Part shown: positions 1 through 64,000 of the stretch, one piece after another | How the letters are laid out: every line of letters starts with the position of its first letter | How positions within the stretch are numbered: the first letter of the stretch is position 1 | Origin: Thermodesulfobacteriota bacterium | GTDB lineage: Bacteria > Desulfobacterota_D > UBA1144 > Nemesobacterales > Nemesobacteraceae | Assembly: GCA_965204035.1 (NCBI GenBank) | Contig: OZ241964.1 | Span: 1,438,726 to 1,502,725 of the forward strand | Reading direction: 5' to 3' | DNA: 64,000 nt | Made by a program: the position numbers and the translations under genes | The notes under the pieces: generated by a model | Seen by the model: only the letters and a program-made list of their open reading frames with translations | Told to the model about the DNA's origin: nothing | Database searches by the model: none

Positions 1-48
1 AGATCCGAGTCAGAGCCCATGATAACGCTCACTAAAACAGGTTTCATG
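1..48 (-). CDS. purE: PurE (N5-CAIR mutase), first 16 codons only; gene runs off the left edge
   Basis: Minus-strand ATG at 48 overlaps the purK stop (ATGA). Translation MKPVLVSVIMGSDSDL matches the conserved PurE N-terminus (IMGSxSD). Confidence 0.6.
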
Positions 49-1189
49 CTATCGCCCTCAGATTGTTCATTATGAATCTCGCCTTCTCAAGCGCGCCTGA
101 AATATCATCGTCAAGCACGGTGACATGCCCCATCTTTCTGTAAGGCTTGGTAAGGGTTTTACCGTATATGTGGAACTTGGCTCCTTCAACGCCCATGCAT
201 CCGCGAAGTCCCTCGTACCTTACCTCGCCCTCAAAACCCGGTTGCCCCAGGATGTTAATCATAACAGAAGGAGTTTTTATTTCAGTATCCCCCGGGGGAA
301 GATCAAGAATTGATCTAAGGCACTGCTCATACTGCGAGGTGTGAGCTGCGTCAATCGTGTGATGCCCGCTGTTATGGGGTCTCGGAGCGGATTCGTTTAT
401 GAGAATATCGCCTTTTTTGGAAACAAACATCTCAACCGCGAGTATCCCGCACATGTCAAAAGACCTTATCGTGCGCTCGGCAAGTTCACATGCCTGAGCG
501 GACATTGCATCGTCAAGCTCGCAGGGACTTATCAGGAATTCAACTATGTTTGCATTGCTGTTAAACAGCATTTCCACCGGGGGAAAACATTTCGTTTCTC
601 CGGTGGCGTTACGCGAGACTATAACGGAAATCTCCTTTTCCACGTCAACGAGGTCCTCAATGACGGACTCTCCTTCCAGAAGATCGTCGAGCTGTTCTTT
701 CTCCCTTACGACGTACACTCCCCTTCCGTCATAACCCGTCCTTGAAAGTTTCTGGACGAAAGGAACTTCTATCTCCCCGGACCCGACGGCCGCAGCTATG
801 GCCTCTCTCCCCGGAAAGACCGAAAAATCGGCTGTGGGGAGTCCCTTTGAGACATAGAACTCTTTCTGCTTCGCCTTGTCCTGTATGAGTTCAAGCGCGT
901 GGGGCTCAGGTCTTATTACAACTCCTTCTTCCCGCAGCCGGAAAAGCGCCTGCAGGTTCACGTGCTCAATCTCTATTGTCAGGATGTCAACATTTCTGCC
1001 AAACTTGTAGACATCCTCGTAATTCCTGAAATCTCCATGGGTAAACCCGGTGCACACGGAAGCCGCCGGACAATCAGCGGAAGGATCGAGCACATAAGTG
1101 CGGAGGTTCCAGTTGCTCGCAACCTGACAGAGCATTTTCCCGAGCTGACCGCCTCCGAGAATTCCCAGTTTTACATGTTCAAAATCCAT
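44..1189 (-). CDS. purK: N5-carboxyaminoimidazole ribonucleotide synthase PurK (ATP-grasp)
   Basis: ORF 44..1219. ILGGGQLGKM P-loop at the N-terminus and C-terminal HIYGK...RKMGHVT typical of PurK. Start placed at the internal ATG (MDFEHVKLGILGGGQLG) to clear the upstream gene. Confidence 0.9.
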   Translation of the reverse strand: MDFEHVKLGILGGGQLGKMLCQVASNWNLRTYVLDPSADCPAASVCTGFTHGDFRNYEDVYKFGRNVDILTIEIEHVNLQALFRLREEGVVIRPEPHALELIQDKAKQKEFYVSKGLPTADFSVFPGREAIAAAVGSGEIEVPFVQKLSRTGYDGRGVYVVREKEQLDDLLEGESVIEDLVDVEKEISVIVSRNATGETKCFPPVEMLFNSNANIVEFLISPCELDDAMSAQACELAERTIRSFDMCGILAVEMFVSKKGDILINESAPRPHNSGHHTIDAAHTSQYEQCLRSILDLPPGDTEIKTPSVMINILGQPGFEGEVRYEGLRGCMGVEGAKFHIYGKTLTKPYRKMGHVTVLDDDISGALEKARFIMNNLRAIA

Positions 1190-1208
1190 GGCTATCACGT
1201 GCCGGAAA

Positions 1209-1868
1209 CTACAAGTCAATAATCGAGAGCAGTTCCATAGGAGTCTCTATCAGATGTTCGGCTCCGTTTTCACGAAGCTCGTCTCCCGTTCGAAAACCCC
1301 AGAGAACTCCCACCGGAAGCATACCCGCCCCGACCGCGGTAAGCATGTCCACCCCCGAGTCTCCAAGGTAAACCATCTGTGACGAGTCAATCCCGAGTTC
1401 CCTCGATATCCGCAACGCTCCCGAGGGATCGGGTTTTCTTGGAATTTCATCCCTCTGACCTATGACCACTTCAAAATTCCAGTCAGCAAGCAGGTTCTCC
1501 ACGTATTTTTCGGTAAACACGTGCGGCTTGTTGGTAAGAATCGCCTTTTTCAGACCTCTTTCGGAAAGCTCGTTCAGAAGATCCGGTATGCCGTCATAAA
1601 GCGTGGTTTTTACGTTAAAGGCGCGACTGTAGATGCTGTTGAAATCGGCAAGGCACTTTTCAACGACAGCGTCATCGCTTCTTTTGTCCTCGGGGAGGGC
1701 TCTGGACACCATGACCTTTGGACCTTTTCCTATAAAGTACTTGTAGCACCCGGTCGCGCGCGGAGGAAATCCGTTTATTCCAAGCGCCTGGTTCACGGCA
1801 TCGGCAAGATCCTCAAGAGAGTCAATCAGGGTTCCGTCAAGGTCAAATACAACTGCTCCGTAGCTCAT
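1209..1868 (-). CDS. HAD-superfamily phosphatase, phosphoglycolate phosphatase-like
   Basis: N-terminal FDLDGTLIDS HAD motif I, TNK motif, C-terminal YLGDSGVDM motif. Confidence 0.8.
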   Translation of the reverse strand: MSYGAVVFDLDGTLIDSLEDLADAVNQALGINGFPPRATGCYKYFIGKGPKVMVSRALPEDKRSDDAVVEKCLADFNSIYSRAFNVKTTLYDGIPDLLNELSERGLKKAILTNKPHVFTEKYVENLLADWNFEVVIGQRDEIPRKPDPSGALRISRELGIDSSQMVYLGDSGVDMLTAVGAGMLPVGVLWGFRTGDELRENGAEHLIETPMELLSIIDL

Positions 1869-2088
1869 AATCTTGGGAAATTATATCTTATGTACGTTCT
1901 TGCTTCAAAAAGGACCACGGCAGATACAATGCCCCCTCAATCTGTTACAATACTGTTTTAAAAGTTACAGGAAAAAATCGAACCTGCCCGAGCCTTTCTA
2001 ACGGAAAAAACTTCTAGCACTCTAAAACCAAATTCGACCGGAGAAAACCAAAGATGTTACTCAAGATCAAGGACCGTGGTGTAAAAAG

Positions 2089-3413
2089 TTGTCAATAACA
2101 GTAATTGGCGCAGGACTCGCAGGGGTTGAAGCCGCAAACCAGATAACGAAGTTTGGAATAAGGGCTGCTCTCTATGAAATGAGGCCCCTCAGGAAAACCG
2201 CCGCGCACAGAACCTCGGATCTCGCGGAGCTTGTGTGCAGCAACTCCCTGAAATCGGCGTCCATGGAGAACGCCTCCGGAATACTCAAAGAGGAAATGAA
2301 GTCTCTAGGTTCGCTTGTCATCGAGGCGGCCGAGGCATCTAGGGTTCCGGCTGGGAAGGCCCTTGCGGTCGACAGAGAGATATTCTCGGATTACATAACA
2401 AAAAGAATTCAGGGTAACGAACTTATAGACCTAAAGAGGGAAGAGGTAACAAAAATACCCGGAGACGGGATCGTGATCGTGGCCACCGGTCCACTCACTT
2501 CGGATGCACTTTGCGCGGAGATCTCCTCGCTCACGGAATCCGAATACCTTTACTTCTACGACGCCATCTCGCCGATAATCGACGCGGATACAATCGACCG
2601 CTCGAAAATCTTCAGGGGATCAAGATACGACCACGGAGACTCAGAAGAGGGAGATTATCTCAACTGCCCACTCTCTGAGGATCAGTACTACGAACTTGTG
2701 GATGACCTGATTCGCGGAGAAAAAGTGGAGACCAGAGAGTTCGAGAAAGCAATCTACTTCCAAAGCTGCATGCCGGTTGAGGTCATGTGCGAGAGGGGGA
2801 GAGACACTCTTCGGTTCGGCCCCTTAAAACCCGTCGGCCTGATTGACCCGAGAACCGGCAAAACCCCCTTTGCCGTCCTGCAGCTAAGAACGGAGAACAG
2901 CGAGGAAACGATGTACAACATGGTGGGATTTCAGACAAAACTCAGGTACCCGCAGCAAAGAACCGTTTTCAGGAAGATCTCTGGGCTTGAAGGGGCGGAG
3001 TTCCTAAGATACGGAAGCGTCCACAGAAACACATACATAGATTCCCCCAGGCTCCTTGAGAAAGACCTTTCCCTGAGTTCCAGTCCAGACGTCTTCTTCG
3101 CCGGACAGATCACGGGAGTTGAAGGATACGTCGAGTCCGCCGCAACGGGAATTGTCTGCGGAATAAACGCCTCGAGAAAAGCGTCGGACTCGCATCTGCC
3201 CACGTCCCGAGGGAAACATCCATAGGTTCCCTGCTTGAGTACATCTCGACCCCCCGAAAAACCGGGTTTCAGCCGATGAACATAAACTTCGGCCTTTTCC
3301 CCAAGGTCGAAGCAAGGATGAGGAAAGAAAAAAAGCGTGAAATCATCGCTCAAAGAGCCATAGAAAGTATAGCTGCGTACGACTCTTCTTGCCGGGTATC
3401 CGTTTCTTGCTGA
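2089..3413 (+). pseudogene. trmFO: tRNA (uracil54-C5) methyltransferase TrmFO, reading frame broken once near 3177-3180
   Basis: ORF 2089..3225 (TTG start, VIGAGLAG FAD fold, FAGQITGVEGYVESAATG) ends prematurely. The conserved TrmFO C-terminus (VPRETSIGSLLEYISTPRKTGFQPMNINFGLFP...) continues in another frame, 3183..3413. One extra A in the A4 run at 3177-3180 would restore a ~441-aa protein. Confidence 0.8.
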
Positions 3414-3789
3414 AACTATAGCGCTTGGTCTATAGCTCAAAAACTGGCAGGAATATGGGCTATAGGAGGTGTTTTTATCGCTCATGGAATGAATATGGCA
3501 ACATTCTGATTGGCCGGACTTCACATTGGATCAGTCTGTTCTGATACCTTTCGAGGAGCGTTTTCTGCATGAGTCAGGGCGCACTAAACAGAACCGGACA
3601 GCGACGCCACACACGCTACTGGCTCAACTTGCCTCCCTTTGAGAAATCGGACCGTCATAAAACAACCGATCAACAAACAACCTCACAACAATCATGCCTG
3701 CAAATCATCGAAAGTACCCGCAGGTAAAGCCTTTACAAACATGTCAGCGTATTTGATTCTTCTATTTTAATGGTAGTATTTTGCCGGTC

Positions 3790-4677
3790 ATGACATATCA
3801 GGAACTTATTCTGGCTCTTCAGGATTACTGGTCATCCAAGGGATGCTTGGTGGTCCAGCCCTACGATATAGAAAAAGGCGCCGGGACTTTTCATCCGGCC
3901 ACTTTCCTGCGCTGCCTCGGTCCCGAGCCCTGGCACGTGGCGTATGTCGAACCCTCAAGGAGACCGACCGACGGAAGATACGGAGATAATCCCAACAGGC
4001 TTCAGCACTACTACCAGTTCCAAGTGATAATAAAGCCTTCTCCCGATGATATTCAGGAACTTTTCCTCGACAGCCTCAAGTCATTCGGAATAAATCCGCT
4101 TGAGCACGACATAAGGTTCGTTGAGGATGACTGGGAATCCCCGACACTCGGAGCTTGGGGCCTTGGGTGGGAGGTTTGGCTTGACGGTATGGAAATAACC
4201 CAGTTCACATATTTTCAGCAGGCGGGCGGAATAGACCTTGATCCGATATCGGCCGAGATAACGTACGGAACCGAAAGAATAGCTATGTACCTGCAGGAAG
4301 TCGAAAGCGTTTACGATCTTGAATGGACAAAGGGAATAACGTACGGAGAGATTCATCATCAGAGCGAAGTCCAGTTCTCAAAGTACAACTTCGAGGAATC
4401 CGATCCCGCGATGCTAAGCGACCTGTTTAACATGTACGAGCAGGAATGCAGGTCTCTTATCGAAAAGCAGCTTTCCCTCCCCGCTTACGAATACTGTCTT
4501 AAAAGTTCGCACACCTTCAACCTGCTTGACGCCAGAGGAGCGATAGGGGTAGCCGAGCGGGCCTCATACATAGCGAGGGTAAGGGCACTTGCGAACCTGT
4601 GCGCGACTTCGTATCTGCAGACCAGAGAAAACCTGGGATTCCCTCTTCTCAAAAACAACCCATGGAAAAAGAACTGA
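3790..4677 (+). CDS. glyQ: Glycine--tRNA ligase alpha subunit
   Basis: [19 protein letters not shown]..., [23 protein letters not shown] are hallmark GlyQ sequences. ATG at 3790 is preferred over the TTG at 3781. Confidence 0.95.
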
Positions 4678-6752
4678 TATTAGAAATCGGAACGGAGGAG
4701 ATACCTGCTCTATTCCTTGAAAAAGCCCGGGAGGATCTGGGCAACATCCTAAGCGGAGAACTCCGTGACAAAGGTGTTGAATTCGAGGAAATGGAAATCT
4801 TTTATACCCCGAGAAGGCTTTCGGCCAGGGTAAGCGGACTTCAGAGAAAGCAGAAAGACCGCACGACCGAGAACTTCGGACCGCCCAAGCGCATAGCGTT
4901 TGATGAAGACGGAAAGCCCACCAAGGCCGCTTTGGGCTTCGCCAGATCCCAGGGGGTCGATGTTGAGGAACTCGTCATCGCAAAAAGGGATAACGGGGAA
5001 TTCCTCTGCGTAAGGAAAACGGTAAAAGGAAAAAAAACTTCATCCGTTCTAAAAGAAATTCTTCCGGGAGTAATCTCATCGGTTCCCTTCCGGAAATCAA
5101 TGAGATGGGGCAACGGAAAACTGACCTTCGCAAGACCCATAAGGTGGATAGCGGCACTCTACGATGACAAGCCAGTAAAATTCAGCGTTGAAAACATCAA
5201 AAGTTCTGACCGAAGCTTCGGTCACAGGTTCACTTCCCCAAAACCGTTTCGAGTGACATTCTGGGGAAATTATCTGAAAACTCTTGAGAAAAAAAACGTA
5301 GTAGCGGACCCAGAGAAAAGAAAGGAAATAATAAGAAGGAACACAGAGACGGCGGCCAAAAAGATAGGCGGAATCATAAAGGAAGACCCTGAGCTGCTTG
5401 AAACTGTGGTGAACCTGGTGGAGCATCCAACGGTTCTGGTGGGAGAGTTCGAGGAAAAATACCTGCGGTTGCCCGAGGAAGTTCTTATAAGCGTGATGAA
5501 GAATCACCAGAAATATTTCCCTGTTTATTCTGAGAAGACCGGCAAGCTTCTTCCCCGTTTCATCTTTGTCTGCGGAACCCCGGTTAAGGATAAACGGGTA
5601 ATTATAAGGGGAAACGAGCGGGTAATAAGGGCAAGACTTAACGACGCCGAATTCTTTTTCTCCGAAGATACGAAGAAAAGCCTAAGCGCCTACACAGAAG
5701 ATCTTGAGAGCATGGTGTTTCTATCTGATATAGGAACTTACAGGGGAAAAGTCGAGCGTATGAGGATGCTTGCCGCCGACATCTTTGCCAGTCCCGATCT
5801 TGAAAGGGCCGCGGAACTCTCAAAGTCCGATCTCGCGACCCAGATGGTCTTTGAATTCGCCGAACTCCAGGGTGTCATGGGCAAGTATTACTCACTTACT
5901 TCCAAGGAGAAAAAAACCGTCGCGAACGCGATCGAGGAACAATACATGCCGCTTACTAGAACCGGTGAACTCCCGCGAACGAAAACCGGAGCGCTTCTGA
6001 GCATAGTGGACAAAACGGATAATATCTGCTCGTGCTTCATCGCGGATCTCGCACCCACCGGGTCTTCCGATCCCTATGCGCTGAGAAGACAGACCCTCGG
6101 AATAATAAGGATCGCCATAGAGAAGAAGCTTGATATTTCTCTCTCCACGCTCCTTGAACGCGGCATAAGGCTCGTGCTCGATTCCATGGACGCGCAAAAA
6201 GCTCGTGACGGCAAACTGTCCGAAGAAGAACTTAAAGTGAACATTCTCGCGTTTTTCTCCGAGAGGTTCCGCAACCTGATGACAGAGTCAGGTTACGAGA
6301 GAAATGTCGTCGAATCCGTAATCTCGGCAGGTTTTGACAATCCCCTTGACGCCTACCGCAGAATAAACGCGCTTGGGAAATTCGCAAAACGAAAGGATTT
6401 TGAGGCTCTGGCTACAGGCTTTAAGAGGGTTTTCAACATAGCGAAAACCAGACCGTCTTCACCGCTTGACAAGAAGTTGTTTAAGCAAAAAGAGGAGAGG
6501 GACCTCTATAGAGCTTTTACCAAGACGCAGACAGCGGTTTTAAAGAAACTGGCCGATTCTGAAAAAGCTGCCGGGCAAAGCGATTACCTCAAAGCGCTTG
6601 AATCCATAAAGACACTCTCCGCACCAATAGATCGTTTCTTTGACGCTGTAATGGTCATGGACAAAAACAAGAAGATCAGAGACAACCGTCTGGCTTTGCT
6701 CAATGAAATAAAAGATCTGTTTTTCATGATTGCCGATTTCTCGAAAATCTGA
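4662..6752 (+). CDS. glyS: Glycine--tRNA ligase beta subunit
   Basis: [15 protein letters not shown] start overlapping the glyQ end by 16 nt. Length and conserved blocks are typical of GlyS. Confidence 0.95.
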
Positions 6753-6804
6753 CCTGCGACCAGCCGACAGGCCCGGGCAGGCAATCCCGGTCAAAAGCAA
6801 CGAA

Positions 6805-8028
6805 TCAAAGTTGCGCGAATGGCAGAGCCACCGTGCCAAGGCCAAGAGGAAGTCTCATGTCGCCGGGGTGTACTACGTACCCGGACATCGCCACATCTCC
6901 CGTGTCTTTGCGAAACGCGTTTATGGACCTTGCCATGTGCCGACGCGGCGTCGCCGACAGTTTTACCTCCACCGGCACAAGTTTTCCTTCCGTTTCGATT
7001 ACGAAATCCACCTCGTTTCCGGCCATGGTTCTCCAGAAAAAGACTCTCGGGATTTCTCCGCGGTGAACCAGAGTCTTCACGATTTCAGAGAGCACGGCGG
7101 TCTCCATGATGGCACCTCCCATGGGACCTGCGGCTGCGTGCTGCGGGTCTTTCAGACCTGCAAGGTAACACAAAGTGCCCGTATCGGTGAAATAGACCTT
7201 CGGGGTTTTGACAAGCCGTTTTCCGACGTTGGAGAAATACGGCTGAAGCACAACCACCTGATAAGTGGCTTCCAGCACCGAGAGCCAAGCCTTGACGGTG
7301 TTAACCGAAATTCCAAGATCACGGGCCACATCGGCAAGATTCAGCAACTGTCCGCTTCTTGCCGCCAGGACCTGAAGGAATTTCCTGTAAAGGGCAAGGT
7401 CTCCTATATGACGCAGAGAACGGACGTCACGTTCAAGATAAGTCTGTATATAGCCGCCGTGCCAGAGAAACTCGTCTATTTCAGGTTGAGCGGCAGGTTC
7501 CGGGTATCCTCCCCTCAGGAACTCTTTCCATAACCTGTCAAAAGCCCGTGAGTTGTCAGGAGACGGCACGGCCCCCGATTCCCAAGGCAGGGAAAGCCCC
7601 GGCGCCGCATCCAGTTCCCGCCTGGAAAGCGGCAGCAGACAAAGCACGGCAATACGCCCGGCCAGAGACTCGGTCACTTTTTCCGTAAGCGCGAGGTTTT
7701 GAGAGCCCGTTAACAGGAACTGGCCTTTTTTACCTCGATCGGCGTCGATTTTTTCCTTTATGTAGAAAAACAGTTCCGGGGCATATTGAGCTTCATCAAG
7801 TATCACAGGGGGCGGATAGGTCTCAAGGAATGTGCGGGGATCCTGCAGCGCCAGCGCGCGGATGTCAGGCAACTCAAGAGAGACGTAACGGTAACTATCG
7901 CCGAACAATCGCAGCAGCAGGGTCGTTTTGCCGGACTGGCGCGGTCCGCTTACCAGTACGGCCGGAAACTGCGAAACAGCTTTTATGAGTACGGTCTCAA
8001 GCGATCTTTTTATATACGGAAGTTCCAT
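6805..8028 (-). CDS. AAA-type ATPase of the AAA_14/DUF4143 kind
   Basis: Walker A SGPRQSGKTTLL, Walker B ILDEAQ, TGSQ sensor block. Paralogue of 53601..54731. Confidence 0.8.
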   Translation of the reverse strand: MELPYIKRSLETVLIKAVSQFPAVLVSGPRQSGKTTLLLRLFGDSYRYVSLELPDIRALALQDPRTFLETYPPPVILDEAQYAPELFFYIKEKIDADRGKKGQFLLTGSQNLALTEKVTESLAGRIAVLCLLPLSRRELDAAPGLSLPWESGAVPSPDNSRAFDRLWKEFLRGGYPEPAAQPEIDEFLWHGGYIQTYLERDVRSLRHIGDLALYRKFLQVLAARSGQLLNLADVARDLGISVNTVKAWLSVLEATYQVVVLQPYFSNVGKRLVKTPKVYFTDTGTLCYLAGLKDPQHAAAGPMGGAIMETAVLSEIVKTLVHRGEIPRVFFWRTMAGNEVDFVIETEGKLVPVEVKLSATPRRHMARSINAFRKDTGDVAMSGYVVHPGDMRLPLGLGTVALPFAQL

Positions 8029-8206
8029 TGCCCGCTCTTTTAGTAGAAATTATGCATTTGAAATGCAAATTGTCAACTTCCCCTGCCCGTGCGAACCCGA
8101 TAACCGCCAATCCTCAAGCGTCATCTTTTTTTGTCCGTTCGGAATATTCGGCGTACGCCGACTGTCGAATCTTGCCAGAATCTGTACGCAGTCGTAAGCA
8201 TGTCAA

Positions 8207-9004
8207 TCAATAAATACCCGGTATCAGAGCCTTGCGGTGCGGCGGATAATCCCTGAAGGTTTCCACATACCATTGATGATTGCTGCGCGCCCTGGGGACG
8301 AGGTTGGCGGAGGTGAACAGCAAAAAGGCGAGGCCGCTTGTCGACCACGTCGCTAGCGCCCAGCCCGCCCATTCGAGGATTTCGCCCATATAATTCGGGC
8401 ACGAGACAAAGCGAAACCCGCCACCCCGCGGAACCACGTAGGAGGTCTCGCCTGGCCTGCGCAGACGAATGAGGATATTGTCGGCATGGAGGTTAATAGA
8501 AATCCCGACTAGGAAAATCCCGACGCCGATCAGGAAACGAGGATCGACAAGCCATCCAACTGTGTACTCGCCGAATTCGGAAATAAACCGGGCATTGACG
8601 TAGGCGTTAATCACATTGAAGAAAAAGCCCGACCCGACCACCAGCAACGGCGTCTTCCGCCCGCTTGCCCTGATCCGAAACGGGTAAATGAACGTCCGGT
8701 TGAGATAGTGGCTCTGCCACATGACCACAAAGAGCAGCGGCACGATGTTGAAAGCAGCCTTCCCGTTAAGATAGACGGCGAGGAAGACGACAACCGCCGG
8801 CAGCTCCATGATGATCCAGCCGAGCCTGCTGGAAATGTGCGGCCCCCATCCCGCACCTGCGTAATGACGGCCATAGGGTGCGGTTTTACGGAGCAGGTAA
8901 AAAAACGTCGGGACAGCCGCAGCAATGACTGCCCATACCATCACGCTGTGGAGCCGCTGCTCGGCCATCTCAACCATTCTCGCCGAGCATTCCCTGCTCG
9001 TCAA
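8207..9004 (-). CDS. Polytopic membrane protein, 3-oxo-5-alpha-steroid 4-dehydrogenase (SRD5A/DUF1295-like) family
   Basis: APYGRH near the N-terminus and C-terminal FRFVSCPNYMGEILEWAGWALA motif. Exact start uncertain. Confidence 0.7.
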   Translation of the reverse strand: MTSRECSARMVEMAEQRLHSVMVWAVIAAAVPTFFYLLRKTAPYGRHYAGAGWGPHISSRLGWIIMELPAVVVFLAVYLNGKAAFNIVPLLFVVMWQSHYLNRTFIYPFRIRASGRKTPLLVVGSGFFFNVINAYVNARFISEFGEYTVGWLVDPRFLIGVGIFLVGISINLHADNILIRLRRPGETSYVVPRGGGFRFVSCPNYMGEILEWAGWALATWSTSGLAFLLFTSANLVPRARSNHQWYVETFRDYPPHRKALIPGIY

Positions 9005-9152
9005 ACCATCGACAGGTGCCCCTCACCAATACGCCAGGGGGGACGCGACCTGAACCCGAGTTCCGCCTGCGCAGACGTAATATCGGTAAATTCAGAGTAT
9101 CATCCTGAAAATATTTGAGAAGCGGCAGTATTCGGGTATCATTCCCCTCAAT

Positions 9153-9332
9153 ATGTTCGGACAATTCGGCATATGGGAATTAATCCTGATACTGGCAATC
9201 CTGCTCATAATCTTCGGTCCGAGCAGGCTTGGAGATCTGGGGTCCTCGCTCGGCAAGGGAATAAGCGGGTTCAGAAAATCTCTGAAAGACGACGACTCAG
9301 ACAACAAGGAAGAGGGAAAAAGCGACACCTGA
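9153..9332 (+). CDS. tatA: Twin-arginine translocase subunit TatA/E (59 aa; below the ORF-track cutoff)
   Basis: Hand translation [48 protein letters not shown]... matches the TatA pattern (TM helix, FG-P hinge, amphipathic helix, acidic tail). Confidence 0.85.
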
Positions 9333-9347
9333 TCAGAAACCCTCTCC

Positions 9348-9770
9348 TCAGTCCTTTATCTTCTCCGCAAGTTCCACAAGCACTCCGTTCGTTGACTTGG
9401 GATGTATAAAGGCGACTTTACAGTTGTAAGATCCGGGTCTCGCATGTTCATCGATCAGCCTGACACCTTCTTTTTCGAGGGCCCGGAGAGAAGACTCTAT
9501 ATCGTCCACAAGGAAGCAGATGTGATGAACACCCTCCCCTCTTTTCTCCAGGAATTGCGAAATCGGAGAATTTTCGTCCAAAGGCTCGATAAGTTCTACC
9601 GCAGTGCCCTCTTCCGATTCGGAGCAAAGCATCGATGTTTTGACCCCATAGTTGACCACATCCTCTCTGTGGACAACCCGAAGCCCGAGCAGTTTGGAAT
9701 AAATATCCTCAGCCTTCTTGATATCCTTTACGGCGATTGCCACATGATAAAGAAATCCGTTCTTACTCAA
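9348..9770 (-). CDS. VOC/glyoxalase-fold protein, methylmalonyl-CoA epimerase-like
   Basis: HVAIAV...GEGVHHICFLVDDI...HPKSTNGVLVEL pattern typical of methylmalonyl-CoA epimerases. Confidence 0.75.
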   Translation of the reverse strand: MSKNGFLYHVAIAVKDIKKAEDIYSKLLGLRVVHREDVVNYGVKTSMLCSESEEGTAVELIEPLDENSPISQFLEKRGEGVHHICFLVDDIESSLRALEKEGVRLIDEHARPGSYNCKVAFIHPKSTNGVLVELAEKIKD

Positions 9771-9789
9771 CTTAGAGCCTTCCCTTCAA

Positions 9790-11283
9790 CTAACCAGAAT
9801 TCCCCTCTCTGGAAATGGTGTACTTTTCGAGAGGGTCTTCAACCGGTTTGAACTTTATCTTTACGCCCCTCTCCCGCTGGATTCTTCTCATGGACTTTCC
9901 TTCTATTTCTCTGAGCTTCGCTATGATTTTTCTGTTGGCCTGTACGACAAGAGGTCCTTCAGCGCTCTGCCTTGTCCATTGATCAATATCCCTCAGTATT
10001 TCGTAACAGGTGGTGTATATCGACTTTATCCGCCCGCTCCCCTCGCAGGTATCGCAGGGTTCGGTCAAGTCGGAAAGTATGCTTTCCCTGACCCTGCGTC
10101 TGGTAAGCTGGATTACGCTGAAAGACGATATCTCCTGGATCGTGCTCCTCGCCTTATCCTTTTTCATCTCATCTGTGAAAAGTGACTCTATCTTCTTTCT
10201 GGATCTGACGGGCTGCATGTCTATGAAATCGATAACTATGATTCCGACCAGATTACGAAGCCTTATCTGCCTTGCGGCTTCAACCGCGGCTTCTTCGTTC
10301 GTTTTCATTATTGTTTTTTTCTGAAATTCCTCTCCGACGAGTTTCCCGGAGTTAACGTCAATCACCGTGAGCCCCTCGGCCTCGTCTATGATCAAGTAAC
10401 CTCCTGACTTCATCCAGACCTTTTTTCTGTACATTTTTTCGATCTGGCTCTCGACTCCGTATCTGTCGAATATGGGTTCTTCTTTGTCGTACATATCGAC
10501 TTTAAACCCATCCTTCTTAATCTTGTCGGAAAAGTACCTGGTAATCCGGCCGTGAGCCTTAGGGGAGTCAACGACAATCTTCTTAAGTCCGTTTCCCATC
10601 AGGTCCCTTACAACCCTGATACAGCTATCGGCTTCCTGATGTATCATGCCCGGGTCTTCCGATTCTTCATATTTCTTCTTTATTCTTCTCCACTTTCTCA
10701 CAAGCGCCTTCATTTCGGTCTTGATATCCTTCTCATCCGCCCCCACGCATGCAGTTCTCACTATAAAACCCATGTCCTCGGGTTTATTCTGCATGATTTC
10801 GGAAAATCTTTTCCTGCTTTTTCTGTCCGTTATTTTGCGGGACACGTTAACCGAGTCTGCCCCGGGAAGCAGAACAAGATACTTGCCCGGTATCCCGACA
10901 TGGGATGTTAGCTTGGGGCCCTTGTTCCCGGTCGGTTCCTTTGTAACCTGAACCATTACTTCCTGGCCCTGGCGCAGCACCTTCTGTATCGGCTGGCGAT
11001 TCTTTCTGGATGTCTTTTTCGTCTCTTCCTCTTCAAGGAAAAGTTCGCTAAGCGATTCCTCATACACATCCTCGGCGGAGAGAAACCCGGACCTGCCGTC
11101 TCCCATGCCGACAAACGCCGCCTGAACTCCGGGGACTATCTTTTCGACTTTCCCCTTGTAGATGTTGCCCACCATTGAAGAACTGGATTTTCTCTCAATG
11201 AAAAGCTCGATCAGCCTGCTCTTCTCCAAGACCGCTATCCTCGTCTCGTTAAAAAGCGAGTTGATAATGAGTTGAGTGTTCAT
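9790..11283 (-). CDS. rng: Ribonuclease E/G family protein (RNase G-like)
   Basis: N-terminal S1 domain (GNIYKGKVEKIVPGVQAAFV), DNase-I-like and Zn-link (CxxC) regions. About 497 aa with no long C-terminal scaffold. Confidence 0.9.
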   Translation of the reverse strand: MNTQLIINSLFNETRIAVLEKSRLIELFIERKSSSSMVGNIYKGKVEKIVPGVQAAFVGMGDGRSGFLSAEDVYEESLSELFLEEEETKKTSRKNRQPIQKVLRQGQEVMVQVTKEPTGNKGPKLTSHVGIPGKYLVLLPGADSVNVSRKITDRKSRKRFSEIMQNKPEDMGFIVRTACVGADEKDIKTEMKALVRKWRRIKKKYEESEDPGMIHQEADSCIRVVRDLMGNGLKKIVVDSPKAHGRITRYFSDKIKKDGFKVDMYDKEEPIFDRYGVESQIEKMYRKKVWMKSGGYLIIDEAEGLTVIDVNSGKLVGEEFQKKTIMKTNEEAAVEAARQIRLRNLVGIIVIDFIDMQPVRSRKKIESLFTDEMKKDKARSTIQEISSFSVIQLTRRRVRESILSDLTEPCDTCEGSGRIKSIYTTCYEILRDIDQWTRQSAEGPLVVQANRKIIAKLREIEGKSMRRIQRERGVKIKFKPVEDPLEKYTISREGNSG

Positions 11284-11453
11284 AAGATGTTGAAATATAA
11301 GCCGATTATCCTAGCAAGTATAACCGCAAGTACTTAATGTGGAAAAAATTAAGCTTGTCAGACGGTTAAAATCTTTTCCCGGCGCTTCGCCGGAACGAAG
11401 CTAGCCCGGTGCTGTAGGCGGAAGCAGACGGTCTTTACGCGGTCTCGTGGAAA

Positions 11454-11867
11454 TCAGGCGCTTTTTCTTCCAAGCTCGACAATTATGTCGAAATGCCTCT
11501 TTTCAATCCGCATGACCGAAAGCCTGCTCTGTTTCACAAGAGCAATATCCTCAAGTCTTTCGTCGCTTTTTATCTGCTTGAGAGATACGGGGTTCTCCAG
11601 CGTTTCCAAGGGCTTCAGGTCAACCACGACCCATCTTTCGTCTTCCGTAGTGGGATCCTGGTAATATTCCCTTATGACCTCGGATATGCCTACCACTTCA
11701 AGTCCTTTATTGCTGTGGTAGAAAAGGACGAGATCTCCCTTTTTCATCCCCTTCAGGTTGTTTCTGGCCTGATAGTTTCTAACCCCGTCCCAGTATGTCC
11801 ATCCGTCGCTGAGAAATTCCTCCCACGAGTATTTAAACGGTTCTGATTTAACAAGCCAGTAGTTCAT
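11454..11867 (-). CDS. EVE (PUA-like) domain protein
   Basis: MNYWLVKSEP...WDGVRNYQARNNL...GDLVLFYHS signature of EVE domains. Confidence 0.85.
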   Translation of the reverse strand: MNYWLVKSEPFKYSWEEFLSDGWTYWDGVRNYQARNNLKGMKKGDLVLFYHSNKGLEVVGISEVIREYYQDPTTEDERWVVVDLKPLETLENPVSLKQIKSDERLEDIALVKQSRLSVMRIEKRHFDIIVELGRKSA

Positions 11868-11926
11868 AGTCAATTGTACGGGAAGCGGGAACCTGACCGC
11901 CGTTTAACAACATGTCCGGAACCAGG

Positions 11927-13633
11927 TCACCACCCCTTCAGCCCGCTTGCGGATAAATCGTTACTTTCTTCGCAATCATCACCGAGACTCTGGTTAGTTG
12001 TGTCAGCCGCATTCCAGAAATTATTGCGAACAGTCGATAGGCATTCTTGATCCTGTCCTACCTGCTGACCGAGAAACTTCTGAGTGATGACGCGGCGGTG
12101 CTCCGGCGAATCCGTGAAATAGCCCATGATTTCATCCTGACTCTCATCCTGATTGAAGTAGTGCTTTATATCAAGACCCCCTCGGAAGACAATAACGTTT
12201 TCCGCGTCTATATCGGAGGCATCCGGAAACTCGAGCCTGCCGGTCTGCTCGATCAAGTAGGGACACACGCTCAGAAAAGTCCTGTAACCGACCAGAAAGC
12301 CGTATCCGAACGCCTCCTTGGTTCCGCCGCTGTCTCCAGGCAGCGGTTCATTCTTTACCCTGTCGTAACGGGAAAGGCTGTCCGGATCGGTGGCCCGGTT
12401 TATGCCGAAAGAGCAGATCATGGCGGTCCGGTTAGTTATTCCGGGAAAGAAATCAAGCCCGAAGAACCTTTGAAAAAGAGCAGGCCAACCGCCACCGTCC
12501 AACGGTGGCAACCCATACGTCTCTCTAGGCTGTTCACCAGATAGACTTTCATATCCCCTCGGCCCGTACGTAGTTATCACGGTACTGCCGTCGGCATGCG
12601 CTTTCGCGATTTCACCAATATATCTTATGGCCTTACCTACACTATTTTCTTCCTCTATAATGTGCACAATCCTGTCGAAAACCCCGCCTGAGTAGACTCG
12701 CTCACCGTCAATTTCGGCCGCGGTGGAATGATGCGCGTCCATAAATTCGCGAAAATTCATACGCATCCCCGGATAGGCAGCATTGCAGGAAGCATCGTCT
12801 TCACAAGCGCTGAAAAGAATATCCATCATGCGCGCCGCGTTATTAAGACCATCCGATATGGGGTGTTCGTGCGGAACCGTAACCTGTTCAAAAAAGACAT
12901 TGTGAAGTTCGGGACTGTTCTCCTCGGCAAGCATGTGGCTCACGACGACACCTCCGAATGAACTGGTAAGCAGGTTCACCGGTGAGCGTATGGTTCCGGA
13001 AGGCACAAACTCCGATACTTTCATCACGTTCCCGTCAACGGTAATTTCCGCGTCACCGTCCGCGAGTAAACTTATTACGGAGTTAGCATCCTGCGCGTTG
13101 AGCTTAGGGTTGATTTTACTGAAAGTATCATGCTCTTTGAGACAGGAGATGAATTCCTCGCCCGGAAGACATTCCCACTCAGCGGTCAGGTTTGCGTGGC
13201 TTGACCCGCGGTAATTTATCGCGACCCAGAGAGTATGCACTCCTCCGTCCTCGCCGAGCAGGGAATCTATTCTGCTGCCCGTTCCGCCCTGAATTACGAC
13301 GCCCATGCGCTTAATTGTGCCGGTCTCTCGAACGGAGACCCACACGTCTATGGAAACGCCATCGGGCGCGGTGTAAGTTCCGGAATACAGTCTGCCCCAC
13401 GGATCACCTGCGTTCTCAGTGTTGAAAATCAATCCTCCGGCACCCGGCGGAGGCACATCCGGCGGAGGCACATCCGGCGGAGGCATATCCGGCGGAGGCA
13501 TATCCGGCGGAGAACCACTGTCGGCCGAACCGCATCCCCAGACCGCCGCTAAACATATCAGAAGAACGAAGAGCCCTTTAAGAACGCGACACGGATCCGT
13601 AAAGAGGCAGGACATGCTGTCTGTTGAAAACAT
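11927..13633 (-). CDS. Putative secreted lipoprotein with a Pro-rich linker and a possible alpha/beta-hydrolase core
   Basis: Signal peptide ending LAAVWGC, then PPDMPPPDMPPPDVPPPDVPPP. TSSFGG resembles a nucleophile elbow. Fold assignment is weak. Confidence 0.5.
   Translation of the reverse strand: MFSTDSMSCLFTDPCRVLKGLFVLLICLAAVWGCGSADSGSPPDMPPPDMPPPDVPPPDVPPPGAGGLIFNTENAGDPWGRLYSGTYTAPDGVSIDVWVSVRETGTIKRMGVVIQGGTGSRIDSLLGEDGGVHTLWVAINYRGSSHANLTAEWECLPGEEFISCLKEHDTFSKINPKLNAQDANSVISLLADGDAEITVDGNVMKVSEFVPSGTIRSPVNLLTSSFGGVVVSHMLAEENSPELHNVFFEQVTVPHEHPISDGLNNAARMMDILFSACEDDASCNAAYPGMRMNFREFMDAHHSTAAEIDGERVYSGGVFDRIVHIIEEENSVGKAIRYIGEIAKAHADGSTVITTYGPRGYESLSGEQPRETYGLPPLDGGGWPALFQRFFGLDFFPGITNRTAMICSFGINRATDPDSLSRYDRVKNEPLPGDSGGTKEAFGYGFLVGYRTFLSVCPYLIEQTGRLEFPDASDIDAENVIVFRGGLDIKHYFNQDESQDEIMGYFTDSPEHRRVITQKFLGQQVGQDQECLSTVRNNFWNAADTTNQSLGDDCEESNDLSASGLKGW
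13444..13512. repeat. 15-bp in-frame tandem repeat, about 4.6 units (CCGGCGGAGGCAYAT)
   Basis: Units at 13444, 13459, 13474 and 13489 plus a partial unit. Encodes the (PPDM/PPDV) linker of the lipoprotein on the minus strand. Confidence 0.9.
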
Positions 13634-13994
13634 CCTTAACCCTCCTTAAACCGAGATCGTGAAAACATCATTCAGCAGTGACGTCAGCATACCAAAACAG
13701 CCGTTTGACGGTGAAAAACGGTTTTAAATCAAACCTTCTTGAGGCATTCCCGGGCAACTTGGCGTCCGGCCGCGGCGCATATTCCCGATAGTTGGGCGCT
13801 CAGAGGCGCAAGCGGGAAATACAGGCGGCTCGCGGCCGAACAATGCGCGAATTCAATCTGATTTTCCGTTAAAGGCTGGAAATCAACGCCTCACTACCTC
13901 ACAATGTACAACAAACCGGAAACAGAATCAAACGGATTTGCTGAGATTCTTGCCTGACTTGAAAACCATAACGTTATAGTTTATAGTTTATTCC

Positions 13995-14984
13995 ATGAAA
14001 TACGAAAAATTGACCGCAAAAAAGAAACTGCTGGATAAATATGCACCGCTGCCCGGCGCCCTTCTAAGCAATCTGGACGATTGGTTTCGGGTTGAACTGA
14101 CCTACACGAGTAACGCAATTGAAGGAAATACTCTAGGTCGCCGTGAAACCGCGCTGGTGGTCGAAAAAGGTCTCACCATCGGGGGTAAATCACTTCTTGA
14201 GCACATGGAAGCCGTAAACCACGCCCGCGCTCTTGACTGGGTCAAAGAACAAGCGAAAGGCAGACCGCATCCGCTGACCGAAGAGGATATCCTGCATATC
14301 CACCGTCTTATCATGAAGAGTATCGATGATCACAACGCCGGTCGTTACCGCGTGACGCCAGTGCGAATCTCCGGTTCGGCGGTAGCGCTGCCGAACCCGC
14401 GCAAAGTGCCGGACCTGATGAACGGGTTAGCGAAATGGCTCAAGCTGGCAACCGGCCTGCACCCGGTAGAATTGGCCGCCGAAGCCCATTACCGGCTGGT
14501 TACCATTCACCCGTTTACCGACGGCAACGGCCGCACGGCGCGGCTTCTAATGAACATGGTCCTGCTCATGTCGGGTTACCCCGCAGCAATAATACGCAAA
14601 CGCGACCGGCTGGCTTATATCGACTCGCTTGAAAAAACGCAGCTGGGCGGCTCTAAAGACGCATACATGAAAATTGTCGCGCGGGCGGTTGGCCGTTCAC
14701 TTGATATATATCTCAAGGCGGCTGAAGGCAAAACGGATACAGGCGATGATAATGCCCCCCTGCTTAAAATCGGTGAACTGGCAAAACTGGTCAACCAGAG
14801 AAATTCCACCATACGCCACTGGACCAAGGAAGGTCTGCTCGAAGTCGCCGAGATTACCGACGCCGGGTATCAACTCTATGCACAGGAGATGGTTAAAAGA
14901 ATAAGGTTAATAAACAAGCTTAAATCACGCAGATTTACGCTCAGGGAAATCAGGGAGAAAATACCGCGTGATTCTCAGGACTGA
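13995..14984 (+). CDS. Fic-domain protein fused to a C-terminal MerR-type HTH
   Basis: Fic motif HPFTDGNGRTARL. N-terminal inhibitory-helix motif SNAIEG. C-terminus LKIGELAKLVNQRNSTIRHWTKEGLL...YQLY is a MerR-like HTH. Confidence 0.85.
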   Translation: MKYEKLTAKKKLLDKYAPLPGALLSNLDDWFRVELTYTSNAIEGNTLGRRETALVVEKGLTIGGKSLLEHMEAVNHARALDWVKEQAKGRPHPLTEEDILHIHRLIMKSIDDHNAGRYRVTPVRISGSAVALPNPRKVPDLMNGLAKWLKLATGLHPVELAAEAHYRLVTIHPFTDGNGRTARLLMNMVLLMSGYPAAIIRKRDRLAYIDSLEKTQLGGSKDAYMKIVARAVGRSLDIYLKAAEGKTDTGDDNAPLLKIGELAKLVNQRNSTIRHWTKEGLLEVAEITDAGYQLYAQEMVKRIRLINKLKSRRFTLREIREKIPRDSQD

Positions 14985-15087
14985 GTAGAATAGCGAATTT
15001 AAATCGGTATTTTTTCGAAATATCCTTATAATAACTTCCCCGCTTGTGTATTATTTCCCGTGGCTTTTAGTTCAATGAGGTTCTAAA

Positions 15088-15810
15088 TTGTTTATAATTC
15101 CCGCCATAGACCTAAAAGACGGAAACTGCGTGCGGCTTCTCAAGGGAGAAGAAGGCACGGAGACAGTCTTTTCAAACAGCCCTTCCGATACCGCGAAAAA
15201 GTGGGAGCGGTGCGGAGCCCGGTGGATTCACGTCGTGGATCTCGACGGAGCTTTTAAGGGTAATCCCAGGAATTTCGGCGCTGTAGAGGAAATAGTCCGT
15301 TCCGTCTCATCAAGCGTCCAGGTCGGAGGCGGGATAAGGAGCATCGCCACCGTCGAGAAGTACCTTGAAATCGGTATCGAGAGGGTGATAATAGGCACTT
15401 CGGCCTTTACCGACAGGGACTTTCTTGAGGATATCTGCGGGAGATTTCCCGGAAAAATAGCCGTCGGGGTAGATACAAAGGGAGGAAAAATAGCCCTGCG
15501 GGGATGGAAGGAAACTATAGACACGAACGTCGCTCAGACGATGCTTGAATTCCGCGACATAGGAGTATCGCTCGTTATTCACACAAATGTTGACAGGGAC
15601 GGAACCATGGAAGGAATAGACGCGGCATCGACAAAGAATTTTCTCTCCATGTGTCCTCTTCCGGTAATCGTTTCAGGCGGTATCGCGTCGCTTGGCGATC
15701 TGAGCGATATACAGTCCATCGCAGGTGACAATCTGTTCGGAGCGATACTCGGAAAATCCATCTACTCAGGTTCCATCGATCTTGAAGACAGCATACGAAG
15801 GTTTCAGTAA
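15088..15810 (+). CDS. hisA: ProFAR isomerase HisA
   Basis: [29 protein letters not shown] blocks. TTG start. Confidence 0.9.
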
Positions 15811-15812
15811 AC

Positions 15813-16574
15813 ATGGTTTCAAAAAGAATAATTCCATGTCTTGACGTAAAGGACGGGAGAGTGGTAAAAGGGGTTCGCTTCGTTAACCTAAGGGATGCCG
15901 GGGACCCCGTTGAGGTGGCGAAAAAGTACAGCGAAGAGGGCGCTGACGAGATAACGTTTCTCGATATCACCGCCTCGCATGAAAAGAGAAAAACTATGAT
16001 AGACGTGGTCGAGCGGACCGCGAGCGAGGTCTTCGTTCCCCTGACCGTCGGAGGGGGGCTTAGAACCGTGGAAGACGTAAGAGAGCTTCTGCTGGCCGGG
16101 GCGGACAAGGTTACGATCAACACGGCGGCCATAACAGATCCGGACTTCGTAAGACGGGCTTCTGACAGGTTCGGAAGCCAGTGCATAGTGGTAGCGATAG
16201 ACGCGAGGAGAAAAGACGGCGGCGGATGGGAGGTATTCACCCACGGCGGACGCAACCCGACCGGAATAGACGCCGTCGGGTGGGCCGCGAAGATGGAGGA
16301 TTTCGGAGCGGGCGAAATCCTTCTTACGAGCATGGACAGGGACGGCACGGAGGACGGGTACGATCTCGAGCTCACAAGAACCATCTCGGAGACCGTCGGC
16401 ATTCCCGTCATAGCTTCTGGAGGCGCGGGACGGCTTGAACATCTGGTTGAAGCGGTGGAAGCGGGACGGGCAGACGCCGTTTTGTGCGCCTCGATTTTTC
16501 ATTACGGCAAGTATTCAATAAACGAGGCGAAGGAATTCCTGTCGGAGAAAGGGGTACTTGTAAGACTGGTGTAA
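15813..16574 (+). CDS. hisF: Imidazole glycerol phosphate synthase cyclase subunit HisF
   Basis: [29 protein letters not shown] blocks. Immediately follows hisA. Confidence 0.95.
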
Positions 16575-16592
16575 AAAGAGGTTCAGGATATC

Positions 16593-17663
16593 TTGCTCAT
16601 ACGAAAGCAGACCGAAGAAAACGAAAAAAAACTGCTCAGTCCGATGGCGACTCTGAGCTGCGAATCCAAGGGAAGAGCAAACCCGGAGCCCGAATGCGGC
16701 ATAAGAACGTGCTTTCAGAGGGACCGGGACAGGGTAATTCACTCCAAGGCCTTCAGAAGACTCAAGCATAAAACTCAGGTATTCATCTCTCCGACCAACG
16801 ATCATTACCGCACAAGGCTGACTCATGTAATAGAAGTCTCCCAGATAGCCAGAACTATATCGAAAGCACTTATGCTTAACGAAGATCTGACCGAAGCCAT
16901 AGCGCTCGGTCACGACCTGGGCCACACCCCCTTCGGCCACTCCGGGGAGGAAGGGCTGAACGAAGTGTTCCCCGGCGGGTTCAGGCATGTTCACCAGAGC
17001 ATAAGGATCGTGGATGTGCTGGAACGCGATGGAGCGGGGCTCAACCTGACGCATGAAGTCAGGGATGGAATAGCCAAACATTCCAAGGGGTGGGGAAAGG
17101 AGGGAATAGAGACCGAGGAGAACAGGCCCCTTACCCTTGAAGGCCAGGTAACCAAGATCTCGGATCTTGTCGCTTACACGAATCACGATCTTGATGACGC
17201 AATCCGCTCGGGTATCATATCCCCCGGCGATGTTCCCGCGGAATATATCTCGATCCTCGGAGATACGGCTTCGCAAAGAGTAAACACGATGGTAGTGGAC
17301 ATCGTTGAGCAGACCATCGAAAGAGGCGGGATGAGAATTCTGATGAGCGAGGAAGTGTTCGAAGCACTCTTGGGACTCAGAACCTACCTCTACGAGAATG
17401 TCTATGTAAGTAAGCGACTGCTTTCGCTTCATAATAAATCCAAAAAAGTGGTGAAGGAGCTTTACTTGTATTTCTGCGAGAACGAGAAGATCTTCCGTGA
17501 GAGTTTCTGCAAGATGCCCGTACGAGATGATGAAACGCTGCAGAGGGCGGTATGCGACTTCATCGCCGGAATGTCCGACCTTTACGCGCTTTCGCTTTAC
17601 CAGAAGATATTTCTTCCGAGCAGGTGGACAAAAAGCCAGGAAATACAGGACGTTTACCTATGA
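16593..17663 (+). CDS. dgt: dGTPase-like HD-domain triphosphohydrolase
   Basis: FQRDRDRVIHSKAFRRL and THVIEVSQIAR...GHDLGHTPFGH motifs. TTG start. Confidence 0.85.
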   Translation: MLIRKQTEENEKKLLSPMATLSCESKGRANPEPECGIRTCFQRDRDRVIHSKAFRRLKHKTQVFISPTNDHYRTRLTHVIEVSQIARTISKALMLNEDLTEAIALGHDLGHTPFGHSGEEGLNEVFPGGFRHVHQSIRIVDVLERDGAGLNLTHEVRDGIAKHSKGWGKEGIETEENRPLTLEGQVTKISDLVAYTNHDLDDAIRSGIISPGDVPAEYISILGDTASQRVNTMVVDIVEQTIERGGMRILMSEEVFEALLGLRTYLYENVYVSKRLLSLHNKSKKVVKELYLYFCENEKIFRESFCKMPVRDDETLQRAVCDFIAGMSDLYALSLYQKIFLPSRWTKSQEIQDVYL

Positions 17664-18538
17664 GCGAAAAAAAGGGGAACCGGTCATTGATAAATCTCGG
17701 AGCAGCGCCTTTTCTTAACATGCAGCCACTCATTTATCCTCTGGAAAAAGGGGTTGTCGAGCACAGCTTTAATATAATGTATTTTGACCCTTTCCTTCTT
17801 TCCGACAATCTGTCGAAAGGAGTGGTTGATGTCGCCCCCATTCCCTCGGTTGAATTTCTAAGAGCCGACGACTACTGCATTCTGCCCGACATTTCCATAT
17901 CCTCTTTCGGAAAAGTCGACAGCGTCATACTCAAGGCACGAAAAGAAATAACGAAAATAAAAAGCGTGTCGGTTGACAGCAGGTCCAAGAGCTCAACGGC
18001 CCTGCTCAGAATCGTGCTGGAGCTCTTCCTCGGTCTTAAGCCCGAATACGTAAAAAGAGAACCCGTAAACGGTTTCCTTGAAGGAGTTGACGCCGGGATG
18101 CTTATCGGCAACGCGGGTCTTCAGGCCCGTCACCTCTCCGCGGAAAAATCCCCCTTCACGTACGACCTGGGGGAACTCTGGACGAGGGAAACCGCCCTTC
18201 CCTTCGTATACGCGGTTATGGCGATCAAAAAAGGGGACGACGCCACAGCCGAAGGCTGTAAATGTCTTGTTTCAACGAGAGAACAAGGAGTGGAATTCAT
18301 CCCGGAGATAGTGGACATCGAATCCCGAAAACTGGGCCTCAGCAGGGAGCATTGCACGACTTACCTTAAAGAAAGAATCAAGTATGACCTTGACGGCCCA
18401 AAAATTGACGGACTCATCAAGTATCGCGACCTTCTTTTCGAGCTTAACGAAATAGAGAAGAAAAACGAAATCGATTTCTACGCAGACCCTTCGGAGACGA
18501 AACCCGGAAGGAGAGGAGAATGGAAAAACGGATCATGA
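17660..18538 (+). CDS. mqnA: MqnA-like (chorismate dehydratase, futalosine pathway; VitK2_biosynth family)
   Basis: ATG overlaps the dgt stop (ATGA). INLGAAPFLNMQPLIYPL N-terminus is typical of MqnA-type periplasmic-binding-fold proteins. Confidence 0.7.
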   Translation: MSEKKGNRSLINLGAAPFLNMQPLIYPLEKGVVEHSFNIMYFDPFLLSDNLSKGVVDVAPIPSVEFLRADDYCILPDISISSFGKVDSVILKARKEITKIKSVSVDSRSKSSTALLRIVLELFLGLKPEYVKREPVNGFLEGVDAGMLIGNAGLQARHLSAEKSPFTYDLGELWTRETALPFVYAVMAIKKGDDATAEGCKCLVSTREQGVEFIPEIVDIESRKLGLSREHCTTYLKERIKYDLDGPKIDGLIKYRDLLFELNEIEKKNEIDFYADPSETKPGRRGEWKNGS

Positions 18539-19353
18539 AACTGGGCCACAGTCCCGACGCTGACGACGCGTTCATGTTCTACGCCATAGCGAGCGGAAAG
18601 GTGGCTTCCGAAAAGATAGATTTCGAGCATGTGATTGAAGACATACAGTCACTCAACAAGAGAGCCATGAAAGGAGAGCTCGAAGTAACGGCAATCTCCG
18701 CCCATGGATACCTAAGCGTGCAGGACCGCTACCGGATTCTCTCCTGCGGAGCCAGCATGGGAAAAGGGTACGGCCCCATAGTGGTTGCCAAGAAGAAAAT
18801 TTCTGACCTCAGGGGAAAAGCCGTCGCGGTACCCGGGAAGCTTACTACCGCATATCTTCTTCTGAGTCTCTACGCTGATGATTTCATCCCGGTTGAAGTG
18901 CCCTTTGACAAGATCATGGACAAGGTGCTCGGAGAAGAGGTAGACGCGGGTCTTCTTATACATGAAGGACAGCTTACCTATGAAGAGACGGGGCTTGATC
19001 TTCTGTTCGATCTTGGAGCAATGTGGGCCGAGGAGACCGATCTTCCGATGCCGCTTGGACTTAACGTGCTTCGAAGAGACATACCCCGGGGGCTTGATGC
19101 CGAAGTTCTTCGAGTACATAAAGAAAGCATAGAGTACGCCCTCTCGAACAAAAAAGAGGCTCTTGATTACGCGATGCGCTTTGGAAGGGGGATGAGCGAG
19201 GATACGGGAGAGAAGTTCGTGTTGATGTACGTAAACGAGTGGACCAGGGACCTTGGCGAAAGTGGAACCGGGGCGCTTGAGTATCTTTTTGAAAAAGCCC
19301 GCGCAAAGGGAATCATAGCCGAGAACCCAATGCTTGATATTCTCTGCGACTGA
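18520..19353 (+). CDS. mqnD: MqnD-like (1,4-dihydroxy-6-naphthoate synthase family)
   Basis: KLGHSPDADDAFMFYAI resembles the MqnD SPCPNDTF block. GGAGAGGAG RBS just upstream. Confidence 0.65.
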   Translation: MEKRIMKLGHSPDADDAFMFYAIASGKVASEKIDFEHVIEDIQSLNKRAMKGELEVTAISAHGYLSVQDRYRILSCGASMGKGYGPIVVAKKKISDLRGKAVAVPGKLTTAYLLLSLYADDFIPVEVPFDKIMDKVLGEEVDAGLLIHEGQLTYEETGLDLLFDLGAMWAEETDLPMPLGLNVLRRDIPRGLDAEVLRVHKESIEYALSNKKEALDYAMRFGRGMSEDTGEKFVLMYVNEWTRDLGESGTGALEYLFEKARAKGIIAENPMLDILCD

Positions 19354-19359
19354 TTTTTC
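19337..19359. repeat. Left copy of a perfect 23-bp direct repeat ATATTCTCTGCGACTGATTTTTC
   Basis: Covers the last codons, stop and 6 nt after mqnD. An identical string occurs at 21518..21540. Confidence 0.95.
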
Positions 19360-19519
19360 TTAGTTTATGGAAAACCTCAAACTGTCTAGCGTTTGTCAAA
19401 AACCTCCTACTCACTAAAACAACAATAAGTGGTTCATCTGGAAATATAGTACCTCAGAATAGGGTCGAGTTTGGAACTAAGAGGCAAAGTGATAACCAAG
19501 TTAAAGATGAAAAAGGAAG

Positions 19520-20137
19520 TTACCCGAACAGCTTCGAAAGCCAAGCCATAAATGATGAATTTAATTGTGTTTGAGTAGTCAGGTCCCCCGCACCGATGGT
19601 GGCTCCCATTCTATTAGGTTTCTTTCTGGTAGCCAACCAAGCATAGAATTTTGCCTTATTTGATTTGGTTGGCAAAAACTTTTTATCATCCTCCGGAATG
19701 CTATCGATATAAGATTGGGCTAACGGCCACACCGGGTCATCATCTTTAATCATCTCTATTACGAAATCTTCGAGTTCCCCGCTTGCACTGTTATTGGGCA
19801 TCAGCCAAACACCTACGGTAGGTCCGCTGTCACTGTTAATAATTATGCCACTCTGATCCAGGTTCTCCGGAGGTTCAAAATCTGCGTCAATAAGTTTTTC
19901 CCTGATATCTTTCCAACGTTGCTTCGGACAACTGTTGCTGTCCATAACAAAGCCGACAGATTTACGTCCAGCAACCTTTGTTTGCACACTGATCTGTTTT
20001 AAGATATTGGGGTATCCTTCACAATCTTTTATGTCAAACTCAAGATTCTGCAGACACCGGTCTCGGATTTGCTTGATAACGTGTTTATCATCCTGTCCTT
20101 CAACTACAAGAAGATATTCATTGCCAACCGAAGCCAT
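19520..20137 (-). CDS. Small Toprim-like protein (DUF3226/DUF4276/DUF4435-like by recollection), partner of the upstream ATPase
   Basis: N-terminal LLVVEGQDDKHVI (EGxxD, Toprim/OLD-like acidic motif) and later GELEDF acidic block. Starts 2 nt after the ATPase stop. Confidence 0.55.
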   Translation of the reverse strand: MASVGNEYLLVVEGQDDKHVIKQIRDRCLQNLEFDIKDCEGYPNILKQISVQTKVAGRKSVGFVMDSNSCPKQRWKDIREKLIDADFEPPENLDQSGIIINSDSGPTVGVWLMPNNSASGELEDFVIEMIKDDDPVWPLAQSYIDSIPEDDKKFLPTKSNKAKFYAWLATRKKPNRMGATIGAGDLTTQTQLNSSFMAWLSKLFG

Positions 20138-20139
20138 TT

Positions 20140-21267
20140 CTATCTTACCTCTATATTGTATTCGGTGGCGGATTCAAGCTCGTTTTCTGAATACCTAATG
20201 CATCTCGTCCGCCCCTCTTCTCGTTCAAGACGGATAAGGACGCCTGAAACATCTTCGGCCTCGGTTGCGGCCCGCGCAAAACCTCTCACACAGTCGAAAC
20301 TGTGGGTCGTCGCGAAAACCTGAATATTATTTTCTTGCGCCGTTCGAAGTATCATACTCCAGAACTTGTGTTGAGCAGTGTAGTGAATTCCATTTTCCGC
20401 TTCATCAATCAGAAGGAACCCGTTGCGACAGTTACCCATAGCAAGGGCAGTACTGAATAACCGGGTAGCTCCATCACCAAGACTTTTCAGTGAGACAGGG
20501 CCATGTTTTCCAAGCCTGACGACAGCTCGCCTGCCCCTCCAACGAGCTCGAACCCCTTCCTCTCCAATCATAGCTACGCGATCCACCGGATCATCAAGAA
20601 CGAGGTTCAGAGCATTAATCGCAAGATCCTCATCTTCAGTAAGTGTGACTTCATCCCAGAGTTCGGCAATCGCTCTGTTAGATAAAATTTGAGGGCCCAG
20701 CCACTGTGATTTCATCGTTGCTGGTTTCTCATCCCTGTCAATAACATGCTGGATTCTTCGTTTCATTCTCCAGTTATTTTCAAACGAACCGAGAATCAGC
20801 CATTTCTTACCCCGGAAAGTTGTCCTGAATACAGGAACATCTCTTCCCGGAAAATCGTCGGCTACTAGTTCACGAAAGCGGGAAAGGCTTTTATCATCGG
20901 GAGCGGTCAGTTTAATTTTCAGCTTTCCGGTTTTGCCCTCTGGGCCAATTTCTATCTGCGCGCCCGTGGATGGTTCTCGTCCATGGAAAAGTGCCTTGAA
21001 ATCTAGCAAATCTACTTTCTCGCCATCTTTATCAATGCCAGCAAGAAACTCTTCACGCCCTATGATTAACTCGGCCAGTACGGACTCATCTGCACGAGCC
21101 GCATAAACTTTTACCGCTTCAAGAATAGTAGTCTTTCCACAACCGTTTCTCCCCGTAAACAAGGTTACATGACCCAATTTTGGAATTGAGAGTTTGTCGA
21201 AACACCGAAACCCCTTTATTGATAAATCAGGGAGATGGAACCCTCTGTCATCTAGTTGTTTGGACAT
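20140..21267 (-). CDS. ABC/SMC-like ATPase (AAA_21-like)
   Basis: Walker A GRNGCGKTT, signature-like LKSLGDGATR, Walker B FLLIDEAENGIH, H-loop ATTHS. Start placed at MSKQLDD (ATG 21267, AAAGGA RBS). The 54-codon upstream extension in the ORF track looks non-coding. Confidence 0.75.
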   Translation of the reverse strand: MSKQLDDRGFHLPDLSIKGFRCFDKLSIPKLGHVTLFTGRNGCGKTTILEAVKVYAARADESVLAELIIGREEFLAGIDKDGEKVDLLDFKALFHGREPSTGAQIEIGPEGKTGKLKIKLTAPDDKSLSRFRELVADDFPGRDVPVFRTTFRGKKWLILGSFENNWRMKRRIQHVIDRDEKPATMKSQWLGPQILSNRAIAELWDEVTLTEDEDLAINALNLVLDDPVDRVAMIGEEGVRARWRGRRAVVRLGKHGPVSLKSLGDGATRLFSTALAMGNCRNGFLLIDEAENGIHYTAQHKFWSMILRTAQENNIQVFATTHSFDCVRGFARAATEAEDVSGVLIRLEREEGRTRCIRYSENELESATEYNIEVR

Positions 21268-21517
21268 GGTATAAAATCCTTTGACGCGGATCCTGTAGCA
21301 TGTTAACCGAGACTGGAAAGCAACGACAACCAGATTCGGACTTTCAAAACAGCCACGAAAAACGATACCGAGATATTTAAGGATTGCAAAGAAAAAATTC
21401 CATTGTGTAAGGCCGTGAAAAGCATGCATGGAATTGCAACCGTGGAAATATCATTTCAGAAACTTTCTTTGCAATTCTTCCAGCATCATTCTCCCTCCGC
21501 TTGAAAAATTAGTGTCA

Positions 21518-21540
21518 ATATTCTCTGCGACTGATTTTTC
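21518..21540. repeat. Right copy of the perfect 23-bp direct repeat
   Basis: Identical to 19337..19359. Lies just outside the stop of the convergent gene at 21564. Confidence 0.95.
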
Positions 21541-21563
21541 CCGGCCCCCGCAGATGCCGCACC

Positions 21564-22640
21564 CTACCCGCCCTGACCCGTTTTCTCCGAGACCACTTTT
21601 TCAACAAATCCGAGAATAAACCCTATGAGACGGCGAAACTCACCTTCCCGTCTCCACGGCATCCTGAGCCTGTCGCTTATCTCAACCTGGATTGCGGGAA
21701 CCGAAAACCGCTTCGCGGCGAACTTGGCCACGGTCATCTGCCTTGCGGCGGGGAATATATCGGCTCCTCCGGCCGCGATTTCATGTTCCTGCGCAGCAAG
21801 ATAGAACTTATCAAGAACATCAGGAGCAGAAAGAAGAAACTCTCTCCCCGTTCCCACTCCCGGAAACAGATCCTCGGGCCTCTCGTTTCCGGTGCCGTGT
21901 ATGTCCACAACCAGATCTATTTTCCTCTCGGACAGAACTCTCCCAAGCACAGCCTTAAACCCGCAGTCGTCATAGTAATTTGGGTCTGTTTCCTGTTCCC
22001 TGTTCGCGTAAAGACAGTGGCAGCCGAGAACTAGATGCAACACGGCTCCCAGAGCGGCTGTGTAGAATTCATGACGCTTCAGTTTCCCCATCCTGGTGTG
22101 AGCGGTCGAGTGCGGACAGGTAACCAGAACAGGGACCGTGCCTTCAAGAAAAATGTTTTCTTCAGAGCGACCGTCGGGACGCATCCTGTAATACTGTTTT
22201 TGGATATTCTCGAAACTGACGGCAAAAGAAAAAGGGTCCTCTCCGCAGAGGACGGGGTCCGAGAACCAGTTGCCGCTTTTTATTATGTCCGCATCGCTGA
22301 TCTGGCTTCTGAGCTGCGGGCCGGGTTCATAGGCATAAAAAGACTCTTCTTCCAAGCGGATAACGGATCTTGAAAAAAGCTTTTTATCCACGCCTTCGAG
22401 GCAGTCCACACTCGCGATAAAGAGTTCGGAATCCGGGGGAAGCTCATAAAGCTCTCCCCTGACAGCAAGCGGGGAAGTCTCATCAAACACGGCCGCCGGA
22501 TAACCAAAAGGCGTACGGTAAAGAATACCGGGAACTCTTATCATCCTGAGCAGCCTGCATCGCTCAAGGTGCCCGCTTCTTATCCCGCCCTTTCGCAGGG
22601 TTCCGTAGACAAAAAGCTTTTCGGGCTTCGATTCGGTCAT
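21564..22640 (-). CDS. Fusion protein: gamma-glutamylcyclotransferase/AIG2-like N-domain plus N-formylglutamate amidohydrolase-like C-domain
   Basis: LFVYGTLRKG...GELYEL (GGCT-like), then VLVTCPHST...DIHGTG (FGase-like His/Asp metal motifs). Confidence 0.6.
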   Translation of the reverse strand: MTESKPEKLFVYGTLRKGGIRSGHLERCRLLRMIRVPGILYRTPFGYPAAVFDETSPLAVRGELYELPPDSELFIASVDCLEGVDKKLFSRSVIRLEEESFYAYEPGPQLRSQISDADIIKSGNWFSDPVLCGEDPFSFAVSFENIQKQYYRMRPDGRSEENIFLEGTVPVLVTCPHSTAHTRMGKLKRHEFYTAALGAVLHLVLGCHCLYANREQETDPNYYDDCGFKAVLGRVLSERKIDLVVDIHGTGNERPEDLFPGVGTGREFLLSAPDVLDKFYLAAQEHEIAAGGADIFPAARQMTVAKFAAKRFSVPAIQVEISDRLRMPWRREGEFRRLIGFILGFVEKVVSEKTGQGG

Positions 22641-22657
22641 CGCAGATACCGAGGGAA

Positions 22658-23917
22658 CTAATGCTCACAAGGACCCCAAGGATCCTTTTTGTAGATTAAA
22701 CTCCCTCCTACCATTGAGAACTGGAGATCCTCCGGTTTTGAAGACACTATGGAGGAATAAGAATCGGGGGCAATTCCCCCTTTGCAGCCAATGCATATGA
22801 TGTCGGCACTTTTTCCGACCTCAAGACTCCCTGTCTCCTCCTCGATAAAAAGAGCCCTTGCTCCACCTAGGGTCGCAAAGTAGACCGCCAGACGGGCGCT
22901 TTGCCGTATTCCCTGCTCAACCATAATGTCATGCAGGAACCTGATTTCCCGAAAGAAATCAAGATCTGAGTTACTTGAAAGTCCGTCGGTCCCAAGCCCT
23001 ACCCTTTCATGATCAAGCATCCGGCGCAGGTTCGGTTTACCCACTCTTAGGAGAACATTGCTTCTTGGGCAGAGAATAATGCCGATATCGGCGCCTCGGA
23101 TTATTTCCATGTCTTCATCCATCACCTGGACCATGTGAACGGCGGAGAGTTTTACGTCCCCTCCGCGAAGAAATTCGTTTATGTAGCGTGTCGGAGTATC
23201 GGCCCGTGGCCTTTCGAAGGTTTCCTTTTTTATGAGCGGGAAGATTTTCCGTTCAAATTCATTGGGAAGGTTCTTCAGAAAATCGACTTCATCAGGGCTC
23301 TCGCCCAGGTGGATTCCCGTCGCGACCGCGTTTTCGCGCGCGCGGGAAAAGACCGCCTCCAGAAGCTCCGGACCACAGGAATAAGGCGCATGCGGGAAAG
23401 GTCTTTCCTCGTAGAGGTCTTCGCTTTGAAATTCAAGCGAGGAAAGTCTTGGTGAAATGCGGTCAAAAAGTTCGAGAAACGCGATAATTCTCATCCCCGA
23501 ACTTCTAAGTATCTCCCTCCCGCCGAAATCCAAGGAAGATATTTCCCCTACCGTAGTGACTCCACTTCCGATGACGTCGCGAATCCCCATCCTCATTGAA
23601 TCCTCCACAAAATCTTGATCAACCCCGTCGGCCTTAAGGGTGATCAAACGCTCAAGCCATCCGGTAAAATCTTCGAAACCCCTGATCTTCCCTTTTGTCC
23701 AACTGAGCTCAAGATGGGTGTGGGCGTTTACGAACCCGGGGAGTATTATCGAGTTCGGCTTTCTTATTTTCGGTAAGCCGGGATAGTCAGTCTCGATTCT
23801 ATCTGACGTTCCGATGTCAACGATACGTCCCCCGTCCACGACGACGGCTCCATTGCGAATAGGCTCAGAGCTTATCGGAATCACCACATTCGCCTTTAAA
23901 AGCAGTTTTTCCATCAA
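22658..23917 (-). CDS. Amidohydrolase-superfamily deaminase/chlorohydrolase-like enzyme
   Basis: PGFVNAHTHLELS metal-binding HxH block, later HLGES and TDG(L)SSN blocks. Confidence 0.75.
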   Translation of the reverse strand: MMEKLLLKANVVIPISSEPIRNGAVVVDGGRIVDIGTSDRIETDYPGLPKIRKPNSIILPGFVNAHTHLELSWTKGKIRGFEDFTGWLERLITLKADGVDQDFVEDSMRMGIRDVIGSGVTTVGEISSLDFGGREILRSSGMRIIAFLELFDRISPRLSSLEFQSEDLYEERPFPHAPYSCGPELLEAVFSRARENAVATGIHLGESPDEVDFLKNLPNEFERKIFPLIKKETFERPRADTPTRYINEFLRGGDVKLSAVHMVQVMDEDMEIIRGADIGIILCPRSNVLLRVGKPNLRRMLDHERVGLGTDGLSSNSDLDFFREIRFLHDIMVEQGIRQSARLAVYFATLGGARALFIEEETGSLEVGKSADIICIGCKGGIAPDSYSSIVSSKPEDLQFSMVGGSLIYKKDPWGPCEH

Positions 23918-23934
23918 AAAACGAATCGGTCGCT

Positions 23935-24813
23935 CTATAAGTTTATACTGGAAGGATTTCTCAGTTTGTAAAGAAGATCGTCGCTTAACATTCCCGAGAA
24001 AACTTCTTCCACCTCGCCGCGCATAGTGATTGCCCAGTCCTCACCGACGGTTATGTCCAGGTCTCCGCCAGGCATCAGCACCCTGAGCTTCCGATCCGTA
24101 AGACCGGACTTCACACACGCGGCGGCGACCGCGCAGGAGCTGCTGCCCGAGGCAAGAGTGTAGCCGGCCCCTCTTTCCCAGATCAGAATACGAACGCTGT
24201 CGCGCGAGATGACCTGGGCAAACTGGACATTAGTTCTGTTCGGAAAGACGGGGTGGTTCTCTATCTCGGGTCCGAGTTTTCTTATGAGATCTTCTCTTAG
24301 TTCTTCGAAGAAAATAACGCAGTGGGGGTTCCCCACCGAAACGGCGGTAAAATCAAACTCCGCCGCGCCGAGAGCCAGACGCTGCGCCACCACCTCTTTT
24401 TCTTCTATGTCTACCGGTATCTCGTCCGCCCTGAAAGTCGCCGTGCCCATCTCCACAGTGACGTGGTGAACCTTTCCGTCTTTCTCCTCAACTTCGGCAG
24501 TAACAAGACCACCGGGGGTATCTATGGAAAAAGTACTGCTCGAGGCGTTTTTTCTCTCGTAGAGGTACTTGGCGAAAATCCTGAGCCCGTTTCCGCTTTT
24601 TTCCGCCTCGCTTCCGTCAGGATTGAGAATCCTGAGCCCAAAATCCCCCCTTACGGGGGGGACCAGAAGCAATATGCCGTCAGAACCTATGCCGTAATTC
24701 CTGTGGCATATGAGTTCTATGGCGGACTTGCCGAGATCAAAGTCTATTTCGGCGCTGTCTAAGACGATATAGTCATTTCCCAACCCGTGTGATTTTACGA
24801 AACAGTTCATCAC
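23935..24813 (-). CDS. dapF: Diaminopimelate epimerase
   Basis: KSHGLGNDYIVLD, SVGNPHCVIF and C-terminal GSSSCA active-site Cys blocks. Confidence 0.9.
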   Translation of the reverse strand: MMNCFVKSHGLGNDYIVLDSAEIDFDLGKSAIELICHRNYGIGSDGILLLVPPVRGDFGLRILNPDGSEAEKSGNGLRIFAKYLYERKNASSSTFSIDTPGGLVTAEVEEKDGKVHHVTVEMGTATFRADEIPVDIEEKEVVAQRLALGAAEFDFTAVSVGNPHCVIFFEELREDLIRKLGPEIENHPVFPNRTNVQFAQVISRDSVRILIWERGAGYTLASGSSSCAVAAACVKSGLTDRKLRVLMPGGDLDITVGEDWAITMRGEVEEVFSGMLSDDLLYKLRNPSSINL

Positions 24814-24852
24814 GTCGTTTTCAGTTTTGGGAAAATATTCCGTAAGGAGATG

Positions 24853-25056
24853 TCAGTCCTCCAGAATGAAGGTGATCCTGACGTGGGAGCGGTACTCGGT
24901 AATCTTCCCATCCTCTATGTGGGCGTTCATTTTCGTTACCTCGATTCCGGTAAGACCCCTTATCGTCTTGTTCGCCCTGTCAAGAGCCTCTTGCACAGCG
25001 TCATCCCATGATTTCTCGGATGATCCTATAACCTCTGTCACTCTAGCTACAGCCAT
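24853..25056 (-). CDS. Dodecin-family small flavin-binding protein
   Basis: 67 aa. ...VIGSSEKSWDDAVQEALDRANKTIRGL...HIEDGKITEYRSHVRITF matches the dodecin pattern. Confidence 0.8.
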   Translation of the reverse strand: MAVARVTEVIGSSEKSWDDAVQEALDRANKTIRGLTGIEVTKMNAHIEDGKITEYRSHVRITFILED

Positions 25057-25291
25057 GGTAATCCTCCTTAAAACAGTTTTTTGCCGTAATTCGGGGCCTA
25101 TATTATAACGCTATTTCCAAATCTTTGTAAACCGTCCGCATCACTGAGGCGTGCGCGCTGTTGAGCACGCGCATATGTATCAAGTCCCCGAGTGCGAAAA
25201 AAAATTCTGCCCCGGGATTTCCTGTTTCTGTTCAGAGCTTGACCGGATGCGGGAATTCTGAGAGGCGCCCGAAAGACCTCGGGCAACCAAT

Positions 25292-25320
25292 TTGAATTTA
25301 TTCCCGCTTGCCGTTATACT
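25292..25320 (+). promoter_or_regulatory. Sigma70-type promoter: -35 TTGAAT, 17-bp spacer, -10 TATACT
   Basis: Conserved base-for-base in all three copies. Lies 24 nt upstream of the leader ATG (25345). GCCCGA-N6-TCGGGC hairpin immediately upstream. Confidence 0.7.
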
Positions 25321-25393
25321 GACGGTCGGAGGGTATACAGAAAGATGAGCAAAACAGAAAGAAATCCGTTACTGATGACTGAGAAAGGGGCTA

Positions 25394-25409
25394 CCCCCCC
25401 CCCCATTTT
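25394..25409 (+). repeat. Homopolymer tract C11-A-T4 inside the leader coding region (copy A)
   Basis: Counted directly. The leader ORF 25345..25428 terminates 19 nt after the tract because the downstream signal-peptide frame is offset by 1 nt. Confidence 0.95.
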
Positions 25410-25561
25410 GTCTCCCGCTAAGTTCTGATTCCCCCGGTTTTTCCCGCAAGTCCGCCCGGACGCTTTCCCTTCTCCTGTTCCTGCTGCTCGGCGCGTTCAG
25501 TCTGCCCGACGCGGCTTTTGCCCAGATTCTAAGGGTTGTTTATGCGGTAAAGGACCTAAGC

Positions 25562-27763
25562 GTGTCCGCGGTCGGCAACACGCTGCGAGTGTCGTGGGCT
25601 AACGACACTGATAACGGCTTTGACGCTCCTACTCATCACCTTGTGCACTACACCACCTCGGCCACCTTGAGAAGCGATTTAAGCAATGTAGGCTCAAACG
25701 TAGCCACCCAGTGGGTGGACGCGGGCCACAGCGGCACGACGACCTCGCACACGATCTCCGGTCTGAGCTACGGCACGACCTATCGGGTGCGCGTACAGAA
25801 CCAATATGTAGGGAGTGATAGTCAAAATTCCAACAGCCTTTGGACAACCAGTAGCGCTACGACCGGGGCTGCCCCCACGACCCCCACGACTCCTGCGCAG
25901 ACCGCCGAGCTTGGGGCTATCACGCCTGGCGCCGAGGGCGGAGTTCCGTCCATCTCGGTTTCCTACCGCCCCGTCACCTCCTCCTATATACAGATCGTAA
26001 AGAGCGATCAGCCCGCGTTCGGACCCGGGGACACCTGGCCGGAGCGCTACCGAGAGTGCCCCGGAAGAACCCTGCCCGGCGGCGTCGCCGCGGTGAGAAC
26101 GGAGGACACGTTTACCCCCGGAGTCAAGCGAGTCATTTTCAAGGGGTTTGATAAGGATACCACTTACCTGGTGCGGACTTGCAAAGGTTCAGTCATCTCT
26201 CCCCAGCTTTCCGTCACCACCTGGACCGTTCCCGGACCGCCGAAGGACGAGAAGGTGGTTGGCAGCAACAAGGACGGGATCTGCGTCAGATGGGCTCCTC
26301 CCGACAACAATGGCGGCGAGGGGGCGAGCATAACCGGCTACGATCTCCAGTTCAGGGAGTCTGGTGCGTGGAATAGCGAAGAGGCAAGCCACCCAAGAGA
26401 CGGATGGGTGACGGTTCCCGTCTTCGGAACCAGCACCAGCAAGGATATTCTCCGCCGCAGGGTGGATAACGGCAATGTGCTCTACACGGTGCCCGAAGGT
26501 CTGTACGATGTCCGGGTGCGGGCGAAAAACGGTATTGATCCCGGGAGCAAGTGGGTTACCAAAGAACTGGTGCAGGTGTCCGACCAGGGAACGGGTACCT
26601 GCGCCGCGGGAACATCCGTTCCCGCGCAGACTCCCCCCGCGCAGACTCCCCCCGCACAGACTCCAACGACGGGAGGCGGCGGCACCCCGGGCGGCGGCGG
26701 CACCCCGGGCGGCGGGGGTGGTACTCCTTCCGGCGGCGGTGAACCGCAACTGTCTTCAGACGCTTCCCTGAGCGGACTCCGCGTCTCTGAAGGAGACCTG
26801 ATGTTCAGCCCCGGGACGCGGGACTACGAAGTGACGGTGGGTCTTGAGGTGAGCGAACTCTCACTCACCCCAGAGGCCGGTCACCCCGACGCGGAAATAG
26901 AGATAAACGGCGTCTCCGCGCAAAGCGGAGAGGAAACGCGGATTGATCTCGGGGAGGACGAAACCGTCTCGATAACGATAACGGTCACCGCTCCCGACGG
27001 AGAGACCGCGATAACCTACACGGTAAGAGTTGCACGGGGGGAGGAGTGCGGGATAAACGACAAGGAAGCCCTCACAAGGTTCTACCGGGCCACGGGGGGA
27101 GACGAGTGGACAATGAAAGACAACTGGAACACCGAAAATCCTCTTGGGGAGTGGTACGGAGTAAGTACCGATGAAAACGAAAAAGCAATATCCCTTCTTC
27201 TGGCTGACAACAACCTTGAGGGAAAGATTCCCAGGGAGTTTCTGTGCCTCGCGGAACTCAAGGAACTCGCCCTCTGGGGCAACGAGGGGCTTTCGGGGCA
27301 TGTACCCGAAAACCATACGCTGGCGACAGAGAGGGCCGCGCTTCTTTACATTGCGCGCGCGCTTTCGCTCAACGCCGAGTGGTTCGATACTTACGAAGCC
27401 CCCTATTACGACTTCCCGGAGTGGCATGACGGGGTTACGACGGATGACGGAAGGGTAACGGAACTTTCCTTCTCGGGGGAAGACATAAGCGGAGTGATTC
27501 CCGTAATTCTCTTAACACAGCTAGAAGAGCTTGAGACTCTTGACCTTGAGTGCTCGGGCATCACCCTTGGCGGAGACGCGCCCGCGGGGGTTGAGGTAAA
27601 GGAGGGCTGCGATGAGGAAGAGGAGGAACGGCCGGACGGCGGGGGAGGCTGCGCTCTCGGAGACCAGGGGAGCGGGGGAGCGCCAGGCATCCTGCTTCTG
27701 CTGCTTGTGGCTGCCGTGTACTGGAGAGGGGCTTTTCTGAAAGTCCTCGGACGACCAGTTTGA
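25562..27763 (+). CDS. Family member 1: FN3 repeats, Pro/Thr/Gly linker, cadherin-like beta-sandwich, LRR, GGC tail; disconnected from its start codon and signal peptide (apparent phase-OFF)
   Basis: The frame is open from 25379 and encodes FCLPLSSDSPGFSRKSARTLSLLLFLLLGAFSLPDAAFAQ (signal peptide) with no ATG/GTG/TTG before 25562. FN3-like blocks (LRVSWA..YRVRVQN; VRWAPPDNNGG..YDVRVRAKN). LSGLRVSEGDL..YEVTV cadherin-like. LADNNLEGKIP LRR. Tail GGGGCALGDQGSGGAPGILLLLLVAAVYWRG. Confidence 0.75.
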   Translation: MSAVGNTLRVSWANDTDNGFDAPTHHLVHYTTSATLRSDLSNVGSNVATQWVDAGHSGTTTSHTISGLSYGTTYRVRVQNQYVGSDSQNSNSLWTTSSATTGAAPTTPTTPAQTAELGAITPGAEGGVPSISVSYRPVTSSYIQIVKSDQPAFGPGDTWPERYRECPGRTLPGGVAAVRTEDTFTPGVKRVIFKGFDKDTTYLVRTCKGSVISPQLSVTTWTVPGPPKDEKVVGSNKDGICVRWAPPDNNGGEGASITGYDLQFRESGAWNSEEASHPRDGWVTVPVFGTSTSKDILRRRVDNGNVLYTVPEGLYDVRVRAKNGIDPGSKWVTKELVQVSDQGTGTCAAGTSVPAQTPPAQTPPAQTPTTGGGGTPGGGGTPGGGGGTPSGGGEPQLSSDASLSGLRVSEGDLMFSPGTRDYEVTVGLEVSELSLTPEAGHPDAEIEINGVSAQSGEETRIDLGEDETVSITITVTAPDGETAITYTVRVARGEECGINDKEALTRFYRATGGDEWTMKDNWNTENPLGEWYGVSTDENEKAISLLLADNNLEGKIPREFLCLAELKELALWGNEGLSGHVPENHTLATERAALLYIARALSLNAEWFDTYEAPYYDFPEWHDGVTTDDGRVTELSFSGEDISGVIPVILLTQLEELETLDLECSGITLGGDAPAGVEVKEGCDEEEEERPDGGGGCALGDQGSGGAPGILLLLLVAAVYWRGAFLKVLGRPV
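26621..26665 (+). repeat. 15-bp in-frame tandem repeat x3 (CCCGCGCAGACTCCC), followed by a Gly-rich imperfect repeat
   Basis: Encodes PAQTPPAQTPPAQTP; followed by GGGGTPGGGGTPGGGGGTP. Confidence 0.9.
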
Positions 27764-27788
27764 ATTTATTCCCGCTTGCCGTTATACT
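27760..27788 (+). promoter_or_regulatory. Sigma70-type promoter copy B: TTGAAT-17-TATACT
   Basis: Same sequence as copies A and C. The member-1 stop codon TGA (27761-27763) sits inside the -35 hexamer. Confidence 0.7.
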
Positions 27789-27874
27789 GACACTCCAGTG
27801 TCAGGTAAGGAGGTAGTACAGAAAGATGAGTAAAGCAGAAAGAAATCCGTTACTGATGACTGAGAAAGGGGCTA

Positions 27875-27890
27875 CCCCCCCCCCCATTTT
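27875..27890 (+). repeat. Homopolymer tract C11-A-T4 (copy B)
   Basis: Counted directly. Leader ORF 27826..27909 stops shortly after the tract. The main frame is offset by 1 nt. Confidence 0.95.
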
Positions 27891-28060
27891 GTCTCCCGCT
27901 AAGTTCTGATTCCCCCGGTTTTTCCCGCAAGAGCACTAAAGCAATTTCCCTTCTTCCCGGACTGACCGGCGGCCATGGCGCCGCTCCGGCGGTCTCGCGC
28001 CGGGCCGCGTCCGCGTGGCGCCGCCCCGCCCTCCTCCCCGTCCTCGCGCTGCTGCTCGGC

Positions 28061-30538
28061 GTGTTCGGCCTGTTCGAGGCCGCGCCCGCCGCGGCGCAGA
28101 CCCCCGTCTGGTCGTCGGTGCTGACGGTTAATGCGGAAGGCGCAGGCCTAGGCTGCGGCGTTGTAGCCGGCTGTGGGTCTCGGTTAACGGACAATAGCTT
28201 TACGGTGGGCGGCACGGACTTTGTTATTGCTTTATTGCAGGACTACAACAGTGGCACTTATAGCGGTCAACTGAGGTTCCAGTTAGATGAGAATCCGAAT
28301 GATGCTCTGAAGGCCATGAAACTTTGTGTCGGGTCGACCTCATTTTCGCTGTCGAGCCCTTTTGGCAATCTGTACGCTTTCACCAACGCCAACCTGCCCT
28401 GGTCGGCCGGCGCCAAGGTGCCCCTGAGCATCATGGGCAGCGGCGCGTCCTGCCCGACGCCCCCGGTCTCGCTGGGCCGCGCCGGCAGCATGTCCGTCGA
28501 CGGGTTCCACCCAATGGGACCCGGACGCATGAAGATCGCCGAGGGCACATCGATCACCTACGGCATCGTGATCCACCAGCCGCCCACCGCGGATCTGACC
28601 ATCACGCCGCGACACCACAACGTCCGACCGGACGGCAGCGACTACCCCAACGTCGACACCAGTCTGCTCACGATCCACAACGCGGTCACCTGGAAAGCCG
28701 CCCCGCACCCCAACTACCTGAGCGGGGACTGGCAGCAGGCCAAATCGGTCGGGCTCACCGCCGTGGACGACAACGAGTGCAAGTCTCCGCCCGGCACCCG
28801 GTACTGGATCAGGCACCACGGCAGCGGCGGCGGTCCCGACTGGGGCGGGTGGGACCGGCAGGACCGGCACCATGGCCTGGTGATCTCGATCGAAATCATC
28901 GACGACGACTGCAAATATCTGGCCGCTTCCCCGGGCCAGGTGTATCCGGAGGAGGGCGCCAGCGCGACCTACACCGTGCGCCTGAAGACGCCGCTCGAGG
29001 ACGCCGCGTACATTTCCCCGCGCATCAGCGTCCCCGGCGACAGCGACCCCGGCGCGATCACGGTCTCTCCCGAGCGGATCCGGGTCGAAGCGGGAGACAC
29101 GAGCCCGAAGACGTTCACGGTCAGCGCCGGAAGGGACGCGAACTCCCGTAACGAGGTCCTGATCGTCGACCACAGCGTCGACTCGCCGGGGATCCCGGCG
29201 GATTACCTGGGCGCCCAGGTGACCGTCATTGTCCAGGACGAACAGAACGCGGCGAGGACGCAGGAGCGCGACGCGCTGAGCGTGACCGGGCTCGCGCTCA
29301 CGGCCGGTTCGGAGGCGGTGGCGCTGAGCCCGGCCTTCTCGACGGATGTGCTGTCCTACCGGGCGCAGGTCCCGGCGGGGACGGCGGGCGTGACGCTGGC
29401 GCCGCACTGGAGCGGCGGGGCGAGCGTGTTCGCGGGCTCGCGCCGGGGCGATACGACCTTCACGCGCCCGGCGCGGGTGCGGCCCTCGGGGACGGCGGTC
29501 GCGCTGGCGCTGGCGCCGGACGGCGGCGCGACCGAGCTGTGGGTGATGGCGAGCGACGGTTCGAGCGGCATGACGACCTACCGCATCGAGGTGACCGAGG
29601 CGCAGACGCAGGCGCAGGCTCTGACGACGGGCGGAGGAGGCACCCCGGGCGGCGGTGGCGGTTCTCCTTCCGGTGACGGAGGAGGCGGTGGAGCCCCTCC
29701 CACTGGCGGAGACAGTCCTTCGCCCGAAGAACCCCAAGAGCCTGAACAGACTGATGAGTGCGGAGATAACGACAGGGAAAACCTTGTGAGACTCTACGAC
29801 GCTACGGGCGGAGACAACTGGGATGAGGAAAAGAAGACAAACTGGAACTCCCCCGAACCTCTCGATCAGTGGTATGGAGTGGATACAGATGAAGACGGAG
29901 AGGTTGTATCCCTTCGTCTTGCGGATAACAATCTCTCCGGACAGATGCCGACAAAAGAACTTCTGTGTCTTAATGAAGACACGGAACTCAAGGAACTTGC
30001 CCTCTGGGATAACGACGGTCTCTCGGGAGAAGAGCCGGATGAACTTGTGCTTGCCGTCGAGAGAGCCGTGCTGAGAGACATAGCGGAAACGATTGACCTT
30101 AACCCCGAGTGGTTTGATGATTACGAGGAGCCCTTTGACTTCGAGAGCTGGCACTCAGGAGTTACGACGGATGAGGATGGAAGGGTGACGGGGCTTGATT
30201 TCACCGGGGAAGACATAGAGGGAGTGATTCCGGGGAGTGTTTTTGAGCTTGAAAACCTCACAGTCATAAGGAAGGGATGCGAAGTCACCCTTGAAGTCGA
30301 AGAGCCAGAGGGAGTGAATGTGATGATGGCTGAAGACTGCCCGGAGGAGACGGCACCTGAAGACATGGAAGAAATGGAGGAAGAGGAAACGGCAGCGTCC
30401 GGAGACGGGGGATGCGCCCTGGGTCAAGGGGATTCTTCTGTATCCGGCTTCGGCTTGTTCCTCGTGACTATTCTTGTCTTCGCGGCGCTTGTGAGAAAAA
30501 GGGTGCTGGTTTCCCGTCTGGCTGGGAACAGGCGGTAA
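28061..30538 (+). CDS. Family member 2: high-GC N-terminal adhesin-like region, Gly-rich linker, LRR, GGC tail; also disconnected from its leader ATG (apparent phase-OFF)
   Basis: The frame is open upstream through FCLPLSSDSPGFSRKS...RRPALLPVLALLLGVFGLFEAAPAAAQ. The only in-frame start is a GTG in the middle of the signal-peptide h-region. Cadherin-like block LSPAFSTDVLSYRAQV. LRR block LADNNLSGQMP. Tail DGGCALGQGDSSVSGFGLFLVTILVFAALVRKR. Confidence 0.75.
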   Translation: MFGLFEAAPAAAQTPVWSSVLTVNAEGAGLGCGVVAGCGSRLTDNSFTVGGTDFVIALLQDYNSGTYSGQLRFQLDENPNDALKAMKLCVGSTSFSLSSPFGNLYAFTNANLPWSAGAKVPLSIMGSGASCPTPPVSLGRAGSMSVDGFHPMGPGRMKIAEGTSITYGIVIHQPPTADLTITPRHHNVRPDGSDYPNVDTSLLTIHNAVTWKAAPHPNYLSGDWQQAKSVGLTAVDDNECKSPPGTRYWIRHHGSGGGPDWGGWDRQDRHHGLVISIEIIDDDCKYLAASPGQVYPEEGASATYTVRLKTPLEDAAYISPRISVPGDSDPGAITVSPERIRVEAGDTSPKTFTVSAGRDANSRNEVLIVDHSVDSPGIPADYLGAQVTVIVQDEQNAARTQERDALSVTGLALTAGSEAVALSPAFSTDVLSYRAQVPAGTAGVTLAPHWSGGASVFAGSRRGDTTFTRPARVRPSGTAVALALAPDGGATELWVMASDGSSGMTTYRIEVTEAQTQAQALTTGGGGTPGGGGGSPSGDGGGGGAPPTGGDSPSPEEPQEPEQTDECGDNDRENLVRLYDATGGDNWDEEKKTNWNSPEPLDQWYGVDTDEDGEVVSLRLADNNLSGQMPTKELLCLNEDTELKELALWDNDGLSGEEPDELVLAVERAVLRDIAETIDLNPEWFDDYEEPFDFESWHSGVTTDEDGRVTGLDFTGEDIEGVIPGSVFELENLTVIRKGCEVTLEVEEPEGVNVMMAEDCPEETAPEDMEEMEEEETAASGDGGCALGQGDSSVSGFGLFLVTILVFAALVRKRVLVSRLAGNRR

Positions 30539-30585
30539 AAGCTTTTTGCGTTGCACGATGCGATACGGCGCATCTCCTTAATCCC

Positions 30586-30783
30586 GGAGAGGCGCCCGCG
30601 GGGGTTGAGGTAAAAGAGGGCTGCGATGAGGAAGAGGAGGAACGGCCGGACGGCGGAGGGGGAGGCTGCGCTCTCGGAGACCAGGGGAGCGGGGGAGCGC
30701 AAGACATCCTGCTTCTGCTGCTTGTGGCTGTCGCGTACGGGAGAGGGGCTTTTCTGAGGGGGCGGCGCGGAAGAAACCTCTGA
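30586..30783 (+). pseudogene. Orphan 3' fragment of a family member (tail only, no start)
   Basis: Encodes ...APAGVEVKEGCDEEEEERPDGGGGGCALGDQGSGGAQDILLLLLVAVAYGRGAFLRGRRGRNL*, near-identical to the last ~65 codons of members 1 and 3. Lies 48 nt after the member-2 stop. Confidence 0.8.
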
Positions 30784-31024
30784 GAAGAGAGAATTCATCC
30801 GACAGGTAATCCGGGGATGTCGGGAAGCGGATTCGTTGCGGCGAAGCGCCAGGATTTTAACTGGCCGGCAAGTTTGAGGCGTGCGCGCTGTTGAGCACGC
30901 GCATATGTATCAAGGGTTTCCCCGGGTGCGAAAAAACTTCTGCCCCGGGATTTTCTGTTTCTGTTCAGAGCTTGACCGGATGCGGGAATTCTGAGAGGCG
31001 CCCGAAAGTCCTCGGGCGACCAAT

Positions 31025-31053
31025 TTGAATTTATTCCCGCTTGCCGTTATACT
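31025..31053 (+). promoter_or_regulatory. Sigma70-type promoter copy C: TTGAAT-17-TATACT
   Basis: Identical hexamers and spacer. Lies 24 nt upstream of ATG 31078. Confidence 0.7.
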
Positions 31054-31077
31054 GACGGTCGGGAGTTAGACAGAAAG

Positions 31078-34000
31078 ATGAGTAAAGCAGACAAAGATCC
31101 GTTGCTGATGACTGAGAAAGGGGCTACCCCCCCCCCCATTTTTTGTCTCCCGCTAAGATCTGATCCCCCCGGTTTTTCCCGCAAGTCCGCCCGGACGCTT
31201 TCCCTTCTCCCGTTCCTGCTGCTCGGGTTTCTGTGCCTGATGAACGCCACACCCGCTGCGGCGCAGACATCCATCTGGTCTGCGACGCTGACGACGAGGC
31301 CGACAGATAACGGTAACCGGTTCACCGGCTGCCGGAATGCCAGAAGTGGAAACACCAAATGCAGCGATACCTCCACGTTGACGGACGATGATCTTACGGT
31401 CAGTGGCACGGATTATCAGATAATATCGATTTATGCGGAGAAGAGTCGTTCCAATTCCACTCTGGTGATGCAATGGGACCAGGACGTGAGAACCGCACTG
31501 GACAGCTACAAGCTCTGCGCCGGCACGAAGCAGTATGCGTTCGCGGACGCAACGCACGCTGCCAATGATTATACCCAGTGGCAGGCCTCAGCCCTCTGGT
31601 CTGACGGCGATATGATTTCCCTGAGCATCGGCACGTCCTGCCCGAGCTATGTCCCTCCCCCCACGGTATTGCTCTCGGCCACTCCGAACCCCGTGAAAGA
31701 GGGGCATCCGGTGACGCTGACGGCCACCCTGTCTGAGGCCCTTACGATCGATGTCAACATTCCGCTTAAGTTTATCAGGGGCACGACGGGCTCGTGGGAC
31801 TACGGTGCTACGCCGCACATCTCGATCCCAAGCGGGCAGACTACCGGCACGGTCACGATCCCGACGCGGCCGGACCATGACCACGACGACGAGATCTTCA
31901 CGGTGGAAATTTTCAAGCCAAACCTGACCGCGTTGCTGACTGCGGGCAGCATGACCTCCGTTATGGTGACGATCCGTGACACGCCGCCGTCGGAGCACCC
32001 GGCCGCCCCCACGGCGACGAGAAATGCCGGCCTGAGTCGTATCACTCTGCTGACAGACACCGCCAGTACCAATGCTGCTACGGGGAACATCCAGAAGCGC
32101 GTGGAAGACAGTCTCAGCCCGTCCTTCCATTCCGACATCCTCAACTACGCGGTGCGCGTGGACGCCGGGGTGAAGAGAATACAAGTGGGTGTCACACCCC
32201 AATACCCTAACTCTATAGCTTACCTCATCATCTACAGCCAGCCGGCAATCCGCTCCGCCCCCTACACCCGTTGGGTGGAACTGGACACGGACGTCAAGCG
32301 TATACGGATCTTGGTGGATACCCCGGGAGCTGCACAAAGGCGGATCTACGAGCTGACGGTGCTTCGGGGCGGTGTCGTGGATCCGTACGCGGAGGATCAG
32401 ACCACAGTCTGGTCATCGACCCTGACGGCGAAGGAACTCTCATCAAGCTTGAGAGGTTGCGATGACTCTGATCAACTGGCTGCAAACAAGTGCTTGGAGG
32501 CCCTTACGGAAAATGAGTTCTCGTATTCGGGTACGCGCTATGGTGTCAGGTTGCTCTCACTCGGCTTCGTTAGCGGCGATTCCAACTTCCTTTTCGGACT
32601 CAACAAGGCCATCCCCAGCGCCATGAAGAACCTCTTGACGCTACACGTCGGAAAAGAACGGGCGCTCCCGCTTAGTTCCAGCACCTTTTCTTCCCAGAGC
32701 GGCAATACCCTCCAATGGTTAAGGTATGTCGTGGGAGGATGGGGAGTGGGCGGTACCGTTCTGCTGAAGCTGACGGGACCGACCTCGCCGGTCATCCCCG
32801 CGGTCTCGCTCTTGGCCACTCCGAACCCCGTGAAAGAGGGACATTCGGTGACGCTGACGGCCACTCTGTCTGCGGCGCTTCCGGTGAATACCTTCATTCC
32901 GCTTAAGTTTATTAGGAGCACGGCGGACTCGTTGGACTACGGTGCTACGCCGCACATCTCGATCCCAAGCGGGCAGACTACCGGCACGGTCACGCTGAAG
33001 ACGAAAGTGAACGTGTACGACGACGACGACGAGACGTTCACGGTGGCGATTGACGAGGACAATCTGTCCTCGAGGTTGACTGCGGGAAGCCTGTCCTCCG
33101 TCACGGTGACGATTGAGGACTACCTGCCGCCCGTCCTGCGGGAGCTCTCCCTTTTCGCCGTGGACAACAGACCCTACGCGAGACGCCTGGGTTTTGTGGA
33201 AGATGATCTTGAACCGACTTTCCACGAAGACACCCTCAACTACACGGTGCGCGTAGACGACTGGGTGCGGTATATAAGGGTGGGTGCCGAAGCCCGATAC
33301 AGTAACCCTGAAGACCCGACGAAGGTACTCGTCAACGGCGAGCCGAAGAAACCTTTCTCCAGTTTTTGGGTGGAACTGAAGGATGTCACGCCGATCGAAA
33401 TCGTGGTGAGGACTCCGCTCGGGGAGTCGCGGACCTACGCGGTGAGAGTGCTTCGGGGCAATGCCGAGACTCCGCCCGATCAGACTCCGCCCGATCAGAC
33501 TCCCCCCGATCAGACTCCCCCCGATCAGACTCCAACGACGGGCGGAGGCGGCGGTCCTCCTTCCGGCGGCGGTGAACCGCAACTGTCTTCAGACGCTTCC
33601 CTGAGCGGACTCCACGTCTCTGAAGGAGACCTGATGTTCAGCCCCGGGACGCGGGACTACAAAGTGACGGTGGGTCTTGAGGTGAGCGAATTCTCACTCA
33701 CCCCAGAGGCCGGTCACCCCGACGCGGAAATAGAGATAAACGGCGTCTCCGCGCAAAGCGGAGAGGAAACGCGGATTGATCTCGGGGAGGACGAAGAAAC
33801 CGTCTCGATAACGATAACGGTCACCGCTCCCGACGGAGAGACCGCGATAACCTACACGGTAAGAGTTGCACGGGGGGAGGAGTGCGGGATAAACGACAAG
33901 GAAGCCCTCACAAGGTTCTACCGGGCCACGGGGGGAGACGAGTGGACAATGAAAGACAACTGGAACACCGAAAATCCTCTTGGGGAGTGGTACGGAGTAA

Positions 34001-34602
34001 GTACCGATGAAAACGAAAAAGCAATATCCCTTCTTCTGGCTGACAACAACCTTGAGGGAAAGATTCCCAGGGAGTTTCTGTGCCTCGCGGAACTCAAGGA
34101 ACTCGCCCTCTGGGGCAACGAGGGGCTTTCGGGGCATGTACCCGAAAACCATACGCTGGCGACAGAGAGGGCCGCGCTTCTTTACATTGCGCGCGCGCTT
34201 TCGCTCAACGCCGAGTGGTTCGATACTTACGAAGACCCCTATTACGACTTCCCGGAGTGGCATGACGGCGTTGCGACGGATGACGGAAGGGTGACGGGGC
34301 TTTCCTTCTCTGGGGAAGACATAAGCGGAGTGATTCCCGTAATTCTCTTAAGACAGCTTGAGCGCCTTGAGACCCTTGACCTTGAGTGCTCGGACATCAC
34401 CCTTGGCGGAGACGCGCCCGCGGGGGTTGAGGTAAAAGAGGGCTGCGATGAGGAAGAGGACCTGCCGGGCGACGGAGGGGGAGGCTGCGCTCTCGGAGAC
34501 CAGGGGAGCGGGGGAGCGCCAGGCATCCTGCTTCTGCTGCTTTTGGCTGTGGCGTACGGGAGAGGGGCTTTTCTGAAGGGGCGGCGCGGAAGAAACCTCT
34601 GA
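31078..34602 (+). CDS. Family member 3 (1174 aa, intact, apparent phase-ON): 2 x [novel N-module + Calx-beta-like + cadherin-like], linker, cadherin-like, LRR, GGC tail
   Basis: Leader MSKADKDPLLMTEKGATPPPIFCLPL... joins signal peptide LLPFLLLGFLCLMNATPAAAQ. Calx-beta-like blocks (ATPNPVKEGH.VTLTATLS...DDE.FTV). Cadherin-like blocks (LSPSFHSDILNYAVRV; LEPTFHEDTLNYTVRV; FSPGTRDYKVTV). LRR. Tail GGGGCALGDQGSGGAPGILLLLLLAVAYGRGAFLKGRRGRNL. Confidence 0.85.
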   Translation: MSKADKDPLLMTEKGATPPPIFCLPLRSDPPGFSRKSARTLSLLPFLLLGFLCLMNATPAAAQTSIWSATLTTRPTDNGNRFTGCRNARSGNTKCSDTSTLTDDDLTVSGTDYQIISIYAEKSRSNSTLVMQWDQDVRTALDSYKLCAGTKQYAFADATHAANDYTQWQASALWSDGDMISLSIGTSCPSYVPPPTVLLSATPNPVKEGHPVTLTATLSEALTIDVNIPLKFIRGTTGSWDYGATPHISIPSGQTTGTVTIPTRPDHDHDDEIFTVEIFKPNLTALLTAGSMTSVMVTIRDTPPSEHPAAPTATRNAGLSRITLLTDTASTNAATGNIQKRVEDSLSPSFHSDILNYAVRVDAGVKRIQVGVTPQYPNSIAYLIIYSQPAIRSAPYTRWVELDTDVKRIRILVDTPGAAQRRIYELTVLRGGVVDPYAEDQTTVWSSTLTAKELSSSLRGCDDSDQLAANKCLEALTENEFSYSGTRYGVRLLSLGFVSGDSNFLFGLNKAIPSAMKNLLTLHVGKERALPLSSSTFSSQSGNTLQWLRYVVGGWGVGGTVLLKLTGPTSPVIPAVSLLATPNPVKEGHSVTLTATLSAALPVNTFIPLKFIRSTADSLDYGATPHISIPSGQTTGTVTLKTKVNVYDDDDETFTVAIDEDNLSSRLTAGSLSSVTVTIEDYLPPVLRELSLFAVDNRPYARRLGFVEDDLEPTFHEDTLNYTVRVDDWVRYIRVGAEARYSNPEDPTKVLVNGEPKKPFSSFWVELKDVTPIEIVVRTPLGESRTYAVRVLRGNAETPPDQTPPDQTPPDQTPPDQTPTTGGGGGPPSGGGEPQLSSDASLSGLHVSEGDLMFSPGTRDYKVTVGLEVSEFSLTPEAGHPDAEIEINGVSAQSGEETRIDLGEDEETVSITITVTAPDGETAITYTVRVARGEECGINDKEALTRFYRATGGDEWTMKDNWNTENPLGEWYGVSTDENEKAISLLLADNNLEGKIPREFLCLAELKELALWGNEGLSGHVPENHTLATERAALLYIARALSLNAEWFDTYEDPYYDFPEWHDGVATDDGRVTGLSFSGEDISGVIPVILLRQLERLETLDLECSDITLGGDAPAGVEVKEGCDEEEDLPGDGGGGCALGDQGSGGAPGILLLLLLAVAYGRGAFLKGRRGRNL
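31127..31144 (+). repeat. Homopolymer tract C11-A-T6 (copy C, in frame)
   Basis: Two more T than copies A and B. Reads ACC CCC CCC CCC ATT TTT TGT = TPPPIFC and continues into the signal peptide. Confidence 0.95.
33466..33540 (+). repeat. 15-bp in-frame tandem repeat x5 (CAGACTCCSCCCGAT)
   Basis: Encodes (E/D)QTPP repeated: ETPPDQTPPDQTPPDQTPPDQTPTT. Confidence 0.9.
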
Positions 34603-34958
34603 GAAGAGATCCCGACCGTGATATCATCCGCGCTCCTGAGCGGATGCGGGGTAAAGCCGCGACGATACCCGGCGCGCGCGTGGAAACGTCATAGAACACA
34701 TAAACTCAAGGACAGTTCAGGTCCGAAAGGCGCTTTATCAGGGGCGAGGGAGGAGATGACCGCACGGGCGGGTGTAGCGTTGGCGGGGATGATGGCGCTT
34801 GTTTCGGGATGCCGGGCCAGGGTCGGATAGCGGTTCTCCGTTTGTTCAGGCAGAAAATTTAAAAGCAGGATTGTCCCAATAGCGGCTGACGTCGTGGCGG
34901 TGAAGTTCTGGCTGCGGAAATCCGAAGCCCGAAAATCGTTACGGCGGAAAAGGCCTCA

Positions 34959-35762
34959 TCACTCAAATCTGTGCTGCCCCGGGAAAATATATCCCACAAC
35001 GAACGTCGCCACCACGATGCAGAATCCGATCACGGCTCCAAGCGCCGCCCTTCTGCCCCTCCATCCGAGGGAAAGTCGTCCGTTTATCAAAAAAGCGTAA
35101 AGAAGCCACGTAACGGTAGACCACGTTTCCTTGGCTCCCCACGTCCATCCCTCGCTCCATATTTCTTTTGCAAGTACGAAACCGATCACGAGACTCACGG
35201 TGAGAAGCGGGAACCCGAGCAGGAGACTCAGGTGGTTTATCTTGTCGAGCGTTATTAGGGAAGGGAGTTTTTTCAGGTTGCTTCCGATTCTTTTCGATTT
35301 CAACTGGTTTTCCTGGAATATGTAGATCGCGCCCGCGAGACAGGATATCGCGAAAAACGCCTCTCCAAGGAAAATGGACAGTATGTGTGCCAGCACCCAT
35401 GGGTTTTCAAGCGTCGGGTCCTGGGTAATCATCCCATCCGGAATGATCACGTAGGGCAGAGTTCCAAGGAAAGCCACGGGGAGCACGAACGCACCGAGCA
35501 CGGGGGTCCTGAACCTTAACTGCGAAACTAAAAAGACAAGAGTTATAAGCCACGAGAAAATAAAAAGGGGCCTTGAAGTGCTTCCGGCCAGCACGTCGCC
35601 GCGCATGAGGAAAACAACGAGCAGCGCGGTATGAGTAAGCACCCCCGCAACAGCGAAATAAATGCCCGCCCGGGAGATTTTTCTTTTCTGCGACCAGAGG
35701 TAAGTGCCGTAAAGAAGGGAAGAAAGCAGGTAAAGGGCGGAAATCAGATATATGGCATTCAT
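34959..35762 (-). CDS. CcsA/YpjD-type cytochrome c assembly family membrane protein
   Basis: Eight-helix-type hydrophobic profile with a Trp-rich WSEGWTWGAKETWS block resembling the WWD heme-handling motif. Confidence 0.65.
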   Translation of the reverse strand: MNAIYLISALYLLSSLLYGTYLWSQKRKISRAGIYFAVAGVLTHTALLVVFLMRGDVLAGSTSRPLFIFSWLITLVFLVSQLRFRTPVLGAFVLPVAFLGTLPYVIIPDGMITQDPTLENPWVLAHILSIFLGEAFFAISCLAGAIYIFQENQLKSKRIGSNLKKLPSLITLDKINHLSLLLGFPLLTVSLVIGFVLAKEIWSEGWTWGAKETWSTVTWLLYAFLINGRLSLGWRGRRAALGAVIGFCIVVATFVVGYIFPGQHRFE

Positions 35763-35813
35763 TGAAAGTATATTCTATTGCTTGGCCCGGCAAATACAAA
35801 TCGGGAAAAGTCC

Positions 35814-36902
35814 TCAGCCCTCTGACAGATTCTTAAGGCTTTCGGCCTGAAAATGAGCCGCGAGAGGTTCCAGGAGAGGATCAAGATCTCCTCCAAGCAC
35901 TGATTCCATCTTATGGAGAGTGAAACCTATCCTGTGGTCGGTTATTCTCCCCTGAGGGAAGTTGTAGGTTCTTATTTTTTCGCTTCTGTCTCCGCTTCCG
36001 ACCTGGGTTTTTCTGGCGCGCGAGATCTCGCTTGCGCGCTTTCGCTCCTCAATCTCGTAAAGCTTCGCGCGCAGCATGCTCATCGCATGAACCCTGTTTT
36101 TCTGCTGCGAGCGATCGTCCTGGCACTGCACGACGATTCCCGTTGGAAGATGGGTTATCCTTATCGCGGAATCCGTCTTGTTGACGTGCTGGCCCCCGGG
36201 CCCCGAAGACCTGAAAGTATCTACCTTGAGTTCCTTCTCCTCCACTTCCACGTCAACATCGTCGGCCTCCGGAAGCACGGCGACTGTCGCCGTTGACGTA
36301 TGTATTCTCCCGCCGGCCTCTGTCGAAGGTATTCGCTGAACCCTGTGAACCCCGCTTTCATACCTGAGCTTGCCGTAAACCTCCCGTCCTTCGATCTTTA
36401 CCACAAGTTCCTTTATTCCGCCGATCCCGGTTTCGTTAAGCGTTATGGTTTCTACCTTCCAGCGGTGGTTCTCGCAGTACCTCGAGTACATTCTGAGGAG
36501 ATCGGCCGCGAAAAGAGCCGCCTCCTCCCCTCCGGCTCCGGCCCTTATCTCAAGGAACACGTTTTTCCCGAGATTCGGATCTTTGGGCAAAAGGAGCTTT
36601 CTGAGTTTCGCTTCGAGCTCGCTTCTCTCCTCGGAAAGCTCTTCGAGCTCTTCACGGGCAAGAGGAGCAAGCTCCGCGTCATCAAGCAATTTGCGGTTCT
36701 CCTCAGCAGTCTCCGCGACTTCCTTTAGCCGCGAGTAGACAGATACCACGTCCTCAAGCTCCGCACGCTCCTTTGAACACTTGATTCTCTGCTGAGCGGA
36801 AATGTCAGGATCGCCGAGCGCCCTCTCAAGCTCAACAAACCTCCGCTCAATCTGCTCAAGTTTCTCAAACAGCTTCTCATCTTCAACAGGACTTGTCTGC
36901 AT
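35814..36902 (-). CDS. prfA: Peptide chain release factor 1
   Basis: GGQ motif (SSGPGGQHVNKTDSA) and RF1-type PST tripeptide (RIPSTEAGGRIHTS). Start set at MQTSPVEDEKLFEKLEQIE. The 96-codon upstream extension in the ORF track is low-complexity and overlaps the divergent zapB-like gene. Confidence 0.93.
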   Translation of the reverse strand: MQTSPVEDEKLFEKLEQIERRFVELERALGDPDISAQQRIKCSKERAELEDVVSVYSRLKEVAETAEENRKLLDDAELAPLAREELEELSEERSELEAKLRKLLLPKDPNLGKNVFLEIRAGAGGEEAALFAADLLRMYSRYCENHRWKVETITLNETGIGGIKELVVKIEGREVYGKLRYESGVHRVQRIPSTEAGGRIHTSTATVAVLPEADDVDVEVEEKELKVDTFRSSGPGGQHVNKTDSAIRITHLPTGIVVQCQDDRSQQKNRVHAMSMLRAKLYEIEERKRASEISRARKTQVGSGDRSEKIRTYNFPQGRITDHRIGFTLHKMESVLGGDLDPLLEPLAAHFQAESLKNLSEG

Positions 36903-37023
36903 GGCAGGAATTATAGACAAAAAGTCCCAAAAACGTAAAAAATTCTCCTTGCGGCCCTGATAAATACGCTTGAGGCGCGATTCTTGTAATAATGTCACCA
37001 TAGTGATACAATTCATTTTAATT

Positions 37024-37233
37024 ATGGAATCATTGGAGATTCTTGAGAGAAAAATCAGAGAGTTTGTAGACAAAAACGCCAGGACTGCTGAAGAACACAA
37101 CAAATTGCTTGAAGAAATTAAGGTGCTCAGAGAGAATGTCGCTTCGCTTGAAGCCGAAAAGGAGCGCCTCGGAACACGCGTTGACAACATGATAAGGGTA
37201 ATTGAGCAGCACCTTGGCGAAGAATCGGTATGA
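37024..37233 (+). CDS. Small coiled-coil protein, ZapB-like
   Basis: 69 aa with heptad-rich sequence (LEILERKIREFV...LEAEKERL). Its stop overlaps the zapA start (ATGA). Confidence 0.5.
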   Translation: MESLEILERKIREFVDKNARTAEEHNKLLEEIKVLRENVASLEAEKERLGTRVDNMIRVIEQHLGEESV

Positions 37234-37577
37234 AAGACAGGATAAAAGTAGTTTTCTTTGGCAAGGAATATTCAGTCCTTACAGATGCTGAAAAGAGTTA
37301 CCTTATGAAAATTGTAGAGTACCTTGAACAAAGAATTGTCAAGGCAGCTGAAGACAACGCATCTATAACTGTCCCAACTCCCGTCTTTCTGGCTTCTCTT
37401 GAGATCGTCGATGATTTCTTCGCATTGCAGAGGGAATTTGATGAGTTCAAGAGAACCGCAGAAAGAAAAACAGAAAAACTGGTCGGACTGCTCGAATCAC
37501 CCGGAAGCCAAAAAGGACCCGTCCTTATTGAAGAAAGCCCCGAAGACCCTTTCAGATCAAGAGGAAACAGCTTCTGA
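37230..37577 (+). CDS. zapA: Cell division protein ZapA
   Basis: KVVFFGKEYSVLTDAEKSYLMKIVEYLEQRI matches the ZapA N-terminal pattern, followed by 5-FCL as in many bacteria. Confidence 0.75.
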   Translation: MKDRIKVVFFGKEYSVLTDAEKSYLMKIVEYLEQRIVKAAEDNASITVPTPVFLASLEIVDDFFALQREFDEFKRTAERKTEKLVGLLESPGSQKGPVLIEESPEDPFRSRGNSF

Positions 37578-38214
37578 GACCCGCTCCGGTTCCACATACG
37601 TAAACGGTTCCCGGGAAACCAGCCCGCAGGGTCCCGTCCTTGAGGAAAAAGACAGGCTGAGAAGAGGCCTTCTTGAGAAAAGAAGGAATCTTCCCCAGTC
37701 TCTGCGCCGGGAGAAATCCGCCCTGATTCTCAAGATTCTTCTCTCCGAGAAGGTTTTCTCCGATGCATCCAGCGTCGCTCTTTATTTCCCCGTAAACGGC
37801 GAAGTCGACACACGCGAAATATTCAAAAAATGCGTTGATCTTGAAAAAAAGGTTTTCTTTCCGAAAACCCTAGGCTCCGATCTTGTTTTCCTGAGAACGA
37901 AAAATATTGAGGAACTCACCCCGGGGGCCTTCGCCATCCCGGAACCCCCGGCGGAAGCCGAACGCGCCTGCGGCGACGAGCTTGACCTCGTACTGGTACC
38001 TGGAGTGGCTTTTGATTTCTCCGGAAACAGAATCGGTTATGGAAAAGGTTTTTACGACAGGTTTTTAAAAGATATACCCAGACAGATACGCTTCGGGCTG
38101 GCCTACCGGTTCCAAGTGCTGGAAAGCGTCCCTTCGGATAAAACCGACGTTAAGACGGGTCGCATAATCACAGAAGACGGAGCTATTGACTGTCTGGCAA
38201 AACAAGGAGACTGA
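37441..38214 (+). CDS. 5-formyltetrahydrofolate cyclo-ligase; start codon uncertain
   Basis: Conserved region begins near 37634 (EEKDRLRRGLLEKRRNL...GVAFDFSGNRIGYGKGFYDRFL). There is no ATG/GTG/TTG in frame between 37441 and 37634. Confidence 0.7.
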   Translation: MSSREPQKEKQKNWSDCSNHPEAKKDPSLLKKAPKTLSDQEETASETRSGSTYVNGSRETSPQGPVLEEKDRLRRGLLEKRRNLPQSLRREKSALILKILLSEKVFSDASSVALYFPVNGEVDTREIFKKCVDLEKKVFFPKTLGSDLVFLRTKNIEELTPGAFAIPEPPAEAERACGDELDLVLVPGVAFDFSGNRIGYGKGFYDRFLKDIPRQIRFGLAYRFQVLESVPSDKTDVKTGRIITEDGAIDCLAKQGD

Positions 38215-38215
38215 A

Positions 38216-39772
38216 ATGCAAGCAAAATCAATACTGCTGTTTTTGGTACTCTTCGGACTTGGATTCGCTGCCCATCTGATTTACAAGATGATCATGGAGA
38301 AAAACGGAATCAGCAAAAGCCAAAAACAGGCACAGAGCATAATCCAAAAAGCGGAAAAACAGGCGGAAGAGATAAAAAACAGGGCGGAGAACAGAGCGAA
38401 AAAACTCGTTAAGGACAAAAACTCTCAGATGCAGAGAATGTCAAGCGAAAAGCGCAAGGAATTTTCCGCCACGGAAAAAAAGCTAAAGGGAAGGGAAGAG
38501 AAACTGGGCAAAGAATATAGCGAAATTGACAGAAAGAAGACGGAAATTGAGAAAACGCAGGCGGAACTAGAGAGCAAAGACCTGGCTCTTGAGGAGAAGC
38601 AGAGAACTCTTGATGAGAACATTGAAGAGATAAAGGGAAAAATAGAAGAGGTGTCAGGTCTTACCCGCGAGGCGGCGAAAGCCGAACTTGTAAGACTGGT
38701 TGAGGACGAGGCAAGACACGAGGCGGCGAAAAGACTCAAGCAGATAGAGGAAGAATGCAGTTCCTCGGCCGAGCGGAAGGCAAAGGACATAATATCCCTT
38801 GCCATCCAGAGATACTCCGGAAGCTACACGAGCGAGAAAACGGTGTCGGTCGTCAATCTTCCAAGCGACGACGTAAAGGGAAGAATTATCGGGCGCGAAG
38901 GACGGAACATCCGCTCCATAGAGCTTCGTACCGGGGTGGACATCATTATCGACGACACGCCTGAGACGGTCGTGATTTCGTGCTTTAATCCCATAAGGCG
39001 GGAAGTGGCGAAAATTTCGCTTGAGCGGCTGATAGCGGACGGGAGAATTCACCCCGCAAGAATCGAGGAAGTGGTGACCGAGGTTGAAAAGGAAATAGAA
39101 AGGGAGATACAGAAAGAGGGGGAACAGGCGCTTTTTGATCTCGGCATAAGCGGCATGCATCCGGAACTTATAAACAAGCTTGGGATGCTTAAATACAGAA
39201 CGAGCTACTCGCAGAACATACTCAATCACTCGATTGAGGTAGGGTTCATCTGCGGAATGCTCGCTTCCGAAATCGGTTACAACGAGAAACTTGCCAAAAG
39301 AGCCGGACTGCTCCACGACATAGGAAAAGCGGTCGATCACGAGGTTGAAGGCTCCCATGTGGACATAGGAACGAACATCGTCAAAAAATACGGCGAACCC
39401 CCCGAAATTGTTGACACGCTTGAAAAAACCCATGACCCCCAACCCCAGGGAATCCTGCCGCTTCTCGTACAGGCGGCCGACGCCATTTCGGCCGCCCGCC
39501 CAGGCGCCAGAAGGGAAACGTATGAGAACTACGTAAAAAGAATCGAGAGCATAGAAGGCGTGGCGAGTTCTTTCCCGGGCGTTGAGAGATGTTACGCGAT
39601 CCAGGCGGGAAGAGAGGTAAGGGTGATAGTGGAAAGCGACCAGGTAAGCGACGAGGAGGGAGCTATCCTTTCGCATGAGATAGCCAAGAAGATAGAAAAA
39701 GAGGTCGTTTATCCGGGACAGATAAAAATTATGGTCATAAGGGAAAGCAGGGCGACGGCATATGCCTCATAG
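38216..39772 (+). CDS. rny: Ribonuclease Y
   Basis: N-terminal TM helix, long Lys/Glu coiled coil, KH domain (GRIIGREGRNIR), HD domain (LLHDIGKAVDHE). AAGGAGA RBS. Confidence 0.93.
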   Translation: MQAKSILLFLVLFGLGFAAHLIYKMIMEKNGISKSQKQAQSIIQKAEKQAEEIKNRAENRAKKLVKDKNSQMQRMSSEKRKEFSATEKKLKGREEKLGKEYSEIDRKKTEIEKTQAELESKDLALEEKQRTLDENIEEIKGKIEEVSGLTREAAKAELVRLVEDEARHEAAKRLKQIEEECSSSAERKAKDIISLAIQRYSGSYTSEKTVSVVNLPSDDVKGRIIGREGRNIRSIELRTGVDIIIDDTPETVVISCFNPIRREVAKISLERLIADGRIHPARIEEVVTEVEKEIEREIQKEGEQALFDLGISGMHPELINKLGMLKYRTSYSQNILNHSIEVGFICGMLASEIGYNEKLAKRAGLLHDIGKAVDHEVEGSHVDIGTNIVKKYGEPPEIVDTLEKTHDPQPQGILPLLVQAADAISAARPGARRETYENYVKRIESIEGVASSFPGVERCYAIQAGREVRVIVESDQVSDEEGAILSHEIAKKIEKEVVYPGQIKIMVIRESRATAYAS

Positions 39773-39860
39773 CAAACACGCCAAACGCGGGATCTTTGTG
39801 GTATATTACACCGGCACTTAAAAACAGGCCGCAAAGCGGGAACCGTTTAAGGAGGAAGAA

Positions 39861-40316
39861 ATGCGAGAACCACGAGACAAGGAAAATCCGGAAAAAACAC
39901 TTGAGCGCTTCAACAAGGAAGCGCTTGATTTCATGATTGAGAACCAGAGCAGAATCGCCTGCGCAATCGTTTACGCCCTGTCTCATCTGAACCAGCCGCT
40001 AATCGCCGGATATCAGCGCTATTTCAACAACAACGTAATACTGAAATACGATTCAAAAGCCGTATTCGCCCATAACTCTGACCTTCCGGATTTTCTGTGC
40101 GCGTATTTCATTTTGGTGAGAAAACCGGACAAGGCCGACAAAAAGGAAATCATTGAAGACTCTAAGATATACGTCAACAATTTCCTGGAGTTTAACATGG
40201 AGATACTTTCCGGAATATCCTGCTTCATCTTTGACATAGAAAACGGCGAGATAATCGAAAGATTCGACCGAGGGAAAAAAGAAAGCATGGAATCCGTTGA
40301 GTTTCTGAATATCTGA
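39861..40316 (+). CDS. Hypothetical protein (151 aa), AT-rich gene
   Basis: Clean ORF with no motif I recognise. Confidence 0.4.
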   Translation: MREPRDKENPEKTLERFNKEALDFMIENQSRIACAIVYALSHLNQPLIAGYQRYFNNNVILKYDSKAVFAHNSDLPDFLCAYFILVRKPDKADKKEIIEDSKIYVNNFLEFNMEILSGISCFIFDIENGEIIERFDRGKKESMESVEFLNI

Positions 40317-40577
40317 ATGCTCCGCTTATTGTTTCGACCCGCGCGGTGACCGGAAGGCAGAAACACTAACCTCAAGTTCAATATCCGTGTCGAGTTTGGG
40401 GGAGAACCCGCTCCAGACCCCGAGTCGGCGAGCCGGTTAAAAAGATCAATGAACTGCTCTCTTACGTATCCGACAAGCTGAAACTGAACTAGCTGGAACT
40501 TTATTTACCAATACAGGAAAACCACAAAAGATTGCAAACATACTGAACCCGAAAATACATGCAATGGAGATAATTTC

Positions 40578-41960
40578 ATGACTCCTGAACAAATAAAAGC
40601 ACTGGTAGCAAAAGGCGAATCCGAAACGCTTGAGTTCAAGCTCTCTACGGGAAGGCGCAGTGACGCAATGAAAACCGTGTGCGCCATGCTCAATCAACGC
40701 GGCGGGCACGTGCTGTTCGGCGTATCTCCGGAAGGAAAAATAGAAGGCCAGCAGGTGTCTGACCGGACCATTGAGCAGTTAAGCTCCGAAATCCGGAATA
40801 TTGAATCTCAGGTTTTTCCCTCAATTGAGCGGGTACGCGTAAAAGGAGACCTCGAAGTGGTGGTAATAAGCGTGAAACCCGGCAATTCCAAGCCGTATGC
40901 TTACAAACGCAAAGAGTATCGCAGGGTCGGAAACACCACCGTAGAAATGTCGCGCTGGGATGTCACGCAGATGCTTATCGAGGAAGTGCACGAAAAATAT
41001 CGATGGGAAAAACTGCCCGCCGAGGAGTGGTCGATTGAAGACCTTGACGCGGACGAGATTCGGATCACGGTGCAGGAGGCAATCAGGCAAAAACGCCTGA
41101 AAGCCCCGGTAAGCATGGAATTGACTGATTTGCTGCGCGGTCTGGAACTTCTTGGACAAGACGACGAACTGCTTCAGGCGGCGGTCGTGCTGTTCGGCAA
41201 GGAGGAACTCATCGCCCGCAGAATGCCGCAGTGCCTGCTGTGCGTCGCCCGCTTCCGAGGTTTTGATAAAATGGAGTTTCTGGACAATCGGCAGTTCAAG
41301 GGCAACGCTTTCAAGCTTCTTGAGGATGCGGAACGATTTCTGCGCGAGACCCTGCCCATCGCCGGACGGTTTGAACCGGGCCGCTTCGCGCGGATTGACG
41401 AACCGCTCTACCCACACGAAGCAACACGGGAAGCGATTATAAACGCGTTATGTCATCGTGACTACATCATTGCCGGCAGTTCCGTGGACTTGGCGGTCTA
41501 TGATGACCGTATGGAGGTGGTCTCTCCAGGTCCGCTGCACTTCGGACTGACTGCTGAGAAACTGTTCGCATCACACCAATCCCAGCCGTGGAATCCTCTG
41601 ATCGCCAGTACGTTCTACCGTCGAGGAATTATCGAGAAGTGGGGAACAGGAACTATCAAGATGGCGGAAATAATGGAGTCCGCGCATCTTCCGCGCCCCG
41701 AGATTGAGGATAATGGAAGAGATGTAACAGTATGTTTCCGACGCAACTTAATTGATTCGATTGAACGGCAGGAAGTAATTATCTTTTTGATCGACCGCCA
41801 AGCCGATGGACTTACCCTAAGCGACATTCACGCACAGATGCCTCCATATGTAAGTAAACGTCAAGTAAAAAGAGACTTAACCGTCTTGAAAGAGCGTGGT
41901 CTAATAGTATCTACAAAACCAGGTCGCTGGGGACGGTGGATTCGCACAAGAAACTCATAG
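40578..41960 (+). CDS. AlbA_2 (Schlafen-like) + HATPase_c_4-like + C-terminal wHTH putative regulator (often annotated RecG-like)
   Basis: N-terminus GESETLEFKLS...MLNQRGGHVLFGV is the typical AlbA_2/divergent-AAA opening. Middle NALCHRDY block. C-terminal helix-turn-helix-like region. Confidence 0.7.
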   Translation: MTPEQIKALVAKGESETLEFKLSTGRRSDAMKTVCAMLNQRGGHVLFGVSPEGKIEGQQVSDRTIEQLSSEIRNIESQVFPSIERVRVKGDLEVVVISVKPGNSKPYAYKRKEYRRVGNTTVEMSRWDVTQMLIEEVHEKYRWEKLPAEEWSIEDLDADEIRITVQEAIRQKRLKAPVSMELTDLLRGLELLGQDDELLQAAVVLFGKEELIARRMPQCLLCVARFRGFDKMEFLDNRQFKGNAFKLLEDAERFLRETLPIAGRFEPGRFARIDEPLYPHEATREAIINALCHRDYIIAGSSVDLAVYDDRMEVVSPGPLHFGLTAEKLFASHQSQPWNPLIASTFYRRGIIEKWGTGTIKMAEIMESAHLPRPEIEDNGRDVTVCFRRNLIDSIERQEVIIFLIDRQADGLTLSDIHAQMPPYVSKRQVKRDLTVLKERGLIVSTKPGRWGRWIRTRNS

Positions 41961-41990
41961 ACTTGTCATGCATATCCAAGATTCAATTCT

Positions 41991-42096
41991 ATCAATAGGG
42001 CTGTTAAGGGGGACTATTGATACTTAACTACCTGTCAATTAAGAGTTTTTTAAGGTCTGCCAGATTTTCCAGGGGTCTGTTGAGGGGTCTATTGAA
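41991..42096. repeat. Cluster of ~5 degenerate 11-12-bp motifs (GGGTCTATTGA-like)
   Basis: AGGGCTGTTAA, GGGACTATTGA, AGGTCTGCCAG, GGGGTCTGTTGA, GGGGTCTATTGA. The last two are adjacent. Confidence 0.7.
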
Positions 42097-42583
42097 CCTT
42101 TTCCCATCCTGACTTCAGCACATTTTCCTGGAATAGGCACTTAGCCTGTGCATTTCTCACAGAGGGGTATGGGAACGTCTGTATCTCTCAAGATTTTCTG
42201 ATTCTTTTTTTCTTGCCCCTTCCTCGGTCATCCGTCGTGAAGTCTTTACTAGCGGATAGTGCTCGGAATTTTTTGCAAATTTAAGTTTTTGGCATTTCTT
42301 CAGTTTCCCTACCTCAATTCCATCCTTCCCGTCCATCTCCCTCAGCAAATCCATGTCCAGATATCTCCTTGCTTTCCCACTTCGTCCCGGAGATATGCCT
42401 CAGCTTGGCCGCGCACAACATAATTTTCTTTATAATCCTTTCCTTCGGATTGTTCGTCCGTATCCCCCGCCAGCGCAACAACGGGGACCGCTATCTCCTC
42501 AACGCAGTTCTCCAAGTACCTTACCGATGAAGGCAATTGATAATCAGGCTCCCATGATATATTGTCTTGGCAGGAGAAGTAGC

Positions 42584-42808
42584 ATGACGGACAAATTAAT
42601 TGACAGAAATCCGGGTATTCTGGGCGGAACTCCGGTGTTTTCCGGAACAAGGGTTCCCGTACGCATCCTGATGGAACATTTGGAAGCGGGAGACCGCCTT
42701 GACGAGTTTCTGGAAGATTACCCAACGGTAACACGCGATCAGGCAGTTGCCGTACTTGAACGGGCAAAAGCGATGCTCGTGGATAAAGTGGATGAAGCTA
42801 CTGCTTGA
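42584..42808 (+). CDS. DUF433-type antitoxin-like protein
   Basis: IDRNPGILGGTPVFSGTRVPVRILMEHLEAGDRLDEFLEDYP is the DUF433 signature. AGGAGAAG RBS. Confidence 0.8.
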   Translation: MTDKLIDRNPGILGGTPVFSGTRVPVRILMEHLEAGDRLDEFLEDYPTVTRDQAVAVLERAKAMLVDKVDEATA

Positions 42809-43079
42809 TGAATCCGTTCCAAAGAGGCTCGGTTCGTTTTTCCCCAGTGAGTTAAAAGTGCACACGGTCCAGCAGATGGGATGGGCCGGAAGCAGCAACG
42901 GCGATTTGTTGCGCCTTGCCTCCGCCCATGGATTTGACGCTCTGGTCACTGTGGACAAAGGTATTGAGCATCAGCAGCACCTTGGAAAAACTAAGAGACG
43001 ATGGTCCGGTAATGTGCACGGGAACAGGCCCTCTAGCAATGTGGAAACGCACACAAAACAAATAAGCCTTTACCTTTAA
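42792..43079 (+). CDS. DUF5615 (PIN-like/Mut7-C-like) toxin partner, C-terminus possibly degenerate
   Basis: MKLLLDESVPKRL...VHTVQQMGWAGSSNGDLLRLA...DALVTVDKGIEHQQHL matches the family up to about residue 73. The remainder does not look like the usual C-terminal strand region. Confidence 0.6.
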   Translation: MKLLLDESVPKRLGSFFPSELKVHTVQQMGWAGSSNGDLLRLASAHGFDALVTVDKGIEHQQHLGKTKRRWSGNVHGNRPSSNVETHTKQISLYL

Positions 43080-43205
43080 GGAAATGGGTAAGACAGGGGG
43101 CGGATTAGCCTCTATCAGTCTTATATCCTTTACATATTTAAGTTCGCTAAAAATTCTCAACGGGTAAAACAGGGGGTAAAACTAAAATCAAGCGGGGGAT
43201 CCAAC

Positions 43206-43251
43206 AGAGGTCTATCAGGGGTCTAACAAGGGCCTATTAAGGGTCTATTTG
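43206..43251. repeat. Four tandem 11-12-bp motifs of the same family as 41991..42096
   Basis: GAGGTCTATCA GGGGTCTAACA AGGGCCTATTAA GGGTCTATTTG, head to tail. Confidence 0.75.
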
Positions 43252-43266
43252 TAGCCCTGTACCAAA

Positions 43267-44661
43267 CTAAACATGCTTAAGCGAATCTATAAGCGCCCCA
43301 AGCGGCCTGTCCGATCCGGGGAACCTGTCCTTGAAAGTCCCCCCGTTCTCAAGCTTGAGCACGCCCCTGGGACAAACGGCCGCGCACACCCCGCATCCTA
43401 CGCACGACGCTCTCACTATATTCTCGCCCTTCTGTGCGTAAGCCCTGACGTCTATGCCCATCTCGCAGTAAGTGGAGCAGTTCCCGCACGACATGCACTG
43501 GTCGCCGTTTGTGGTAATCCTGAATCTTGAAAGATACCTCTGGAAAATTCCGAGAACAGCCGCCATGGGACAACCGAACCGACACCACACCCTGCTTCCC
43601 ATTATGGGGTAAAAACCCACGCCTATGACCCCGGAAAAAATAGCGCCTATGTAGAACCCGTACCATTTCTTAAGGGACATCGAGGATTCTCCGAACACCG
43701 ACCCGGATGTTGCGGAGTTAACCCAGAGAAGAACCGTCGTAACGACGATAAACACAAGCACGGAATGCACGATCCAGCGCTCCATACGCCACGCCTTTTT
43801 TGATTTGTCGGAAAGCTGCCTCCACGGGTCTCCCATGGTTTCCGCAAGCCCTCCGCAGCCGCACACCCAGGAACAGTACCACCTCTTGCCGAAATAGTAG
43901 GTAAGAAGCGGAGTGGCTATGAAGGTCATCACGGCTCCCCAGAAAATGAGGAACATCCCAAGTCCGCCGGGATGGTTCACGAAGTAGCTTAAAGTGCCCG
44001 GGAACAAGTATTCAGGTTTAAGCGGCCAGAAGTAACTCAGGTAGAACTCAGGCTGGTTAAACAGCATAAGTATGTTGGGGATAAGAAAGGCGAACCCAAG
44101 CTGGAAAAACATCACCGAAGCCGTTCTGATCTTCTGGTAGCGGTTATGCCTGTATTTCATGAACATCCTTACTCCGAAGACGAAAACAGCTACGGTGTAG
44201 AGAAAACCGTAGAAAAACCAGTTGTTGGCCGGAGAACCTGAGAGGGCCAGAGAAAGCGGGTTTACGATCTTTATTCCACCCGCCAGGTATTCGGGAAACC
44301 AGTAGAGGGATATGTAGAAACCGGTGAATACAATGCCGATAAGCCAGCCGAGAACCCCTTTGTTGGTCAGCCCCCTGAAGTAGATGTTATCATGCTTTAT
44401 TCCCGCAACGGTGCCCTTGAAGTTAAGGTAAAAGTAAAACGCCGTGCCGAAAAAAACGGGGAGGAATACCAGAAGAAATCCGGCCCATGTGCCGCCCGGA
44501 GGCATGCCCATGGACTGAAGGGCAAACATCAGTATTCCTAAGCCCAAAACGGCAAGAGAAATCCTTTCTCCGGTTCCAAGCGGATTGTCAGGGGCCTTCT
44601 CCGGTTCCTCAAAACCAAGGGTTTCTTCGTCAAAATCGTAATCTGTAATGTTTTCTTCCAT
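43267..44661 (-). CDS. Polytopic membrane 4Fe-4S protein, NapH/MauN-like
   Basis: Membrane-embedded Cys motifs (YCSWVCGCGG; WCRFGCP) and two C-terminal ferredoxin motifs (CMSCGNCSTYC; CVGCGVCAAVCP). ATG at 44661 overlaps the upstream stop by 1 nt. Confidence 0.75.
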   Translation of the reverse strand: MEENITDYDFDEETLGFEEPEKAPDNPLGTGERISLAVLGLGILMFALQSMGMPPGGTWAGFLLVFLPVFFGTAFYFYLNFKGTVAGIKHDNIYFRGLTNKGVLGWLIGIVFTGFYISLYWFPEYLAGGIKIVNPLSLALSGSPANNWFFYGFLYTVAVFVFGVRMFMKYRHNRYQKIRTASVMFFQLGFAFLIPNILMLFNQPEFYLSYFWPLKPEYLFPGTLSYFVNHPGGLGMFLIFWGAVMTFIATPLLTYYFGKRWYCSWVCGCGGLAETMGDPWRQLSDKSKKAWRMERWIVHSVLVFIVVTTVLLWVNSATSGSVFGESSMSLKKWYGFYIGAIFSGVIGVGFYPIMGSRVWCRFGCPMAAVLGIFQRYLSRFRITTNGDQCMSCGNCSTYCEMGIDVRAYAQKGENIVRASCVGCGVCAAVCPRGVLKLENGGTFKDRFPGSDRPLGALIDSLKHV

Positions 44662-45935
44662 CAGGCAGCCTGTTTCCTTATCTCCTTTATTATTTCCGCT
44701 TCGCATTTTTCGTAGAATTCCGGATCGAAATTGGCATCCCCCAGATGATCGAGCACATAGTCAAGAGATCTCTTCTCCGCCACCCAGCTCTCGCAAACCC
44801 TGTGGCTGTAGCGAAGGCCCATAACGTTTATGCCGCAGACGGCCCCGTCCTTCGTAACGATTCTTATCGAACGGCCGTGATCGGGATGCTCCCAGTACAA
44901 ATTGTCCTCCCCCTGGGCGGGAACGTTTCTCACGGTACCGTAAGTCTGGTACTCAAGATCGAAGAATTTGGCCGAGTTATACCATATCCCGGGGTCATAC
45001 ACGCTCTTTAGGCCGGCTATCACCTCTCCCGCCGCTTTTCCCTGGTTCTTGCCCGTGTACCAGACCTGCTGAATAAGGTTCCTGCCCTCCCCCTCGGTGA
45101 TTATCTCGGCGCAGTCCCCGGCGGCAAACACGTCCGGGGTATCTGTCCTGAAGCTCCAGTCAACCAGAATCCCTCTCCCCGTATTTATCCCGCTTGCCTT
45201 GGCGAGGGCGATGTTGGGACTTACCCCCGCGGTGAGACCGACGATCTGGCATTCGATGAATTCGTCCTTGTTGGTTACAACTCCCCGCACTCTTCCCGAG
45301 TCGTTCCCTACTATTTCCTTAAGTTCCGTGGTGAGCCTGAGGTCGATTCCCTGCTCCAGAATCACGCGGTTTATCATCCGCGATTCCTCGATCGGAAGGA
45401 CGTTAGTCCAGTAGGACTCTTCTCTCACCAGGAAGGTGACGTGGATATTGCGAGAATGGAGCATCTCCGCGAGTTCGATCCCGATCAGGCCCCCTCCGAC
45501 GATAACGGCACTTCGAGCTCCCTTTACGTTCTCGTAAAGAAGCCTGAGATCCATAAGGCTGTAGAGCCCCTGTACTCCCCCAAGATCCTGGCCGGGCCAC
45601 CCGAACTTGTTTGACCTGGACCCCGTGGCGATAAGCAGCTTATCGAACGAAACGGGATCTTTTTCGTGCATGATGAGCTTTTTCCCGCCGGCATCGATTT
45701 CGGTAACCCAGCCCCGCAGGAGATCAATGCGGTTTTTTCTCCAGAGACTGTCCTCGTAGGGCTTGGTGTCCTTGTAGCTCATGTGGCCCATGAATATGTA
45801 CATGAGCGCCGGGCGGGAATAGTGAAAAGAGGACTCCCCCGAGATCATGACGATCTCCCAGTCGGGCTGGAGCCTCCGTATGCTCAGGGCGGCCGCAACA
45901 CCCGTTACTCCATTTCCGATGATAGCCACGCGCAT
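44661..45935 (-). CDS. FAD/NAD(P)-dependent pyridine nucleotide-disulfide-type oxidoreductase
   Basis: VAIIGNGVTG and VIVGGGLIGIE dinucleotide folds, AAGDCA block. Confidence 0.8.
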   Translation of the reverse strand: MRVAIIGNGVTGVAAALSIRRLQPDWEIVMISGESSFHYSRPALMYIFMGHMSYKDTKPYEDSLWRKNRIDLLRGWVTEIDAGGKKLIMHEKDPVSFDKLLIATGSRSNKFGWPGQDLGGVQGLYSLMDLRLLYENVKGARSAVIVGGGLIGIELAEMLHSRNIHVTFLVREESYWTNVLPIEESRMINRVILEQGIDLRLTTELKEIVGNDSGRVRGVVTNKDEFIECQIVGLTAGVSPNIALAKASGINTGRGILVDWSFRTDTPDVFAAGDCAEIITEGEGRNLIQQVWYTGKNQGKAAGEVIAGLKSVYDPGIWYNSAKFFDLEYQTYGTVRNVPAQGEDNLYWEHPDHGRSIRIVTKDGAVCGINVMGLRYSHRVCESWVAEKRSLDYVLDHLGDANFDPEFYEKCEAEIIKEIRKQAA

Positions 45936-45990
45936 GGCTTGTTCTCTCTCCTACCAAAAACCGAGTTAAACTCTACGCACAGGGCAGATG

Positions 45991-47325
45991 CTATTTCTCG
46001 AACCGCTCTCTCTGGTCCGGATTGTTCTCGAGAAAAGCTTGCAGATGCCTGTCCGAATAGGAACCCTTCGGGTAATACTGGTCATAGAAGTCCACGTCTA
46101 TGTGCATCGCCTGAAAAACTAATCTCATGTACATGGGATCGATAAACGCGGGAAATCTGCCGTAAGTGTCATAAATGTAGTTCGCAACATCCCTTACAAT
46201 CTGCATGGTAGTCTCCGTCGGTCTTGGGGCCTTCATGAGATGCCTGTCAGGCTCTGTGTACGGAAAAGGCTTGTCGGATTCCCACGCTTTCCACTTGTGG
46301 GCCAAGAAGTGATCGATCGCATCATCCATATTCTCATAGTAGGGCGGACAGTAGGCTTCAAAGACCCCGTCCTTTCCTACGGGAACGGTGGTGGGAGGAT
46401 CGATCGTACCTTTCTTCGGCTGGACGAAACGGAATCCGAGCCCTTTGAACAGGTTCGGGGCAGCTCCCATGGCGAATCTCGGTATGAAGCCCGTAAACGC
46501 CCATCCGGCAAGTCCCAGAGGCTGGAGAGCAAGGGCCATGTTCTGCGTAATAAACGCCTGCTCAACGTTAAGTCCCGTTAGGATTCTTACCTCAAGGTCA
46601 AACAGAGAAAGTTTGATTTCACCCTTGAGTCTGCCACTCTCCACCCACTTCTCAACGCCCGCGGGCTTCCCGGTAAGATCGTCGATAATCGTGAATCCGT
46701 AGCTGTGAGCACAGTAAAGGGTAAGAAGATTCAGATATTCCTCGGTAACGTCGGTGACCGGAACAAAAAGCGTGGAGCCGGGCTTGTTTGCATTCCACTG
46801 GTTAAACTCGAAAAGCCCCGGCATCTTGTCGGGCATGTCCGCCCTTCCGTCCTCAAGCTTGTTAAGGCTTTCCCTGTAAAGTTCCAGGACTCTCGCGACT
46901 TTCTCCTCGCGGGAGAGCTTGAAAAACAGATCGATCTCATGCTCCTTGGGAAGCATGTTCTTCACGTCCACGTGGTAGAGGCCGTTGTCGTTTGTGAAAA
47001 AAAGCTCGGTCCCGTGGTTGTTGCACGCAGAAGGCCAGGTTCTTCCCGTCCACTGGCAGAGAAGGTCTATCCCGTTCTCAGGCGGCAGGTCGGCCAGGCA
47101 AAGCCCGGTGAGCCCCGTTCCGGCCCACACCAGGAGTGCTTCCTCCACCTCGGTAAGGGGCACGGGATCGTATTTCGACTTGAACTCAAGGGTGCTGTCC
47201 TTAAGCTCCATTCCAAGGCCGAATCTCCTTGAGCGCCTGTTGAATATGGAATCGAAAAGCGGGTACTTAAGCGCTTCCTCAATTCTCTCGTTCAGAACCG
47301 TTTTGTCGAGTTTGCCGTTTTTCAT
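45991..47325 (-). CDS. Conserved hypothetical protein (about 444 aa), weak nitroreductase-like N-terminal motif
   Basis: FNRRSRRFG resembles the RRSxRxF opening of nitroreductase-fold proteins; nothing else recognised. AAGGAG RBS before ATG 47325. Confidence 0.45.
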   Translation of the reverse strand: MKNGKLDKTVLNERIEEALKYPLFDSIFNRRSRRFGLGMELKDSTLEFKSKYDPVPLTEVEEALLVWAGTGLTGLCLADLPPENGIDLLCQWTGRTWPSACNNHGTELFFTNDNGLYHVDVKNMLPKEHEIDLFFKLSREEKVARVLELYRESLNKLEDGRADMPDKMPGLFEFNQWNANKPGSTLFVPVTDVTEEYLNLLTLYCAHSYGFTIIDDLTGKPAGVEKWVESGRLKGEIKLSLFDLEVRILTGLNVEQAFITQNMALALQPLGLAGWAFTGFIPRFAMGAAPNLFKGLGFRFVQPKKGTIDPPTTVPVGKDGVFEAYCPPYYENMDDAIDHFLAHKWKAWESDKPFPYTEPDRHLMKAPRPTETTMQIVRDVANYIYDTYGRFPAFIDPMYMRLVFQAMHIDVDFYDQYYPKGSYSDRHLQAFLENNPDQRERFEK

Positions 47326-47376
47326 CGTTTGAATCTCCTTGAGTCTGGCTGAATAGTAAAGAGAGTATACCAAAAA

Positions 47377-47766
47377 TCAGGCGGTTTTTCCCCTCTTGAA
47401 ATCCCTTGCCCATGATTTGAGGGTTTCAAGGGCGAGGCGACTGCACTTCGGGCGGGTTACCATGATGTCCTTGCCGAGAAGTTCCCTGAGGTAGTCGGAA
47501 TCAAGCTCTCCGAGCTGCTCCACGGTCTTTCCCTTTAAAAATTCCGTAAGAAGGGAAGCCGCGGCCTGGCTTATCGTGCAACCCTCCCCGTCAAAACTTA
47601 TATCTTCTATAACTCCCCCATCGCCTGTGCGAATATAGATATTCAGCGTGTCTCCGCAATTCGGGTTACCGCCCCTGAGCGTCACCGTGGGGTTCTCAAG
47701 CGGGCCGAAGTTTCTCGGATTCTCGTAATGATCCATGATCATTTTCATTCTTTCTTCTTCAATCAC
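47377..47766 (-). CDS. sufU: SufU/IscU-like Fe-S scaffold or sulfur acceptor
   Basis: GNPNCGD, GEGCTISQAAAS and RPKC Cys ligand blocks. Confidence 0.8.
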   Translation of the reverse strand: MIEEERMKMIMDHYENPRNFGPLENPTVTLRGGNPNCGDTLNIYIRTGDGGVIEDISFDGEGCTISQAAASLLTEFLKGKTVEQLGELDSDYLRELLGKDIMVTRPKCSRLALETLKSWARDFKRGKTA

Positions 47767-48188
47767 ATGACCGCTCCGTGTCTTTTTACCTCGCTTTTTA
47801 TCCTCGCGTAAACCGCGCTTAGACCCCTTACCCTTCTTATACCAAGTTTTTGGGCCAGTCCGAGCTGGGAGATAAAGTCCACCGGCGCGGATTCGATCTC
47901 CTCAGGACTCAGGCCGTCAAAGGCGCTCACGAGAATCGACACAAGCCCCCTTACCGTCGGAAACGGTTCCGGGACATCGGCGAATATGCGCACCTTGCCG
48001 CCTTCCATCTCGACCCAGATAAAGACCGGAGTTTCGCACTCGTGTACTTGGTGGAGGTCTCTGTCCACCCGCTCGGCGAACCTGCTTGGAATCTCGGGAA
48101 GGTCTTCCGAATAATCTATCAGGAGCTCTATCATCCCCTGACGGTCCGCCTCCTGGAATTCCCTGACTATTTCCTCTACGCTGGCCAT
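47763..48188 (-). CDS. sufE: SufE-family sulfur acceptor
   Basis: Length and the HECETPVF active-site Cys block, plus C-terminal RVRGLSAV motif. Confidence 0.75.
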   Translation of the reverse strand: MASVEEIVREFQEADRQGMIELLIDYSEDLPEIPSRFAERVDRDLHQVHECETPVFIWVEMEGGKVRIFADVPEPFPTVRGLVSILVSAFDGLSPEEIESAPVDFISQLGLAQKLGIRRVRGLSAVYARIKSEVKRHGAVM

Positions 48189-48202
48189 CTTCCCGCAGTT
48201 TC

Positions 48203-48247
48203 AAAAAAAAAAAAAGGATGCGAACCCGCAAGACCGCATCCTTTTTT
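48203..48247. terminator. Bidirectional rho-independent terminator
   Basis: A13, GGATGCG, 12-nt loop, CGCATCC, T6. On the minus strand this gives a hairpin followed by T13, directly after the rhodanese gene. Confidence 0.8.
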
Positions 48248-48272
48248 ATTTCCTCAAAAAATTCTTCTCCTC

Positions 48273-49115
48273 TTATCTCTCTATCGGAGCCCTTACAAGG
48301 TTTCCCCACTCGGTCCACGAACCGTCGTAATTCCTTACGTTTTCAAATCCGAGAAGATAGGTCAGGACAAACCAGGTGTGAGAAGAGCGCTCCCCTATCC
48401 TGCAGTAGGCAATCACGTCCTGATCCTTGCTTAGCCCCTGCCCCTTTTCGTATATCTCCACAAGTTCATCGGCCGAGCGGAAAGTTCCGTCCTCATTCGC
48501 GGCCGTAGCCCAGGGAACGTTTGCCGCACCCGGAATATGTCCTCCGCGAAGCGCGCCTTCCTGGGGGTAAGCCTCCATGTGAAGCAGCTCTCCCGAATAT
48601 TCTTTGGGGGAACGGACATCGACAAGCGGCCTGCCCGAGCTGATGTGTTCAACGACATCACCGCGAAAAGCCCTTATCGACTCATCAACCACCGATACCT
48701 TGTAATCGGTTTTCGGCCTTTCGGGAACCTCTTTTACAAGATCTCTTCCCTCGTCAACCCATTTCTGCCTGCCTCCATCCATTATGAGGCATTTTTCATG
48801 TCCGAGCACCTTGAAGGTCCAGAACGCGTAGCAGGCCCACCAGTTGCTCCTGTCCCCGTAGAAAACCACCGCGTGGTCGTTTGAAATACCCCTTTGCGAA
48901 AGCAGTGCCTCGAAATTCTCCCTGCTCACGTAGTCCCTTATAAGCTGATCCTGAAGCTCGGTCTGCCAGTCGAATTTTACCGAATTTCTTATGTGTCCTA
49001 TTTCATAAAGCAGTATGTCCTCATCCGATTCTACTATAACAATATCGGGATCGTCGATATGCTCCTGTACCCAGTCCGTGCTCACCAGAACGTCAGGGTT
49101 TGCGTAATCCGCCAT
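48273..49115 (-). CDS. Tandem-rhodanese thiosulfate/3-mercaptopyruvate sulfurtransferase
   Basis: Two rhodanese domains. Active-site loop [10 protein letters not shown]-terminal YDGSWTEWG. Confidence 0.85.
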
Positions 49116-49296
49116 TTCTGAAACCTCCGTTTGACCGCATAGCTTTGCGACCTTCTACAATATTCTGGTAAGTATAAATACACGGGACCGGGTTTTCAAG
49201 AAAACCCGCAAGGGCTGCCGACCCTGCGGGAAACTTGATTTTCAGGGAGGGTTGCGTGATAATTTCTTCGTACGCGCAGTCTCAGGAAACCTTAAA

Positions 49297-49506
49297 ATGG
49301 CGGAAGCAGAAGAGCAGAAAACAGAAGAAATGGCGGAGCAGGAAACCGAGGCGCCGGATGAGAACGAATCGCCCCCAATAATCTGGTCCCAGAAGAGGGT
49401 TCCGAACATAGAAAAGGGATATAACCCAAGCGTGCCTTTTTACATGATGGGAATCTTCATCGCGCTCATAATCCTGAGCGTGATTTTCGCCAAGATCACG
49501 TCCTGA
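49297..49506 (+). CDS. Small acidic protein with a C-terminal TM helix (69 aa)
   Basis: MAEAEEQKTEEMAEQE... then FYMMGIFIALIILSVIFA. No family recognised. Confidence 0.4.
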   Translation: MAEAEEQKTEEMAEQETEAPDENESPPIIWSQKRVPNIEKGYNPSVPFYMMGIFIALIILSVIFAKITS

Positions 49507-49618
49507 GAAATCCTTCAGCAAGTAAGTTCATATTCCTAACCAATAGAAAAGAAATCCTTAGATTTGAGTTGCTTAGTTAATTTGTTGGGACAAACTTCGG
49601 AAAACTGAAATATATAGC

Positions 49619-50455
49619 ATGAGTTCAACAAACATAAACCAGATTAATAGACTTATGAAGGAGATTGCGGACCTTCGTAAATCGGAAGCTAGAGAATCCC
49701 GCAAGGAAGGTGACCTTTACCAGAAAATTAATCGTGCCACAAAAACGGTTAACAATACGAAAAACATTTCAACATTTCAGAGCAAGTTGAGAGAAATCGA
49801 GCGCGCAAATAAAGACCTTGCTACAGTACATAAGAAACGTGCGGACATAGCAAGTAAAATCGCCGACAAGTCTAAGAATCTGCACAGGTATCAGGAGAAC
49901 CAAAAACGTGATGAGGATCGGGCGCGGAAAAAAATCGCAGAAGAACAAAAGCGACTAATCAGAGAACAGAAGGCACACCAACGACGGATTCAAACCAAAA
50001 TTCTTGACCAAGCAAACCGGATGTATAACACAATTGATAGTCCCGAGATATCTTATGATTTCTTTATCTCACATGCAAGCGAAGATAAAGAGGAATTCGT
50101 TCGCGAGTTGGCTCAAGCATTGGAAGCGAAAGGCGCAAAAGTTTGGTACGACGAATTTATGCTAAAAGTCGGAGATAGTCTGCGTCGCAGTATTGACCAA
50201 GGATTGAAAAGTTCTCGTTTTGGTATTGTGGTGTTGTCAGAACACTTCTTCAAAAAAGAATGGCCCAACAAAGAATTGGACGGGCTGTTTCAGCTTGAAG
50301 CTAAAGGGGAAAAACGTATTTTGCCGATCTGGCATAAAGTTTCAAAGGATGAAATTATCAATTACAGCCCACTTATTGCTGACAAAGTTGCACTAAATTC
50401 ATTGATGAGTAGCATTGAAGAGATTGCAGAAAAACTATGTGCTCTTCTCAAATGA
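49619..50455 (+). CDS. Coiled-coil + TIR domain protein of the BtpA/TcpB/PdTLP type
   Basis: C-terminal YDFFISHASEDKEEFV...VWYDEFMLKVGDSLRRSIDQGLKSSRFGIVVLSEHFFKKEWPNKELDGL...ILPIWHKVS closely resembles my recollection of the Brucella BtpA/TcpB TIR domain. The N-terminal 140 aa are Lys/Arg/Glu-rich coiled coil. Confidence 0.85.
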   Translation: MSSTNINQINRLMKEIADLRKSEARESRKEGDLYQKINRATKTVNNTKNISTFQSKLREIERANKDLATVHKKRADIASKIADKSKNLHRYQENQKRDEDRARKKIAEEQKRLIREQKAHQRRIQTKILDQANRMYNTIDSPEISYDFFISHASEDKEEFVRELAQALEAKGAKVWYDEFMLKVGDSLRRSIDQGLKSSRFGIVVLSEHFFKKEWPNKELDGLFQLEAKGEKRILPIWHKVSKDEIINYSPLIADKVALNSLMSSIEEIAEKLCALLK

Positions 50456-50552
50456 ATTTTGAGAAAATAAGATTAAGATTAGAGTCTACGGGGAAACATA
50501 ATTCCTGAGGATGTGTATTCCTCGAAACGAAAAACTCCTCTCATTGGAAGCC

Positions 50553-51047
50553 ATGGACGCAAAAAACCGCGCCCCATCCGTCGCAAAGAACCAGAGCGCC
50601 CTGAAAATAGTCTGGTCTGCCCTGCTGCTTGCCATGTTCGCCTATACCGCGGTGGTTTTCGTTTTCAAATCGCCCGAGGCGCCAGACGTCAGAGAAAACG
50701 TAAAGGCAGCTTTTCTTCTGGGAGGAGCGGTGCTCGGAGTAATTTCCCTTCTTATATACAGGTTTACGCTTTCTGAGAAATCGCTTCGCAAGAAATTTCT
50801 CTCAACCCAAGGCCAGGAGCCGGCAAAAAGGCTTGAGGAACTCTCAAACCGTCTACTGCTCCCGCACGTGGTTCCCTGGGGAATAAACGAGACCGTCGTG
50901 CTGCTTGGATTCGTGCTCGCGTTTCTGAGCAAAAATCCCCAGGATATGATTCCTTTCTCGGTAATAGGAATCATCCTGCATATCTACATGTATCCCAGGG
51001 TGGAGCAGCTTGTCGAGAGGACAAAAGATTCGGTTCAGGACGCGTGA
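50553..51047 (+). CDS. Hypothetical membrane protein (about 4 TM helices)
   Basis: Hydrophobic segments only. Confidence 0.45.
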   Translation: MDAKNRAPSVAKNQSALKIVWSALLLAMFAYTAVVFVFKSPEAPDVRENVKAAFLLGGAVLGVISLLIYRFTLSEKSLRKKFLSTQGQEPAKRLEELSNRLLLPHVVPWGINETVVLLGFVLAFLSKNPQDMIPFSVIGIILHIYMYPRVEQLVERTKDSVQDA

Positions 51048-51665
51048 TCACTCAAAAAAGCGCCTTATCTCCATCTGGGTCTCCTCGATGGAACCGGAAG
51101 CTTCTATTACCTTGATCCTCGGGATCTCTTTTTCAATCAGCTGTCTGTAACCCTCATCCACCCGGCTATGGAACTCAAACGGTTCCTCGTCCATCCTGTT
51201 TCTCTCTTTGCCGCGGTCCTTGAGCCTCAAAAGCGCCTGCTCAACCGGTATCGAAAGAAAGAACGTGATGTCGGGTTCAACCCCGAGGCTTGATGCCGCG
51301 GCCATGCGGAAAACCAGGTCGGGATCGAGCATCCTTCCCGAGCCCTGGTAAGCAAGGGTCGAATCGTAGTACCTGTCGCAGATGACCGTGCAGCCGTCTT
51401 TGAGCTTCGGCAGTATAAGCTCCCTTACGTGCTGAGCCCTGTCCGCGCAGAAGAGACAGAGCTCGGCGTAGGGCTCGATATCGATGTCCCTTCGGTCGAG
51501 AATCTCGCTTCTGACCGCTTGGCCGAGCTTGCCCTCGCCCGGTTCCTTGGTGAAAAACACCTTGGTTCCCTTACTGGAGAGGTAATCGGCAAGAAGCCTC
51601 GCCTGGGTTGACTTGCCGCTTCCGTCTATTCCCTCAAACGTGATAAATCTGCTCACGCACACCAT
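51048..51665 (-). CDS. tmk: Thymidylate kinase
   Basis: FITFEGIDGSGKSTQ P-loop and DRY motif (CDRYYDST). Confidence 0.92.
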   Translation of the reverse strand: MVCVSRFITFEGIDGSGKSTQARLLADYLSSKGTKVFFTKEPGEGKLGQAVRSEILDRRDIDIEPYAELCLFCADRAQHVRELILPKLKDGCTVICDRYYDSTLAYQGSGRMLDPDLVFRMAAASSLGVEPDITFFLSIPVEQALLRLKDRGKERNRMDEEPFEFHSRVDEGYRQLIEKEIPRIKVIEASGSIEETQMEIRRFFE

Positions 51666-51803
51666 CCCGGCGTTTCGCCTTCATTGCGTAAAAAAAGCCC
51701 CGCCATTTCCCCGGTCTCTCGGCTCCCCGAAAACTCCGGCCGCTCCTCACTTGCCTTCGCAAGCATGCCGCATCTGACGCGGGAATCATATCGAGATGAT
51801 CTT

Positions 51804-52211
51804 CTATTGATCATCGTCCGCTTCTGGAGGGTCCGCAAGCATGCCCCGCACATGTTCCGTTAACGCTTCCAGGTCCTTTACGGCCTTACCGCGGTCAATC
51901 GGGCTGACGTTGGGGGCAGCTATGTAACGAAATTGAACAGCGTAGGGATTGTAATCAATCAAAACCTTAAAACGCACCGCATTCGTATCGCACCGTATTA
52001 ACATCTTCAGCAACCGTATCAAATCGTGAGTTGCGGGGTAATACTCACCCAGAAAAGCCAGCCAAGCCTTGAAGCTTTTCTCGGCCGCCTGCTGCGCGTG
52101 AAAACCGAAAATTTCATCGGTAAAGTCAGACTTGTCCCCCATTGCCCGCAGGGCTGAAAGATCCCTCTCGGCTGCATCCAGAAGTGCCGCAACCTGTTCA
52201 GGATCTCTCAT
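51804..52211 (-). CDS. HEPN-domain toxin-like protein
   Basis: HAQQAAEKSFKA and the surrounding helices are typical of HEPN partners of minimal nucleotidyltransferases. Start set at MRDPEQV, overlapping the MNT gene by 14 nt. Confidence 0.7.
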   Translation of the reverse strand: MRDPEQVAALLDAAERDLSALRAMGDKSDFTDEIFGFHAQQAAEKSFKAWLAFLGEYYPATHDLIRLLKMLIRCDTNAVRFKVLIDYNPYAVQFRYIAAPNVSPIDRGKAVKDLEALTEHVRGMLADPPEADDDQ

Positions 52212-52539
52212 AGAGAACCTTCCCCTCGCGAAGCGCACGAGCAAGAACATTGTTGATGGAGTTTCGCCAATATTCGACCTCGTCGCTGCTGTAAACCAAG
52301 ATATCCTTAGGGACGGCGAAATCCGCCAACGCCCAAGAAAGACGGACAATCTCGGCACGCCGGTCTCTGTTCTGATCGAACGGGTCGGATTCAACGACCA
52401 CCAGATCCACATCCGAGCCGGCCGACGCGTCGCCTCGCGCGTGCGAACCGAAAAGTATCACCTGTTCCGGGTCCGCTTCGTCGACTATAACCTTTACCAT
52501 CTGCTGGAGAAGCGCTTCCGTAACCTCAACCTGTTTCAT
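52198..52539 (-). CDS. Minimal nucleotidyltransferase (MNT) antitoxin-like protein
   Basis: LFGSHARGDA...SDVDLVVV is the NTase GS-X9-DxD signature. Confidence 0.8.
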   Translation of the reverse strand: MKQVEVTEALLQQMVKVIVDEADPEQVILFGSHARGDASAGSDVDLVVVESDPFDQNRDRRAEIVRLSWALADFAVPKDILVYSSDEVEYWRNSINNVLARALREGKVLYERS

Positions 52540-52840
52540 ACCGTCACCTCGCAGGCTAAAACAGCCCGTTTGTCATGTTCAGGAACATCCCAAAGGGAAT
52601 CAACAGAACAACCCTTTTCCCTGTAAAACGGCCTCCCTGATATTCCGCAGTTCCAATTGCTCCTTGCCACTACCTCCGCCGCCGCTTGGCAATACAGCGC
52701 GCGGAACATTTACCGGTAATTATGCTACATGAATCAAACTCTCAAGGGCAAGTTAGGAGTTCCGCTCCCTCGCCCTTGAAGGTGCCGGGGAATCTGACCC
52801 CGGGTTACGTTCAAGGCGTTTTTGAACCAAGCAAGCATGC

Positions 52841-53596
52841 TCATCGGTCATCGACCGTATTTTCATCCGTACCGCGGGACAGAAGCCCCGTCATCTTCCT
52901 AAGGCTCCTTAGTTCTCCTGGGCCAAGATCACGCCACTTTCCCCTCTCGAGTTCACCGAGACGCACGTTTCCGCACGAAATTCTCTTAAGCTTCGTAACC
53001 CTAAGGCCGAAGGCTTCGAAGTACTTTTTCACGAGATGCTTTCTCCCCTCGTGAAATGAAATGCTTGCCCGCGCGCGCGCTGCGGACACCTGAAGAACGC
53101 TCACTGAATCCGGTTTCGTAAACCGTTCCTCAATTTCCGTTCCTTCACCAAGTACCGTTTCGAGATCACCTGGCACCTCTCCCGAAATCTCGGCCAGATA
53201 AGTCTTTACCACCTTGTACCTGGGGTGATGTATCCTGTTCGCGAGCTCCCCGTCGTTTGTGAGAATCAGGAGTCCCTCAGAGTCGTAATCAAGCCTGCCG
53301 ACCGGATAAACCCTCTGCTCTATGCCTCCCAGAAAGGACGTTATCGTTTTCTTCCCGCCTTCCATGGACTTAAGGGAAGTGAGGTAAAAAGGGGGCTTGT
53401 TAAGCATCACGTATCTTTTCCTCTCCTTATGAACGGGTTTTCCGTCAAGCGCCACCTTGTCGGAAGTCTCGTCCACAACGGAACCGAGAGTACGGACAAT
53501 CTCCCCGTTTACGGTTATCCGTCCCGCCTTTATAAGGTTATCCGCTTTTCTTCTTGATGTTATTCCGCACTCGGAAAGAAATCTGTTAAGCCTCAT
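52841..53596 (-). CDS. RsuA/RluB-family pseudouridine synthase
   Basis: S4 domain (MRLNRFLSECGITSRRKADNLI) and catalytic PVGRLDYDSEGLLILTNDG. Confidence 0.88.
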   Translation of the reverse strand: MRLNRFLSECGITSRRKADNLIKAGRITVNGEIVRTLGSVVDETSDKVALDGKPVHKERKRYVMLNKPPFYLTSLKSMEGGKKTITSFLGGIEQRVYPVGRLDYDSEGLLILTNDGELANRIHHPRYKVVKTYLAEISGEVPGDLETVLGEGTEIEERFTKPDSVSVLQVSAARARASISFHEGRKHLVKKYFEAFGLRVTKLKRISCGNVRLGELERGKWRDLGPGELRSLRKMTGLLSRGTDENTVDDR

Positions 53597-53600
53597 ATGA

Positions 53601-54731
53601 TCAAACGCTCCAGAAAGGCAGGCATTCGTGCCCGTACCGTTTTGTTTTTTCACGACCCGTATAGATCAGAACCGATTTCCTGTTGTCGGGATTAAGTCTC
53701 TTATAGAAATTAAGTCCCTTGAAAAGCCCTGAGCTAAGGGTCTGGGTCGTTTTTATTTCATAGGAAAGAAGATCGACGCCATCCTGCTCCAGGAGATCAA
53801 CCTCGTTGCCCGTGTTGTCTCTGAAGAAATACAGAGACGGAGATTCAACGTTGTTAAGTTTCCGCTTGACCTTTTCCATTACGACCAGATTTTCAAAAAG
53901 CATCCCTTTAAGCGGATGCGACTTCACGTGCTCAACTGTGCTGATTCCAAGCAGATAGGAAGCAAGTCCCACGTCGCAGAAGTAAAGCTTCGGCGTTTTC
54001 ACGATCCGTTTCCTGAAATTTCTGTGGTGCGGAGGGAGGAGATAAATAATATAGCTTGCCTCAAGAACCGAGATCCACGCGTCTACAGTTTTGCCGTCAA
54101 TCCCTATGTCATTGGCCATACGGGTCTTGTTGAGCATCTGCCCGACATTCGAGGCACACAATCTCAGAAAGCTCTCGAACTGTCTTAAATTCCTGATCTC
54201 CCTTATATCTCTTAGGTCTCTCTGTATATAGGTGTTGGTATAAAACGAAAGCGCCTCGGTAGGGTTCAGGCTCCTGTCAATTATTGCCGGATAGAATCCC
54301 CGAAAGATCAGACTTTCATACGAAGACTTTTCCCCCAGTTCCTCAAGCGAGAAAGGAAGCAGGTTTACAAGCGCCGTCCTTCCGGCAAGCGACTGGGAGA
54401 CAATGTCCGTGAGGCTGAACTGATGACTTCCGGTCAGAATGAACTGTCCGGCCTGACCGCCGCGGTCCACGATCCCCTGAATATAAGAGACCAGATCGGG
54501 AACATGCTGGACCTCGTCTATAATCGTTCTTTCCGATTGGGCGAGGAATCCTCTCGGGTCTTTCCGAGCATGCTCCCGCACATCCGGATCTTCCAGGCTG
54601 AGATAGAGATGCTCTGGAAAACATTTCACCGAGACGGTCGTTTTTCCTGACTGGCGAGGTCCCGTAATTGTTATAACGGGGTACTGACGGGCCAGGCTGA
54701 GAAGCTTTCTTTCTATTGTACGGCTTATCAT
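53601..54731 (-). CDS. AAA-type ATPase of the AAA_14/DUF4143 kind (second copy)
   Basis: TGPRQSGKTT, IIDEVQ, TGSHQ blocks. Start set at MISRTIERKLL. Confidence 0.8.
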   Translation of the reverse strand: MISRTIERKLLSLARQYPVITITGPRQSGKTTVSVKCFPEHLYLSLEDPDVREHARKDPRGFLAQSERTIIDEVQHVPDLVSYIQGIVDRGGQAGQFILTGSHQFSLTDIVSQSLAGRTALVNLLPFSLEELGEKSSYESLIFRGFYPAIIDRSLNPTEALSFYTNTYIQRDLRDIREIRNLRQFESFLRLCASNVGQMLNKTRMANDIGIDGKTVDAWISVLEASYIIYLLPPHHRNFRKRIVKTPKLYFCDVGLASYLLGISTVEHVKSHPLKGMLFENLVVMEKVKRKLNNVESPSLYFFRDNTGNEVDLLEQDGVDLLSYEIKTTQTLSSGLFKGLNFYKRLNPDNRKSVLIYTGREKTKRYGHECLPFWSV

Positions 54732-54734
54732 ATT

Positions 54735-54771
54735 CTTTACAATTATGGAATATAATTCCGAATTTGTAAAG
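54735..54771. repeat. 37-bp imperfect palindromic element, copy 1 (CTTTACAATTATGGAATATAATTCCGAATTTGTAAAG), followed by T6
   Basis: Outer arms CTTTACAA/TTGTAAAG and inner arms GGAAT/ATTCC. A second copy with the same architecture is at 57893..57929. Confidence 0.8.
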
Positions 54772-54898
54772 TTTTTTGCGTTCAGGCGGCACCAGTCTCT
54801 TTGTTTTTTCGTTGGAATCCATATAATGATACCGAACGGGCACATTTTGCACAAAGAAATACCAAAAATGTCTTTTGTGTTCGATCGGTATCAATTTG

Positions 54899-54940
54899 TT
54901 GATTTTTGGATTGAAACCAATATAATGATACCGAACGGTA
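54899..54940 (+). promoter_or_regulatory. Putative hipBA promoter (-35 TTGATT, 16-bp spacer, -10 TATAAT) with an overlapping palindromic operator TACCG-AA-CGGTA
   Basis: Perfect TATAAT at 54921-54926, 22 nt before the hipB ATG. The 19-bp string ATATAATGATACCGAACGG is repeated at 54821..54839, and an inverted half-site (CGATCGGTATC) lies between the copies. Confidence 0.55.
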
Positions 54941-54947
54941 ACTAGAA

Positions 54948-55169
54948 ATGAATGCTTGGATAAAGAACACTGAAGACTTGGGCAGAATTGTACGAAACGC
55001 GCGGAAGCTTCAAAAGCTGAGTCAGGATGACCTGGCAGGAATGGCCGGCACGGGGCGAAGGTTCATCATCGACCTTGAAAAAGGCAAGCAGACAGTACAA
55101 CTCGGCAAAGTTCTGCGGGTACTTCGTACGCTCGGAGTATCCCTTTCCTCCGGAAGAAAATGGTATTGA
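54948..55169 (+). CDS. hipB: XRE-family HTH antitoxin, HipB-like
   Basis: LGRIVRNARKLQKLSQDDLAGMAG... HTH. Overlaps the hipA start. Confidence 0.8.
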   Translation: MNAWIKNTEDLGRIVRNARKLQKLSQDDLAGMAGTGRRFIIDLEKGKQTVQLGKVLRVLRTLGVSLSSGRKWY

Positions 55170-56461
55170 CCGATATGGAGGATCATTCAAGAAAAGAGAT
55201 TCTGGACGTATATTTCCACGGCCAGCTTGCAGGCAGACTTTATTCCGATAACGCAACGCTCAGCTTCAACTACGACACGAAATATCTGGACAATCAGGAC
55301 GCATCGAAGCTGTCGGCGTCGTTGCCTCTTGGCAGTACCGTCTTTGACCATCATGTGACATCTGCTTTTTTCTCTGCACTCCTTCCGGAGGAGGGTGTCC
55401 GCGCGCAGCTGGCAAAATGCCTGGGCATATCAGAAAGAAATACCTTTGCTCTGCTAAAAAAGATCGGCGGGGAATGTGCCGGTGCCGTTTCCGTTTATCC
55501 GCAAGGTGTTTCGCCCGAAGCGGATGACGAGCCAACTTATCGAGTGTTTGAGAATGACGAAGCGGATAATGTCCTAACCTCGCTTGACACAAGACCATTT
55601 CTTGCCGGAGAGGAGGATATCAGAATATCTGGTGCCGGCGCGCAGGACAAACTGATAATTGCCTTTGTTGACGGCAAGGTCGCCGTTCCAACCGGCAATA
55701 CACCTTCAACGTATATCATCAAACCCCCGATCAAGGGTCTTGAAGAAACCGTACACAATGAGTTTTTCTGTATGAAGCTCGCAGATGCCGTTGGTCTAAA
55801 AGTTCCGAAAGTAGAAATCTTCTGGTTAAAGGAAAAACCCTATTATCTGGTAGAGCGCTATGACCGAAAACAGGATGAAAGCGGAATCATCAAACGTCTG
55901 CACCAAGAAGATTTTTGCCAAGCCATGCGTATTTCACCTGAAATTAAGTACCAAAGTGAAGGCGGCCCTACTCTGGAACAGTGCTTTGCACTGCTTGATG
56001 AGCGAATCGCGTCAGGTTATATGTCCGGCAGGAACAGGCTGTCCCTTTTTCACGGTGTCGTTTTTAACTTTCTAATCGGCAACGGGGACGCTCACGGCAA
56101 AAATTTTTCCATTCTTTACAAAGAAGGAGAAACAGAATCTCTTTCCCCGTTTTATGACCTGATGTGCACGGTTGTTTATTCAAACGGTTACAAAGCCAAA
56201 ATGGCAATGAAACTGGGAGGAAAATACAAGTTCAAGGATGTTGCCGCACGGCATTGGGAAAAACTGGGCAGTGCGCTTGGGTTTCGACCGGACTTCGTAA
56301 GACGTCAAGTTCTAACCATGAACGACAGAATTGTCGAAGCGGCCGTGGTTTTGTCCGATGAACTGAACAAGAACCCTGAAACTGCATCTCCTATCTATAA
56401 GAAAATTGTTTCTGTGATAAACTCAAGTCAACCACAGATGAGAAACTTAAGGCAGAGTTAG
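55160..56461 (+). CDS. hipA: HipA-family Ser/Thr kinase toxin
   Basis: ISGAGAQDKL (P-loop-like), YIIKPP, and catalytic GNGDAHGKNFS blocks. Confidence 0.88.
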   Translation: MVLTDMEDHSRKEILDVYFHGQLAGRLYSDNATLSFNYDTKYLDNQDASKLSASLPLGSTVFDHHVTSAFFSALLPEEGVRAQLAKCLGISERNTFALLKKIGGECAGAVSVYPQGVSPEADDEPTYRVFENDEADNVLTSLDTRPFLAGEEDIRISGAGAQDKLIIAFVDGKVAVPTGNTPSTYIIKPPIKGLEETVHNEFFCMKLADAVGLKVPKVEIFWLKEKPYYLVERYDRKQDESGIIKRLHQEDFCQAMRISPEIKYQSEGGPTLEQCFALLDERIASGYMSGRNRLSLFHGVVFNFLIGNGDAHGKNFSILYKEGETESLSPFYDLMCTVVYSNGYKAKMAMKLGGKYKFKDVAARHWEKLGSALGFRPDFVRRQVLTMNDRIVEAAVVLSDELNKNPETASPIYKKIVSVINSSQPQMRNLRQS

Positions 56462-56522
56462 CATGCTGATACATAAGTCCCAAACATTTCATCTAGTCCC
56501 CGACGCCGGAAGTTCTTTCCTC

Positions 56523-57788
56523 TTACTTTTCCGGAAACAGTCCCGGCAACCAGCGGGAGGCGAATTCGGCCGGAAAGGCGAGTCGCAACGGAGCGCGGGT
56601 GCTCCGTGAAACCAGAATTCCACGTTTCAGCAGAACAGACGTGACGCGACGGGCATGGCGAGGGCTTGAGCCGAGAAGGCGAGTGACTTCCCCTCTTGGA
56701 ATCTCCCCGCGATAAAGAACATCTCTCATGATAATTCTGGATTGGGGAGGAAGTTTGCCGGCGTGGATTTCCTCTTCCGTCCAGAGCAGAATTCTGTTTA
56801 GCAGACGATCCGGCATCATGAGCTTCTCCATGAAATCCACCTGGTCAATGCAGGTGGTCAAGAAAAAACGCGTGAAATCCGCCAAGGCCTCCTCGCTCAG
56901 AGGACCCCGGCCGTCGAGATCATTGCGACGTCCCATGTCGCACGCCATCAGACGGTTCTTATACGCCTCCTCGTTCCGCGCCAGCCCCCTTGAGACCGAC
57001 CATATGCGGACCGCGTCCAAGGCTTCCGATAACATGGCGTCGGACATGAGGCGGGCAACGCACCCGTTTCCGTCCAGAAAAGGATGTATCCAGAGCAGTC
57101 TGTGGTGAGCCGTTGCGGAAGCCAGGATAATGTTGGTTTTGCCAAGGCTTCCGTAGACACTTTCAAACCGCTCCATAAAACGGGGCACCGCCCCGGGACT
57201 GACGGGAACATGGCGTCCTACGCGGACATCGCGACTGCGCAGTTCGCCAGGAACAACGTTGACAACCTCCCCGGTATCCGGATTTTCCACCCGGAGCAGT
57301 TCCTGGGGAAGCAGTTCCCCGAACCGGCAGTGGATTTCCTGCAGGCTGGCAACAGCGGTCGCGGAGCACTTGAGGCCTCCTTCATCGATCCATTTCTGAA
57401 CAGCTATATGGGCCCTGGCTTCAAGTTGAAGGTTGCGCTTTTCGATATCGGCGCTGTAGTCGTCTTTCAGCGCCTTCTCGATATCGGTCAGAGGGGTGTC
57501 ATGACCCTCGATAAGATTGCTGTAGTAGCAGTTCATCGCTCTTACGAGCCCGGAAAGAGACTCAGTTATACCTTCCGGCAAACCACGGCGAAGACCCGCT
57601 GCGCGTTGCACCAGCTCAACAGCCAGATCCGTCAGTTCGCCGCGGTGTCCTGAAGTTTCGCTTATCAGAAGCGGCTCCATCCGGTTAACCGTCTCGCCCC
57701 GATCCTCCGTGGCGTATCCTATGGCCGGATTAATGTCCGGTTTTTTGTCCGGTTTTATACCATCCATGACATAAGCAATATCAGGCAA
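56523..57788 (-). CDS. Fic-domain protein with a variant active-site motif and C-terminal wHTH
   Basis: HPFLDGNGCVARL (Cys where the canonical motif has the first Arg). Inhibitory-helix-type SNLIEG upstream. The start may be ATG 57767 rather than TTG 57788. Confidence 0.75.
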   Translation of the reverse strand: MPDIAYVMDGIKPDKKPDINPAIGYATEDRGETVNRMEPLLISETSGHRGELTDLAVELVQRAAGLRRGLPEGITESLSGLVRAMNCYYSNLIEGHDTPLTDIEKALKDDYSADIEKRNLQLEARAHIAVQKWIDEGGLKCSATAVASLQEIHCRFGELLPQELLRVENPDTGEVVNVVPGELRSRDVRVGRHVPVSPGAVPRFMERFESVYGSLGKTNIILASATAHHRLLWIHPFLDGNGCVARLMSDAMLSEALDAVRIWSVSRGLARNEEAYKNRLMACDMGRRNDLDGRGPLSEEALADFTRFFLTTCIDQVDFMEKLMMPDRLLNRILLWTEEEIHAGKLPPQSRIIMRDVLYRGEIPRGEVTRLLGSSPRHARRVTSVLLKRGILVSRSTRAPLRLAFPAEFASRWLPGLFPEK

Positions 57789-57892
57789 TTAGATCTGTTT
57801 CAACTGCTTTTTCAGTATTTATTTTGTCCGCTTTCGAGTCCGCTTTGAATATGGATTTAAAATAGAGATATCTCAGAAAGTCCCACCATGCT

Positions 57893-57929
57893 CCTTACAA
57901 TTACGGAACGCAATTCCAGATTTGTAAAG
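57893..57929. repeat. 37-bp imperfect palindromic element, copy 2 (CCTTACAATTACGGAACGCAATTCCAGATTTGTAAAG), followed by T5
   Basis: Aligns along its full length with 54735..54771, with a handful of substitutions. Confidence 0.8.
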
Positions 57930-57989
57930 TTTTTATTACCTTCCCTCAGCCGCCAGCATGAAGGCCAAGATATCGGAACATTGGAAGGT

Positions 57990-59939
<1,950 letters not shown>

Positions 59940-60252
59940 GAATTTCCTCCTGACTAATAAACTTCCATTGTGATTATCCCGAGTTTTAAAACCGCCATGC
60001 TTGTACGGAAACTCCAAGGGACAAAACAGCTAAATCTTGGGGAACCGCAGAGGTAGTCATTTAATATTCAAGGGCTTTACATATCAAGCAGTTACGCTCG
60101 ATCCCAGGCTTCAAGATGCTGAGTCGTATTGTAACTCCCGTGCTTTGAATTGACAATGTCTGAACTGATTTATTCAAACGGAACTATACCAATAACCAGA
60201 TAAAAGAGGTCTCCCCTCCCAAAACCAATCCTGTTCCGCGCGGCCGGGCATC

Positions 60253-61572
60253 CTACCGGAATTCAAATTCCTCGTTGTGAACGCTCCTCCGGGACACGCC
60301 CTGCTTTCTCAATCCCCCGGAGACGGCCTCAACCATCGGCTTCGGACCGCAGAGGTAGTAGCTCCATTCCCCGAACGCCCCGCCGAGGTCGGCTCCTATC
60401 GCGTCTGTGTCGATCCGCGCTCCGGCGTCGGAGTCAAACAGCGTGACGGTCACGTCGCCAAGTTCAGCGGCCTGCGCCCGAATTTCGCTTAAAAACAGAG
60501 CTTCCCTTGCCGCACGCACGCAGTAGTAGAGCCGGACGGTCTTGCCGTGTCCCGATTCCATAGTGCGCAGCACGGAGAGAAACGGCGTGATCCCGATTCC
60601 CCCGGCAACCCATACCTGCTTCTCGGAACCCCCAAGGGGACTGAACCGCCCATAAGGACCCTCGACGGCGACATCGGCGCCCACCGTCAGACTTTCGCGC
60701 ACCCTGCGGGTGTAGTCCCCGAGCACCTTGATCGTGAAGCGCAGCCTCTCCTCCTTCGCCCCCGAGGAGATGGTAAAGGGATGGGCTTCCCTGAACCCGT
60801 CGGCGTCAACCGTGATAAAGGCGAACTGCCCGGCCTCAAAGGAGAACATTTCGTCATTCGGCCGCAGCACAAGTTCGGTCGCGCGCTCGAGGCTGTTCAC
60901 CTCGGCCAGAGTGAAGCGGTGCTTTTCTTTCCTCGGATAGAGAAACCGCCTGTAGAAACCGCCCGCCAGTCCCGCTAGCATCACAAGCGCGAGAAAAATG
61001 CCCGGAGCGGATAAAAACGGGATATCCTCGCCGTCGTAAAGCACCATGGAGACATGGATGCCGGCAACAGCGAAGAACACTCCCATGAACCGATGGGTCG
61101 CGATCCAGCGGTGATAGGGAATCTTGCGGTTAAGCGTGATAACGATCAGCAGCGTGAAACCGACCATCGCGATCATGCCGAAGAGGTCGATGGGCAGTTC
61201 CTCCTCTTCTTCTCCCGGAGGCTCCGCGGGCACCGCCTCGGCTTCAACGGACACGGCGGCGGTTGCCTCGACATCCTCATCCGGACCGCCCGGGACGGTG
61301 GCGTAGTGCGCGATGAAAAGCGCCATGGCGGCGATGCCGAGATACTTGTGCAGCTTGTACATCCGGTCAAGACCGCCAAACGACGTCTCCACCGCGCGCG
61401 GGCGCGCCGAGAGCAGCAGCCCAAGCGCCATGCAGATCACCGAGCAGGAAGCGACGAAATAGGAAAACTGCGCGCCAGGCGGCATTGCCGCCGTAATCAC
61501 ATGATGCCAGTACAGCGCGGCGTATACGGCAAACAGAGCCACAACGGCCCACACACCCTTTCGCAAATTCAT
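60253..61572 (-). CDS. Ferric-reductase-type TM domain fused to an FNR-like FAD/NAD(P) domain (bacterial NOX/FRE-like)
   Basis: Six-helix N-terminal domain with His pairs (HKYLG..., HYAT..., HRWIATH..., HVS...). HPFTISS FAD motif. GGIGITP NAD(P) motif. C-terminal EEFEF. Confidence 0.75.
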   Translation of the reverse strand: MNLRKGVWAVVALFAVYAALYWHHVITAAMPPGAQFSYFVASCSVICMALGLLLSARPRAVETSFGGLDRMYKLHKYLGIAAMALFIAHYATVPGGPDEDVEATAAVSVEAEAVPAEPPGEEEEELPIDLFGMIAMVGFTLLIVITLNRKIPYHRWIATHRFMGVFFAVAGIHVSMVLYDGEDIPFLSAPGIFLALVMLAGLAGGFYRRFLYPRKEKHRFTLAEVNSLERATELVLRPNDEMFSFEAGQFAFITVDADGFREAHPFTISSGAKEERLRFTIKVLGDYTRRVRESLTVGADVAVEGPYGRFSPLGGSEKQVWVAGGIGITPFLSVLRTMESGHGKTVRLYYCVRAAREALFLSEIRAQAAELGDVTVTLFDSDAGARIDTDAIGADLGGAFGEWSYYLCGPKPMVEAVSGGLRKQGVSRRSVHNEEFEFR

Positions 61573-62023
61573 GTCTTCACCTTGAGTCTCTTATTTGCCG
61601 CCGGATTCTCCCGTGGCGAAGCGGCAGAGTCGCCAGGAACCGCCGAGGCAATCCGCCAGCCGGCCCGGCAGTCCCGGGCGCCGCAGTTCGAGAGCCGCGG
61701 CGAGGAAAAGGAAAAACCATCTGGCGGAGGAAGTCAAGACTTCTTCCGAAAAACCGGGTCTACGGAATAAACCGGGGGAGGGAACAGAAATAAACCCCCA
61801 TTGAGTCGGTTTATTTCTATGGGCTGAATTTTTCATGGGAAGCACTTCCCCTCTGATTGCAGAATTGCCATACTTAGGAATGTCCGGTTAATTTAATTAC
61901 ACATGGCGTAAACTGTCAAATCGTGCAAAGCAGTGAATCCGATATTGACAGGTGGAGCCATATAAGCGCAAACGCTTCGTATCGGTGTTTTTCAGGGCAG
62001 ATAGAATGGAAGGGAACCAAAAC

Positions 62024-62422
62024 ATGTCTTGGCAGAAAATAAGCAGGTTCATTCTCTGCCTCTTGCTCCTGTCCGTAGCAGCATGCGGACAAGGGGGTGA
62101 CCAGACGAATGACACGGACGATCGCGGCCCGTTTGAGGGATCGGTCTTAATCGACGACGATGTGGACGAAGCACTCAGGGCAAGCGACCCGTATCAACTC
62201 GGAATAGATGGCGACAATGAGCCGGTCATCGAAGACGACACGCTGACCCTCACAATATCGTACAGCGGCGGCTGCGCATCACACGATTTCACCCTCGTCA
62301 CGAACGGCACCTTCATGGAATCAGACCCCGTCCAGCTCGTTGTCGCCCTGACACATGACGACAACAACGACCCGTGCGAGGCGTTTCCGACAAAACCCTA
62401 TGTCTTTACCTGGAGCCCATAA
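62024..62422 (+). CDS. Small lipoprotein, probably frameshifted near 62408 (the coding sequence seems to continue to 62556)
   Basis: Signal peptide with lipobox LLLSVAAC. After KPYVF the natural-looking continuation LEPIKRLYQDAYGTAEGESEIRLHL... lies in a second reading frame (offset by 1 nt), 62410..62556. Confidence 0.55.
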   Translation: MSWQKISRFILCLLLLSVAACGQGGDQTNDTDDRGPFEGSVLIDDDVDEALRASDPYQLGIDGDNEPVIEDDTLTLTISYSGGCASHDFTLVTNGTFMESDPVQLVVALTHDDNNDPCEAFPTKPYVFTWSP

Positions 62423-62750
62423 AAAGGCTGTACCAGGACGCCTACGGGACTGCCGAAGGTGAAAGTGAAATCAGGCTGCATCTGCGGTACTTGCTGTATC
62501 CGCAGGAGCCGGGCGGGCAAGGCGTTTTCCAACTCCACTACACTTTTGCGCCGTGATTTTGATAAAGCCGCTACCCCGGCGCTTAACGGCAACGAACCTC
62601 TTACGAGCATCCCCGGTCGATTAAATCCGCCGCCAACGCCTCCGATTACCACATCCAGGCATGGCTATTGCCGTTACCCGTAACTCTCGGGTCCGGATGC
62701 GGTGGATCAAGAGCTTTCACAAAATTCCCCGGCAGCACAGCAAGGCATCA

Positions 62751-64000
62751 TTAAAGGTTTTTCCAGAGCCAGGCCACCTGTTCTGACGACCGGATATGGT
62801 GGGAGAACTTTTTCCCCTCTCCTAAACGCGTACTGTTCTCCACCGAGTGCCTTTTAAGCAAGACCGTCAGAAGCAGCGCTAACGTCACCAGAAGCAGGCT
62901 GAGCACTCCGCCGCTACTGCTTCCTCCAACAGCGCAGCCTCCGCCACCGCTGCCACCGCCGCCGCCGTCACCACTCTCGTCGGGCTGTTCCATCTCCTCT
63001 ACCGCAGGGTACCCTGAACCCACGATGTATACGCGGCCGTCTCCCTCATCCAAGGGAACTTCCACCCTTATGGCGTAACCCCTAATGAGCAGATCGCCCT
63101 CTCTATACTCAACAATCCCTTCGCCCGCCTCACTTATAAGATCTTCTACATGCCGCTTTGCGGATTCGTCCTTCTGCTCCCTTTCCCTGTCCTCACCGTC
63201 AAATATCACTCTCCCACTCTCATGCATAATGTAAACATGGACGTCCCCTTCTCTCCACGGTCCTTCCCGCCTCAGAATCCCCCGAAGCTCCACGGGGTCA
63301 ATATCAGGATCCTCAACTGCTTCCAAAAGCACTCTTCCCGCATCATCCACGAATTCCCTTAACTCTTCGTCTGTGTCCACATCCCCTGCTTCTGTTGACG
63401 GTCCGCCAACCTCTCCCGTGAAAGACTCTCCTTCCGGGATTTCATCAAAACCGCCCAGAAGAACGAACTTCTCCTCGCCGTGCGCCAGAGGAACATACGA
63501 AGCTGAGAGCGGATGCGCGTAACCATTTCTCTCTTCACCGTACTCAATGAAGCATCCCTCTTGCGTGGCAAGCACGGATCCTCCCCCTTCGCAGAAAAGA
63601 ACCCCGGACCAGTCAAGATCTTCAACTTCCCTGTCATTGGCGTGAAAGTACACCCCGCCTCTTTTAGTGAGAAGAACAAGGTACATGGAACCGTTATTCC
63701 AGCCTCTCTCGCTGTCCCTGAACTCCTCTAGGAGGCGAAGGGTTTCCTCAAAGGTGTCCGATGTTTCAATTCTCTCCGCCGCATCCTCCACGAATTCCCT
63801 TAATTCATCGTCGGTATCTACCTCCTCAGCTTCCATCATCGGGGGGGGGGGTGGAGGCGGAGGTGGAGGTGGGGGTGGAGGCGGAGGCGGAGGTGGTGCA
63901 ACAACTTTACTTCCAGCCCCAGACCACGGGCCGTCCCCGTCAGAGTTTATTGCCAGAACTCGCGCCTGGTGTTGGGCACTAGAGTCGGAAACCGGAATCG
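62751..64000 (-). CDS. Family member 4 (partial; N-terminus beyond the right edge): FN3-like end, Pro19 linker, two PDC/Cache-like acidic modules, GGC tail
   Basis: The frame stays open upstream of the ORF-track ATG (63839) to the window edge: ...RVLAINSDGDGPWSGAGSKVVA-P19-MMEAEEV. Two internal repeats (DTD(D/E)ELREFV(E/D)DA...). Tail GGGGCAVGGSSSGGVLSLLLVTLALLLTVLLKR. Confidence 0.7.
   Translation of the reverse strand, partial: IPVSDSSAQHQARVLAINSDGDGPWSGAGSKVVAPPPPPPPPPPPPPPPPPPPMMEAEEVDTDDELREFVEDAAERIETSDTFEETLRLLEEFRDSERGWNNGSMYLVLLTKRGGVYFHANDREVEDLDWSGVLFCEGGGSVLATQEGCFIEYGEERNGYAHPLSASYVPLAHGEEKFVLLGGFDEIPEGESFTGEVGGPSTEAGDVDTDEELREFVDDAGRVLLEAVEDPDIDPVELRGILRREGPWREGDVHVYIMHESGRVIFDGEDREREQKDESAKRHVEDLISEAGEGIVEYREGDLLIRGYAIRVEVPLDEGDGRVYIVGSGYPAVEEMEQPDESGDGGGGGSGGGGCAVGGSSSGGVLSLLLVTLALLLTVLLKRHSVENSTRLGEGKKFSHHIRSSEQVAWLWKNL
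63841..63851 (-). repeat. G11 on the plus strand = C11 on the coding strand, inside the poly-Pro linker of member 4
   Basis: Counted directly. Encodes PPPP in the current frame. Confidence 0.95.

Follow-up and report, generated by a model that had tools for sequence, protein, structure and literature searches.

The question raised by this locus is how a gene can stay intact when the start codon that serves it lies in a different reading frame from the body of its protein. The gene (m2) is the middle member of a tandem array of three paralogues, comes from a not yet cultured sponge symbiont (Candidatus Dadabacteria), and was analysed within a stretch of 64,000 nucleotides, which is referred to here as the window. 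The m2 features on which the argument turns are as follows.

27760..27788, + strand: sigma-70-like promoter TTGAAT-17-TATACT
27808..27813, + strand: Shine-Dalgarno (SD) AGGAGG, 12 nt 5' of the leader ATG, read from the sequence
27826..27909, + strand: leader ORF, 27 codons plus TGA as assembled, which in the ON state would form the N-terminus of the full protein
27875..27890, + strand: C11-A-T4 tract, the proposed slippage switch, for which C10 or C13 would give the ON state
27887..30538, + strand: body reading frame, 883 codons plus stop, +1 relative to the leader
28016..28096, + strand: signal-peptide-like segment WRRPALLPVLALLLGVFGLFEAAPAAA followed by Q, read from the translation, with GTG 28061 in its core

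All the coordinates proposed for m2 in the original prediction (ATG 27826, leader stop 27909, C11-A-T4 at 27875-27890 and a body frame offset by 1 nt) were confirmed from the sequence. The leader frame starts with the ATG at 27826-27828, ends with the TGA at 27907-27909 and encodes the 27-aa peptide MSKAERNPLLMTEKGATPPPILSPAKF. The C11 run (27875-27885) exceeds the ~8-9 nt from which such a repeat counts as hypermutable, begins 49 nt past the ATG, in the 5' coding region, and is followed by A (27886) and T4 (27887-27890). The -35 box further upstream contains the stop codon of the first paralogue (27761-27763). TGATGA at 27854-59 closes the body frame upstream, and from 27860 no stop interrupts it until 30536-30538, a stretch expected by chance with a probability of ~9e-12 as judged from base composition. 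Its first ATG, GTG or TTG is indeed the GTG at 28061, which encodes the V of ...LALLLGVFGLFEAAPAAAQ and falls within the hydrophobic core of the signal peptide. The tract was found, as had been proposed, to hold m2 out of frame at one step from restoration: C10 fuses leader and body into a 903-aa ORF with the junction peptide GATPPPFCLPLSSDSPGFSR, and C13 gives a 904-aa ORF. When the 0 frame is followed, AUU is the next codon after the shift site and a stop occurs 7 codons further 3'. Runs of at least nine C were observed as 12 overlapping matches against 1.2 expected. An antisense ORF at 28340-30154 (604 aa) was set aside as a by-product of the high GC content of the m2 body.

The gene forms part of a larger island, of which the other parts are listed here.

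25146..34953, + strand: lineage-specific island with the three-gene array, located in the spacer between ccsB and dodecin, with CATCACT(G/C)A direct repeats at its borders
25345..27763, + strand: member 1 (m1), ATG at 25345, leader stop at 25426-25428, body open to 27763
31078..34602, + strand: member 3 (m3), ATG at 31078, same leader, in frame, 1174 aa

The island spans 9.8 kb and carries three tandem paralogues, and in relatives (L010 and others) window position 25145 is joined straight to 34954. At 18 related Dadabacteria loci found through a DapF anchor, ccsB, dodecin and dapF are adjacent and the array is absent from all of them, and the array was therefore taken to be an island; these loci yielded no additional leader copies. 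Two further paralogues (P0002 and P0066) are located elsewhere on the same 2.0-Mb contig. The m1 tract consists of C11 (25394-25404), A and T4 (25406-25409), and is identical to that of m2 in both composition and offset, with C10 giving 805 aa. The m3 tract was found to be C11 (31127-31137), A and T6 (31139-31144). Promoters of the TTGAAT-17-TATACT type are also located 5' of m1 (25292-25320) and m3 (31025-31053) and are kept in two more strains, L007 and L028, which have the same cassette. The SD-to-ATG spacing is 12 nt in all seven leader copies of the window and L007. Exact-DNA scans of the genome contigs for leader and promoter (two patterns) gave no match, and those of the metagenome contigs gave either none or three chance matches (L002-L004), which were dismissed as an unrelated conserved intergenic element.

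A total of nine leader-tract genes were compared across the three strains. The C run was observed to be C11 in eight of them and C15 in one; the latter is the sole length variant and comes from a contig with a coverage of 4.85x. Two genes are in frame, six need one C fewer and one, with a different leader, needs one C more, such that seven of the nine are out of frame, near the two-thirds expected if a slipping tract leaves the frame to chance. With one C fewer, each of the five out-of-frame copies from the window and L007 regains a full-length ORF (798-984 aa), and 850 aa are obtained for gene 2 of L028. The second leader, which is unrelated, belongs to gene 1 of L028 (ATG 7137), where C11 carries the opposite offset and C12 or C9 gives 799 or 798 aa, respectively; with this leader type the L028 gene is OFF, and its counterpart, protein P0220, is ON. 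The m3 orthologues are C11-A-T6 in the window and C15-A-T5 in L007, and both are in frame with both parts of the tract changed. No C/G run of at least eight was found in ~250 kb of related Dadabacteria DNA, so the C tracts are specific to these genes.

The out-of-frame copies with the m1/m2 type of leader are all exactly C11-A-T4 (six of six, from three strains and two samples), with flanks that are up to 13.5% diverged, and the m2 tract is invariant in every relative at hand (its L007 orthologue and gene 2 of L028). We noticed that the ~100 nt surrounding the tract hardly vary between seven copies, while the bodies are strongly diverged. The leader before the tract has eight variable columns, five of them at third codon positions, and four of those five are synonymous. 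Strain-specific substitutions (GAG vs GAA at codon 13) are common to the leader copies of a given genome, which points to concerted evolution, and the copies are therefore not independent observations. The original prediction that two of the three paralogues are OFF by the same offset holds as far as the offset is concerned. It does not hold as evidence for independent switching, because the copies of the cassette go back to common descent or gene conversion, and the six out-of-frame copies have identical C11-A-T4 tracts. This sameness counts against slippage, since a freely random-walking tract should differ in modal length.

No decay is seen in the out-of-frame bodies. For m2 of the window and of L007, dN/dS is 0.55 (p = 1.3e-3 against neutrality) with eight indels, all in frame; for m1 it is 0.54-0.69 (p = 8e-4) with five indels, again all in frame. 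These values are comparable to the 0.71 observed between the in-frame m3 and its orthologue. The orthologue pairs differ at dS of 0.11-0.22, by 143-257 substitutions and 5-8 indels, and neither stops nor frame-breaking indels were found in the out-of-frame bodies of the window and L007 or in the more distant L028 copies. The view that m2 is intact and selectively maintained rather than a decaying pseudogene thus came through the test for purifying selection. Further body lesions in relatives, which the original prediction had named beforehand as refuting it, were looked for and none was found, the orthologue bodies being open.

After deletion of one C, the m2 product would consist of the leader, the signal peptide, a cadherin-like module, an LRR-like module and an anchor-like tail, the last of which is defined as follows.

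30401..30535, + strand: C-terminal tail with a GDGGCAL motif, a hydrophobic stretch and a basic end, resembling a sorting/anchor signal

The cadherin-like domain (~29318-29596) corresponds to Pfam PF12733, and fn3 and LapA modules occur in the paralogues. Many family members have an N-terminus homologous to the signal-peptide segment. The m1 tail reached MYXO-CTERM and JDVT-CTERM sorting-domain models below threshold (E = 0.012, 16 bits with a cut-off of 20, and E = 0.014, 15 bits with a cut-off of 27), the m2 tail gave no match to models of this type, and an NCBIfam search with the full proteins returned no family. By prediction only, m2 would therefore encode a secreted or surface adhesin-like protein.

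Taken together, these observations suggest that m2 is probably a phase-variable (contingency) gene for such a protein and is OFF in the consensus. It is most likely a slippage on/off switch of a well-known kind, the new elements being the bacterial lineage and the type of host association. The portable 5' cassette (sigma-70-like promoter, SD, 16-codon leader and C11-A-T4) would drive translation from the ATG at 27826. In the C11 state the ribosome would terminate after 27 codons and the exported protein would be absent, because the body frame has no usable start 5' of the signal peptide. Slipped-strand mispairing in the C run during replication might then produce C10 or C13 and hence the leader-body fusion, a 903-aa precursor that may be exposed at the cell surface. 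Such slippage of the DNA would be reversible and frequent, and the assembled sequence would represent the majority (OFF) state of a population that should also contain a minority of ON cells. As each paralogue has its own cassette, the copies could switch independently and give a mixed repertoire of adhesin-like variants, the bodies of which would be reshuffled through recombination and through modules acquired from co-resident bacteria.

A C11 run in the mRNA could also slip in transcription or translation, which speaks against this reading. Programmed recoding of this kind, either by RNA polymerase slippage to C10/C13 transcripts or by ribosomal +1 slippage on CCC_C, a type of site prone to it, would leave the DNA unchanging and draw a constant low fraction of full-length protein from the conserved site. 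RNA-level slippage stays a rival because the constancy of C11 is not accounted for, and we consider it unlikely. The retention of the out-of-frame C11-A-T4 in all six copies despite their diverged flanks is in its favour, as are the near-invariance around the tract next to divergent bodies and the termination of both non-productive frames within ~10 codons. The frame changes required differ, however (-1 nt in six genes, +1 nt in one and none in two), and since two members need no shift and gene 1 of L028 needs the opposite one, a directional +1 ribosomal frameshift is not the common mechanism. Neither a stop nor a rare codon is present at the shift site. A structure-stimulated frameshift was rejected, as RNA folding of the leader found no stimulatory structure and the fold of the leader RNA is poorer than that of shuffled controls (z = +1.74). 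It has been pointed out that simple sequence repeats in virulence genes might also give non-standard decoding, a subject that is little studied (Baranov et al., PMC1088944). The cases of transcriptional slippage described there (IS elements, dnaX; Baranov et al. 2005) resemble m2 in having a homopolymer between frames and a conserved out-of-frame arrangement, but those documented in bacteria occur on A or T runs of at least ~9 with one frame change for all copies, whereas the cassette has a C run and its members need -1, +1 or no change. Recoding of the RNA is also compatible with DNA slippage rather than exclusive of it. A related proposal, which we regard as improbable, is that C11 is length-locked by selection as a C-run RNA slippage site with a fixed fractional expression for each paralogue. 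It is based on the occurrence of C11 in eight of nine genes, which together cover two unrelated leaders, three strains and two samples, as well as in the poly-proline tract of an unrelated window gene (63841-63851, in frame). If true, the adjacent T run (T4, T5 or T6) would be an evolvable dial of the default state of each gene, and the cassette would be a portable C-run recoding device capturing adhesin bodies from other phyla.

Three other alternatives were considered. The identical frameshift in orthologues and paralogues would fit one lesion in an ancestor, later multiplied by duplication or conversion, with m1 and m2 recently inactivated, non-switching and yet to accumulate further lesions. 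This reading is very unlikely and already largely refuted, because the bodies have reached dS of 0.11-0.22 with zero stops or frame-breaking indels and dN/dS significantly below 1, the more distant L028 copies are equally lesion-free, and promoter, SD and ATG are intact in every cassette copy. That the true tract is C10 and m2 simply in frame, with C11 an error of assembly, seems extremely unlikely to us. Long C/G runs are prone to sequencing errors, the contig names presumably point to long-read metagenome assemblies, and database G-tract lengths can depart from the population mode (PMC9187656). The nominal length of C11 nevertheless goes with an in-frame state in m3 and the gene at 63841-63851 but with an out-of-frame state in m1 and m2, so that no uniform length bias can bring all genes into frame. 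C11-A-T4 was moreover recovered in an independent contig (L007) and in another sample with scaffold-style assembly names (L028), and C15 and A13 runs are reported, which means that run length is not capped. Finally, the leader has its own SD, ATG and stop, and could be a separate regulatory upstream ORF with the body translated from a non-canonical start or by re-initiation; gene 2 of L028 does have an in-frame TTG 5' of the signal peptide, which was chosen by the gene caller. The m1 and m2 body frames have no ATG, GTG or TTG 5' of the signal peptide and no SD-like sequence there, and m3, its L007 orthologue and P0220 read unbroken from the leader ATG into the signal peptide, which makes this arrangement hardly credible.

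The slippage switch preferred here has its closest parallel in the sortase-dependent pilus genes bbr_0113a/b and bbr_1889a/b of Bifidobacterium breve UCC2003, in which replication slippage of a G10-12 tract was demonstrated experimentally and the population holds G11 at 37% and G12 at 60% (PMC9187656). Both systems have a start-bearing ORF with the rest of a surface protein in another frame, a G/C homopolymer of 10-12 nt between the two, an OFF reference with a startless second ORF, and tract equivalents that are kept across strains; both organisms are host-associated and non-pathogenic. In B. breve the first ORF carries the start together with the secretion signal, whereas the m2 tract precedes the signal peptide and follows a 16-codon leader. 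Furthermore, m2 belongs to a tandem paralogue family with the same kind of promoter-leader-tract cassette on each copy, and its predicted product is a mosaic of cadherin-like and LRR-like parts with a hydrophobic tail at the C-terminus rather than an LPXTG pilin. Switching has been measured in B. breve and is proposed here for an uncultured Dadabacterium of a sponge. In Neisseria, a homopolymer lies inside the coding frame of pilC1 and pilC2 (Jonsson et al. 1991, cited by PMC5953494), and a repeat in the 5' coding part of the surface/adhesion genes pilC and Opa sets the frame, as the tract would do in m2. Tracts of G9-20 are listed, and those of Neisseria vary widely between strains, whereas eight of the nine tracts here are C11. 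Opa (CTTCT repeats) is a family of several genes in one genome, every one of them with a repeat of its own, so that expression is combinatorial, and the array is likewise multi-copy. The Neisseria proteins are unrelated and belong to a mammalian pathogen or commensal, whereas m2 belongs to a sponge symbiosis.

Large families of eukaryotic-like surface proteins are a well-known trait of sponge symbionts. To our knowledge, it is little understood how single symbiont cells regulate or diversify them, and a full-text literature search found no relevant paper joining phase variation and sponge symbionts. If the locus switches, a streamlined, uncultured symbiont of ~2 Mb would have a stochastic and combinatorial adhesin repertoire as mucosal pathogens do, which might be used in evading host phagocytosis or phage or in occupying different sponge niches. 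Because gene callers truncate or miss such genes, counts of eukaryotic-like proteins in symbiont genomes are biased. The sponge metagenomes that already exist could also be used for testing phase variation at the read level, with this locus as a defined target.

Two further features bear on the origin of the m2 body.

27953..29605, + strand: segment recently common to high-GC bacteria of the same sponge sample, based on nucleotide identity, containing the cadherin-like domain
30585..30790, + strand: orphan copy of the family 3' end, 3' of the m2 stop, with repeat families D2 and D8 (blastn)

The first segment has a local GC of 0.68-0.77 compared with ~0.50 for the genome, and was observed to be 94.8% identical in nucleotides to L005 (73% GC) and 96.5-97.3% identical to L008 and L009 (68-69% GC). 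This documents a very recent exchange of an adhesin module (95-97% nucleotide identity) within one sponge, between bacteria ~20% GC apart, with the imported module placed behind the local promoter-leader-tract cassette. The orphan 3' end is a remnant of cassette replacement. In favour of a slipping tract, a related polymorphism was observed in a high-GC homologue, in which the frame changes between C8 and C9 at a single site.

The original prediction's coordinates for member 2, the second of three tandem adhesin-like paralogues, were all correct on re-reading of the sequence. The elements at its 5' end are as follows.

Elements at the 5' end of member 2
27760-27788, + strand, promoter-like site (TTGAAT-17-TATACT) upstream of the leader ATG
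27808-27813, + strand, AGGAGG preceding the ATG with 12-nt spacing
27826, + strand, leader ATG
27875-27885, + strand, C11 of the tract
27886, + strand, A of the tract
27887-27890, + strand, T4 of the tract

The leader frame encodes MSKAERNPLLMTEKGATPPPILSPAKF and ends at a stop at 27907-27909. The body is in the +1 frame, which is closed upstream by TGATGA (27854-27859) and is open from 27860 to a stop at 30536-30538; from composition, the chance of such an open frame is about 9e-12. The first ATG, GTG or TTG of the body frame is the GTG at 28061, which codes for V within the signal peptide's hydrophobic core (...PVLALLLGVFGLFEAAPAAAQ). Loss of one C or gain of two would give an unbroken ORF of 903/904 aa. 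In its anatomy, the gene corresponds to a homopolymer contingency locus. The -35 hexamer of the promoter-like site (TTGAAT, 27760-27765) contains the stop codon of member 1 (TGA, 27761-27763), and no terminator-like site was found between the two genes.

Member 1 (ATG 25345) is off by the same offset with the same C11-A-T4, as had been predicted. Member 3 (ATG 31078) has C11-A-T6 and is in frame with 1174 aa, therefore the ON/OFF difference within the window is in the T run and not in the C run. Once repaired by a change in tract length, the proteins begin with a 33-35-aa extension followed by a Sec-type signal peptide (AXA|Q). Their bodies vary and include cadherin-like (PF12733), fn3 and LapA modules, followed by a conserved LRR-like C-terminal module (sub-threshold LRR_10 match) and a tail formed by a GGCAL motif, a hydrophobic helix and a basic end, for which matches to MYXO-CTERM/JDVT-CTERM were sub-threshold only. 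The repaired products are predicted to be secreted or cell-surface proteins of adhesin type.

Further copies of the cassette were found in other strains. L007, a 52-kb contig of a second strain from the same ENA sample (ERZ25068511), has the same synteny as the window with flanks 97-98% identical and carries four members. Three of these (the member 1 orthologue, an extra member and the member 2 orthologue) have C11-A-T4 and are out of frame, and the orthologue of member 3 reads in frame (1178 aa) with C15-A-T5. L028, a 168-kb scaffold from a different sample (ERZ23495066), has two members at another chromosomal site. Its gene 2 has the same leader as the window with C11-A-T4, and would encode 850 aa with C10. 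The leader of gene 1 is unrelated (MKAFAHNRTLTQYEFSSPAPPP...); it too contains C11 and is out of frame, by the opposite offset, and with C12 or C9 the gene would encode 799/798 aa, signal peptide and family tail included. This second leader type has an in-frame relative in protein P0220 (...EFSSIPPPHFFNSLVHNQRT...signal peptide...). Of the nine leader-tract genes, all but one have C11, the exception having C15. Two read in frame; a -1 change would restore six and a +1 change the remaining one.

The out-of-frame genes had been predicted not to be decaying, and comparison with L007 bears this out. Every copy is open from ATG to tail once repaired, and a search for further lesions in the bodies of relatives found none, so the reading of these genes as intact stands.

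Comparison of window members with their L007 orthologues (p is against neutrality)
Member 1: dS about 0.2, dN/dS 0.54-0.69, p 8e-4, 5 indels, all in frame
Member 2: dS 0.11, dN/dS 0.55, p 1.3e-3, 8 indels, all in frame
Member 3 (in frame): dS 0.03, dN/dS 0.71, p 0.08, 2 indels, all in frame

The phase-OFF state proposed for member 2 is supported in part: its ORF is intact, selectively maintained and a single step short of ON, whereas the switching itself is what we infer. DNA-level phase variation is the probable explanation. Between strains, both the C and T runs of member 3 have changed with the frame kept, and the leader type of L028 gene 1 differs in state between genomes (OFF in L028, ON in P0220). 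At one mid-gene site of a high-GC homologue, L009 has C8 (9959-9966), splitting the gene into 189 + 1135 aa, and L008 has C9 (21030-21038) with in-frame read-through and a 5' end truncated by an insertion sequence. These three cases are evidence of tract movement. With offsets of -1, +1 and 0 among members, non-directional indel slippage is favoured over a directional ribosomal frameshift, and no stimulatory structure was found in the leader RNA. RNA-level recoding as the main route is unlikely.

A fixed pseudogene is very unlikely given the open repaired ORFs, the dN/dS of the member 1 and member 2 pairs and indels that all keep the frame. An error of assembly in tract length seems highly improbable, since one nominal length, C11, leaves two genes in frame and others out of frame, the arrangement is seen again in an independent contig and in another sample assembled in a different style, and runs of C15 and A13 were also reported. 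We give similarly little weight to the leader being an independent upstream ORF.

The out-of-frame copies of the member 1/member 2 leader type are all exactly C11-A-T4 (6/6) despite 13.5% divergence of the L028 flanks. The leaders share strain-specific substitutions, which indicates gene conversion, and the uniformity of C11 in part reflects this non-independence. It does not explain C11 in the unrelated leader of L028 gene 1 and in an unrelated in-frame poly-proline tract (63841-63851). Two readings remain. C11 may be the modal length at mutational equilibrium, so that each population consensus shows C11 and the T run would set the default state of each gene; or selection may act on the length, the C run having an additional role at the RNA level.

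Part of the member 2 body, window 27953-29605, is 94.8% identical at the nucleotide level to a gene on L005 (73% GC; 6133-7776) and 96.5-97.3% identical to genes on L008 (10725-11869 and 21198-22335) and L009 (10126-11263; both 68-69% GC), all contigs from the same sponge sample. Local GC of this segment is 0.68-0.77 against a Dadabacteria background of about 0.50, and the junction is located within the N-terminal extension (...SLLPG|LTGGHGAAPAVSRRAAS...), which is common to many high-GC homologues. Member 2 is therefore a mosaic: its promoter-leader-tract cassette and its C-terminal module are local, and the body fused in frame to them was imported recently. Identity of 95-97% across a contrast of ~50% and 68-73% GC indicates that distant bacteria have exchanged adhesin modules horizontally, and very recently. 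After the member 2 stop (30585-30790) there is an orphan copy of the family 3' end, coding for the C-terminal tail and left over from cassette replacement.

The array is flanked by chromosomal housekeeping genes (dapF, aminofutalosine deaminase, prfA, ccsB, RNase Y and acs). The window DapF shares 85% identity with proteins named Candidatus Dadabacteria, and 95-97% with closer relatives and with MAG proteins named Dadabacteria. Since ccsB, dodecin and dapF are neighbours in 18 related loci, with a spacer of 85 bp, the array is a 9.8-kb island (25146-34953). A short direct repeat, CATCACT(G/C)A, is found at both junctions (25146, 34953) in the ccsB-dodecin spacer and resembles a target-site duplication or recombination scar. 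No C/G runs of 8 or more were found in the 18 loci (about 250 kb in total); the window has four, each exactly 11. The fourth (63841-63851, - strand) falls in a long ORF leaving the window end, within its poly-proline stretch (about 21 P). This ORF is in frame as assembled, had no Pfam match over the 415 aa available and could be another switchable gene. An A13 run (48203-48215) lies beside a GGATGCG...CGCATCC hairpin with a T run after it; a bidirectional intrinsic terminator seems a better reading of this site than a switch.

The nearest documented parallel is that of the B. breve pilus genes, where a G10-12 tract lies between an ORF with the secretion signal and a second ORF, lacking its own start, for the remainder of the protein; the population was measured as a G11/G12 mixture that shifted in vivo (PMC9187656). 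Neisseria pilC and Opa are classical relatives (PMC5953494). The mechanism is of a known kind; what is new is its occurrence in this lineage (Dadabacteria), in a sponge symbiosis, in this protein family and on a portable cassette, and our search found no relevant work that connects sponge symbionts with phase variation.

Three unrelated JGI metagenome contigs (L002 298-317, L003 2627-2646 and L004 1764-1783) also contain the 20-mer CCCCCGGTTTTTCCCGCAAG. In L002 and L003, both of which were read, it is inside a common intergenic element (...CAAGAACCGCAGC..AAGGACTTAGCGGTGG), and we judged the match to be a chance overlap with this unrelated element. In the high-GC homologue P0018, (AGCGCCG) x 6.6 is located directly 5' of the ATG (L001 9955-10000), and the homologues P0063, P0045 and P0030 have N-terminal repeats with a 7-aa period that look like heptanucleotide repeats read in frame; in other bacteria, genes of this family thus carry other simple repeats at their 5' ends. 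Beside an EVE-domain gene, a gene of about 565 aa is called as overlapping ORFs of 185 + 338 aa in L010 (19184-20702) and is intact in L011 (19001-20719) and L012 (19015-20703); it had no Pfam match, and the two-ORF call may be a frameshift polymorphism in a related Dadabacteria strain. A perfect (GCCT) x 29.5 array within a small gene of the high-GC contig L008 (16235-16352) is a candidate for another contingency repeat.
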